Shown here: piece after piece, positions 1 to 59,037 of the stretch
Numbering within the stretch: the stretch's first letter is position 1
Layout of the letters: every line of letters starts with the position of its first letter
NCBI GenBank assembly: GCA_025603075.1
Contig: MU626387.1
Location: 1 to 59,037, forward strand
DNA: 59,037 bases
Reading direction: 5' to 3'
DNA from: Neoconidiobolus thromboides FSU 785
Taxonomy: Eukaryota; Fungi; Entomophthoromycota
Translations under genes and position numbers: made by a program
The notes under the pieces: generated by a model
Told to the model about the DNA's origin: nothing
Database searches by the model: none
The model's input: only the letters and a program-made list of their open reading frames with translations

Positions 1-4
1 AAAT

Positions 5-625
5 GTGACTTTTTATTGGAATCTGATATTGACTTTATTTTATAATGAGTTGGGATATATATTGTTTTTAACAAGGCTATTAAAGGAGAAATATATGAAT
101 CCAAGTAAAGTGAATGAAATACCTACCAATTCAAACCTTGGTTTAATATCAAAGGTAAGAGATCTGCAAAAAAAATATATTACTGTGCTTATTTTATTAA
201 AGTCAAAACTTGATAATAAAGATGATAATTTTTCAATCCTTGATTGTCAATCTCATATTTTATATATAACAAATTACATTATACACTATCTGAATAGCTT
301 AGAATACTTCAATCCAGCTAATAAAAGCAAGTTAGATAATAATAAGAGTAGTTCAGCTATTGATTATCTAAACATAACCTTGATGGGATGTTATCTCACA
401 ATTTATTATGGTGTCAAATTACCATTTTATAAAATGTTTGATCTAGGATTAGATATGATTTGTTGCTCTCTGTATTTTATTCTACGTTATAAACATAGAA
501 GTAAGATTAATTTCAATCTTATTTTTGATAAAGGAATCAATTATATAAAGGAAATTTCCAAGTTGACTATGTTTGCCCATACTGCAAATATACATGTTAC
601 TATACTTTCATTTTCTTCGAACTAA
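5..625 (+). CDS. Uncharacterized protein, probably the 3' part of a gene starting upstream of the window
   Basis: 206-aa open frame at the window edge, long for this AT content; no recognisable motif. Confidence 0.45.
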   Translation: MTFYWNLILTLFYNELGYILFLTRLLKEKYMNPSKVNEIPTNSNLGLISKVRDLQKKYITVLILLKSKLDNKDDNFSILDCQSHILYITNYIIHYLNSLEYFNPANKSKLDNNKSSSAIDYLNITLMGCYLTIYYGVKLPFYKMFDLGLDMICCSLYFILRYKHRSKINFNLIFDKGINYIKEISKLTMFAHTANIHVTILSFSSN

Positions 626-801
626 CCATTTAAATAGATTGTAAATAAAATATTTTTAGAATCAACTTATTTGTTATAAAACTTTATAAATATCAGTGCT
701 TGTAAAATGTTTTTATGTCTTACTAGATTATTTTGCTAAATTATAGTGTATTATTTTATAGTTTTGAATTTAATAAAATAATAAAATATGATGATAAAAA
801 T

Positions 802-899
802 GAGGATGTATTTTTTCGTTTAAGAATTTTACTAGCAAGTTTTTCCACCTAAATAGCACTCAAAAGATAGAAAAAGTGGAGTCAAAAAAAAATACCCCC
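802..899 (+). mobile_element. MITE family copy 1 (diverged)
   Basis: GAGGATGT...ATACCCCC ends, family core TTAAGAATTTTACTA..AAATAGCAC; flanks AAAT/ATAT (1 mismatch). Confidence 0.8.
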
Positions 900-1726
900 A
901 TATATTTGCTCATACCGCCAATATATATGTAGTCTTTTTTTCATCTCCTTTAAGTTAATTTTCCAAGAGCCTTGAATGGCAATGATCCTTTGAAGCTAAT
1001 TTAGCTTGTAGTAAACTTTATGAATCTTTAGCTTCTTTAACATATTTCTATACGCTATTTTACAGTTACTGTATGTAAACATTATTGTTTTTTTAGCTCT
1101 AAAGCTTTAATGTTGGTAAAACAATAAAAGACAAAAGAATACTTACTTACATTAACAAAATTCAAAATCAGAACAGCGTTATAAAAACACTTAAATAATG
1201 CTATAACTTAAAAAGCTTATGAAATCTTTCACTGTTAAAATTAAATTTTTAGTTTTATTTAAACAATAAAAATTACTCATTATTCAATAGAGTAATTATT
1301 CATTTTACCTCTCAAAAAATCATAAGACTTCAAGTACTTCAATCGCCGCAACAAAAAGAACATAAAAATTGGTCTTCTGAGGGCAATATAAGAGCTTGGA
1401 CAGTTTATTTATTTTGCTTGAAAAGTCATAGAGCCCTAAGTATTTTGTTACGAAGAAGTAGTACAACAAACCTCTCTTTTAGTATACCATAATAAGGCTT
1501 CATTCATTTATTCACAAATCATGAGAGTTTACTATTAACTATGACCCTTGTACTTATGAAGTATTAAAAACCATTAAACTTTAAAAAATTGGAATTTCAA
1601 ACAAAAGCACAAATTCAAATTTATAAGTACATGGTGAAACGAATAAATTCTTAAAATCTAAAAGCCCTTTAGATTATAGTGATGAGTACTCTTTATAAAA
1701 TTAGTTTTATGGCTAAAAGTATCAAA

Positions 1727-3061
1727 TCATAAAATTGGGACATTTAGACTTGCAAAATAAATTTGTACAGTTTCAACAAGTGATCGTAGCTCTTCAACTT
1801 CCCTGGAAAGTGACATTAAAGTCTTAATGGTGTTGGCATGGGGCAATCTATTGCTTTCAATAAATTTATAAGCTTCTCTCCTAAGTTCAATGTCAACTAA
1901 GTCTTCTCCTTGCTCCCTTTCAAGCTTAGATTTAAATTGGTTAGCTTGAGAAATAAACTTAACGGCCCTAGCTGCATGTTTTTCATATTCAGCTACTTTA
2001 ATACTAAGTTTTTCTTTTAACCTTACAAATCTCATTAGATAAGCGGATACTTCTTCTTTTTCTAAATCGTAATAAAATTCATCTCCTAATTTCAATTAAT
2101 TATCAAATATTTATTTTAATTTAAAATTACCTTTTGAAAATATTGGTTCATCTACATGGGGTGAAATGACTATCCTTTTACCATTTGAATTCTCGACTGA
2201 AGCATCCATTTTCATCCTTTTTATAGCTGGTGATTCATTATTACCCTTCGGTGAGACTTGGCTTCTTTCACCAAATAAATCCTCATCACTAACGTAATGC
2301 TTAATTTTCCTATTGATGCTATTATTTACAGCGCTGACTTCATTTTTGTGTCTATCTTCTTTATTATGAATAGGACTTTGTTTTGAAATAGAACCTTTCC
2401 TCTTATTTGTTGGTGATTTGCTCATTTTGGCTGACAAATTGACTTGTAGATTGCCATTTGATCTTTTAATTTCATTATTTGAATATTTATCATCGTTTAC
2501 TTTTTGATTACTTTTCACATGATTAACATGGTTATTACTATAACTATTACCATTAATTGAAGCTGTTTTTTGATTAATTAGTGTGGTATCAGCTTCCCTC
2601 AAACTTCCAGTAGTTGAGTTTACTCCTCTATTGCCACGGATCTCAATTGGCGTTATTGGTTTTAAATTGCTATCTTTACTACCAAATTCGTTAGCACTCT
2701 CTCGAGAGTTAGAATTAGGTTGCTCTCTGCTCAGCCTATCTATTGCATATGGAGTCAATCGTTTTGAAGAGAAGTTGAGCCTACAGTCCTTACTAATAAG
2801 GCCCACGTTTTGGCAAATTCTATTAGTATCATCTAGTGAGTATACCGTTCGACAAGTATTTGTATCTAAAATTTGATAATCATATTCGTAATCCCCCATA
2901 ATAAATACTTTTCGATTGGTGTCAAAGTATGCAGTTGGGTCTTCATCTTCACATCTCATAAGATACCTTATAATTTCATCTGGTAACCGAATAGAACTTA
3001 TAGAGTCCATCGAACCTCCATTTTCTGGATTATTTGCTACTTTTTCAATTGTATAATTCAT
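1727..3061 (-). CDS. Hypothetical protein, 2 exons (3061-2131, 2085-1727); S/N-rich disordered middle, helical or coiled-coil C-terminus
   Basis: Two ORFs joined in frame by a 45-nt GT..AG intron (2130-2086), giving ..IFSKG-DEFYY.. Confidence 0.75.
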
Positions 3062-4131
3062 TTAAAAATCTAAGTCATCAATTTTAGCCATTTAACTTAT
3101 AGTTAAAATTTCCGACCAATTAAAAAAGGGTAAAGTATAAGCATATTCTAAATAGAGTGGTAGTTAATTATCTTATGTTCCTGTATAATAACAGTAATGT
3201 CAAATTATTGCAGTCAAAAGAATATTAAAGATAGAGGACTCAAAAATATAAATCTCATTGCCTTAATTATTATAAAAGTACAACAGTAAATAATTGTTAA
3301 ATCTTAGTACTTGCTCTAAAAATTATCAATGATGATTTTATACAGGTAACAAATTAAATTAAATGTTATTCCTTTCATTTTAATAATAATCTAAATCAAA
3401 TCATTGTACTTAATCAACTATAATCTCGGTTTTTAATATTAATAAGTTATTAACTTTTATATTAATACATTTTATAACAGAAAAAGGTAATAGTAATATT
3501 ATATAAAGCAATGAACAAGTAATCACTTTAATATTTTATTAAAAAAATGCAATATAACGAATTTCATTTCTTAGAATTGTGACATGACCAAGCTTATTCT
3601 TTTAAGCTAACTTTAAATAACCTGATTCTGCATTTTGATGCATGTCCATATTAAAAAATAAACTTTATATTCCTAATTTTACTATAGTTATAAAATAGCT
3701 TGATAATAAACATAAACTTTTAATTGTTTGTATTAATAAATTAGCAATAATACAAAAATAGCAAAGCAATAACAAAAATAAAATTATTTTAATTTTAATT
3801 TAATCATAATTGTAAATTAATGCTTACTAAGAGGAGGTATTGTTAGAACAGCTTTAAATTTCTAAAGTGCAAAAGTGAGCCTTAATCTAATTTTATTTGT
3901 TTTAAAAATTTTGTTCTGAAATTTTACAGCACAATATTACGTTCAATTGATTCAACCAGTTATGATTGGTTCATTTTAAAGTCAAATTCCAGCGTTATGA
4001 TTAGTTGTGGGTGGAGTAAAAGCAGTATTATAGCGGATAAAGAATTAAGTTTTCATTCTTGCTGGATCAAAAAAATATCTATAAAGTTTTGCTGATATAT
4101 AACTGTATATTGTATTTAATACCTGTTTATA

Positions 4132-7100
4132 ATGTCGGAGAGAAATTTCATTCCTCCCAACTCAAATTTTGGGTTTAACCAATATAAACCTTTTGATCTA
4201 TCGCATAAGGTAATAATATTTGATAAATAATAGCAGTAAAATAACAAGCTTTTAGAAGTCTCTAGAAGAAGAGCAGTTTGATTCGGAGTTAATTCAGAGT
4301 AGGCCAAGTAAAAACAACGATTCGAATCCTCAAATCGCTAGTTTCCTTAATCGCTTTGAAGTAAACTTATTAACTAAAATATAAAACAACTATTTAACCC
4401 TTTTAAGAATACTATTGAAACTTCCGATTCATATATGGGCAGCAATAATAAACCTAATAGCTACAATCAGTATCAAAGAGATAGCTGGGGTTCATCGCTC
4501 AAAAGTTCATCGGGTACTTTTACTTTTTTGATATTTAGGTCATTTCTAAACTTTAACAAATAGATATCTCATACAACTCTTCAGGCAAAAACTCTTGGCT
4601 AAACCAAGCAACGGTAATAATAATAAAATACTGTACAACTATCTCATACTTTTAGAATGAAAGTACTTTTAATCAGTTTGAGCTTGCTCCAGAATGGGGG
4701 AACTTCCGAAATGAAGGTCGCTCTCTAAATGGTCAAATGAAACCACGATTCGATATGAACCAAGAGGTATAACTTTATAGCAATATGAACCTTTATAACA
4801 TAATTTTAGAGTATAATCAGAACACCTTCCCCAGGATCTATCGATCAGCCAAGAAGATTATCAAAAAATTCAAGTCTGTTGAATAGAGAGAGCTATTATG
4901 GCGATGTTAACAATTCGAATGATAACATTAATCCTCCATTCTATAAACATGAGTCATCTTCACAACATGATATTTGGACATATGGTTCTAATGTTTATGC
5001 TGATTCACCTAAAGATGAATTGCCAAAATTTGCTTTTCCCGGTTTTAAAAATAGACTTTCTCCGCCACAACGTTCATCTTCTACTCCACCTTTCCAATTG
5101 CAACAAGCAGCAAACAGCTCGCAATTTGGAATGAATAATAGAGAAGAGGGCTATGATGAGATGTTCAAGAACTTTAATGGTCTTTCTCTTGAAGATGATA
5201 ATGATGTATATACACTTTGCTACTCATAATTATATATACTAATACTGGTTTAGGAGGAAACGCTGTACCAAGATATTCAATATCGTAAAATGTATCAAAC
5301 TTACCATGCACCTTTTGCTAATAGTAAATGATATGATTATTAAATATCTATGACTAACTTTAACTTTAGAGCAAAGAAATGGCTTACGCTACACTAGTTC
5401 AGGTATTATTCATATTAATTAAATTGACTTTACTCACAAAGTATAGTTTCGGATTTAAGCCAAAGTTGGGAAAGCCAAGAACAAAATTTTAGCACTATGC
5501 CAGCCCTAGGCCGATCTGCTAGTTATTATGGCATGGGTTTTGATAATACACCTCAAAATTATACCCCAAGAAAAGAACCCTATTATGAATCTCAGCTTAG
5601 ACGTCCACATCCTGGCTCAAAATCTGTTTCTAATCAATTCATTAGTCCAGTTCGAGCTAATTCAGCTAATGAGAATAAGTTGCGTGGTAATACTTCTTCT
5701 CCTAATTTCTCAAAAAATCAACAGTATAGCCAAAATCAATTAGTTCAAGCACGCGAACTTCTAATGCTCCAGCACGAACTTTTGAGTCAAAAAGGTCAGA
5801 ATAACCTTGATCGTTATACTAATGAAGCCCCTGTTACTGATTCTGCTAATGACTTAAGAAGTAGAATTTTAGAAGAATTTCGTGTAAACAAAAACAAGAA
5901 ATTTGAAATTAGAGTAAGTTTATTTTAATAAAAGCGAATCAAGACTTATCCTTTTCAGGATATTATTGGTCATGTTGTTGAGTTTAGTGGGGATCAACAT
6001 GGTTCTAGATTTATTCAACAAAAATTAGAAACTTCATCTAGTGAAGATAAGCAGATTGTATTTGATGAAATCTTGCCTAACGCTATTCAACTTATGACTG
6101 ATGTTTTTGGAAACTATGTTATACAGAAGATATTTGAGCATGGTATTGATTTTAATAATAAGCTAAATAATAACTAACAAGAAATCAGGGAGTCAAATCC
6201 AAAAAACTATCCTTGCAAAACAGATGGAAGGCCATATCCTTTCACTTTCGCTTCAAATGTATGGATGTAGAGTTGTACAAAAAGTAGGTTTTGCGTTGAA
6301 AATAGTTGCATTCGTTAATTATATGTTTTAGGCTATAGAGCACATCCTCGTTGATCAACAAGCTAAACTTGTTAAAGAAATTGAAGGCCATGTAATTAAA
6401 TGTGTTAAAGATCAAAATGGAAATCATGTTGTCCAAAAAGCAATTGAAAGAGTTCCAGCTAAAAATATTCAGTTTATTATTGATTCTTTCAATGGGCAAG
6501 TGATTAGCTTAGCTACTCATCCTTATGGTTGTCGTGTAATTCAAAGAATGTTTGAACATTGTACTGAGAAACAGACTGTAGTTTATATTTTAACATTTTT
6601 ATACGCATATTAATATCTTTTTAGAGACCACTATTAGATGAAATACATCGATTCACTCCTTCTTTAGTACAAGATCAATATGGTAATTATGTTATACAAC
6701 ACGTAATGGAAAGAGGAAAGCAAGAAGATCGAAGCATTGTAGTTAGCAAGGTTATTGGACAAGTATACCCACTCAGTAAGCACAAGTTTGCTAGTAATGT
6801 AGTAGAAAAATGTGTTGCACATGGTACCATTCAAGAAAGGAAAAAGCTTATTGAGGAAATCCTTACACCATTAGACGAAGGCACTTATCCGCTTATTTCT
6901 ATGGTTAAAGATCAATATGCTAACTATGTTGTACAAAAAATGATAGATGTAGTTGACGATACCCAAAGAGATTTATTAGTCGCAAGAATCAAACCACATT
7001 TAAATTCTTTACGTAAATTTACTTATGGAAAACATTTAATTACAAGTAAAATTATTAATAACTATTTAATATAAACTAATATATTTTAATAGAAGTAGAA

Positions 7101-7217
7101 AAGATACTTGGACAAATTAAAAAGAGTGGAAGTAAAGATATCAAAGAAGGGGATAACTTTTCAGCAGAAAACTCTTCAAATCAAAAAAATTCATCGACAG
7201 CACCAAGCTACCATTAA
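4132..7217 (+). CDS. Pumilio-family (Puf3/PUM-type) RNA-binding protein, multi-exon
   Basis: ATG at 4132 with spliceable exons. C-terminal PUM repeats ([73 protein letters not shown]). Last exon ends at TAA 7215-7217. Confidence 0.93.
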
Positions 7218-8123
7218 TAGCTCTTAAGCGGAAAAATATTCATTTTTGTAATTATCGTTTAATATACTTAGTTTTTTTTCAAATTGCTATTAGCTTCCTT
7301 TTTCGTTTTAAAATACCTTAATCAAACCATTATAAAATTACCATCGTAATCCCAGTTTTTTAAAATAGTCACTTTTGAGCCCAAAGAAGAGGAAACAAAA
7401 ATTTCATAGTTTATAGATAGTCCACTTAAATTAATAATATAATACCTAATTTTTTTAAGCTATAGTTTTTTTTGTTGGGACTTGAGCTCCTTTAGTCTAC
7501 CCATGTATTAATTTACTTTTGTTTTAACACACTTTTATTCTTTTTTCTGTTGTTATTAAAACCTTGTGATAAATTTAAAGATTGCTTTTTTTTACTGCTT
7601 TTTATTAAATAGTTATTTTTGTTATAAATATGAAATGATTCATTGTATTTTATTTATCATATTTTATATGGTTAAAATTGAAAGGCTTTTTGACAAAGTA
7701 AAGTATCTTTAAGAGGTTACTAAGGACAAAGCTTTGTTTTAGGGTGCCATATAGAGTTATAAAGATGAAGTGTTATTTGAGTACCAACTTTAGCTATTTC
7801 AAAGGAATAAAAGTATGATAACACTCATTACCTCTATTTCTTAGAAAGTTCGTTTGAATAGTAAAGTACTAAGCTTTGCTATTCTGAAGATTAAAAAAAT
7901 ATAAGAGCATCACTTTTGTTCAGCATTTAAATGTGACTATTAACTTTTCATTAGCTAAAAAATAAGATAAACAAACTAAAGACATTCCCATATATTTAAA
8001 TAACGCAATTCTAATAAAAAACACAATTGCTTTACACTTTAATCTTTATTAGGATCTATTATTTTATATTTATACACATAGTTATAAATGTATATCCAAT
8101 ATAAACTCAAGAATAAAAAACAA

Positions 8124-10003
8124 TTAATAAATAGGAAATTGATCATCAATTTGTTTTGACCAAGCGTAAAGTCCTCCTCTAACATCTAAAATAACTTGAG
8201 GATACGCCTTCAACCCCTCTTGTTGAAATAGTTGATTTAGTTTAGCCACAGCTAATTGAGAATCATTACCCAATCTACAATTAATAAACAATACTGGTTC
8301 TAATAGATAAATCAAATGGTAAAATCAATATATGAAAGTATAATAATATAGTAATAATAGTATGTTCTTACTTTGATTTTGTATGCTCTTTTGGTAAATC
8401 AGCTCGATAATTTCTTCATTTCTTTTTTCGATTTCTTTCAATGGTATATCTAATTTAAAGTTGATCAATCAAGAGCTAATAAAGTACATATAGCCCTTAC
8501 TAATAGCCATAGGTAAATGACAAATTTCAAACTGAATAGGTTCACGTACATCTAATAAAATAAAGGGAAGGATAGAAGCATGCAAATTTAACCAATCATT
8601 AAATTCGGTAACGGTAATTCTTTGATTATTATTTAATAGCTCAAGAGATGGAGCTTTATCTAAGATACTACTATTACAAAACTGCTCATAATCTTGTAAC
8701 TCAGTGATTGTTCTATTTTCACCACAAATTTGGCATTTCTTTTGTTTTTGTCTCAATTTTATACTGTTAAAATTAGGTACTCTGTCTGCAGAATACAACG
8801 TCATATAAGGTTGATAATTATCTATTTTATGATTGAGATTATTATTGTATATTTATTACTACTATTATTTATTTTACCTTGATTATAATATTCAATTAAA
8901 ATTTTAATAGCTTCAATAGCTTGTAAAGACCCGATAATACCCGTAACTAAAACAAATTAATTATAAACACAATAGAGCAAATAAAAACTAACCAGGTCCT
9001 AGCACTCCCCCATCAGCACAATTAGTAACAGTATCAGCTGGTGGTGGTATTGGATACAAACAACGATAACAAGGTCCATTCAAATAATTATATATCAAAA
9101 TCTAAATGAATTAAAATTATCTTATTACTTCTCGTTACTTTCAACTATAGTAAGGTTATTACCTGTCCATGTAACCTCAAAGCGGATCCAGAAACCAAAG
9201 GTTTGTTTAGAAGTACACAGGTATCATTAATCAAATAACGAGTGACCACGTTATCAGTGCAATCTAAGATCACGTCATACCCTTGAAATATTTCCATTGC
9301 ATTTTTAGTATCCAAAACTTCACAATAAGCTATACACTCACAGAATGAGTTAATACTAAAAAAGCAATGTTACACAAACATAAAAAATTAACTCAATTTC
9401 AATACTCACTTTTGAATTGCCATTTTAGCTGAAAGAGCTTTATAATGACCTTCCCTACTTTCAGTATGTATAATCTGTCTATGTAAGTTGGAAGCGTCTA
9501 CCAAGTCATGGTCAATAATACCTATCTTACCCACTCCTGCTGCTGCTAAATATAAACCTGCTGGAGAACCTAGTCCTCCTGCTCCAACGATTAGAACTTT
9601 GCTTTGTTTCAGCTTTCTTTGTCCTATGGAAAAAATAGGTTATTTATCTGATTTTTCAAAATTTTGGATATAATCAGTTACCTCCTATTCCCATGATTGG
9701 TAATATAAGCTGACGCCCATACCTCCTTATCTCAGCATTGGATAAATTGTTACTGGTCATAGGATTTAAATGCGCTATAGTATCTCTTTTTATAGTTGTG
9801 CTATTTAATAAACAGTTTTGTCTGGTATGTGGATTAATGTTTGAGTTTTCATAATTTTGAGCATTGTTTAAATCAAGTTGGTAAGTTAACTTATTATCAT
9901 GTTGTTGCTCAGGTAAAATTAATTTTAAATTTAATTTGAGTAGCTCAATCTCTTCTTTTAGTCGCTCATTTTCTTCCTGTAACTCTCTAAGTTGGTGATC
10001 CAT
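8124..10003 (-). CDS. UBA4: Adenylyltransferase/sulfurtransferase Uba4/MOCS3, multi-exon
   Basis: [16 protein letters not shown] nucleotide-binding motif, GPCYRC and CQIC zinc ligands, C-terminal rhodanese domain with CRLGND and [15 protein letters not shown]. Confidence 0.95.
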
Positions 10004-10594
10004 CTTATCGTTTTATTATCAGGTTTTTTATATATGATTGAACAAGGAAAATTTTATGAATTTTTTATATTTATGATCTTGTAAAACTAATGATTTTAAA
10101 GGTTTGTTGTGACTATTTGCTTACCAAATTCTGATTTTATTGGCCCGTTTGAGTTTGCAGGAAAATTTAGTACTTACTATTTATTAGCTATGATTTAGCT
10201 AAACGTTGAAATTTATATTTACTTTGTAATAACATTAAATTTAGTTGCACTATTTTTAACAAGAATCTGTATAATGGCTATATAAATTGCTTAAAGATAA
10301 TTTATAGAGAGTAAATGTATATTCCAGAGTTATAGTAGTAAAGCTAATGATTATTGAAGTTTTAATTCTAAATTCTAAAATCTCGAAAATTATCTAATTA
10401 AATCGTTTAATACTAATTTAATACGTTGTATAACATAACTTAATCACATTGAGTTGATAGATTTTATACAATTATGAGATGTTAATAGAATTTTTTTTCA
10501 ATCTGAACAAGAAGTCTTTGAGATTTGTACCTAATACACAAAATAACTCCAAATAAGACAAATAAACAACAGCAAACAAATTTAGAAAATAAAC

Positions 10595-10693
10595 GGTAAT
10601 GTATTTTTGTGTTTAAGAATTTTATTAATAACCTTTCCACTCAAATAGTGCTTAAAAAATGGAGAAGGTGATGAAGCCAAAAAAAACATCCCC
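10595..10693 (+). mobile_element. MITE family copy 2
   Basis: Family core; right TIR ACATCCCC; exact 4-bp flanking duplication AAAC/AAAC. Confidence 0.85.
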
Positions 10694-11302
10694 AAACTAA
10701 AATTATTAGAGAAGCAAAATTAACAAATATAAACATCAAAGTTTGTAGATAACAGTTGTAGTTGCTTCCTTTTTTGAAAGTATCTCAAATTGCTTTTTAA
10801 AGTTGATTTTTTATCTTATTAGATATTAATCAACAATGCTTAACTAATACTATTCTAAAATACATAATCGTTATAATAGTTAGAAAACAGTTTTATAAGA
10901 TTTATATTAAAGAATCCTTTAAGTGAATGTTAATAAAAGCGAAGTATTAATATAGTACTATACTTTTTCAAATACAAATGCTTGATTCTAAATATAAAAT
11001 TGAACTCTGATTAATATCCCAAATAGTCCATTTTCATAGCAATGAACAATTTACAGTTAAAATTCGAGTATTTTTTACTACAGAAGCCATTAAACGATGT
11101 TTAATAGTAATTTTGTAATGTAAAAAAAAGTTCGATGATTTTGAAGATAGCAGGTTGATCATTTTTTCTTAATAAATATTAGGTGAATATTAATTTTAAA
11201 CAAGAAAATGAAAAGAACAGCAAATACTAATGTTAAACTGAAAAATAGAAAATAACTATAAATAGGAATAAATGTTTACATAGCAGTTAACTTTTTTTTA
11301 AA

Positions 11303-11680
11303 ATGATAAAATTTTTATTGTTCTCTATCTTTTTAATATTTATACAAGGTGAACTCAAATGCCCTGACCCCGAAAATACACCCTGTTACACAAAAAAGAA
11401 GAGGGATAAATTTGGTGATATGGCCAAATGTTTAGGTTATGGCTGTTCCCCATGCTGGAAAAAAGAACACAATACATGGGTATGTTATGAGCGACATGAA
11501 ATAGATTGCAGTTCATCTGGTACAATTGATTTAGACGATTATGAAAGATCATGCAAAAGGTATGAAAGAGAGGATGTTTTGGATATTGGAAAACTATTGA
11601 ACGAAAAATCCACGTTAGATCTCGAAAATTTATTGAAAAAAGACAAAGAAACTTTGGATATTTCACGCTTAATCAAATAA
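11303..11680 (+). CDS. Small secreted cysteine-rich protein (effector or toxin candidate), 125 aa
   Basis: Intronless ORF, signal-peptide-like N-terminus MIKFLLFSIFLIFIQG, 8 Cys in the mature N-terminal part, AAAATG start context. Confidence 0.75.
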   Translation: MIKFLLFSIFLIFIQGELKCPDPENTPCYTKKKRDKFGDMAKCLGYGCSPCWKKEHNTWVCYERHEIDCSSSGTIDLDDYERSCKRYEREDVLDIGKLLNEKSTLDLENLLKKDKETLDISRLIK

Positions 11681-11732
11681 ATAAAGATACAAGATATTTT
11701 TGCTGTAGCTTTTAATTTTTTTAGATTTTATT

Positions 11733-13297
11733 TTAATACTTAGCGCAATGGTGTAAAAAATCGGTGGGTTTGGTAATTGCAATAATGGCATCTTTGATTT
11801 GTTTAGCACTAACTGTACTTTTTAAGACTTGGAAATTACGCACTCTTTTTGTTTGTTTATCAGCAAAAACGAGTAACTCTTCTTTAATAAGTCTTTGTAA
11901 AGCCTGAAAGAAATGTATTAATACAATGGTTAGAAGAAAGAGGGAATTTATTACCTGTTCGGCTTTTTCTTTTGATTCAGCTTTTTCATTCATACCAGCA
12001 ATACCAATTCTTTTTGCACAATTATCCCCATATTTTTTGTAGATTAACTCAAAATTAAATACTGTTTTACCCTCTATTATTAGCTTTTGGACTGCTATTA
12101 GTAGAGCTAACTCTAGCCAAGGTAGCCCTTGAATCTGTATTATTTCATGATCTTTTTTCATACCTTGGATTTGTATTGCTTTTTCAAAACTCTCTGCTTT
12201 TAAACTAAAATCATTTAGATATAACGCCATATGCTAGTTTAGCTTAGTAAAGGAAAGTGAAAGGACTTAATAAATACTCACTGAAAAATTTAAAAAATCT
12301 GTAACACTTTGATGGATCTCAAGAAATTCTCTACAGAGTGATAACATTTTTTTGTCTTTGAGTAGTTCCTACAGTATTTATTAATTTAACTAAATGACTT
12401 ATTTTAAATTATTACCTCAACTTGCTCGTTATGTTTGGTAAACTCCCTATCCTTAATTTCATTTTCAATCAATAAAGCATTTTTTAATATCTCTAAATAA
12501 TCTTGTATTTTCTGAGGTGGGTCTACATAAATTTGACGATGAGAAAATCTCGATTTAACTCTTTTTTCTAAATGGTCATGAATTTCCTAAACTCCTTAAC
12601 ATTATTCTCTTAAATTACATAAAATACCTACAATTTTATTTGTAATTCCAATTATGACCAAATTAACAGGAGTATCTCTTTGAACCAAATCAAATAAATT
12701 ATAAAGTAAAGTTTGTTTCGGGTGTAAAGCAAATAGATCCATATTTTCTAATACTATTAATAAACTACTTTTATTTTCTTTTTCTTCTTTTTTTCTATTT
12801 TTTTCCTTTTTACTTTTATTTCCTAATTCTTGTAAAATGTATTCCAGTGCTTTATTTAAAGAAAATGCATCACTAACTGTCTCTTCTAATCCATCTTCCA
12901 TCCTTTCTTCAATTTGGTAATTACTCTTAAGCTGTTTGGCCATACCAATAATAGACTCTCTTGCATTTTGGTGAAAGTTACCATCTAATTCAATCTTTAT
13001 AAATTTTTCCAAAACTTCTGTTTGTATTTCATTGATCACTTTATTTAATAGTGTTGTTTTTCCACATCCACATGGACCAACCATCAATAATGAATTGCTC
13101 TCGTTTCCAGTCAAACTTTTTGATAGTAATCCCTTTAACATACTGTTTACCTAATATTAACTATTAATGTAAAATTTCATTATTTTTATGTACCTATGTT
13201 GCTCTTTTAAGCCTACTAATTGAACAGGTGGTCGACTCCCACTTAACCTCTCAATAATTTTTAAATTCTCTTGGTACATCTTGTTATCCTCCACCAT
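11733..13297 (-). CDS. ORC4: Origin recognition complex subunit 4 (AAA+), multi-exon
   Basis: ATG 13297; GESNSLLMVGPCGCGKT Walker A; ORC4-typical DLFALHPKQTLLYNLFD; LELALLIA..FNFELIY winged-helix region. Confidence 0.9.
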
Positions 13298-14159
13298 TTA
13301 TCTTTGAATTTGTTTCTATAAATTGTAAAAAAGGAATGAAATAAAATAAATTCGTAAATTATTTTTATAGCACTTATATTTATTATCAGTGATGAAGTAG
13401 TTATCCTAGAGAAGTCAAATATAGCCAATCAATTGAAGATATTGAGATACTCTTTATAATATATATTGGCATTTTATATGTATAAGTTCAATTAATTAAA
13501 TAAAATAACAATTTTAACTTGAAAATTTAAATAGATTTTATTTAATATAGCATAATGGGTAAATTTTATTTAAAATAGTAATCCATTAATAACTTCAAGT
13601 ATCTAAAAAAGAGCTAAACATTTACCTGTTTTTAAAAAATGATATTAATATCTTTTTATACTTTGCTATTAAAGCCACTATAAAGTTGAGGAGAGTAATA
13701 ATAATCATTGCTTTGGATTCGGTTATGATAGACATTTGTATAACTGTTGTAGCTATTATAAATATTTTGATTTTGGGTACAAGATACATTCACATGAGCA
13801 TTATAGTTATTATGATTGCTTTGATATTGGCTTTAGTTATAAGGAACACTCACAGAATTGTGATTACTGTAATCAGTTTCTTTCTGATTTCGAATAGTAT
13901 TTTTATAATCATTAAAACTAGTAGAGCCATTGCGATAATAGATTCTAAGACCATTATCCTGTACTCTGTTAGTACTATTTAAAGAGCTGCCTCTCTGTTC
14001 TTCAACTTCAAATTGGTGTTTCTTTTGTGAAGCATTATGTTGACCATTCCTTCTCCTTAGTAATTAAGTTTTATACTTAAGAAGTTCATCATTACCCTTA
14101 TAGGAGTTCTAAAATAAAAGTGTTTTAAATTAGAATCTAAAGCTCTTTTGATATTTACG

Positions 14160-15540
14160 ATGTAAATATATTGTTGAAATAAGGTATCTCAAATATTTTT
14201 AAATGTTGATTCATTGCTCACCTTTCTCCCTTCACATTCATATATATTTATAATACATTTTAAATGATAATATTAACAAACTTATATCATGAACGTATTC
14301 CGAACTTGCACATGAATAACATAATTTGGTAGACGCATTAACATATGGGGATGTTTTTTTCGGCTTCATTACTTTTTCCATTTTTTAAGCGCTATTTGAG
14401 CGGAAAAATTGCTAGTAAAATTATTAAATACAAAAATACATCCCCATATAATTTAATTTAATTTAATGGCTAATAAAAGTATATGATGCTACTATTCTGA
14501 CATCCTTTTTAATTTTGCGTTTTCTCTAAAACTGAGCACAATCTTTGAAAATAACTAAAGTTTAACTTTGAATCAAAATATTTACTAATGAGTTATGAAT
14601 TGTACTTCCACGTTTTAAACATGTTGCCTTAACAAATTGATTTTAACAATTCTTAAATCGATTAGTTTAACCTTCAAAGTTAAGTCTAAATAACTTTATT
14701 TCTACTCTATAACCTGTTTCTTTACAGTTAAAACACATAAGTAATAAATCATAAGGTCTATCATTATGTCCATTTTTTGCACAAAGACTACAATGATTTC
14801 AAATGAACTCAATTACTAACTGTATTGAAGCCTACTTATCATTTACTTTAATTAAGCACTTATTTATCAAATAATTGCCTTCGCAATTCAAACACTCTTT
14901 GTCCATTGGAATTTTGTTAAAACATCCCCCAATCTTCTATAACATAATATTAGCAAACCGAATTTTTTAATGGATTAATTTAGGTTGATTGATTAAAAAA
15001 ATTGAATTTTAATGGTAATAGTTCTAATCTCTTTAACTTCAATTACTACACCATCTTCTTCCTCATCCGCATCTTCAATATCACTAGAGTCAAAATTTTC
15101 GCCAGATTCTAAACTGACGATTAAACCAATAAAAACATTACCTTTATTCTTAATTTAATATTCTGAATCATTATTTTTCTCAATACCAATAGCTTCTTCT
15201 CTTTCTTCAGCTTTACATTATCTTTTATAGAAAAATTAGTGTAATTTAAATAACTTTGTAACGCTTATTTAGTTTCACCACCAATCTTAGGTTTTAAATA
15301 TTAGTTTCATTTCATTTGTCTTGGATTATCAACATACTTATCAGAGTCGTCATTCGATTTATTAGGTTGATTATAATCCTCATTTTCACAATTGAAATCC
15401 ATATTTTTTAAATTTTGAAAAAAGTTAGCTCATTTTATAGCTTTTTTTTTAAATCTCAACTTCTGATAAATCAATGCTTTTAGAATAAAGCTACAAACTT
15501 TAATTTGCTGTAACAAATTCAAGGGATAAATCTTCTGAAG
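14160..15540 (-). pseudogene. Decayed multi-zinc-knuckle (CCHC) gene, copy A, interrupted by a MITE
   Basis: Minus-strand relics ECLNCEGNYLINKC, CSLCAKNGHND, CFNCKETGY, CLKRGSTIH, CYSCASSE with stops and frameshifts; colinear with 30280-31508. Confidence 0.65.
14347..14445 (-). mobile_element. MITE family copy 3 (near-intact)
   Basis: TIRs GGGGATGTTTTTTT / AAAAATACATCCCC (13/14 match); exact TSD ATAT. Confidence 0.92.
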
Positions 15541-17164
15541 AATAGGGTATGCGTTTTACAAATTGTGAAAGAAATAAACAAAAATGGTAGTATAATAGTA
15601 AAGTTGTATTTTTAACAATATTAAGCAAAATATCAATATTGTGTCTTAATGTTATTTATTAGTCTAAAATTCCCGTTTAATTGCGTGATTCAAAGGGAAA
15701 TTTTTATTGAAATTTCAGTTTTAATCCTTATTTTTATTATAAGTGTTTTTTTTAAATATGTACTAAGCCAATACAATTATAGTTATATTTATTATATTGA
15801 ATCACAAGTTCAAAATTTGATAAAGTGGGTGAGAAAAGGATAATGAGTCAGAAAAAAGACGTATTATAATCATAAACCAGGGAAACGGGGCCAAATAAGC
15901 CTTTGACTAAAAGATCTTTGCTGTTTTCGGCCCCTTATATTTATAACTAAATAATATAATTGTCATAATATTATTTGAATTTAGTCATAAATGTGTATTC
16001 GTGTCTAATCCCTTTAACTATTGGTTATTAATTCTTGAGATTTGTGTTATTAAAAATAAGCCTTATTATTTATAAACTCTTATATTTTAAATAAATTTAT
16101 ATAACAAAGTATTTACTACCATAAGTTAAAAACCATAGTTTAACCTTAATCATTCATTGACTTCAAATAGAAATAGTTTAAAATTAAAAATTAAAATACC
16201 TATACTATACATTGCAGTAGATTTATTGCGTTGTTAATTCTAAGATGATACTGAATATTAAAAAAAAGTTTTAAGTAAAGTAAACAATGACTAGTAAATA
16301 AAGCCATTTAAAATAAAGTAGTTTCTAAATTTCTAATATTTAAACTTTATAACGCTTTAAAATTTTCCCAGATTTATGTAGTTAAAATTGGTCTCAAAAA
16401 TTGCGAATTCCACATTAGTTTTTAACTTTAACATTCAATCGGCATTTTAAGTTTATCCAAATATAAAATGACAATTAATCTAGAATTAACCAATCAGGTT
16501 GATTCTAGCCAAATATAGAACGGTCCGAGTGCCAAGCCAGTAGGATTTTTTAAAAAGGGGAGGATTACAATAAACTAGAATTTAGCTAAAACTTAAGATT
16601 TAAAGATTTTAAACAACTTTTTGTTTAAGGGAGCTAAGCCATTTTATTTTCTATATGTAAAATATGGTAGATTAAGAATTAAAAAGCTCATGTTTCTATA
16701 ATAGAATAAGATGTCAAAAATACAATTTTTAAATAAAAAAGGAGCCTCAAATTTTGCCCAAAAAAACTTTAAAGTTTAAATAAACCAATCAGCTTAAAAC
16801 GTCGATCCAATTTTTAATTCAGCAATTAGATAACCATGATTCAAGACCTTAAATTTTATGTTAAGGAGATGGATCTTAAAGTACCAATTGAATCGAAATT
16901 TTATAAATCGAAATAAATTAATTGGTTAATTGCTAGCTCGCTTTGGTTTTTGATTGGTTATAACCCTAAGTTTCAGGAGGGCCGTTTTTATCATTCTAGT
17001 TTTGAAGCTTACTTTAAAAAGTTGGAATGATAAGTTTATTTACTAATGCTTCCCCCATATTAATCATATTTTAAAAGTATAAATTTTAATTGTTTGATTT
17101 TACCCTTTACCTTTTTCTCTCTTTATTTTTTTTATAAACTAAATTATTCAAATTTTTGAAAATC

Positions 17165-19699
17165 ATGGAGAACTTTTATAATCAAAATTTATATGTAAAT
17201 GAAGACGATAATAATAACGGTGAAGCATATCAAGACCCCTCACTCACCTTGTTCAATCCCTTTTTAATGGACCAATTTCCATCTGAGTAATACACTTTTA
17301 TAATATTAAAATATTATAATAACTTTATTATAGAGTAAATGAAAATCCAATTGATTTTACCCCAGAAATGCTTTTTAATATTGGAATGAAGGGTAGTAAT
17401 ATGCATTCTGCCCTCTTCAATCAACCACCAAAAACTTATATCAATCAAATGCCAAATAACAATGATTTGTTTCAAAATCCTTATCCACAACCACAACCAC
17501 AACCACAACCAACGGATATGCAATTGTTCAATAATAGCGCTACATTTAGTTCTACAAATGCAACTCCTATGCCATTACAACAGCCAAATTTAAACCCAAA
17601 TAATCTTCAATTACCTTATCAACCTCAACCTCAAGCACCACAACAAACCTTATCACAAGGGATCCCTCAACAAACTCAATTATCTTCACCTAATGTAAGT
17701 GTATTAAAAGCACCAAAATTAACTAATAGTCAAACCACTGGGATTTATTCTTCAACTGGGTTTGATTTATTAAATATCTTGGTATATATCGCTAATCGTC
17801 CTAATCCGATTGTAAATATTGGCCCTATTGATCTTAGCTGTGCTTTCCTTTTGGTAGATGCTAGACAATATGATTTTCCAATTGTATATGCTAGTCCAAC
17901 TTTTGAAACATTAACAGGGTATACACCTAATGAATGTGTTGGGCGTAATTGTAGATTTTTACAAGCACCTGATGGTCGAGTTACTGAAGGATCACGTCGT
18001 AAATTCTCTGATAATAATTCTATTTTTATGTTTAAAAATAAGATTATGGCTGTACAAGAACATCAAGCTAGTTTAGTCAACTATAAAAAGAATGGACAAG
18101 CTTTCTTCAATTTAGTTACTATTATTCCAATTGTTGAAGGCGGATCTGTTAATTTTTTTGTTGGATTACAAGTTGATTTAGTTGATCAACCAAATGCTAT
18201 TATAAATAATTTAAAAAATAGTGCGTTTTCTATCAACTATGGTAAACCTACCTTTACTAAAACAATTTCAAGTAAGAATGAGATAATATTCATTTGATTT
18301 TTAATTAATTTTGATTTTATTAGGTGAGCATAAAAATTTTAATGAATTGCCCAATTCTATCCCTTATGAAAATTTAGCTTCTATTTTTGATGATAATGCT
18401 AATCAAGATAATAACAATAATAATCATTCAGAAGCTAATTATAGAGAATGGATTAAATATATGCTTGATAAATGTGATGATTTTATCTATGTATTATCCT
18501 TAAAAGGCACCTTCCTTTATGCTTCACCCTCTTCTAAAAATTTACTAGGATATGCATCAGAAGATTTAATTGGCCAAAATTTGGCTAAGATCTGTCATCC
18601 AGGAGATTTAGTACCAACTTTAAGAGAGTTAAAGGAAATTGGTAATAATGAAAATTCCATTAACTTAACTTTCCGATTTAAAGTAAAAGATGGAGCTGAA
18701 TACTCTTGGTTAGAATCTTCTGGTAAGCTTCATGGTGATCTTGGTAAAGGACGTAGATGTATTGTACTTACAGGTAGAATACGTCAAATGTTCCAATTAT
18801 CAAGCGGTGCCTTGATTGAAACTGGTGGTGATGTTGGTGATAATGATTTATTCTTTAAATTATCTAATGATGGTATTATTTTACATGCTTCTTCCAACTT
18901 AAACGTTCTCCTTGGTTATGAGCAACAAGAAATTATTGGCACTACCTTATATCAATTATTGCCAGCAGATCGTTCTTATACTTTAACCAATGTATTAGAA
19001 CAAGCAGCAAGTGGAAATTCAGCTAGATTTAATCATCACCTTCAAAATAAACGTGGTAATTTAATAGTTACTACTTCTTCTTTCTTCCCAGGCAATGAAA
19101 CCAACCCAATTGATCCCGAGGATAAGACAAATTTTATACTTTTACGTATGAATTTAGAATTAAATATACCACCTAATGAATTGAATGTGGATTATAAAGT
19201 AGAAACACTTATTAGTAACCCATTCCATAATATGGATGATATCTTTAGATTTGATGAAAATAATAGTAAATCGAGTTGGCAATACGAATTACATCAACTT
19301 AAAATTAAGAATCGTAAACTTAAAGAACAAATTAATGCTTTAGATCCCATTTCCAGAAATAAAAAGGTACTTTTTTATAACAATACGACAATAATAGCTT
19401 AATACTAATTGATGTTTTATTTTATTTAGAAAAAGAATGGGAATAGAAAAGTGAAGACATGTATGAGTTGTAATCGTACTAGTACTACTGAATGGCGTCG
19501 TGGACCTAATGGACCATCTACTTTATGTAATCCATGTGGCTTAAAATATGCTAAAGGATCAGCTCCATTTAATAAAATGAGTCGAGGTAATAGTGATAGT
19601 AGTCAAAGTAAATCCCAAGGGGATGTTAGTGAATTACCTTTATTAAATGGTGAAAATAATAGTAGTGGAGAAAATGTTAGTGAAGCTATTATGTCTTAA
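17165..19699 (+). CDS. wc-1: White collar-1 / MadA-type blue-light receptor (LOV-PAS-PAS-GATA), 4 exons, about 790 aa
   Basis: Introns 17287-17333, 18272-18323 and 19367-19429 join in frame. LOV motif GRNCRFLQ with the fungal loop insertion, two further PAS domains, basic NLS, GATA finger CMSC-X18-CNPC. Confidence 0.95.
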
Positions 19700-19948
19700 G
19701 TTTATTTAAGCCAATTTATCTTAATTTTTTTGTAACAGTTTGCCCTTATTTTCTGAAATGCAATAAAAGCTTTTTTTCTATGCTTAATTAAGTTTATGTT
19801 TTGTTAATTTTTATGGCTTATTTGATTTAAAAGCGAATGTTTAGATAATTTAATTTTATAGAAAATCCTGAAACCAAAAGGAAGTTTTCAAGTGTTTTAT
19901 TATTACGGGGAAAATAATTTGATTTTTAATGAAATGTAGTTACTATTT

Positions 19949-20046
19949 GAGGATGTATTTTTGTGTTTAAGAATTTTACTAACAAATTTTCCACTCAAAT
20001 AGCGCTTAAAAAATGGAAAAATAATGAAACCAAAAAAAACAGCCCC
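19949..20046 (+). mobile_element. MITE family copy 4
   Basis: GAGGATGT..ACAGCCCC ends; exact TSD ATTT. Confidence 0.9.
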
Positions 20047-20477
20047 ATTTTATTATAAAGAATGAAGTTTTTAATTTGTAGTTGTATTTAAAGAATTTTA
20101 AGATTTTAAAAACAGTTTTGTCCAAGCTTCAAACGAAAAAGTCAACTATTAAAAGAGTTTCATTTTGTTTTAATTATCTTAATAATAGTTATGATTTCTA
20201 TTGTTGAAATTTAGAAATTAGTTATTGATATCAATAAAGAATCAAAAAGTAGATAAAAAAAAAGTAAATTATACTTACTATCAATTTCTATAAACTATTT
20301 TTAAATATAATAATTTGATAACAAACAATAAAATGATGACAATTACATTTAAAAATAACTAACCTAACATGAACAATAAACTCATAAAATCATGAATAAT
20401 ACTATAAATACTAATCCTTATCTCTTCCTATTATTAATTTGAAATAAACACAATATTAACTATTTATTTAATTAATA

Positions 20478-20879
20478 ATGAATAACTCTCGTCCCTCTTC
20501 AGTGATTGATTTTAACCTGTATACTCGAAATCTGTTTCATTTTCATTATCCTAGCACCCCACACATTCACTCTCCTTCGCCTTCTACCCTCACTACCACC
20601 ATCCTTGATTATATCCCTCAAATCCTCTCTACTGTTGAACTTGACCAATTAAAATCCATCGAGCTTAATTTATTGATTCAGTTAATTTTACAAGATTTAA
20701 AAGAAGATAATAAGAAGGGGAAGGATATGGATTTTATGTTGATTGCTTATTTAATAAGAAAAAATTTTAATTTGTATTTTTTAAAAGTTCGAGGTGGAAG
20801 AGGTGGATTGTTAGTTAAATTGAGAGAAAAATGGAAGCAATGGAAGCTGGCAAGGGGAGTTGGTAAATCGAAGGTTTAA
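20478..20879 (+). CDS. Hypothetical 133-aa protein
   Basis: Intronless ORF with higher GC than its flanks; S/P/T-rich N-terminus, basic C-terminus; no family recognised. Confidence 0.4.
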   Translation: MNNSRPSSVIDFNLYTRNLFHFHYPSTPHIHSPSPSTLTTTILDYIPQILSTVELDQLKSIELNLLIQLILQDLKEDNKKGKDMDFMLIAYLIRKNFNLYFLKVRGGRGGLLVKLREKWKQWKLARGVGKSKV

Positions 20880-21096
20880 ATAAGAAAAAAAAGAGAGAAG
20901 TTATGATAGTGAGTGATAAGATGACAGAAGAAATGGAAAGTTAAGTGTGATGAATAGTTAGTTAATTAATTGTAAATTTTTTAAAAATAAAAACAAAAGT
21001 AATATTTAATTTATATTATTAAACCTCTTTTTTTAAAAATTGTTATTTATTAAGTATCTTTGTCTATTGAGTGTTGAAAGTCATTCATTTAATAAT

Positions 21097-21194
21097 GGGG
21101 ATGTTTTTTTGGCTTCATTACTTTTTCCATCCTTTAAGCACTATTTGAGCGGAAATTTTATTAGTGAAATTCTTAAGCATAAAAATACATCTCC
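21097..21194 (-). mobile_element. MITE family copy 5
   Basis: GGGGATGT..ACATCTCC ends and family core; TSD ambiguous (AATG if the left end has 3 G). Confidence 0.88.
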
Positions 21195-21805
21195 AATGTT
21201 ATTTTCTATTAAGAACTCATATCCTTATTTGGCTTTTCTTAAAAGTAATAATTGAAGTTATGATAATACTCATTGATAAATCCACATAAATGTTCTCATA
21301 TTGTGAGAAATTGTAATAATAATTAATCTTTTTAGAATATCTGTAAATTGATATACTAAACAAAATGAGTTCTCATAGCAAGTTTTTAATAAAATCCGAT
21401 TTTTATTAATTATAGACATTAAATTTATAACTTAATATAGAATAAAAATTTTAAGGAGGAAACTCGAGAGATAATTATTTAGATTTTAGTGCTATCTAAT
21501 CTTACAATATCTTTATTAACAGTGAGTGCTTTTTTGATAGCTTTAATAGTATTGGAAGTGTTTTTGTCAGTGTTTTGTACCTTAGATATTGAATTTTCGA
21601 CATTGTCTTAATGCTTCTAATTTAGTAACCTTTTACAAACTGGTCATGAAATTTCAAAAAAAGCCAAATTTTCGCTTTTATTTGAAATTCATTCAAGAAT
21701 AATTGAATCAATTAACGTCATCTAAGGAACTTTGATTTCAACCTTATTTTTGTCTAAAATTTTCAACTTCCATTTCATAAAATACAAAAATCATTATATT
21801 CAACT

Positions 21806-23668
21806 ATGGAGCATTTACAGCAAGTCAGCAAAGAGCATAATCTACCTTTTACTAGTATCGAATTTGCAAAAAAGTTAGATGATTTGGATGAATTAACTCA
21901 TTTACGTGACCAATTTATTATACCTAAAAATCAAGATTTAGATGTTAAATTAAGTGAAGAAGGTAAAAAAGAATCAAATTCTATTAACTGAAAATATCAA
22001 TCAACTACATGGCCTAATATTAATCCAAATTTATTAGTCAATCCAAACAATGAGTGTATCTATCTTTGTTCCAACTCTTTAGGTTTACAACCTAAACATT
22101 TGAAAACTCTCGTTAATCAAGAATTGGAAGTTTGGGCTAAAAAGTAAGTTTTATTAAAAATAGTTATTATTATTATTAACATCAATTTTTTTAAAGAGGT
22201 GTTTTAGGTCATCATCAGCATGATTATTCTCGACCCTGGGTGACTATTGATGAAGAAATTACACCCTTGATGGCTAAGTTGGTGGGTAAGTAGTAATCAA
22301 ACTTTAATTTTAATATTAGAATAGTTTTATATAATTCAATATAAATGATAATACTAATATCAGTTAATAAATTTAATAATATTGATATTAATCAATAACA
22401 TTAACTAGGTGCTGATTCTTCTGAAGTAGCTTTGATGGCCACATTAACTAGTAATTTACATTTTTTATTAACTGCTTTTTATAAACCAGATAATAAACGA
22501 TATAAAATATTGATTGAACATAAAGCATTTCCATCAGATCATGTAAGTTCTTATTTAATCCAACTATCGATTAATCAATTAATCAATAATAATAATAATA
22601 TTTTCATTCTTGTATTAATCTTTTTATTCTCTTATTTAGTATGCTGTGGAATCTCAATTAAATATCAAAAATATCAAAAATGGATTAATTTTAGTTAAAC
22701 CTAGAGAAGGTGAAGAAACATTAAGAATGGAAGATATTTATGATGTTATTGAAAAAGAAGGAGAGAGTATTGCAATTGTACTACTTCCAGGAGTCCAATA
22801 TTACACTGGGCAGAAATTGGACATGAAAAAAATTACTCAAAAAGGACATGAAAAGGTAAGCTTATTGGAGAGAGAAGTGACTTTAATTGATATGAAATTG
22901 AGTGAATATAGAATATTATTAGAAAGGTTTAATGAGTAATTTTTTAATTTTTTAATTTCTTAATTCTTTAGGGTTGTTTAGTTGGCTTTGATCTTGCCCA
23001 TGCTGTCGGTAATATTAAGCTTGAATTAAGTCAATGGAATGTGGATTTCGCTTGTTGGTGTACATATAAATATTTAAGTAGTGGACCAGGTAATATTGGT
23101 GGTTTATATGTAAATCAAAAATATGCAAAAGATAATCAATTTAAGAGGTAATTTTTTAAGCTGAATATTAATATTTATTAGTATTTAGTTTTAATTTAAT
23201 ATTATTAGATTAACTGGTTGGTGGTCTCATGACTTAACTACTCGATTTAATATGACCAATGAAATGCAATTAATTCAAGGTGCTTTTAGTTTTAGACATA
23301 GTAATCCAAGTGTATTATCTTGTGTTTCTTTACTTTCAAGTTTAAAAATATTTAATTCTATTGAGTTCTCTTCCTACTTAAAAAAACAAAGTTTATTAGT
23401 AGAATATTTAAATCAATTAATGAACTTGAATGGATTAAATAACGTAATTAAAGTAATTACTCCAGAAAATGAAAGGGGTTGTCAATTGTCTTTAATATTT
23501 AAAGAAGAAATTGAGTTTAAAAATACATTTGATAAATTGTTAATGAATGGTGTAGTATGTGATCAGAGAGAACCAAATTGTATTCGAATTGCACCCTTCC
23601 CATTAGTTAATAGATTCACTGAGGTATTTACTTTTGTTGAGATATTAAAAAAGAATTTTAATCTTTAA
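21806..23668 (+). CDS. BNA5: Kynureninase (PLP-dependent), multi-exon
   Basis: [75 protein letters not shown] motifs. Confidence 0.95.
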
Positions 23669-23715
23669 AATAAAAAATTATAATATAAAACAAAAATTAT
23701 AATATTAAATTAAAT

Positions 23716-25986
23716 TTATTTTTTATTTATTAAACATAAATAAAAATTTAATAATGGATCCCTATGAGATAAATCTAACTCCATAGAATTAAAAGATTGT
23801 AATAATAATTTTAAACTTTGTTGTTTGAAATTTGGTTGAAATTGAAAATACCATTGTTTAAAAAATTCAAAATAATTGTTCAAATAAATCAATGGTACTT
23901 TGGAGTAAATTTCAATATAACATTGAAAATAATTGAATTTAAGTGGAGCATCTGAATGTTGAATTTTATCTTGAAGTTTATTAATAAGATTCAAAATAGT
24001 ACGTTGAGATATATTTTTTTGATTTAATAAACTATCAATTAATTGTAGATAAATCATTTTAAATTGATTATATGTTAAATTTTTAGGATATTGCTAAATA
24101 TAAAATTAATTAATTTTGTATTATAAAAAATAAAATTAATAAACACAATTATTTACCTCCATAATAACTTTTTGATACCAAAATACAAATGGAACTACAA
24201 TATCTTTTTGTTGAATTTTTAAGAAAGCTAATATTGATTCATGAGCTTGATAATAACAATTCATAGTTAACCAATTGTTAGAAGATAATAGATAAGGTTG
24301 AATTAATATTAAATAATTTTTAATTTGTAATAAACTCATTTCTTCCATCATATTTTCTAAAAAATAAATCAAATAATTTAATTTTCCTTGTTGAATTAAA
24401 TTATTAATTTGATTGTTTTGATTGTTTTTTAGTAATATTATCATTTTATCTACAATATTATTTTCTTTTCTTTTATTTGATTTATTAATTAATTTCAACC
24501 AATTAAATAATTGTTGTTGATTTAATAAATAATTTTCATATCTTAATTTAGGAGATTGAATATGTAATATAAAATTTAAATTTTGATAAATTAAATATAA
24601 ATATTCAAATTCCTTAATTGTTGGTACATGTTGAATGAGATTATTTTGATTTGGATAAAATTGAAGATTAAGGAAGACTAATAAAAATAGAATATTTTTT
24701 AAATGTTTGATACTAGCTAAATAGCTTGGATCTTTCATTATTAATAAATTATCATGTGCTAATAAATAGAAATAATTAGTAAAATTAATTTATAATATTT
24801 TATATTTTATTTTACCTTCAAAATAAATATTCCACTGTTGATAAAGTTCAATACTAAAATTACAATATCTAAAAAATAAAGAATAAATAAAAAATAAAAA
24901 AAAATAAAATAAAAAAATAAAATAATATAATATAATATAATATAATATAATATATATAATATAATATAATATATAATTAATAAAATAGTAATAGAATATT
25001 TTACCTATCTAAAAAAAATAATTTAAATTTTTGATTTTGATTAAATTGATCTAATTTTAGTATCAATTGACTAATGATTTTAGCTATCTTTGGGATATAA
25101 TTTAATACTAAATCCGTTTTAATCTCTTTAAAATGGGAAAAGGCATCCTAAAACAATACAAATATAATTAAATTAGGACAATCTTATTAATAATAATTTT
25201 CATAAGCTTACCTCTCCAGTGCTATTAGGTGTCATTTTTAAAAAATAATTAATTAAATTATCCACAATAAATAATAATAACTTTTCATCTCTTTCATAAT
25301 TTATCTCATTAAATAATAAAAACATATTCAATTCTTTTTCATCCAAAATAAAATTAAAACAAAATATCCATTGTTTAAAATATTGATTGAAATTCATCCA
25401 TAATTGTATCTTTGATTCAAATATAGTTTGTAGTTCTAATTTTAATTTAAAATTAATAGATTGATGTATTTTTTTATATGTAAATAATATAGCTGAATAA
25501 ACAATAATTTCCCATTTATTATTATTATTATCTTTGACACTTGTATTTATAACAATATCATTATTATCATTATTATCATCTTCATTATTTAAAAACATTG
25601 CCCAATAATAAGGATTGTTAACTCTTTTTTTATCTACTATTAACTTCATTTCTACTTTCTCCTTTTTATTTTCTTGTTTAATAATCGAATCCAAATTACT
25701 AACAAATATCGATAAACTTAAATAATGAATTAATTCAAATAATAACTTTGATTGTTCATTATCTGTTGTTTCAGATTTATTATATAATTTTAATATTTCT
25801 TGTTTTTGTATTAATTGATTGATTATTTTACTTAAATTAATAGAATCTGTTCTTTTAAGACTGATAATAAGATTATTGATAACATCTGAGAGAGTTATTG
25901 TATCTTCTTTTGATGGTATTTTTTTATTATTACTGACGTCTATTTGATATTGTGAATATTCATAATTGGCACTAATGAAATTATAA

Positions 25987-26022
<36 letters not shown>

Positions 26023-27797
26023 AAGTATATTGAGTTTACCATTTTATTAAATAACTTGAATTTAATAATTTTAATAATAAATTTTGAATTAATATTGAAC
26101 TATTGTTGTCATTTAAATAATCTAAAATAAAAAATAATTGTTATTATTATTATTATTATATTATTAAATGTTATATAAAATTACCATTTATTCTTTTTAA
26201 TACTGTATAAATAATAATTAATTCTTGATTAATATCTTTAATATCTTTTAACTTCTTGTTTTCACTTAAAAATAATTCATTTAAATAAAATTCCATTTGA
26301 AATAATATATTTGTTATTTGTGGTTTATAACTATCCAATTTAGTATCTATAATAATAATAATTAGTATTCCATATAACATCCTATAATTATATTTATAAG
26401 ATTGAATGCCTTCACTTACTTATTCTCCTCATATAATAACAATATAATAATATAATAATTCCACATGATTTCATATCTTTTAATTCCATAAAATGATTAA
26501 AACTCATAATAAAACTATCCATTAATTCAATTGAATACCAATTGGTTGGAATATAATTAATATATTCTTTTATATAAATTAAATTCATGGAAATCTATAA
26601 AAATAAAAAGAATTATTATCTTTTATTTCATTATTTTTATTTATCTTAATAATTTTTTGTATTATAGTTATAATTATTATTGCTATTATTATTATAAAAA
26701 CTAGGTTACTTACTAAATCAAATAAATTCAATTGTGATAATTCCATAATTAATAAAATAGAAGTGGACAAATGTTTACCGATGATTTTATAATCATAAGG
26801 ATCATCTCTAAATTCAACATAAAATATAAAAACAAAATAAACATAATTAATCAATAAATTTCATTCTTCTATTTTTCACTTACTTTAAACAATAATTCAA
26901 ATATTCTTTTCTTTTCAATTCACACTTTAAGTTTAATTGATTTGTTAAGAGATGAATACTGAAAAGTAAACCTTAATATTAGCATTAATAAAAAAAAACA
27001 AGTTAAATTACCTATCTTCATTAATATATTTTAAATTTTTAAAATACAAACTTTGATTATAAATAATTTGTTTCTGCTGAGAAGTAAACCATTCTTTATA
27101 AGGTGATGTCTATATATTAATTAAATATTAATTAAGTATTAATTAAATATTTTTAGAAATTAAAAATATTAATTCTTCTTTCAACTTAATCTTACTTTTA
27201 AATCAATTATCGATTGCTCAATTTGGGTAATAAAATAATATCTCAAGAAAACTAAATCCTTATAAATCTCTTTCTCTTTCTCATTTAATCCTTCCTGTGT
27301 ACTAAAAATAAAATCAATAAAATCAACATTATCATATCGTTTTTGATCAATTTCCATTATTTAAAAAATAAACTCACTTTAACCAAATCATAGCAGGTAG
27401 GATGGTATCCGAATTTAATAAATTATCTAAAAATCGTTCACTCTTTTTAGTTAATAAAATCTTACTATCCGTATCAGCAAAGGGATTAGATAACCAAGAG
27501 AGTTGAGTAATGTTACTAACTGTTTTAAGTGAGTGGTAATAAAATAAAAAAACAAAGTCATTAGTTATTAGTTTTAATTATTAATTTATTTCTATTCTAT
27601 TATTTAATTTATAGAATTCCTGAGATAATTCACTTACTTATTGGAAAATAAAATTTGCTCGGTTGGTAACTTAAAGCAGAATTAAAACATCGTTGAAATA
27701 GGATGGGCTTGTTACCCAAATCAAGTTTATAAGATTTATCATATAACATATCTATCATAGTATTGACCATGATATTAATGGCTAAGCTAGAAGACAT
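23716..27797 (-). CDS. Large alpha-helical protein, multi-exon; candidate highly diverged FANCA homolog
   Basis: ATG 27797 followed by spliceable exons covering several track ORFs. Motifs ALSYQP..QLSW..MIW..SPYKEWF..IHLL and NWL..VVPFVFW..IYLQLI match order and spacing of human FANCA as recalled. The gene is real with high probability; the FANCA identity is tentative. Confidence 0.45.
24891..24980. repeat. A-rich and (TAATA)n microsatellite inside an intron
   Basis: Direct tandem aataa/taata units. Confidence 0.85.
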
Positions 27798-28165
27798 TTT
27801 CAATTATCGTATTGTTTATTTAAGTTGTTGTGTGGTTTAAATTTAAATTTAAATTTATTTAGATATAAAAAAGATGACTAAAATTCTATTTTCAACTTTA
27901 AGTAATGTAAATTAATAAATAATCAAATTTCATGCTTAAAGAATTAACAATTCAATGTGATTTTTAAACATTTGATTTGATTTCAACTTAAAAAAATAAA
28001 CATTACTATTTCCCTCTTGCATCCACTACAATTTCTTATATCAACCGTTAAGTTTTTTTTATATTAATTTTGGACTTTTAATAGTAAACCCCATGAGACT
28101 TTGATTCCTTCAATATAGTATTTAAAAAAGTTTTTCATGTAAAAAAAACATTCAATCAAATTTAT

Positions 28166-28902
28166 TTAAATAATAATAGTGTTCCTCGCATGTCTATTTG
28201 AGCCATTAGTGGAATACCTAGGTAATGGATAACTTCCTTCTTCATCTTCATAATATTCTGGTGGGAACTGAAACTCAAACTCAGAAGCAGAGTAACTTGG
28301 AATCCTATCCAGATTATCTTGAATAATCCTTTGATTTCTATTAAGATTCAATTCAATCCAAGCCTGTTGATTCAATCGAATTCTACCTACTTGATAGATA
28401 CTCACTGGTCGATAAGCTAAATTGGTTTCCAGTTTATTAATTAATAAATCAACTATATTTTTAATGGTTGCTGTTTTCGGTAAGAACCATTTGTTTCTTA
28501 ATTTAAATTGAAATGCTCTTTCAATTACTGGATGACTAGCTTCTTTCCCACGATCCAATTCCAAGGTAGGTCTTATTATCAATTCAGTATTACAAAAAAA
28601 TAGATTATATTCCCTTCGATATTCAATACATAAATTATACTCCCCAGATAATTGGGTGGGATCAAATAATTCGATTTTAAGGTCTTGAAGTTGTTTCAGT
28701 TTCTTAATCAAACTATACTGTTTTCCTATAAACACAAAAGTAGAGTGACCACATGTGCTTAGACTGATTTTGGATAAAATTAGTGGACAGATGAGATCAT
28801 AGCCTCGATCATTGATCCCTACAAAATAAATTATTTACTATTTTGTTTAAAAAAAAGTAATTTAATACATGAATACTTACTCTCAATATAACCGTACTTC
28901 AT
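28166..28902 (-). CDS. Hypothetical protein, about 225 aa, 2 exons
   Basis: ATG 28902, short first exon, GTAAGT..TAG intron joining in frame to the 189-aa ORF; no family recognised. Confidence 0.65.
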
Positions 28903-30279
28903 TTTATATTCTTATCTTTCTTTTGTTTTTCTTGATAAATTATTGTTCAATAACTATTAATTGTCCGCGCAGTAAGAGATAAATTGGACTTTTCTCCAAC
29001 TCTTGGTTCCTTTTTCTAGTTGTAGCATTTCAAGAATTAAGGGTTGTTGGTTTAAGCTTAAACCAATGATAAGAATTTCTTATTTTAATTATGCACATAA
29101 AAATCCTAGTAATATAGCTATTTATAGTACCAATGTAATGATAATTATTTTGGCTTATTATAGTACTTTTTTGTGTAATAAAACTGTTGCAGTGAGTATG
29201 ATAACCATTAGTCTTGATTATAAAGAAGGCTTTATCTGTTAATAGAAACAAATGACAGAAAGCCTCTAAGTTTAGTTATTGATTTTAGAATAGTTGGAAT
29301 ATTTTAAGATTTATTATTTTCCCTAAGTTTTTGAAGAGATTGTAGACATAAGTATTAAAAAATGTTGTCTTTCTATTTTTAAATGAGATTGTAAAAATGG
29401 CCTTTATATTTTAGTTATAAGACTCTGGTTTAAACTGGGTGATGCAAATATCATTCTATCTCATCACTTCATTTTCTTAAGGGACTCAATTACAAAAGCA
29501 TATTATACTCAATTATAGAATAAAGCTATAATTAGAAAGTTTATACATGACAAGTGTATTTATACTAGTCGAATTGTCCATAATAATATTTATGTTACTA
29601 TCATAATTGCAAGAGAAATAGATGATTGATAAAATAGTGATCCTTATAATGATAACTCATCATACTATTATAACCAAGAGTAAAAACGCATTTACAGTAA
29701 GAGATTAATTCAAAAATAATAATATAATGATTTGGAAACTGTAATAAATATTTTTATACAATTTAATATAGTATTTAATTAAATGTCCTAAGTTTTACAC
29801 TATTTAAAAAGGAATGAAATAACCCAATGAAAACAAAACATTTTTATATAGATTTCGTGAATTTCAACCTAAATGTAGTTGAAAGCGATCATTTTTATTT
29901 TTTAACCAAGCTCTTTAAACTATCTTTACCTATATTAAATAAAGTTATAATCGTGTTTACATTTAAGACTTTTGATTTTTATCTATTTATTAACTTTAAA
30001 CTTAATTCGATTATGTTAATGATAGTAAAAATACTAAAAAGCAAAGAATTTCTTAAACTGTGTTTATTTTATTATTCAGAATATTCAGATAAAGTTCAAT
30101 TTCTTTTTGACAATAATGTCCCAATTATTTCAGTCAGCCATACAGAAAATAAATTTTATAATCATATAAAGGTTTTAATAATATTGTCATAGTAATAATA
30201 ATTGAATTGTGGATTTATTATTATTACTATCTTCATACATTTCAAAATTAACTTAAACAGTTTATTCTTATTACCTGAA

Positions 30280-31508
30280 TTTCATCCCTTGAATTTTGTT
30301 GGCGAATAAAAGCTTGTAGTTAGTCTAAGCATTTTAAAGATTTTTAACATCAATATGAACTCTTATTTTTTCTATTTTAAATTTTAAATTTTAAAAAATA
30401 TATGGATTACGATTATAATAATGAAGATTGTTATCAATATGATGACTCTAATAACCAAATTAATAATAATAAATAAATTAATTAAACTGATCTTTTAAAA
30501 ATCATGGCCTCAACAGTGAGATAGAAGAAATGCTATAAAGTTATAAACTATAATAATTTTAATAAAACAAGAAGAGAAAATTGTTACTGTTGAGGAAGAT
30601 AGAGACCCGGAAGATGAAGTTGAAAACGAAGTTATTATCATTAATCATTCGCTTAACAGCTTAGAGGTTGGCAAAATGGTAGAATCTAGTGATACTGAAG
30701 ATAAAGAAGAAGAACGTGTAGTGTTATACTTGAGACTAAAGAGATTAAAACAAGCGCTATTAAGATCGGTGAAGATTATTTAATGAATCAGATCAAATCA
30801 AGTCGATGAATAAAATAGATCACTAATAATGCTTTTTAGAAGATTATTGGGTATATCAATTAACTTCCGATACATAAAGAGTATTTCAATTGTAAAGGAA
30901 ATCATTTTATAACTGGATATTTGGCTAAAGTAAATAATAGTTGAACTTTACTAAGATTAGTAATTGTATTTATTTAGGATTGTTATAGCCTTTGTGGAAA
31001 AGATGATCTTAGTGATAAAGTTTATGTTTATTGCTTATTTATTTTAACTGTAAAAAGACAGATCATATAATAGAGATGAAGTTATTTGTAGAATTAAATT
31101 AAAATTACTGACCCATTTTGTTTAAGGATTATCAAAACAAATCCATTAGAGCAGAATATGTAAAATGTGGAAGTACAATTCGTAGTTCATTGGCAAATAT
31201 TTCGATTCATAAAGTTAAATTTCAACAATGTTATTTTTAAAGATTGTACCAAGTTTGGAAGAATATACAAGATTAAAAAGGATATTAATATAATAATTTT
31301 GTAGGCTTTTATTGACTATTGAATCAAATTGTATATTAATGCACTTACCAAATTTTGTTTGTGTGCGAGTTCAGATTGCATTCGCGATCTAAGTCATATG
31401 TTACGTACACTTTAAATGTATTAAAAAAAGATAGGAATATGAAGGCAAAAAAGTGAGCAAGGAATCAGCATTTAAATATATTTGAGATATCCTATTTCAA
31501 CAATATAT
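30280..31508 (+). pseudogene. Decayed multi-zinc-knuckle (CCHC) gene, copy B
   Basis: Relics EYFNCKGNH, YSLCGKDD, YFNCKKTDH, YVKCGSTIR, CASSD; acidic SSDTEDKEEE segment; colinear with copy A. Confidence 0.65.
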
Positions 31509-31607
31509 AGCGATGTACTTTTTTGCTTAAAAATTTTACTACCAATTTTTCCGCTCAAATAGCGCTTAAAAAATAGAAAAAGTAATAAAATCAAAAAAAA
31601 CATCCCC
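31509..31607 (+). mobile_element. MITE family copy 6
   Basis: Family core, right TIR ACATCCCC, degraded left TIR; flanks ATAT/ATTT. Confidence 0.85.
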
Positions 31608-31859
31608 ATTTATTTATCATTTTAAAAACAAATTTATATAAAAATAGTTATAAATTTAATAATATGGAATTTTTATATTTAGTAGATGGAGTTAAGAGCA
31701 GGCTTTGTTTAACTGGCTGTAAATTGAAAAGATCTAGTTTATATAATTAAAACAAATTTAAATTATAAAAAATAGTATTTAATAAAGTATAAATTATATA
31801 AGATTTATATAGAATACTACAAAAAGAAATTTAACAATAAAATTATAAAAAGTAATATT

Positions 31860-31954
31860 GGGGATGTATTTTTGTGTTTAGGAACTTTACTAACTAACTT
31901 CCCGCTTAAATAGCACTTAAAAATGGAAATAATGAAGTTAAAAAAAACACTTCC
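31860..31954 (+). mobile_element. MITE family copy 7 (ACACT-end subfamily)
   Basis: GGGGATGTATTTTT left TIR; ACACTTCC right end. Confidence 0.88.
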
Positions 31955-32630
31955 ATATATTTATAAAGTTTTATCAAAAAACATTTATTACTAACTGTTT
32001 TATAACTAGTGTTATAAATTTGCTATTAAATAAATAAGTTTGATTTTATAGCTATATTATTAATATATTACTGAGTTAACAAATACTTATATAAAAACGA
32101 GTAGCTAGCTTTAAAATTATAACTAACTATTTTTATATAATATAAGTAATATAAGGATGATTTTATTCATTAATATTTATTTTTCAATTGTTTATCAATT
32201 TAGCTATTGCCTGGTTGAGTGCACTATAAGTTGAAAGGTCTTAGTCTATGTGGCTAAGATAGGCTTGGATTATGAAAAATAGCACGTAGTAGGCTACGGA
32301 TTATGTAAGGCAAATAGAATAGGCAATATTAATGTAAAATCTACATAAAATACCATTAAGAAAACTTAGTGGCTTCATTAAATGTTCGAGATATCAGAGA
32401 ATAATTCAGTTGGAAAGCCTCGAATTACTATACTCTGTAAACTCTTTTATACTCTGAAAAGTAGAAATATCAAAATGAGAAGATGATATTCTTTGGGATG
32501 GAGCTAGAAATTCTCATAGCAAATCAAACTAAGAATGTTGGATTGATTTTCTCTGAACTCGAGAACACAATAGCTTAGGCGGTTATTATGCTATAATTAA
32601 TCATGGGATTGACAAAGCGATATTTCACAG

Positions 32631-32727
32631 GGGTATGTTTTTTTGTCTAAGGATTTTATTGATAACCTCTCCATCCAAATAGTGCTTAAAGAATGTAAAA
32701 AATAATAAACCCAAAAAAAACACACAT
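32631..32727 (+). mobile_element. MITE family copy 8 (old, degenerate)
   Basis: GGGTATGTTTTTT..CCAAATAGTGCTTAAAGAATG..AAAAAAAACAC; ends approximate. Confidence 0.65.
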
Positions 32728-32742
32728 ACAATGCTAACATTT

Positions 32743-32841
32743 GGGGATGTATTTTTGTATTTAAGAATCTTACTAACAAATTTTCCGCTTAAATAGCACT
32801 TAAAAAATGGAAAAAATAATGAAGTCAAAAAAGACACTCCC
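32743..32841 (+). mobile_element. MITE family copy 9
   Basis: GGGGATGT..ACACTCCC; exact TSD ATTT. Confidence 0.92.
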
Positions 32842-33008
32842 ATTTAATAACTTATTTGTTTGCTTAATAAATACCAAAAAAATTTAATTTTTAGTTAATT
32901 TTTTAAACTTTTATAATCTCAATTAGGATTTGCTATATTTTTTTGGTTTATCAAATACTAGGTAGCAATACAATTCATTATCATGCTTAATAAATATAAA
33001 TACTACTT

Positions 33009-33201
33009 GGGGGTGTATTTTTGTATTTAAGAATTTCACTAACAATTGGGAGTGTTTTTTTTAACTTCATTATTTCCATTTTTTAAGTGCTATTTAAGCG
33101 GGAAATTAGTAAAGTTCTTAAACACAAAAATACATCTCCAATTTTTCCACTCAAATAGTACTTAAAAGATGGAAAAGTAATGAAGTCAAAAAAACATCCC
33201 C
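33009..33201 (+). mobile_element. MITE family copy 10 (outer, split by nested copy 11)
   Basis: Left part 33009-33047 and right part 33140-33201 rejoin into a full element. Confidence 0.88.
33048..33139 (-). mobile_element. MITE family copy 11, nested in opposite orientation inside copy 10
   Basis: GGGAGTGT..ACATCTCC ends with exact TSD AATT (33044-47 / 33140-43). Confidence 0.9.
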
Positions 33202-33501
33202 ATATGATTATAGCAAGGGTAAAAACAATAATTTTTGCAATCTATTAGTTTACACTTATTCCAACTTTTAAGGTTTTTTTAGCAATAGTTTTTACAATTA
33301 AATTGATTATATAACCAATTTTTTCAAAGATTGATCCTTATATTTAACTAGATACAACATCAAATTTTCTCTCAAATGAACAATTAGTTAGATAGCAAAA
33401 GAGTTGCAACAACTATATTCTAACTTGCAATTCAATTTTTAGACAAATTCCAAATTGCTTACAATTTTAAACTTAGCTTTTAGTCAAAGCAAATCAAATT
33501 T

Positions 33502-34416
33502 ATGGATAATATAAACAACTATGAAAGTTCAAACAGTGAGAAAAGTGAATCAGTGTCCAATTCTGAAGATGAAAAGGAGCATTATGCAAGTTCACTAAAC
33601 AAACGCATCACAAACTCAAACAAACGAAAACTGAACTTAGAGCAGTTTAAAACTGAGGAGTACAGCTTACCAATTTATGAACCTCAGGAAGAATTCGATG
33701 ATAGTGTAATCAAAGGCTATTCAGTTAAGTTATTTGAAAAGAAAGGAGATGTCATTAAAGAGAATATTAGCACAGAGGAGGGCATTAAAAAAGAATTAAA
33801 ATCTTATTACGAACAGTGGCTAGTTCCAAGTATATATAGCGATGATCTAACTTTAGATAGGTAAATTTATTCTTTTTAGAAGATTTCTAATTAGTTTAAG
33901 ATATGATGTTCGGAATTTAATTGATTTGAGCCAATTTCAGTTTGATAAGCAAGATAATAGCATAAATGACCAGACTGATGAAGATTTAGATAAGTTTAGA
34001 TTTGAGTTTTATAAATTAAATGAAAACGATAGTTCTGAAGAGACATACCCAAGTAGATATTAGTAGATTTGGTTTACAAATTTTTAACTGTAATTTTAGA
34101 TAAAAGGAGGAACACAATAGAAAATAAAGCAGGAGCAGTGGGTATTGGATATGAATATAGTACTATAGAAAGCAAGAAAGAGGATAAAAGAGAGGAAGAA
34201 ATAGATGAAAAACAGCTAACGATAATGAAGAAAACAGCGGCATTTGTTATTAAAAGTAATAATCCATTACTGGAAATCCAAATTATGAGTAAACAAAGCA
34301 ATAACCCATTATTTAAATTTTTGAATAAAAGGGATGCTTTGAATCTCCATTATCAGAGATTAAAAGATGCTTTAAGACTGGGGTTTCAGGACATAGAGTC
34401 GGAGGAAGAAAAATAA
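33502..34416 (+). CDS. SWAP/SFSWAP-like splicing regulator (DRY_EERY + one SURP domain), 3 exons, about 275 aa
   Basis: Introns 33861-33900 and 34053-34099 join in frame. GYSVKLF..W..LDRYDVRNL..IGYEY is DRY_EERY-like; KTAAFVIKSNNPLLEIQIMSKQSNNPLFKFL..LHYQ is a SURP domain. Confidence 0.75.
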
Positions 34417-34665
34417 TTAAAAAATTAAAAAATTAAAAGGTGAGTTTGTAACTTCGAATTTACTGTATCTTTAATAAATCCTTGTCGTTTTAAAAAAATT
34501 ATTCAGTAATAAAAGTCCTAATTAGCATGTTTCAATAATTCTATTTAAGTTTTAGTAAATGCTAATAGGTGCTTGAGTATTTATAAAGGAACATTTACTG
34601 AGTAAAACTCTATTTATATGATCAACTAATTAAGTATTAGAAAAGAAAAGCTATTATTAGTATAT

Positions 34666-34763
34666 GTAGGTGTTTTTTTAGTTCCATTACTTTTCCATCT
34701 TTTAAGCACTACTTGAGAGTGGAAGAATTGTTAGTAGAATTCTTAAACAAAAAATACATTCCC
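34666..34763 (-). mobile_element. MITE family copy 12
   Basis: Family core, ACATTCCC end; exact TSD ATAT. Confidence 0.88.
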
Positions 34764-34953
34764 ATATGTAATAAGGAGACATGCAACAATAAAGTATTGA
34801 AATAATTGAATTATACAGCTTATTGAACAATTAGTATATTTAAATTGTCGAGTTTTTTTCGAAATATAAGCAAAATAATTCAAAATTTATTTTATCACAA
34901 ACAAAGACAAAAAAATAATTTGTATAACAATATCTACTTTTATACAGATTGTG

Positions 34954-37900
34954 TTAAAAGGGTTCAAATCCATGCTTCTTAGAAAACCTTTTCATCATAG
35001 CCATTAAAAAGTTAATATTCATATGACAACACGCTTCATTATTTGTTTTTGCAGAATCACTAATATGCGTGATTTGGTTAAGCTAGATCAAAAATTAATA
35101 AATAAACTAATAAAGTAAAAAAATCATTACAATTTTGCCTTTAACCTCTGGAGTAATAATTTCTTTGAAAGCTAATTAATTATTGATTTAGTAAATTGGT
35201 ATCATAAACCCTAATTAGACTTACTATATAAGTATTCTAATAGAGGTAAGTCTCTAATATATTGAATAGATTCACTATCAACACTCTTAAATCCAGTTTG
35301 ATAAATTAACTTAAACCTTTCTGAATAATCTACACCAGAAGAAAAAAACTGTACAAAATTGGCCATAATGATTTTATCTAAATAAATTAAACATTTAATT
35401 TGAACAACTAAGCTTAACTTACCACCATACCATTTAACGCTTTCAATCAATAATGGAAGGCATAATGGACCAAATGCATAAGAACAAAATGAATTTGAAT
35501 CAACTAAATTTTCTGATAATAAAGATGGTATTGACAAGTAACGGCTAAACAAAAAGTAAATAAAATAAATTTTAGAATATTATCTCTTACTATATTGCTT
35601 CCTCAGATCTCTTGTTAAAAACACAAGCCTGAAATATAAACCTTGAAGCAATTTCTTTATCACCAAGGTACCTAAAGCAGCTGTTTGCTAAAATGTACAA
35701 TAGATCTGTCAAAGTGTTTAAAGACAACTTAATATCAGACATAGATCCTTGAGAAATATTGGTAATTAACTCTTGTAACCTAATATTATTAAGAATTTTA
35801 AAACTAATTAATAAAAAACAAACTTTTGAGATGTTTCTGGATTAACTTGATAAAAATAAAATTCTTTTGGGACTGTAAATAAGAGTGAAAATATTCCAAA
35901 GTCTTCATAAGCTCCCTAAAATAATGGATTAGATTATTACTTTAAGATAAATAATAATCTACAATGAGATGGAAATCTTTATGTAACATTATAAGCGAAA
36001 ATACGGATCCCGAAAGTAAATAAAGGAAGCCATATCCTTTTAGTTGCTTTAAGCAAGTTACGATCCTAGGCTAAATAAAAATGAATTTTTTACATACCAA
36101 TACGAAATAAACTTTTACCATCAAGTGGGAGCAATGTTGAAAAAAAGATATTGCCTTAAAAAGAATAATCAAACTCATTTTAATCTTAATCAAATCGTCT
36201 TGCCTTTCAAAGTAATTTTCAATCTCATTGAATACTATAATTGTTAGAACAAATTGAAGTAAAACAGTTGGACTTACAAAGTTTATTGGGAGATTCGATA
36301 ATATCACTTGGAATACATCTATAAACCAATAAAATAGCATGGTATAAGTTTCCTAATTCAACTATAAAAAAGTTATTAAAGATAATTAGATTTAGCTTAG
36401 TGAATTACCAATGATGGGCTTTTTTATCTTAGAATTATTTGGACTGATTCTTTCAAAAACCTGTGCCCCGATTCCATATTTTTCTTGGCTAAAGAAATAA
36501 ATAAACGCCATATCCTATGAAAGAATTAATATGAACTATTAACTGACCAAATTAAGCCTACCAAATCTCTGTTTTTTGGTACTAAACTTCCCTTATAATT
36601 TAAAAGAGCTTCTTCATCATTTGAATCCAATAGCATATCGTCCTCAATTTTATCACCTTTAATATAACTTTGGTAATAAATGCCCAGTTTAGAATGGGCT
36701 TTTAGTTCATCAAATGTATTATTTAACAACGTTATTTTCTGGGTAATATATAAAAGACCATCACTTTTATCATATCTTGTAAATTCATTTAAAAAGAGCA
36801 TACTCTCTGGACTCATTTGAGATGCAGCTGCACCTTCAATATTCTTTCTTAATTGATTAGAAACATCAACATAATAGCTATGAACCTCATTAGCTAGATT
36901 TAATGCACTAGTAAAAAAACTCTATAAAAAGTTCATCAAACTTATTAATATCACTTTATTATATTACCTTATTGTATGCTTTGATTGCAAGGAGGATTTG
37001 TTCATCTATATAATCTAATGCTTTTTCACTCTTTTGAAATGTTAACATATTATAAATACTAGTATTAAATTGACATACTCCTACAGGCTTAACTAGTATA
37101 GGCAACGTATCAATCTTTGATTCAGTTTTGTTCTCATCATCCTAAAGAATAAGTTAAATATATTTGAACTATATAATTATTACTTCAACTAGTACAAAGC
37201 CAATTTCATCATTGTAGGTCTAAAATAAGTTAGCTAATAATTTTATAACTTAAATATAATAACCATAAGTTCTATAAACAAATTCAGTAAAAATTTTATA
37301 AATAAATTTTATAATTACCATCACTAGGACAAATAAATTCGCTTAATTCAGAAACGAATAGCTGGTAATCATTATCATTAGCTAAATCAAATACATTTTA
37401 ATATTCTTATATTTTTATAACCAAATTTACTAACCGTTTCCTTTTAAAGGTATTAAACTTATTAAGTCTTGCTTTAAGTCGTTATGTTTCTTATATTTTT
37501 CACGAAGACGCGAAACAATAGAAAATGGGATTTCACGTACTATATCAACAATGTCTAGAATTTGTGAGAATTGTCATACATTCTTATATTAAACTTCAAG
37601 CTATAAATTACCTAATTCATTTGTAAGTACACCTGGTGACAAAAGCCAATAAAAATAAAATACGATAGCAGTATCTTTATTGATCTCTTTTATCTCATCA
37701 AAAGCAGGTGCTAATTGATAATAACTACATGGTTGAATATTTAAAAGTATACTATCTTTCTTTAATTGTTGTTGAATGTCAATTAATGAAAGGTTTGATA
37801 GCTTCTCTACAAGTTCTGAGTTCATTTTTTCAATTTCTAAAATTCAATCAAGATATTAAATTAAAGTATAGGCTTAACTTACCTGCTTTAATATTGAATT

Positions 37901-38882
37901 TTTCTTTAGCTTCATGTTTTTCTACTTGAATTACAAATTCCAATAACTCCTCTACTCTTTGCCAGTCTATCTTACTAAATAAAGTTTAAATTATATATCA
38001 GATCTTCAGTAAAGTTTTACCTAATCTCTTCAGTTTCATTTTTCCTATCCACACACATTTGACCCAATTCACGTACTTTATTATAATCATTTTTAAGAAA
38101 AGCAAATTCAATTAAATCATAAACAATAGAAAACCATGTATCTGATGGCATATTTTGTTTAGAAGTGCCATAATTGACAATAAGTTGATCATAAAAATAG
38201 TCAAAAAATTTGGTAGCGTCACCCAACATATTTAACAACTTAAATTTATTTTTATAAACACATCTTAAAACCCATTGTTGATATAAATAGATGGGTTTTA
38301 AATAATCCGGTTTGTTTTGAAATAATAATTCTTTCGATTGATTATTCGCAGAATCAATATTATCAAGATCATTGCTAGTAATCATTAGTTTGACTTTAAA
38401 TTCTATAATATAATAATTACTATGATAAAGATAAACTAGCAATTAATACCGCTCTTTGCATTTCCAAAGATATTTTTCCAATTTCTTTTAAACTCAAATT
38501 GGCACAATCAATTAACTTTAATTATTAGATTTATACATTTATACAAACTAGCTAAATACCATCGCCCCAAACTTTAACAGTAATTTTTGACGTGCGGTAA
38601 CTGCATAAACAGAAGCAAATGCAGGTAATCCAGTATTATAAAAATGAATACTTTCAACTGGTTTTAATATTAAAGTAGTAAGCACTCTTTCGTTCAGAAA
38701 TGAAGGCAGCCATTTATTTGCAAATATCCTTTTAGCTTCTATGGTTTCTAATTTACTAATCTTATTAAAGTTTAGAAATTCGTGTAATTATTTGATAAGC
38801 CTACTTCTTGGGATAGTAAATTGGGTTGAATTAAATAATCAAAAAAATTGCTCGTATTCTCTTTGGTCGTAATCTCTTTCAT
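34954..38882 (-). CDS. INTS8: Integrator complex subunit 8-like protein, multi-exon
   Basis: N-terminal FFDYLIQPNLL, KLLLKFGAM..LSLKEIGK, LYQQWVLRCV, VYDL; C-terminal ANFVQFF..VDY..QYIRDLPLLEYL..NFLMAMMKRF. All parallel recalled INTS8 segments in order. Stop at 34954-34956. Confidence 0.8.
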
Positions 38883-40260
38883 CTTAATGTTGGGATAGAA
38901 ACAAAAAAGTATTGTTAACTTTTATGTATTTTTAATAAGTAAAAGGTAATCCAACTCTCATTGGCTTATTATGCTCCTAAAAATAATAGATGAATTCTAC
39001 TTGGATTTTTATTAAAATTAATGGTACTATTTAATAAGTACCATTCAAACGCTTTAAGCCAAAGGGGCCAGTTTGTTTATAATTACCATTAAAAATTTAG
39101 TAAGTAATTTTTTTTAAAACATTATCTATAATATCTGTTAAAATAGTAATTATAAATTATTTGTTATATAAAATACAGTGGTAGATGTTATTGCAACTTG
39201 AAAATGGAGGAGTTTATTTTTGAAAACTAGCCCATTTGGAGCAGTTTTTGAGGACGTTATTTTAATAATAAATATATAAATTATTACACAAAAATTATCT
39301 AGTATTGTTTTTTATAAACTTTTGTTATCAAAATAATTAATACTATACTATTTAATATAGCTTGTCTTTTTTTAAGATTTCAAACTAAGTAATTCATTAT
39401 AACTCAAAACGACTCAAAAATAGTACATATAAGCTCATTTTAAAAGCAGTCAGGTTTTCAACATAATTTGAAATTATAATAGTAAACGTAGTGTGAAGCT
39501 TAATCTCTTTAATAAGCTTTACTCTATATTGTCTGATATACTATCTATTGAGTAACAATAAAGCTATTTACTTTTTCTAAATATTGAAACCAAAAAACAA
39601 ATATATTTTTGATGGATTATAGAGCATTTATAGATGATGTTAGTTTTTTAGCTTTAAAAAAAGTCCTAGAAATAGGATTAAATTCATTACAATTCTCAAT
39701 GGATGATTTATCAAACAACATAAAACAAAGCTTCTTAAAGATGCCAAGCTCTATTCAACACTTGATATTACGACATTGGAGATGTAGACAGCCTAATAAC
39801 TTCAGTGAGATCTGTGGGCTTTTACAAAAAAGCGTATAATACTTTTAAAACAGCAAAGTTTTGACATATCATAATGTACTCATATAAAGGTAAATCAAAT
39901 TTTGAAATTTTAATACCTTTATTTGATACTACTTACTGTATTATTTATTGGGCTACAACAAATTTAGCTACTTTTTGAAGTGTTAAAAAGGATTTAGTTT
40001 TGGTATAGTATAAAACATTTTAACAGAAAAAATTGCTAAAACATTACTAAAGTAATTTATATCTATTGATATATATGTTTGTTAAAGTCATATTCACATT
40101 ATGTAATTTCAGATATTATAGTAATCTTCATATTAACCTTTTGGCCAAATCAACATGAATGAGCTGGGTCCAAATAGTACTCTTAAAAAATTCTGTCAAA
40201 TTTTGAAATTTAAATAAAAACAATTATTTTATATAACAATATTTAATTATTAGATCAACA

Positions 40261-40333
40261 GCTCCCTTGGCCCAATGGATAAGGCATCAGACTTCTAATC
40301 TGAGGATTGCGGGTTCGAGTCCCGCAGGGAGTT
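40261..40333 (+). tRNA. tRNA-Arg (anticodon TCT), intronless
   Basis: Acceptor stem GCTCCCT/AGGGAGT, D-arm, anticodon stem TCAGA-CTTCTAA-TCTGA, T-arm GCGGG-TTCGAGT-CCCGC. Confidence 0.97.
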
Positions 40334-40633
40334 TCGTGTGAAGACTTCTACTCATTTTGAGTAGGTAGTCTTTTATAAAACAACATCTGAAATTTTTGTT
40401 ATTTGATTAACCACAAGTTGATTTAATGCCTAAATTGAAACTTTAATTTTTATATTATAAAAATATCGATATCTCATAATTTTTATTAACAATTTTTTGT
40501 TTTTTAATTTCTTAACTTACAATTATTTGGCTCATAGCCCCAAGCCTACTTGAATTAAACCAATCAAACTAATATTAAAATTTTTGAACTAAAATTCTAA
40601 ATCAAATAATTTATTTTAACTTTTAAAAACAAA

Positions 40634-41824
40634 ATGAAAGAAACTAAAGTTAAAAACGAGCAAATAGAGCCAAAAGTTCAATCAGAACAAGAGGAGGCTG
40701 CCGTCGAATCCATCAAAGAAAGAAAATCCAAAAAAGCCAAAAAAGAGAAAAAAGAGAAAAAAGAGAAAAAAGAGAAAAAAGAAAAAGTGAAGAGTAAAAA
40801 AGATGATGATGATGATGATGCCTTTAACATCCTTGACATCGTAACTGGTTTCGAGCCAGTCAAAAAAGCCAACGCTGCAGTAGAAGATGACGGAATCAAA
40901 GTAATTGAGCCAAAAACTAATAAAAAGAAATTGACGGTGGATGATATTACTGAAATGGATAAGAAAAAAGAAGAAAAAGAAAAGCAAAAAGAGAAGATGG
41001 GAGATAGGAGTAAATTCTCTGTTTGGGTTGGTAATTTAAGGTTTACTACTACTGAACAAGAATTAAGAAGATTCTTTGCTGATTGTGGTAAAGTTACTAG
41101 AGTTAATCTTCCAGCTACATTCAGTAGGAATAAAGGGTAAGCTGTTTTTTGTATATACTTGTAAATCTTTTGATGTTTTTTAACTAGATTCGCTTATGTT
41201 GATTTTGAAACAGAAGAAAGTCAAAAGAAAGCAATTGAAAAATCAGAACAAGAACTTATTGGAAGAAATGTATTAATTAAAGATGCCAAGAATTTTGTTA
41301 AAAATGGCAAAAAAGCACCCGCCTTAAAAGCCGTAGAAGCTGAAAAAGAAGGTGAAGTATTACCAACTATATTTGTTGGTAATTTAAGTTTTGAAACTAC
41401 TAAAGAGCATATTCAAGAAGTATTTGAAAAATATGGTGAAATCAAAAAAGTGAGAATTTCTACATTTGAAGATACAGGGCGTTGTAAGGGGTAAGTTAAT
41501 TTCAATTTGGTATTTTTGTTTTTATATTTAATTCAAATCCTCTTTAGTTACGCCTGGGTGGATTTTAAAGAGCAAAACTCCGCTACACAAGCTTTAAGAG
41601 CATTTCAAAAAAGAAAATTAAATGGACGATCCTTAAAAGTTATGTATGCTTCTGCTGAGGCTACTGAAAGAGGTAACAATTTACCAGTTGGTCATCCTTT
41701 AAGAGGTTCAAAAAGACCTAGAAAATCCAATCAAAATCAAAATCAAAATCAAGAAGAACCAAAACAATCTATCCCAGTTGAAGTTTCAGAAAATAATCCA
41801 AATAGAACTGTATTTGAAGAATAA
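40634..41824 (+). CDS. NOP13: Nucleolar two-RRM protein, Nop13-like, 3 exons
   Basis: K/E-rich N-terminus with KKE repeats; RRM1 VWVGNL..NKGFAYVDF; RRM2 IFVGNLSF..TFEDTGRCKGYAWVDF. Confidence 0.75.
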
Positions 41825-41947
41825 TTAGTATTCCTAATAACTAGATAAAAATAATATATAGAGTTTTTATTTAATTTTAATACTTTTTTATTTTATGTTT
41901 TGTATTCATATTTTTTATAAATATATTAAAACAAACTCAAGTAATTA

Positions 41948-43358
41948 TTATCTCACATTTTTCAAAAGCTTCATAAAATGAGATGGTGGGGGGACAAACA
42001 ATTTTAAGCCATTATTTGGTAAGCTATTAACATACTCTTCAATTACATCACCATACATCTGATTATTGAAAATAATTTGATAATTTTTAAAATCCTCATC
42101 ATTAATTAATTCTTTATTCTATAAAATGAAGTTATTGTTTATTAATAAAATAAAAGTTATTTACTTACCATTAGATCCATACCTAAACAATGTAACATCA
42201 ATGGACCATTAATTGTATTATTACTATATTTTTTGTCGCCTAATATTGGTGTATTTAAACTATGAGCTAAATGTAATCTTAATTGATGTTTTCTACCAGT
42301 TAATAATTTTAATGCTAATAGACTGTATTTTTCATTTGTTTGTAATACTTTATATTCTGTGATACTTTCTTTTTTTTCTATTTTCAAATTACTATTATTA
42401 TTTTTTTGAATACTTACTGTCCCATCGCTATTATAATAAATAGGATCTGTTATAAGCCCTGATATTGATTTCGGTTGGTGATGTGTAATAGCTAGATAAT
42501 ACTTGATTAATTTACTATCAGCTGTTTTTACTAAGCTTTTATTTCCATGAAATAAATCACTTAATATTACTGAAGATTTATGTGTTTTTGCTAATATTAG
42601 GGCCCCTGTAACTTCCTATTGATGTAAAGATGCTACTTTTTTATATTAAAAATATAAACTTACTTTATCCAGTCGGTGAACTATCCTTGGCTTATCAATA
42701 GAATTACCTTTTATCTCTTTAATTTTGATTAGCTTTGTAATGATATTTAAGTGTCTCATTTACTTTCAAAGTAATTTCCAATATGGTCCATTAGTTTACT
42801 TCCACCTAAAATAGATTGGTTAAATTTTAAATTGATTTATTCAAATTTACCTTGCACTGGTAAACCCTTGGGTTTATTTATTAATATCAAATGTTTGTTC
42901 TGAAATACAATATCAAAGGGCAAAGGCGCGTCATCCTCATCTTTCCTCCGATCCATTTTCTTCTCCTCATTCACTATAAAATCCAATAAATTCCTTTCTT
43001 TAATAACCAGCTCATCTCCCGGTTGAATCTTGTAACTACCCTCCTTTTGTTTTTTACCATTGATAGCTACTTTTTTTAATCGAAGTAACTTTTGAGTTAA
43101 TGAAAATTCTAAATTTAATCTATTCCGAAGGTATGTATCCACTCTAGAAGTTCCCCAGCTTTCTTCAATTATAAAAATTGGCCATTGGGGATTTGATTTT
43201 TTAGTTGTTTTTAGTGTAATATCAATCGATGAAGTGACCACGGTTGTATAGTAAACTAGATTTCATATTTGTTAATCTGTTATATAGTCTATGCTTATTT
43301 TACCTATCCTTTTATTTAATGTGGTTGACTTGAATCCATTCTTAATTAAATAAAACAT
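41948..43358 (-). CDS. RluA-family pseudouridine synthase with S4-like domain, probably mitochondrial, multi-exon
   Basis: INKPKGL, IVHRLDK catalytic Asp motif, LLTGRKHQLRLH, PILGDKKY, LMLHC; basic/Ser-Thr N-terminal leader from ATG 43358. Confidence 0.9.
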
Positions 43359-44859
43359 TAAAACTTCAATCTCTAACACTGCTGATTAGATAGTCATTTG
43401 GCTCAAATTAAAAGTTACAATTCAAAAATCCCTTTTATTCGAAAATTGAATTGAATCTTGGGTATATTTAATATATAGAATGCTACCTCCATTAAGACTG
43501 AGATTGAGGATATAAGCATTTGGCTTTATTTGAATATGAAAAACAGGTTTCTTGATATTTCTTTGTTTAAATAAAAAGTTCAAAAAGATTTAAAATAAAC
43601 CATATTCCTCTCTAATCTAATTGATAATATGATAAATACCATTGTTTAATCAGATATTTGTACTCTAGTTTTCTACAGGATATATATTTATACTTCCTTC
43701 TGATAAAACAATCAGATCGATTCTGATTTCATTTTTTTTAATGACAAATATAGTTGTCTATGTACTAAATATAGTCGTATCACAATGGACATCAATGAGA
43801 CAATCTATAAAAGATTGCTTAATTTTTTATGGTTTAATCCGCTTTCCATTCTTTTGAAATAACACTTCATCACTTAAAGCGAATCTATAAATCAAACAAG
43901 TAGGTTTTTATACTCAATACTAGAATCAACATTGAGAGTGAACCCAATATACTCATCTTTAAGGTAAATTCAATATTGTTAATAAGCATATTGATAAGTT
44001 CTATAGCATCTCCTATTTCCTGATTACCAAAAGATAACATCTAAAAGTTTAATAAGCTTGTTAAACATTACTTTTAGCATCATTAACTAGAGTGGGTTTT
44101 TTATCTATTTATACTTATCTTTATTAGCTATAAAATTTTTAGGATTTTTATTTTCATTTCGTTTCGCTCTCTTTAAATTTATATTATAAATCTATTATCC
44201 CACTATCTCCTAGCTAAGAAACTATTATTAAAAATACCAAAGGTTATCTTTTGCTTGTAAATTTTCACCTGTTTAAATTCAGTAATAATTACTTGTTTTA
44301 ATCAAATAGATCTTAAAATTAATTACGTTCGTTTGTTACTTTATTTAAATAAAGCGTTCAATACTTATTTTTTATTACTCACTGCTTCTATTATGTTGGT
44401 TACTGCTTTACTTCTACTAATTTCAAATAATAAATTGTAAGCTTCAGGTAACAAAATGTTGTTAATTTTTGTTTACTCAGTCTTATATTTGTAGATTCAT
44501 CAGTTTCTTTCATTGTTTGTTGATAAGTTTATGTCAAAAGATAAACCAATGACTTTGTAATTTCTATAGTACAAAACATCAATAAACTTGGTTAAATATT
44601 AAATATTAAAACCATCGTATTTGTAAAGTCCTTGCTTTTAAATGAATTTATCAATATGAATAAAGCAGGATAAAGCAATCATCTAGAACAGGCAGTACAA
44701 TAATATAAAACTGAACCCTTTAATTTCTATAATTTATCATATAAAGCAAGTAACTCTTTAAATTGTACTGATTAATGAGTTGTTGAATCTATCTCAAAAG
44801 CACAATTTACTTTATAGGAAGTAGCCTCTACTTCATTTTGTATATTTAAAGCTATATTT

Positions 44860-44954
44860 GGGGATGTTTTTTTTAGTTTCATTATTTTTCCATTTTTTAA
44901 GCACTGTTTGAGTGGAAAGATTGGTAAAATTCTTAAACAAAAAAATACATCCCC
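44860..44954 (-). mobile_element. MITE family copy 13
   Basis: Intact GGGGATGT/ACATCCCC TIRs; exact TSD ATTT. Confidence 0.92.
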
Positions 44955-45365
44955 ATTTGATGAGTTAATCAAATAAGACTAAATAAAGCTACAATATCAA
45001 CCTTAGCTACCTAGCTGCTACTGACAGATATTGGAAGCCATTCGATTTGTTCACGTAGGAAAAGGTTACTGAAATCCAAGAAGACAAATAAGCTATATTT
45101 TATAAAGACAAGTGAATTTTGGAGCAAAGGATATCCAGAGAGAAAATAGAGAGTTGAGACCAGGCTAAAGTACGGAGTGAAAAGAATGGGAGTACAACTA
45201 GTAAAACTCTTAACAGAAGGCAGAGACTTGCCGGAAACTCCAGACATTGTAAGAGTTGGTTCAGGTAATTTAATTACATCGAATAAACTACTTTTCAAGA
45301 ATTATATAGTCTCAATTAAATAATTAATGTTTACTCTATTTTATTAAATTATAGAATGACCAAGT

Positions 45366-45464
45366 GGGGGTGTTTTTTTTAGCTTCACTACTTTTTCCAT
45401 GTTTTAAGCGCTATTTGAGTGGAAAAATTGTTAGTAAAATTCTTAAACAAAAAAGCACATCCCC
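45366..45464 (-). mobile_element. MITE family copy 14
   Basis: GGGGGTGT..ACATCCCC; flanks AAGT/AAAT. Confidence 0.9.
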
Positions 45465-45864
45465 AAATGGAGCTTTAACATAGCTCAAAGTTCTTAAATT
45501 GTAAAACAGAGTTGTAGGCACAAGATAAAAATTGAGTAAGATAAAAAAGGGAGTTTTTAAGGATTAGTTTCAGTAGATAAACTATAAAGAGTATGCTTGA
45601 GATATATTTTGTAGTTTAAGGACCTTAAATCTTATTATAGGTATATTTGAATAGCTGTTCTTTATAAAATCCTAATAAAAGTATATTAAACTTTAAATAT
45701 AATAAATTAAGTAACTCGTTATTTTAACTTCATAATTGGATAAATTTAATAATGGATATACATAATATGTAAAATGACTAAAATTAAATTAATGTGAATT
45801 TGTAAAATTATTTAGATATAAATTTAACATTTATAGTCTTATTTTATTAAAATTGATAGAATAT

Positions 45865-45962
45865 GAGAGTGTTTTTTTAACTTCATTACCTTTTCCATTT
45901 TTTAAGCACTATTTAAGCGGGAAATTTGTTAGTAAAATTCTTAAACATAAAAACACATCCCC
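45865..45962 (-). mobile_element. MITE family copy 15 (ACACT-end subfamily)
   Basis: GAGAGTGT..ACATCCCC; flanks ATAT/AAAT. Confidence 0.88.
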
Positions 45963-46191
45963 AAATAAAGTTTAAAAAAGGGATAATAAAAATACATAAC
46001 TTTATAAATTTATTATTCACTATTGTTATAATATAATTTTCATTAATCAAATTTATTTTTGTTTTTTAAAAAAAGGGTATAAAGCAATAAACAATTCAAT
46101 TAATATTTTCAAATCTTTATTATAATTATAAAAACTCTATAAAAATAGAATTAAGTTTATATAAAACTTAATTACTCTATTCCCCAACACT

Positions 46192-48445
46192 TCAATTTAA
46201 TTTTTGAATAATTAAATCAGCGCCATGGTTACCTGTATTTTGGATCTCAACAATTTCTTTTTTATGTGATTTTAATATCGCTTTCACTTGTTTTTCAGTA
46301 TCTGGGGATTCCAAAAGTGATAATATAATAAAACTCCCTCTATTCTTACAAAATTGGACTAATTTTTCTTTACTCAAAGCTTCAAAAAAAGGTTTAGCAT
46401 ATGGATGAGCTTTACTTTCTTCATCTTCAAATTTAATTAATTTTTTAATAACTCGACTTGAATTGATATGCTCTAATAAAGTAGTTCCATCCACCTGATA
46501 ATCATCTTTAATTAATTGACATATCTTTTGTATTAATTTAGATTTATCTCCTTGTCCATGAATAATAGTATCTTCTAATATTTGACTTGGTTTAGGTTGA
46601 ATTAATATATCGCCAACATGAATTTCAAAATATTCAATTAATCCTTTTGATACAGCTACATTCAATTCATTAGCACGTGCACTTGATTCTTTTTTGGAAA
46701 ATTGAGTTCTTATTTCATCATGAGAAGCCAATAAATCAACGGACGGTTTTGATATATATCTAAATGATCTACCAACTAAGAGATAAGCAATTGCACGTCT
46801 ACCAAATTTGTCTTCCAATAGATTGTTAGCATTCTTGATTAATTCAACTATGATATTTTTATCTACTAATACAGTATCGTCTACTACATCAAATAATTGT
46901 AATAATACTAAATGCCCATATTCTTCTTTAGCTATCTTTTCAACAAAAGGTTTAAATGATTTCACTATTACTTTACGATCTTTAACGTTTCCATAAAGTA
47001 AACATTTCATGGCTACTTTAGAGCCATCTTTAGTGTGAAGTATTTCGACTACATGTTCTTTAAGTAAACCAATCATTTCCTATTTGTTTTACATTAACAT
47101 TTTCAATATTTTATATAATTATTTTTATTTACCTGAATTTGAGCTGGATTAGCATTATCAAGATACTCAATAAGAGCATGATGAATAATAGAATGATTGA
47201 TAATTCCTTTATTTAAAATTTTAACTAAAGAGTCATATAATGATTGTAATATAGATTCTCTTTTAGCTTCATTGGATTTTAATAATGATTCAAGGGTAGT
47301 ATATTGACTTGCATTATTCTACAGTAATATTAAAATTAAATCAAATTATTAATAGTAAGTATAAATTCTGAATTTACTTTAAAAACAACAAATTCAGGGC
47401 CAAAGAATTCTTGTAATAAATTTGTTTTTTGTTCTGGATTAGCATAAATTGCATATGCTTCTTCAATTACACTTGAACCATCCTAATTAATTTAATATTG
47501 AACATTAAAAAATCATTACAAAATCTATGATAAACTTACTTTTTGAGTTATAAGTCTTTGAACATTACCATAAAATTCGGAGATGATAGAACCTCTTTGT
47601 TCTTTACTAAAAAAATATCATTAAAAACAAAAACTTTAAATTAAGCTTGATTAAACTTACCAATATTTTAAAATTTTCAATACAATAAAATGTCCATATT
47701 TAGCTTTAGCTAATTCCAAATAATGACCTTTCAACTCTTCGGCAATAATAGCTCTATGTTGTTGACTACCATATTTTAAACAAGTTTGAACAATTCTAGA
47801 AGCATCATGTTTTAAAGATAACTAAAAATCGATTTACCATCAATATCTTCATTCAATCGAAAAAAGAACAACCAAATACTTACCTCGACTACCTTTCCTT
47901 TTAACAAGTCAATCATGTCTGTTACATGACATTCTAAGCTTTTTCTTGGTACTTTACTATTTCTCATCTTTTCCCATATCTTTTTACAGTGGGATAAAAG
48001 TTCAGCATGTGGTTTGTTAGCTTTACGTTCTAAACGCAAGGCTTTGGTAGCTTGATGAGATTCTTTGGAACCTATTATTTAAAAAATTATCATTATTAGT
48101 TCTTCATTCTATCTAATTTATAGCTGCTAACAACTTACTTTGTTTATTTTGATTTTTAAACTCTTCATTGATACCTTCTTCATGATTACCTTCTAAGTTT
48201 GAATCAAAGTTTTCGCCTACTTCTTCTTCATAATTTTCTTCATCAAAGTTTTCAAAATCTTCTACACTAGAAGCACCTTCTTCTTCTTCAGTTTGAGTGA
48301 CTGGTTTAGATAACTTTTTAGGTGGTGAATCAGCAACGGAATTATTTTTACGTTTACTGTCTATAAGAGAAGGTTAGATATTGTTATTAAGAATCATGGG
48401 TTTAAATGAAATCTTACTACTTTTTATATTCAATTTATTTGCCAT
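46192..48445 (-). CDS. PUF6: Puf6/PUM3-type nucleolar Pumilio protein, multi-exon
   Basis: QKALRLERKANKPH..KKIWEKMR, HDASRIVQTCLKYG, EILHTKDGSKVAM, GHLVLLQLFDVVDDTVL, DKFGRRAIAYLL. Confidence 0.92.
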
Positions 48446-48677
48446 TTTTTAACCTTTTTAATAATTTTTAAATCTTTTAAAAAGCAATCCTTTTCCTTTT
48501 ATTTCGAAATTTTTTTATTAAAAAATCAAACCAATAAAACTTAAAATTGGTCCCAAAGTTCAATGAATGGGGAATAGTTTTGAAACTTTTAAAATTACAA
48601 AATAATAAAACAAAGAAATTCATTATAAAAATTAGAATAATTCGACTTTATAGTAAAAAATAAAAATAAAATAAAAT

Positions 48678-50207
48678 TTAATTCTGTGTGATTAATGCTG
48701 GACTACGATTAGGAATTATATGCCTTGAAATAAAATGGACTAGGGAAGCGGATAGAGTAATAGGAAGTATAAACAATTTAAGGGTAAATGAAGGTAGAGC
48801 AGTGATTCTAATCGGAAGCTCCGGTAGCAGCGGCCCATCCTTTTGAAATAACCAAGAAGCTACCTCAATACCATTATTATCATTAGAATTTTCATGATCA
48901 AAATCTTCCAAATTAAGCTCTGTTTGAAGTTGTTGAATTTGTCTTTGAATAACAGTAATACTTTGTTCAAATCTTTTAATTTCTAATTTTTCTTTTTGAT
49001 ATTGACGCATAACTAATTGAGATAACTGATTTAAAGGTGGCTCAAATTGATTTTTAACTTTCGAGATATCTTGTTTTGTTGCAAAAGCTTGACGTAATTG
49101 ATCCATTTGATTTTCAAGCCCTTGTAATCGAAATTGCATACTTTGTAAAGCAGCTGTTTGATGACTGACCACTTGCTGTAATTCATTAGCACTATTGGTT
49201 AACAATTGGCCCAAATGAACCATTGGTCTTACTTCAGCAGCTAATATGAATAGTAGTAAATTAAAATCCGATACAAAAGTATCCAAATTAGTTAATTGGG
49301 AACGAGCTATTAAAAATATATAACCTCCAAGGATAGGGCTGATTATTACCATTAAAAAGCTTATTTTTTCATACCACCATAATCGATATTGAGCTTGGTA
49401 ACGTAATGCTTCACTGCTGGCATCCGCTGGTAAGTTTTCATTTTGATTATACATTGTTAAATCAATTGGATTTATAAATCTTTTCTTGCGTGCAGCTAAA
49501 TAAAAATCCCAAGGTAGTTGAATCAGATTGTATAAATAAAATATAACTAAAATTAACAAAAACAAATCACTCCATAAATCTTCCATACCCAGAAAGAAAG
49601 CTAATAATGGGGGTAATAGTGCGAGTAAAATAGGTAAAATAGCTAATGAACTACTATTTTTTACTGGAAGTAAATCAATGCTTTCATTGTTTTTTATAGG
49701 GTTTGTTTTGCTTGTTGTTTCTGTTCGATTTGTTGATGGTATATTATTATTTTCTAAATTATCCATTGATGTAGTTGGTATCCTAATCGTATTGAATGGT
49801 GAATATTGACTTGGTTGAGAATGGGTACGAATCATCATAGGCGATAATAATTGATTATTTAATATTGGGGAAGAGGGCTGAGATAAAGATAGAGAAATTT
49901 TAATAGCCGGTGTTAATAAAGGCGATAGTAAATTACTAGTTGATTTGGATGAAGTTGAATTTGGTACGATTTTTATATTGTTTGGTATTGTTTTAAATCG
50001 CTTATTTACTGGTTTAAAAGCTGTATTTGGTTTGGAATTGTCTTTGGTTAATACGGTGATTGTATAAGTTATATAGAAAAATAAAATAAATGATAGACGG
50101 GCAGTAATAGTAACTAAATTGGAATTGACAAGTCCTGATGCTAAAATAAGTATGATAAGAAAAGAAACTAATTTGATTAATCTCCTCAAGAATTGCCGAG
50201 AACTCAC
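48678..50207 (-). CDS. Conserved-looking fungal multi-pass membrane protein of unknown function with C-terminal coiled coil; 5' end uncertain
   Basis: 509-aa ORF with several hydrophobic segments and motifs PWDFYLAAR, PILGGY, SDFNLLLFILAAEVRP. The track start is GTG, so an upstream exon is likely. Confidence 0.8.
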   Translation of the reverse strand: MSSRQFLRRLIKLVSFLIILILASGLVNSNLVTITARLSFILFFYITYTITVLTKDNSKPNTAFKPVNKRFKTIPNNIKIVPNSTSSKSTSNLLSPLLTPAIKISLSLSQPSSPILNNQLLSPMMIRTHSQPSQYSPFNTIRIPTTSMDNLENNNIPSTNRTETTSKTNPIKNNESIDLLPVKNSSSLAILPILLALLPPLLAFFLGMEDLWSDLFLLILVIFYLYNLIQLPWDFYLAARKKRFINPIDLTMYNQNENLPADASSEALRYQAQYRLWWYEKISFLMVIISPILGGYIFLIARSQLTNLDTFVSDFNLLLFILAAEVRPMVHLGQLLTNSANELQQVVSHQTAALQSMQFRLQGLENQMDQLRQAFATKQDISKVKNQFEPPLNQLSQLVMRQYQKEKLEIKRFEQSITVIQRQIQQLQTELNLEDFDHENSNDNNGIEVASWLFQKDGPLLPELPIRITALPSFTLKLFILPITLSASLVHFISRHIIPNRSPALITQN

Positions 50208-50863
50208 GATCTCTTTTGGAGTTACAATTGTATTATAATGACCTATTTTGAAAGATGAATTAATAAATAAAAATATTACTTAATAACTACTAGATATTAA
50301 ATCTTAATAAAATATAAATTTATTACTTTTACAATAGATTGGAGTAGTAGTAAAACACTTAAAAAAACAAAAATTTTATTTCACTTAATTTGTATAATTT
50401 TTATTTCCAGTTTTAAAAACAAATATGCTAATAAACAACTTGATAAATTTAATGCTTGAAAAATAAATGCTAACTATTAAAATAACCCTGAATTTGATTA
50501 TTGATAGGAATTAATGACCTTCATATTTGGTTTCAAAATTTAAAATTTAATTGCCCACGTACGCGTACTCTTATTAAGTTGGGCAATTTTTTTGTAAATG
50601 AGTTATAAATTTCTTTTACTTTACTCATTTTAGAAAATTGAAGGGATAGAGTATAAGTTAATATTAAATTTTACAGTTACCCTTGCAGTATTTTACAAAC
50701 ATTTTGTAAACATGTAAAGTATAATGAATATGAAGTAAACAATAAAAGCGATAATATTATAAAATTTACATCTTCATTTATTTACTAAAATAAAAATAAT
50801 AAAAAGTATGCTAAATGCTATACTAGTGATAGAGAATAGAAAAAAGAAACAGATCCTATTTAA

Positions 50864-51532
50864 TTACGCATGTTCTTCATTTAAAAACTTACGTTCAATT
50901 TCTTGCTGATCTGGTCGACTTGAGATCTTCTTATCCAATTGATTTTCTAATTGATGACGCTCCAACTCCATTTTTTTACTCAGTAAAGAAGGATCAATAT
51001 TACTTTCTAAAAAAATCAACAATCAATGATTTAAATTATGATCTTTTCATTACCTTTTAAAATATTATGATTAATAAGATCTTCTTTATCTGGTCTAGCG
51101 TGAATCTTGTGCTCCAATTTATCTACTAACCGATGTTTTTCTAACTCCTTTTGAGCACCTTGTAAACTAGGTGCTGCAGTAGTGTCCTTTAAAATATTAT
51201 GATTGATAAGATCTTCCTTGTCAGGACGAGCATGGATCTTATGTTCTAGTTTATCCGCCAATTGGTGTTTAGCTAATTCATGTTTAGCTGCTTGTAAACT
51301 AGGGGCTAAGCTAGAGTCTATTCGATAAGTTGGCGTTAGTTTAAAGATAATTTATTAATTAAGATTCTTAATTCACCTTTTAAAATGTTTTTATCAACTA
51401 ATTCCTCCGGTTTTGGACGGTTATTAATTAAATGATTAAGCTTTTCACTTGGTACGACGTTACTTGAGTCTAAGGATTCTAAGTTATTAAACAATAATTC
51501 TGTGCTTATTAGTTATTGAATTTACCTGGCAT
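50864..51532 (-). CDS. RPEL-repeat protein (4 RPEL-like repeats), multi-exon
   Basis: RPKPEELVDKNIL, RPDKEDLINHNIL (twice, 132-bp period), RPDQQEI; ATG 51532, stop 50864-50866. Confidence 0.85.
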
Positions 51533-51929
51533 TTTCTTATAAAAAAAGAGTGACTGTTGACTTTGGGAACTTTTTAACACTTTTGAAAGTTTATTGACGT
51601 CATTTTGATCCTTTTTATTCCTTATAACCAAGAAATTATGCCAATTTTATTTGATTATGTTAAATTGATCATATGAATATGAATATAAACTCATAATATG
51701 TAAGAAACTAAACTATGACAAAAAAAGAGTTAATATAAAATTAATAATACATAATACATTAAAATCGTAATTGTATAAAAAATAAATCTTTATTCTACTA
51801 ATAAGACTTAAACATAAAATAATTTACAAAACACCCATAAAAAAGTTAAAGCTATATTGTAAATAATTATAGAATTTAATCAAAAAAAAATAAAAATAGT
51901 CTATCAACATCTATACGAACATAATCCAT

Positions 51930-53027
51930 TTAAAATTTAGGTCTACGTTTTCTACCTGTATATTTAGAGTCTTTAGCCACCTTGACCCCTTTAGCTCTTG
52001 CTGATTCTTTCTTTTTCATAATCCAATCTTTCCCTTTAATTTTAGCTTCAAGTTTACTCTTTCTATGATTCTTAATTCTAAATAAAAAAACATTTAGCAC
52101 TATAAAATTATTAAATTACACTATTTCTTTACCTTTTCTTAGAATATCCAACCTCTAATTCGCCTTGTTCCATACCTTTGGCTTGAGGTAAAGGATCATT
52201 CGATTGTCCTGCAAATAAACAAAGATAATGTTTTCTAGCTTTTCTACTATTGGGGTAATCAATAACTAAACCACCAGTGAAACCGCACTTCATTGCTGCA
52301 CTCATTATCATCTGTAATTGTTCATCATTTTCAGGATAAAACTGAAAAACTGCTCTGGCCCCTTTTTTTAAACACATAAATAAAGTAGTAAAAAAATGGT
52401 TTAGTCGTTTCCATGGGACATGACTGTTTTTATCCGCATTACATAGCCATTGAAGTACTGAAATACTTAGGGGGAGGTCATTATTAAATTTCTATTTAGA
52501 TAAATAAAGATATTCTTTACCTAATAGCGCCATCAAAAGTACCAGGTCTAAAACTTAAACCCTGTCCAGCATCTTGCAAAAATAAATCACCTTCCACTTC
52601 ACGCTCTACAGCAACGTCTATTTTTTTGAATTAGTTTCAAATAGTCGAGATAGAAAATCAATGCTTACTTAACATAGAAGGCGAGATATCAAAGCCAACC
52701 CAAAAATGACCTTCTTCTTCTAAAATTTCACCCGATAAACCAGAACCACAACCAATATCAAGTAAATAACTAGGTTGTTCTTCGGGTAAGTTTAATAACT
52801 CTAAAGCTCGTAATGCCATCTCGGCTTGAATCTCAGCTATACGAGTGCTATTTTATGGGATTTATTATTAATTGTTTAATTAAAATTGAGGATCAATTAC
52901 TTTGCAGTGTATTTGCTGGCTTCTAACTCATTGTATACCTTTTTAATAGAGATTAGTTTCTTGAAGTTTAATAAGGGCTGGCTAGTCTTACATGTTCTGG
53001 TGGGCCTTGATGTTCCGGTCTACTCAT
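51930..53027 (-). CDS. BUD23: 18S rRNA guanine-N7 methyltransferase Bud23/WBSCR22, multi-exon
   Basis: [67 protein letters not shown] end. Confidence 0.97.
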
Positions 53028-53225
53028 TTTTATAAAAAAAAGTTAATGTTTTAGATATTTAGCTTTGGGAATAAATTCCAGATTATCGAGGGTGAAAATC
53101 TGTCCAATAAGATTGAAATTCGAAAATAAAGCCAATAAACCAAAGTTTAGTCAAAGAATGACAAAGTTGAATATTTTTATAATTTTTTATCATTGTAATA
53201 TAAAATAGTATAATAATATTAAAAA

Positions 53226-56200
53226 ATGATAGCTAAAAATAGTCTATTGTTTTTATTTTTGATACTTTTGTTAAACCAAACGGTGACATCTATCTATTCT
53301 GATCAAGCTGGTGTTAAGGATTGGTAAGTCAAAATCTTATTTATAATGTATGTTGGAATTTAATAAATTATGTTAGGCAGATTAAGACGGTAGGTGTACC
53401 AAAGCAAATGTTTAACTATCAAAATGACAAAATTATATTATCAGAAAAAAACATAATCGGTAGAGTAAATAATACAAATGGCGATTTGAGTAAGTTGTTA
53501 TATTATAGTTGTATAGATGTTGTAACTTAACTTTGTTATATTTAGTTTGGAGAAGAACAGATTTTCAATATGGAACAGTCAAAAATGTATTGATTGAAAA
53601 TGATAGTAGGTTTTTTCTACTCTAATATCAGTCATTAATTTTATTTATTTTTTAGTTCTATGTATTCAAAATGAAGAAAATAATAGAGAGTATATTGTAT
53701 TAGTAAACTTAGATAGCGGAGATATTTTATTTAATTATAAAATTCCATTTAATAATAATGTCAATGATATTACTATACATATCGATGACGAGGTTATGCT
53801 GTTATTGATTAACAATAGGTTTTTATTTAATGTTAAAATTGGGTTTCATAAATTGAATTGGAAGTTTAATATTGAAGACAATGAAAGGTAAATATCTTTT
53901 TTATTATGTTATATCAAATATGCTAATGTTATTACAACAACTGAAGTAAACTATTGGATATGATTAAACATAATGATATAATTTATCTAGTATCTCAATC
54001 AAACGAACAAATCGATTATTTAAAATTGAATAAGGATGATGGAAAAGTAATTAGCAATGAAATCATTATAAAGCAACAAGGCTCAGAGAACATAAAATAC
54101 AAGTTGAGTAGCATTAATAATTCCATTTATTTTATTTGGAACAATAAAGAGGAAATTAACGTTCAGCTGTTAAATCAAAATCAATTATTAAACACGATTA
54201 ATATTGACAATGATGTTATAGCCAATAATATTTTTGTTGAAAATGATCAAATTTACGTGCTATTTAACGAAAATACAATTATCTATCATTTAAATATTAA
54301 TAGTGAAACTAAGTTGAACTTAATTAATAAATTTGAGCTCAATAATAATAATAAGGATAGTCAAGTAATTTATTTTAACAATAGTGTCAGCTTAGTTTCT
54401 TTTGATAAAGAAAGTATCTATTTAAGCAAAGCAAAAGATGTCGTCAAAATAGCAATCGATGAAATAAGTAAATATGAAGAATTCGGAAGGTTAATTAGTT
54501 TATATGCTTACAATAGTAACAATGATGTTGAATTAGTATTAGTTAGAGAAGATGGAAGTATTAATAGTGTTATTTATAAGAATGATAAATTATACACTCA
54601 ATGGAACCGCAATGAAGGATTAAGTTATATTAAATCTAGCAAAATATTAAGTTTACCAGAGAAACATTTATTTACGATTGAAGATGGTAATGAATTAAGT
54701 CATAACAAAATAATGAATAGTGATAACAATAATGTTATTATCAATTTTATAAACAGATGGTATGTTACTGTAATGAATATAATAACTTATTTTAGTAATA
54801 ACAATAACAATAACAATGATAAGAAAGATGTGATTGTTATGGATAAACTAGGAATCAATAAATTAATTATTACAGTGAACGAGTTTAATAAGATGTACGC
54901 AATCGAAAGTAAAAATGGACAAATTAAATGGACTAAATTTATTCGTAATCAAAGTATTGTTAAATTGTATATATTGAGAGAATCCAGTATTAAATTACCA
55001 CCCATCATTGGCATTGTTGCAGAGCATATTAAAGATGGTAATAGAATATTAACACTATATCGTATCAATGGATTTACTGGAAGTATTATTAATAATGAAG
55101 TTATTTTTAATGAAAAAGATAATGTTGAATTTGAGTTGAATTTATTGCCCGCTATGGAACCAACACATTTATGCAATTATCTCAGTATTGTTAATATTAA
55201 TAGCAATAATATTAGGTTAATACCTAACAATAATGATAATGACATAAGTGACATTTATTATTCATATTATCATAACAAGAATTCAGTATCAGGGTATTCA
55301 ATTGATTATAGTAACAACAAAAAGATAGAAAAGAATTATAAATTAGAATTTAAAGACCAAGTTATTGTACAAGTATTGCACAATGAATTAAGTATTAATA
55401 AAATGAGTTCAATGGGTAGAATCTTAAGTGATCGTCGAGTAATGTATAAGTATTTAAATAACAATTTATTAATCATTATTACTAAAAACATCAATAAAGA
55501 CAATAATAGTTTTATTTATTTGATTGATTCAATTACAGGAAAACAATTATATCAAGTAGAGCATAAAAATGTTTATAATAATCAAATCCAATTATTACTA
55601 TTTGAAAACCAATTTGTTTATCATTATTTTAATATAGAAAATAAAAATTTTAATTTTAATGTGATTGAATTGTTTACGTCTCATTTACCCGATGTTAAAC
55701 ATGTAAAGTAAGTTTTATACTATTTCATTATATTGCGCTATTTACATTATATTTTATATATTTCAGTAATGATACTATCTCATCATTTGATATAAATTCA
55801 CCTTATGTTGCTTCTAATTCTTACGTTTTCCCACATAATATTACCTCTTTATCTATCACTAATACATTGAATGGTATAACAGATAAAGAATTGATAGGTA
55901 AGTTATACTTTATATATACTCAAATGTATTTATTTATTTATTTATATTAGCTTCAATCGAACCTAATAATCATATAGTTTCAATCTCATTGGATGAATTA
56001 AATGCACTTCGAGTAATTAAAAAGGAAGAGAATCAATTTAATACAATGCTATACCAACCCATCATAAGAATGAACGAAAAGAAAGTGATATCTTATGGCT
56101 TAGATGTAATACTATATATTATGATATTATATATTTTATATTTATATAAAAATAATTTATTAGATATCAGGTATTAAAAAGACGCTCTCAGTAGCAAGTA

Positions 56201-56450
56201 ATTTCGAATCGACCACTTTGTTGTTTTCTTATGGTCTAGATCTCTTTTTTTCAGCTTATTCACCTAATATGCAATTTGATTTACTTAAGGAGGATTTTTC
56301 AAAAGTTAGCTTGTTAGCTACAATTCTTTTGCTTTCAGTAGCTATCTTTTTTACTTCCCCTATGGTAAGTGCTTTTGATAAAAATCTTGAACGTTTTATT
56401 AATCTTATTGTTAGGTACGCAATAAAAAACTGAATGATGTTTGGTATTAG
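53226..56450 (+). CDS. EMC1: ER membrane protein complex subunit 1, multi-exon
   Basis: Signal peptide then DQAGVKDW; WNRNEGLS; GRILSDRRVMYKYLN; STTLLFSYGLDLFFS..FDLLKEDF plus C-terminal TM and KKLNDVWY. Confidence 0.93.
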
Positions 56451-56525
56451 GAGAGCCATTGAAAAAGAATAAATATTTTTTAAAATTATTTTTCAACTTG
56501 AAATGATCATTTAATTTGTTTATTG

Positions 56526-56700
56526 TTTTGGGCTAGAAGTTGCTGTTTTTTAATCGTTATTTTGGGATAAAACAAGTGTTATATTTATTTTTTGTTTTGG
56601 AGTGAAAATCGTGGTGCTTTGCTAATTTAGAATAATTTGTTTTGGGCTAAAAACCATAGTTTATTTTTAACTTTTAATACATTATTTTGGGCTAAAAATG
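56526..56700. repeat. Spaced array of a TTTTGGGCTAAAA-like motif (5 copies)
   Basis: Copies at about 56526, 56560, 56595, 56640 and 56685. Confidence 0.55.
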
Positions 56701-57184
56701 GTAATTCTTTGAGTTTGCTCTTTATTTCGGATGCAAAAAATAGCTTTCATAAACCCCAAAAGAACAGAACTTGAGCTAAAAGTTATCACTCTATTCAGGA
56801 ATAATTTCCCAAAAGTATGGTAAATGGATCCATTATCTAAAAATCGTTCGGTCTTATCAGTATATTTCAGTAAAAGAGTAACCGATAATAGCAAACCAAT
56901 CGGTTTAATTTAAATCAGATATGTAAGAATTTTATTGGCAATATAAAGCTTGGGAAATTATAAATCACAAGTTCAGGGATGCATAAAAACTCACTCTAGC
57001 TAACCAAGCGTGAGAAAAAAGACAAACAGGGGATTTTAGTTTGCTTTAAGAAAGAAAGTTTCACAAAAAGTATAAATACTCTCCATCTTCTTTCACTTGA
57101 ATTTTATTTTTACAAAAAAGAAAGAAATTAAGCTTTAATTTATTCCGTTACAATTGTTGTTATTATTACAAAAACAAATAAAAA

Positions 57185-57421
57185 ATGATGTCCACTGCCA
57201 CTACTACCAATCCATTCCCACTATCGCTATATGATACTGAAGCTACCTCTTCAAGTCATTTAAACCTACAAGAGCTCGCTAGTCTTCATATGGAAAGAGG
57301 TGCTGAATTAAAAGCCGAAGAAAAGGAAGAGAAGATACCAGATGGTGAAGATGAAAAATTTAGCTGGACTGTTACTGATGCTTTCCTTGCTTTTGGTTTA
57401 GTCTATGCTTTGTTATTATAA
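57185..57421 (+). CDS. 78-aa putative tail-anchored microprotein
   Basis: GC-elevated ORF with AAAAATG context, acidic linker and terminal hydrophobic segment AFLAFGLVYALLL. Confidence 0.5.
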   Translation: MMSTATTTNPFPLSLYDTEATSSSHLNLQELASLHMERGAELKAEEKEEKIPDGEDEKFSWTVTDAFLAFGLVYALLL

Positions 57422-59037
57422 ACTATTAAGTTGTTGCTTTGAAAAGGATTTGTTCTATTATTTAAATAAAACTTTATATATTTTAGTTAATGATTTGACT
57501 TTACGGGCTTGTAAGACTTTTAGTTGAGTTAGAATATTAGAGGTGGACTATAGAGCTAGGGCTACTAAACTGATGTTCTTAGCTTGAAGTAATTTTACTG
57601 ATGTCATATTGTGCTTTAGTATAAATAAGGATTTGACTATGTTGTATAAATTCGTCATGATCAGTATTCTCTTATTTTATTCTAATACTACACAAATATT
57701 TTACAAATACAACTGCTTATTGTAAATCAACAAAAGTAAGTATATAGGTAAAATCAATAAATACTTTAATAACAAAATTTATCGAATTTGTATTTGACAA
57801 ATCATAAGTTATATTATGTTGTACATACATTCCCTTAAATTGATTTACTTCATTGTTATCAAAAATCACTTCAATAAATTGATAACTATATAGTATGCTT
57901 TGTTTAACTAATATTTTGATATCAAAAGTGCCCTAAATTGAATCATACCTTTGGTTTGATTTAATAGCTTATTAGACTCATCTTAACGGATTATATTTCA
58001 AATATATTAAGTAGGATTTAACATTGCTAAAGTACAACTGCCCACCAACTGAGTAACTATCAGCAAATATCTTATCACCCTTCAAACTATAGCTATCTAA
58101 TGGGAAGTTAATAAAAAACAATGCTTAAAATGTTCTTAATATGGGTAAGATGTAGAGTCTTATTATCTCTTTATTTTTGGATTAAACAATAATGAGTGAG
58201 CATAATCACCATATCATACCTTTGAGTTAGCTTTGACATCATAATTATATTTGATTCTATATATCCAGATACCTAGGCACCGTTTCGAGCGCATAAGAGT
58301 AAATGAAAGTAGGAACATAGTTTAAAGGAGTAATTAGATCAAACTGATTGCTTTGGTTTATGTCACTTCATTTATAATAATTTTTGTTTGCATCATAAAG
58401 TTTAATGTGAATGAAACATATAGCAAATTCATTTTAGGTGCGAAGAATCAAAACGATAAACAAAGGTATTGGCTAAATGTTAAAACCTTTGTAATTTTAC
58501 CTTCACATGGTTAATAAATCCCAATATAACAATATAATTTATCATAAGTCAAAAACTAGTTACAGCTTATATGGTTTTTTTACACTCTTGGAATATTGTT
58601 TTAAATTTTGGCTAGATTAAATGAGGATTTATCCCATTTTATATTGATTACCTTGCGTTTACAAGGTTAGTAAATAAATAACGTAATCCATGATTTTCTT
58701 GGCTTTTTGTGTTGATATTAAACATCAGGTATAAAAAATAAAATATACAATTGGTAGAAACCAGTTCGCATACCTTTTAAAAAAACAAAAAAAATGAAGT
58801 GGATAATACAGGTGTTTTTATAGTATTATAATATTATAAAAAACAAATGGAAGAAATTCAAAGTAATAAAATTCAATAACAAATATCCCTATTTTGTTAT
58901 ATTCAAATTTCATGTTAATTTTATTATAAAAAACTTAAGTATGTTAAAGTGTCAAATTTATTTTTTCAAACTTTTTTCAAATTTCATTCGACATTTTGAT
59001 GGCCTTAATATCTACATAATATGTGTAAAATATATAA

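What the first reader, a model, noticed from the sequence alone, without database searches (positions are those of the whole stretch)
34954..38882. Integrator subunit INTS8 ortholog with a variant PP2A-docking motif
Seen: N-terminal NFFDYLIQPNLL, YLYQQWVLRCV, and C-terminal FVQFF..VDY..YIRDLPLLEYL..FLMAMMKRF. Recalled human INTS8 has WFEFLLEESLL, YNRWAIRTIV and LCQFL.EIDY..YIWDVTILEYL..FLQAMAKLYF. Established: INTS8 recruits PP2A to Integrator via the WFEFL motif, and yeasts lack Integrator. Inference: this fungus may have an Integrator-PP2A (INTAC) module for snRNA 3' processing and promoter-proximal termination, with FFDYL as the docking motif.
Basis: partly seen in the sequence, partly recalled or inferred. 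Interest (0 to 1): 0.75.

Follow-up and report, generated by a model that had tools for sequence, protein, structure and literature searches.

The report
Probable divergent fungal Integrator subunit 8
This early-diverging fungus (Neoconidiobolus thromboides) carries a roughly 20-exon gene, truncated and unnamed in the public record, that is probably its very divergent copy of Integrator subunit 8, a scaffold of an RNA polymerase II termination machine that yeasts lack; relatives of this fungus already carry Integrator names in databases.

Summary
The organism is Neoconidiobolus thromboides FSU 785. The public record holds only a 240-aa "hypothetical protein" cut off at both ends.

Direct evidence for INTS8 is specific but weak. 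The large C-terminal exon hits one Pfam family only, TPR_INTS8 (13-15 bits, E 0.044-0.011, cut-off 27). The match is gapless over 57 residues at profile positions 379-435 of 488, and the distance to the stop codon fits the rest of the profile. Codons 13-16 read FFDY, a conservative version of the WFEF PP2A-docking motif. An ab initio splice model gives about 963 aa, and the modelled part looks like a TPR-type helical repeat.

The genome clearly encodes INTS11 (614 bits to human INTS11 against 327 to CPSF73) and INTS9. It also has exon-level hits to INTS2, INTS3, INTS5 and INTS6.

Exon-by-exon searches against solved structures and 1.8 billion proteins did not find INTS8. Expression and PP2A binding are untested.

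INTS11 is already named in dozens of early-diverging fungi, so this is a new, unannotated member of a known kind. The scan also noted this same stretch once more (s1-062954).

The parts
34954..38882 (-). Whole gene, ATG to TAA. The ab initio model has about 20 exons and about 963 aa; the middle part of the model is uncertain.
   Evidence: Three-frame reading, hand inspection of splice sites, dynamic-programming splice model.
38805..38882 (-). Exon 1, 26 codons, carrying the N-terminal motif. Donor is GTAGGC.
   Evidence: An in-frame stop lies 13 codons upstream of the ATG.
38835..38846 (-). FFDY, codons 13-16: candidate PP2A-A docking motif, a conservative variant of WFEF.
   Evidence: chance of the loose pattern in the first 30 residues is about 7e-4 from composition. 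WFEF function from PMC8091971. Binding is untested.
38560..38760 (-). Exon 2, 67 codons.
38421..38515 (-). Exon 3. The public model P0002 starts inside it, at MQRAV.
38021..38374 (-). Exon 4, the largest N-terminal exon. It holds YLYQQWVLRCV and a second FFDY at 38208-38197.
   Evidence: Its junctions are identical to those of public model P0002.
37883..37974 (-). Exon 5.
   Evidence: Junctions identical to P0002.
37612..37836 (-). Exon 6. The public model reads through its donor to a stop at about 37604.
35824..37554 (-). Middle exons, about 10, whose splice junctions are ambiguous. They include a predicted 8-nt micro-exon at 37271-37264 and two alternative frames at 35945-36070 and 35807-35941.
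   Evidence: No RNA or homologue evidence was available to settle the junctions.
35591..35779 (-). Exon holding a TPR-like helix pair (..LYILANSCFRYLGDKEIASRFIFQACVF..).
   Evidence: No Pfam hit on its own.
35225..35544 (-). Large C-terminal exon, 106 codons, with FVQFF, GVDY and YIRDLPLLEYL.
35229..35399 (-). Stretch matched to Pfam PF25756 TPR_INTS8, profile positions 379-435 of 488, without gaps.
   Evidence: 13 bits, E 0.041. (12.9-15 bits, E 0.044-0.011, the only family hit, robust to trimming).
35131..35171 (-). Small penultimate exon (..FKEIITPEVKGKI).
34954..35082 (-). Last exon, 42 codons plus the stop, with FLMAMMKRF.
   Evidence: No Pfam or PDB hit on its own.

Best explanation
The locus encodes a very divergent orthologue of Integrator subunit 8: an all-helical, TPR-like scaffold of roughly 960-1000 residues. 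By analogy with the animal complex, its C-terminal repeats would pack against INTS5 (and INTS6) in the 'shoulder' of Integrator. Its extreme N-terminus, with FFDY in place of WFEF, would hold the PP2A A subunit, so that the fungal Integrator combines the INTS11/INTS9 RNA endonuclease with a CTD/Spt5 phosphatase. Shown here: the gene, its motifs, a weak but family-specific profile match at the correct position, and the presence of INTS11 and INTS9, plus probable INTS2, 3, 5 and 6, in the same genome. Inferred: orthology (about 0.75), incorporation into the complex, and PP2A docking (about 0.45).
For: PF25756 TPR_INTS8 is the only Pfam family hit by the C-terminal exon. Three trimmings give 12.9-15 bits and E 0.044-0.011, with 57 residues aligned gaplessly to profile 379-435/488. 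57 residues remain to the stop against 53 remaining profile positions. FFDY sits at codons 13-16. WFEF is the four-residue PP2A-recruiting motif of INTS8 (PMC8091971), and it binds the A subunit Pp2A-29B (bioRxiv 10.1101/2023.03.05.531184). The chance of the loose pattern in the first 30 residues is about 7e-4. The model length is about 963 aa. The publicly annotated 240-aa part folds and embeds as a TPR-like helical repeat. No generic TPR Pfam family fires, as expected for degenerate repeats. In the genome, the ORF on G000:C127 scores 614 bits to human INTS11 against 327 to CPSF73. An exon on G000:C305 scores E 1e-11 and 1e-9 to fly and human INTS9 against 1e-3 to CPSF3. INTS2 scores 38.7 bits, INTS3 gives four colinear exons, INTS5_C 18.6 bits and the INTS6 beta-barrel 22.9 bits. 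INTS8 and INTS5 form the shoulder module, and the INTS8 C-terminus lies at the INTS5/INTS6/PP2A interface (bioRxiv 10.1101/2024.11.26.625369).
Against: The profile score is about half the family cut-off of 27 bits. At E around 0.01-0.04 it is no better than two plainly spurious hits among the same 18 pieces (RuvC_1 at 0.038, TPR_DENND3 at 0.072). phmmer of seven pieces, including the 240-aa public model, against all PDB chains never returned INTS8, although INTS8 is in PDB entries such as 7cun. HMMER of the C-terminal exon against 1.84 billion representatives gave only a spurious archaeal repeat protein. No relatives were found in metagenomes. The tetrapeptide FFDY occurs a second time in the protein, so it is not unique. 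There is no evidence of full-length expression. The public model is a truncated fragment with intron read-through, and the middle of my splice model is ambiguous.
Confidence: 0.75

Rival explanations
1. A lineage-specific TPR/alpha-solenoid protein unrelated to INTS8. On this view the 57-residue profile match and the N-terminal FFDY are chance resemblances between degenerate helical repeats in an AT-rich, F/Y/L/I/N/K-rich proteome.
For: The Pfam score is below the cut-off and comparable to spurious hits on other pieces. All pairwise and large-database searches found no INTS8. Fold and embedding searches return only generic TPR/Rgg/14-3-3-like helical repeats, with Z at most 9.6, below the level that means anything for helical repeats. 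FFDY occurs twice.
Against: A chance hit would have to land on the one family out of 24,736 that was predicted beforehand. It would also have to fall at the C-terminal end of both protein and profile with matching remaining lengths, in a protein of INTS8 size with a WFEF-like motif at the N-terminus. And it would have to do so in a genome that has the rest of Integrator but no other INTS8 candidate.
Confidence: 0.15
2. A true INTS8 orthologue that serves only as a structural shoulder subunit. FFDY would not bind PP2A, so the fungal Integrator would be an endonuclease complex without an INTAC-type phosphatase arm.
For: None of the four residues except the second F is identical to WFEF, and binding was not tested. 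The INTS6 evidence is only 22.9 bits on one exon, and the INTS6 C-terminal motif was not found. Even in flies the role attributed to the WFEF mutant is debated (bioRxiv 10.1101/2023.03.05.531184).
Against: All four changes are conservative (aromatic, aromatic, acidic, aromatic). The motif sits at the same extreme N-terminal position, and the pattern is rare by chance.
Confidence: 0.3
3. A decaying or weakly expressed remnant of INTS8 (a pseudogene), or two separate genes wrongly read as one.
For: The only public model is a 240-aa fragment with retained-intron ends. No transcript-derived protein containing exon 4 or the C-terminal exon is in the 5.8- or 1.8-billion protein sets. The best splice path needs an 8-nt micro-exon, and several junctions are ambiguous.
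Against: About 20 exons stay open in frame. Their canonical GTA/GTT..AG introns have the length typical of this gene, 42-60 nt. Both ends keep the INTS8-like motifs, and the partner genes are intact.
Confidence: 0.08

Closest known systems
Animal INTS8 (human and Drosophila; Pfam PF25756 TPR_INTS8; present in INTAC structures such as PDB 7cun/7pks)
   Same: Length of about 1000 aa, all-helical TPR-like build, an aromatic-aromatic-acidic-aromatic motif within the first ~25 residues, a C-terminal ~57-residue block that matches the family profile colinearly, and co-occurrence with INTS5, INTS6, INTS2, INTS9 and INTS11.
   Different: It is very divergent. The profile score is only 13-15 bits on the best exon, and there is no pairwise hit to the solved chains. 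The motif reads FFDY rather than WFEF. Complex membership and PP2A binding are untested.
Integrator subunits already annotated in early-diverging fungi (for example 'Integrator complex subunit 11' of Mortierella, Coemansia, Dimargaris, Rhizophagus, Rhizopus, Nowakowskiella)
   Same: They show that Integrator is retained outside Dikarya. The N. thromboides INTS11 is 47-60% identical to them.
   Different: Those records concern INTS11. I could not retrieve any fungal INTS8 for comparison. In N. thromboides, INTS11 is labelled only 'Metallo-hydrolase/oxidoreductase', and the INTS8 candidate is a truncated hypothetical protein.
Generic TPR scaffolds (HOP TPR2A, sNASP, kinesin light chain, Rgg/RNPP regulators)
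   Same: The N-terminal 240 aa gives weak sequence, fold and embedding resemblance to these.
   Different: No generic TPR Pfam model fires on any exon. All the matches are at noise level for helical repeats, and none covers the C-terminal block.

Membership tests
INTS8 (Pfam PF25756 TPR_INTS8) | Match to the family profile above the curated cut-off (27 bits) | tested here: inconclusive
Only single exons could be scanned. The C-terminal exon gives 12.9-15 bits, E 0.044-0.011, is the only family hit, and covers profile 379-435/488. Other exons give no hit.
INTS8 | Reciprocal sequence hit to a characterised INTS8 (solved human or fly chains, or database orthologues) | tested here: inconclusive
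   phmmer of seven pieces against PDB returned no INTS8. HMMER of the C-terminal exon against 1.84 billion representatives returned none. Exon-sized queries are too short for this divergence, and the word search cannot see 1000-aa proteins from a 100-240-aa query.
INTS8 | N-terminal four-residue PP2A-A docking motif (WFEF in fly and human) | tested here: inconclusive
   FFDY at codons 13-16 is a conservative variant at the equivalent position. It is rare by chance, but a second FFDY exists and binding is untested.
INTS8 | About 1000-aa all-alpha TPR-like solenoid | tested here: met
   The ab initio model has about 963 aa. The AF2 model of the 240-aa part is all helical. Atlas and fold neighbours are TPR-type.
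INTS8 | Genome encodes the partner subunits (INTS5, INTS6, INTS2) and the catalytic pair INTS11/INTS9 | tested here: met
   INTS11 614 bits against CPSF73 327. INTS9 E 1e-11. INTS2 38.7 bits. INTS3. INTS5_C 18.6 bits. INTS6 beta-barrel 22.9 bits. CPSF73 and CPSF100 are separate genes.
INTS8 | Physical membership of the Integrator shoulder with INTS5, and recruitment of PP2A A/C | not testable with these tools
   Needs purification and mass spectrometry, or multimer modelling of the full-length protein.

The most novel reading that the evidence does not exclude
The FFDY N-terminus is a working PP2A-A dock. Integrator in a non-dikaryan fungus would then be a two-enzyme INTAC (endonuclease plus PP2A), and recruitment of PP2A through an aromatic-acidic INTS8 motif would predate the animal-fungal split rather than being an animal invention.
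Probability: 0.4. Interest if true: 0.55.

Novelty: new member of a known kind. Interest (0 to 1): 0.38.

Why it matters
Integrator is still often called metazoan-specific in the literature, and yeasts lack it. Public records nevertheless already name INTS11 in many early-diverging fungi. What this locus adds is a candidate for the most divergent scaffold, INTS8, in an Entomophthoromycotina genome where it is truncated and unnamed. It also adds a hint that the PP2A-docking motif is older than animals. If confirmed, a small-genome fungus could be used to study Integrator-PP2A function and how Dikarya lost it. As it stands, this is mainly an annotation correction.

Tried and rejected
- Six-frame search of the whole genome with PF25756: no candidates, but the controls did not ring either, so it is uninformative.
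- Word search with the C-terminal exon: blank.
- HMMER of that exon against 1.84 billion representatives: one hit, an archaeal papain/Ig-repeat protein (P0001), spurious through repeated weak stretches.
- Two metagenome scans, with the C-terminal exon and with P0002: no relatives.
- ESM Atlas on the C-terminal exon: noise. On P0002: only generic TPR/Rgg clusters.
- AF2 without an alignment: the C-terminal exon had pLDDT 46 and was unusable. P0002 had pLDDT 53, and Foldseek and VIA-align gave only generic helical repeats.
- The look-up of encoding contigs for P0002: not on record.
- Pfam IntS11_C, IntS9_C, INTS6 C-terminal motif, INTS1 RPB2-binding and INTS4_C in the genome: no candidates, uninformative for short or divergent domains in an intron-rich genome.
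- A splice model with a low intron penalty over-split long exons and was discarded.
- Mol Cell 2020 paper on WFEF (PMC7660970): not held.
- Rejected reading: that the third beta-CASP locus (C90) is INTS9. It is CPSF100; INTS9 is on C305.
Full report
**What is there.** The window is AT-rich (about 26% G+C) and belongs to a 24.6-Mb assembly of 799 contigs. Reading the minus strand between 38882 and 34954 in three frames shows a chain of short open segments. They are joined by short GT..AG introns, with donors such as GTAAGT, GTAATT, GTAGGC and GTATGT and lengths mostly 42-60 nt.

| Peptide | Window coordinates (minus strand) |
|---|---|
| NFFDYLIQPNLL | 38849-38814 |
| YLYQQWVLRCV | 38289-38257 |
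| FVQFF | 35357-35343 |
| GVDY | 35336-35325 |
| YIRDLPLLEYL | 35261-35229 |
| FLMAMMKRF | 34984-35010 |

The ATG is at 38882 with an in-frame stop 13 codons upstream, and the stop TAA is at 34956-34954.

**Organism and public annotation.** A word search with the largest exon found one protein, P0002: [quoted passage not shown], 240 aa, on a contig of exactly the window's length. This confirms independently the organism named in earlier notes of this scan. P0002 begins at an internal Met inside exon 3, uses the same junctions as my exons 4, 5 and 6, and ends by reading through the donor of exon 6 into the intron. The public model is therefore a fragment truncated at both ends. The N-terminal motif and the whole C-terminal two thirds are unannotated.

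**Gene model.** I trained a simple dynamic-programming splice model on long ORFs from this genome and on the clear introns of this gene. It gives 20 exons and about 963 aa. A lower intron penalty over-splits. Exons 1-7 and the last four exons are clear by eye.

The stretch 37554-35824 has several equally legal paths. These include an 8-nt micro-exon at 37271-37264 flanked by 47- and 44-nt introns, and two competing frames around 36070-35807. No RNA-derived or homologous protein was available to settle this.

The joined protein was never assembled for, or sent to, any search or fold tool. That step is left out.

**Direct tests of the INTS8 reading.**
- I scanned 18 stop-free pieces covering the gene against Pfam. 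The big C-terminal exon hit PF25756, TPR_INTS8, and nothing else.
- Re-scanning three trimmings of that exon kept PF25756 as the only family. Scores were 12.9, 13.8 and 15.0 bits (E 0.044, 0.025, 0.011). Each time the same 57 residues aligned without net gaps to profile positions 379-435 of 488.
- After the matched block 57 residues remain to the stop, against 53 remaining profile positions. The ends of protein and profile therefore coincide.
- The score is about half the curated cut-off of 27 bits. Taken alone, it is no better than two obviously spurious hits on other pieces (RuvC_1 at E 0.038, TPR_DENND3 at 0.072).
- Its weight comes from three things together: it is the single family predicted beforehand out of 24,736, it falls at the right end of the protein, and it survives trimming.

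**Searches that did not find INTS8.**
- phmmer of seven pieces (N-terminal exon, exon 2, exon 4, the 240-aa P0002, the C-terminal exon, the last exon) against all PDB chains never returned INTS8. Only noise-level TPR proteins such as HOP came up.
- HMMER of the C-terminal exon against 1.84 billion representatives gave one spurious archaeal repeat protein.
- The word search with that exon, and two metagenome scans, were blank.
- AF2 without an alignment was poor (pLDDT 46 and 53). Foldseek, VIA-align and the ESM Atlas gave only generic TPR/Rgg/14-3-3-type helical repeats, with Z at most 9.6, below what is meaningful for helical repeats.
- These blanks are expected for 26-240-residue queries at this divergence.

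**The N-terminal motif.** A review documents that four residues of INTS8, WFEF, recruit PP2A, and that mutating them mimics loss of INTS8 or PP2A (PMC8091971). A later preprint states that this four-residue region binds the A subunit Pp2A-29B, and also questions how specific the mutant is (10.1101/2023.03.05.531184).

The fungal protein has FFDY at codons 13-16, followed by L. That is aromatic, aromatic, acidic, aromatic, as in WFEF. From the amino-acid composition of this window's open segments, the loose pattern [FWY][FWY][DE][FWY]L is expected about 7e-4 times in any 30 residues.

There are three caveats. FFDY occurs a second time, in exon 4 at 38208-38197. Binding is untested.

**Genome context.** It does not refute.

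| Subunit | Place | Result |
|---|---|---|
| INTS11 | 650-aa intronless ORF on G000:C127 | 614 bits (E 3e-183) to human INTS11, against 327 bits to CPSF73 |
| CPSF73 | C59 | separate gene with the CPSF73-100_C domain |
| CPSF100 | C90 (third beta-CASP locus) | identified as CPSF100, not INTS9 |
| INTS9 | exon on G000:C305 | E 1e-11 (fly) and 1e-9 (human) to INTS9, against 1e-3 to CPSF3; degenerate metal motif as in INTS9 |
| INTS2 | C53 | 38.7 bits on one exon, over the cut-off |
| INTS3 | C223 | four colinear exons, two over the cut-off |
| INTS5_C | C73 | 18.6 bits |
| INTS6 beta-barrel | C46 | 22.9 bits, E 1e-3 |

Searches for IntS11_C, IntS9_C, the INTS6 C-terminal motif, INTS1 and INTS4_C found no candidates. 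That is uninformative for short, divergent domains in an intron-rich genome. Earlier notes of this scan list INTS4, 5, 6, 7, 9, 10, 11 and 13 candidates in the same genome. I treated these as leads and verified only those in the table.

INTS8 pairs with INTS5 in the shoulder module, and its C-terminal region lies at the INTS5/INTS6/PP2A interface (10.1101/2024.11.26.625369). A genome that keeps these partners is therefore expected to keep INTS8. No other candidate was seen (weak test).

**Weighing.** Four things fit together:
- a family-specific profile match at the correct end of the protein;
- a WFEF-like motif at the correct end;
- the right size and fold class;
- an otherwise well-represented Integrator in the genome.

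This makes INTS8 orthology the best explanation; I put it at about 0.75. An unrelated lineage-specific TPR protein is about 0.15, and a decaying or mis-joined locus about 0.08. Given orthology, I put a functional PP2A dock at FFDY at roughly even odds.

**Novelty.** A search with the N. thromboides INTS11 returned dozens of records already named "Integrator complex subunit 11". They come from Mortierellomycota, Mucoromycota, Glomeromycotina, Kickxellomycotina, Dimargaritales and Chytridiomycota, and also from Entomophthora and Massospora under "hypothetical" names. Integrator outside Dikarya is thus already in public databases, although papers still write "metazoan-specific". I found no paper in the held library on Integrator in early-diverging fungi.

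The finding is therefore a new, unannotated and unusually divergent member of a known family, with a modestly interesting motif variant.

Noticed in passing
G000:C127 (L003:751-2700, +): An intronless 650-aa INTS11 orthologue (614 bits to human INTS11). The public record calls it only 'Metallo-hydrolase/oxidoreductase' (P0003). Pfam's IntS11_C domain is not detected in it, although relatives in Mortierella carry it.
   Followed up: partly
G000:C305 (L011:738-1082 and following exons, +): An INTS9 orthologue, split into several exons, with a degenerate metal-binding motif (..LILISNYQFCLALPFITE..). The Beta-Casp Pfam search missed it; only an 18.7-bit Lactamase_B_6 hit found it.
   Followed up: partly
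G000:C53, C223, C73, C46 (L005, L006/L007, L001, L012): Exon-level Pfam hits to INTS2 (38.7 bits), INTS3_N (four colinear exons), INTS5_C (18.6 bits) and the INTS6 beta-barrel (22.9 bits). Gene models were not built.
   Followed up: no
window 37264-37271 (-): The best splice path needs an 8-nt micro-exon flanked by 47- and 44-nt introns. It is unverified and could instead signal an alternative junction or a sequence error.
   Followed up: partly
window 38197-38208 (-): A second FFDY tetrapeptide (..TKFFDYFYDQL..) lies inside the TPR-like exon 4. It weakens the uniqueness of the N-terminal FFDY.
   Followed up: no
window 17368-19402 (+): Two adjacent long open frames with PAS/PAS_9 (LOV-type) domains. 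This is probably one White-Collar-1-like photoreceptor gene split by an intron.
   Followed up: no
window 46192-47076 (-) and 48678-50207 (-): An ORF with a CPL (NUC119)/PUF domain (Puf6/Nop9-like), and a 509-aa ORF with a weak Fez1 coiled-coil match.
   Followed up: no
window 24001-28000: G+C falls to 17-19% here, against about 26% elsewhere in the window.
   Followed up: no
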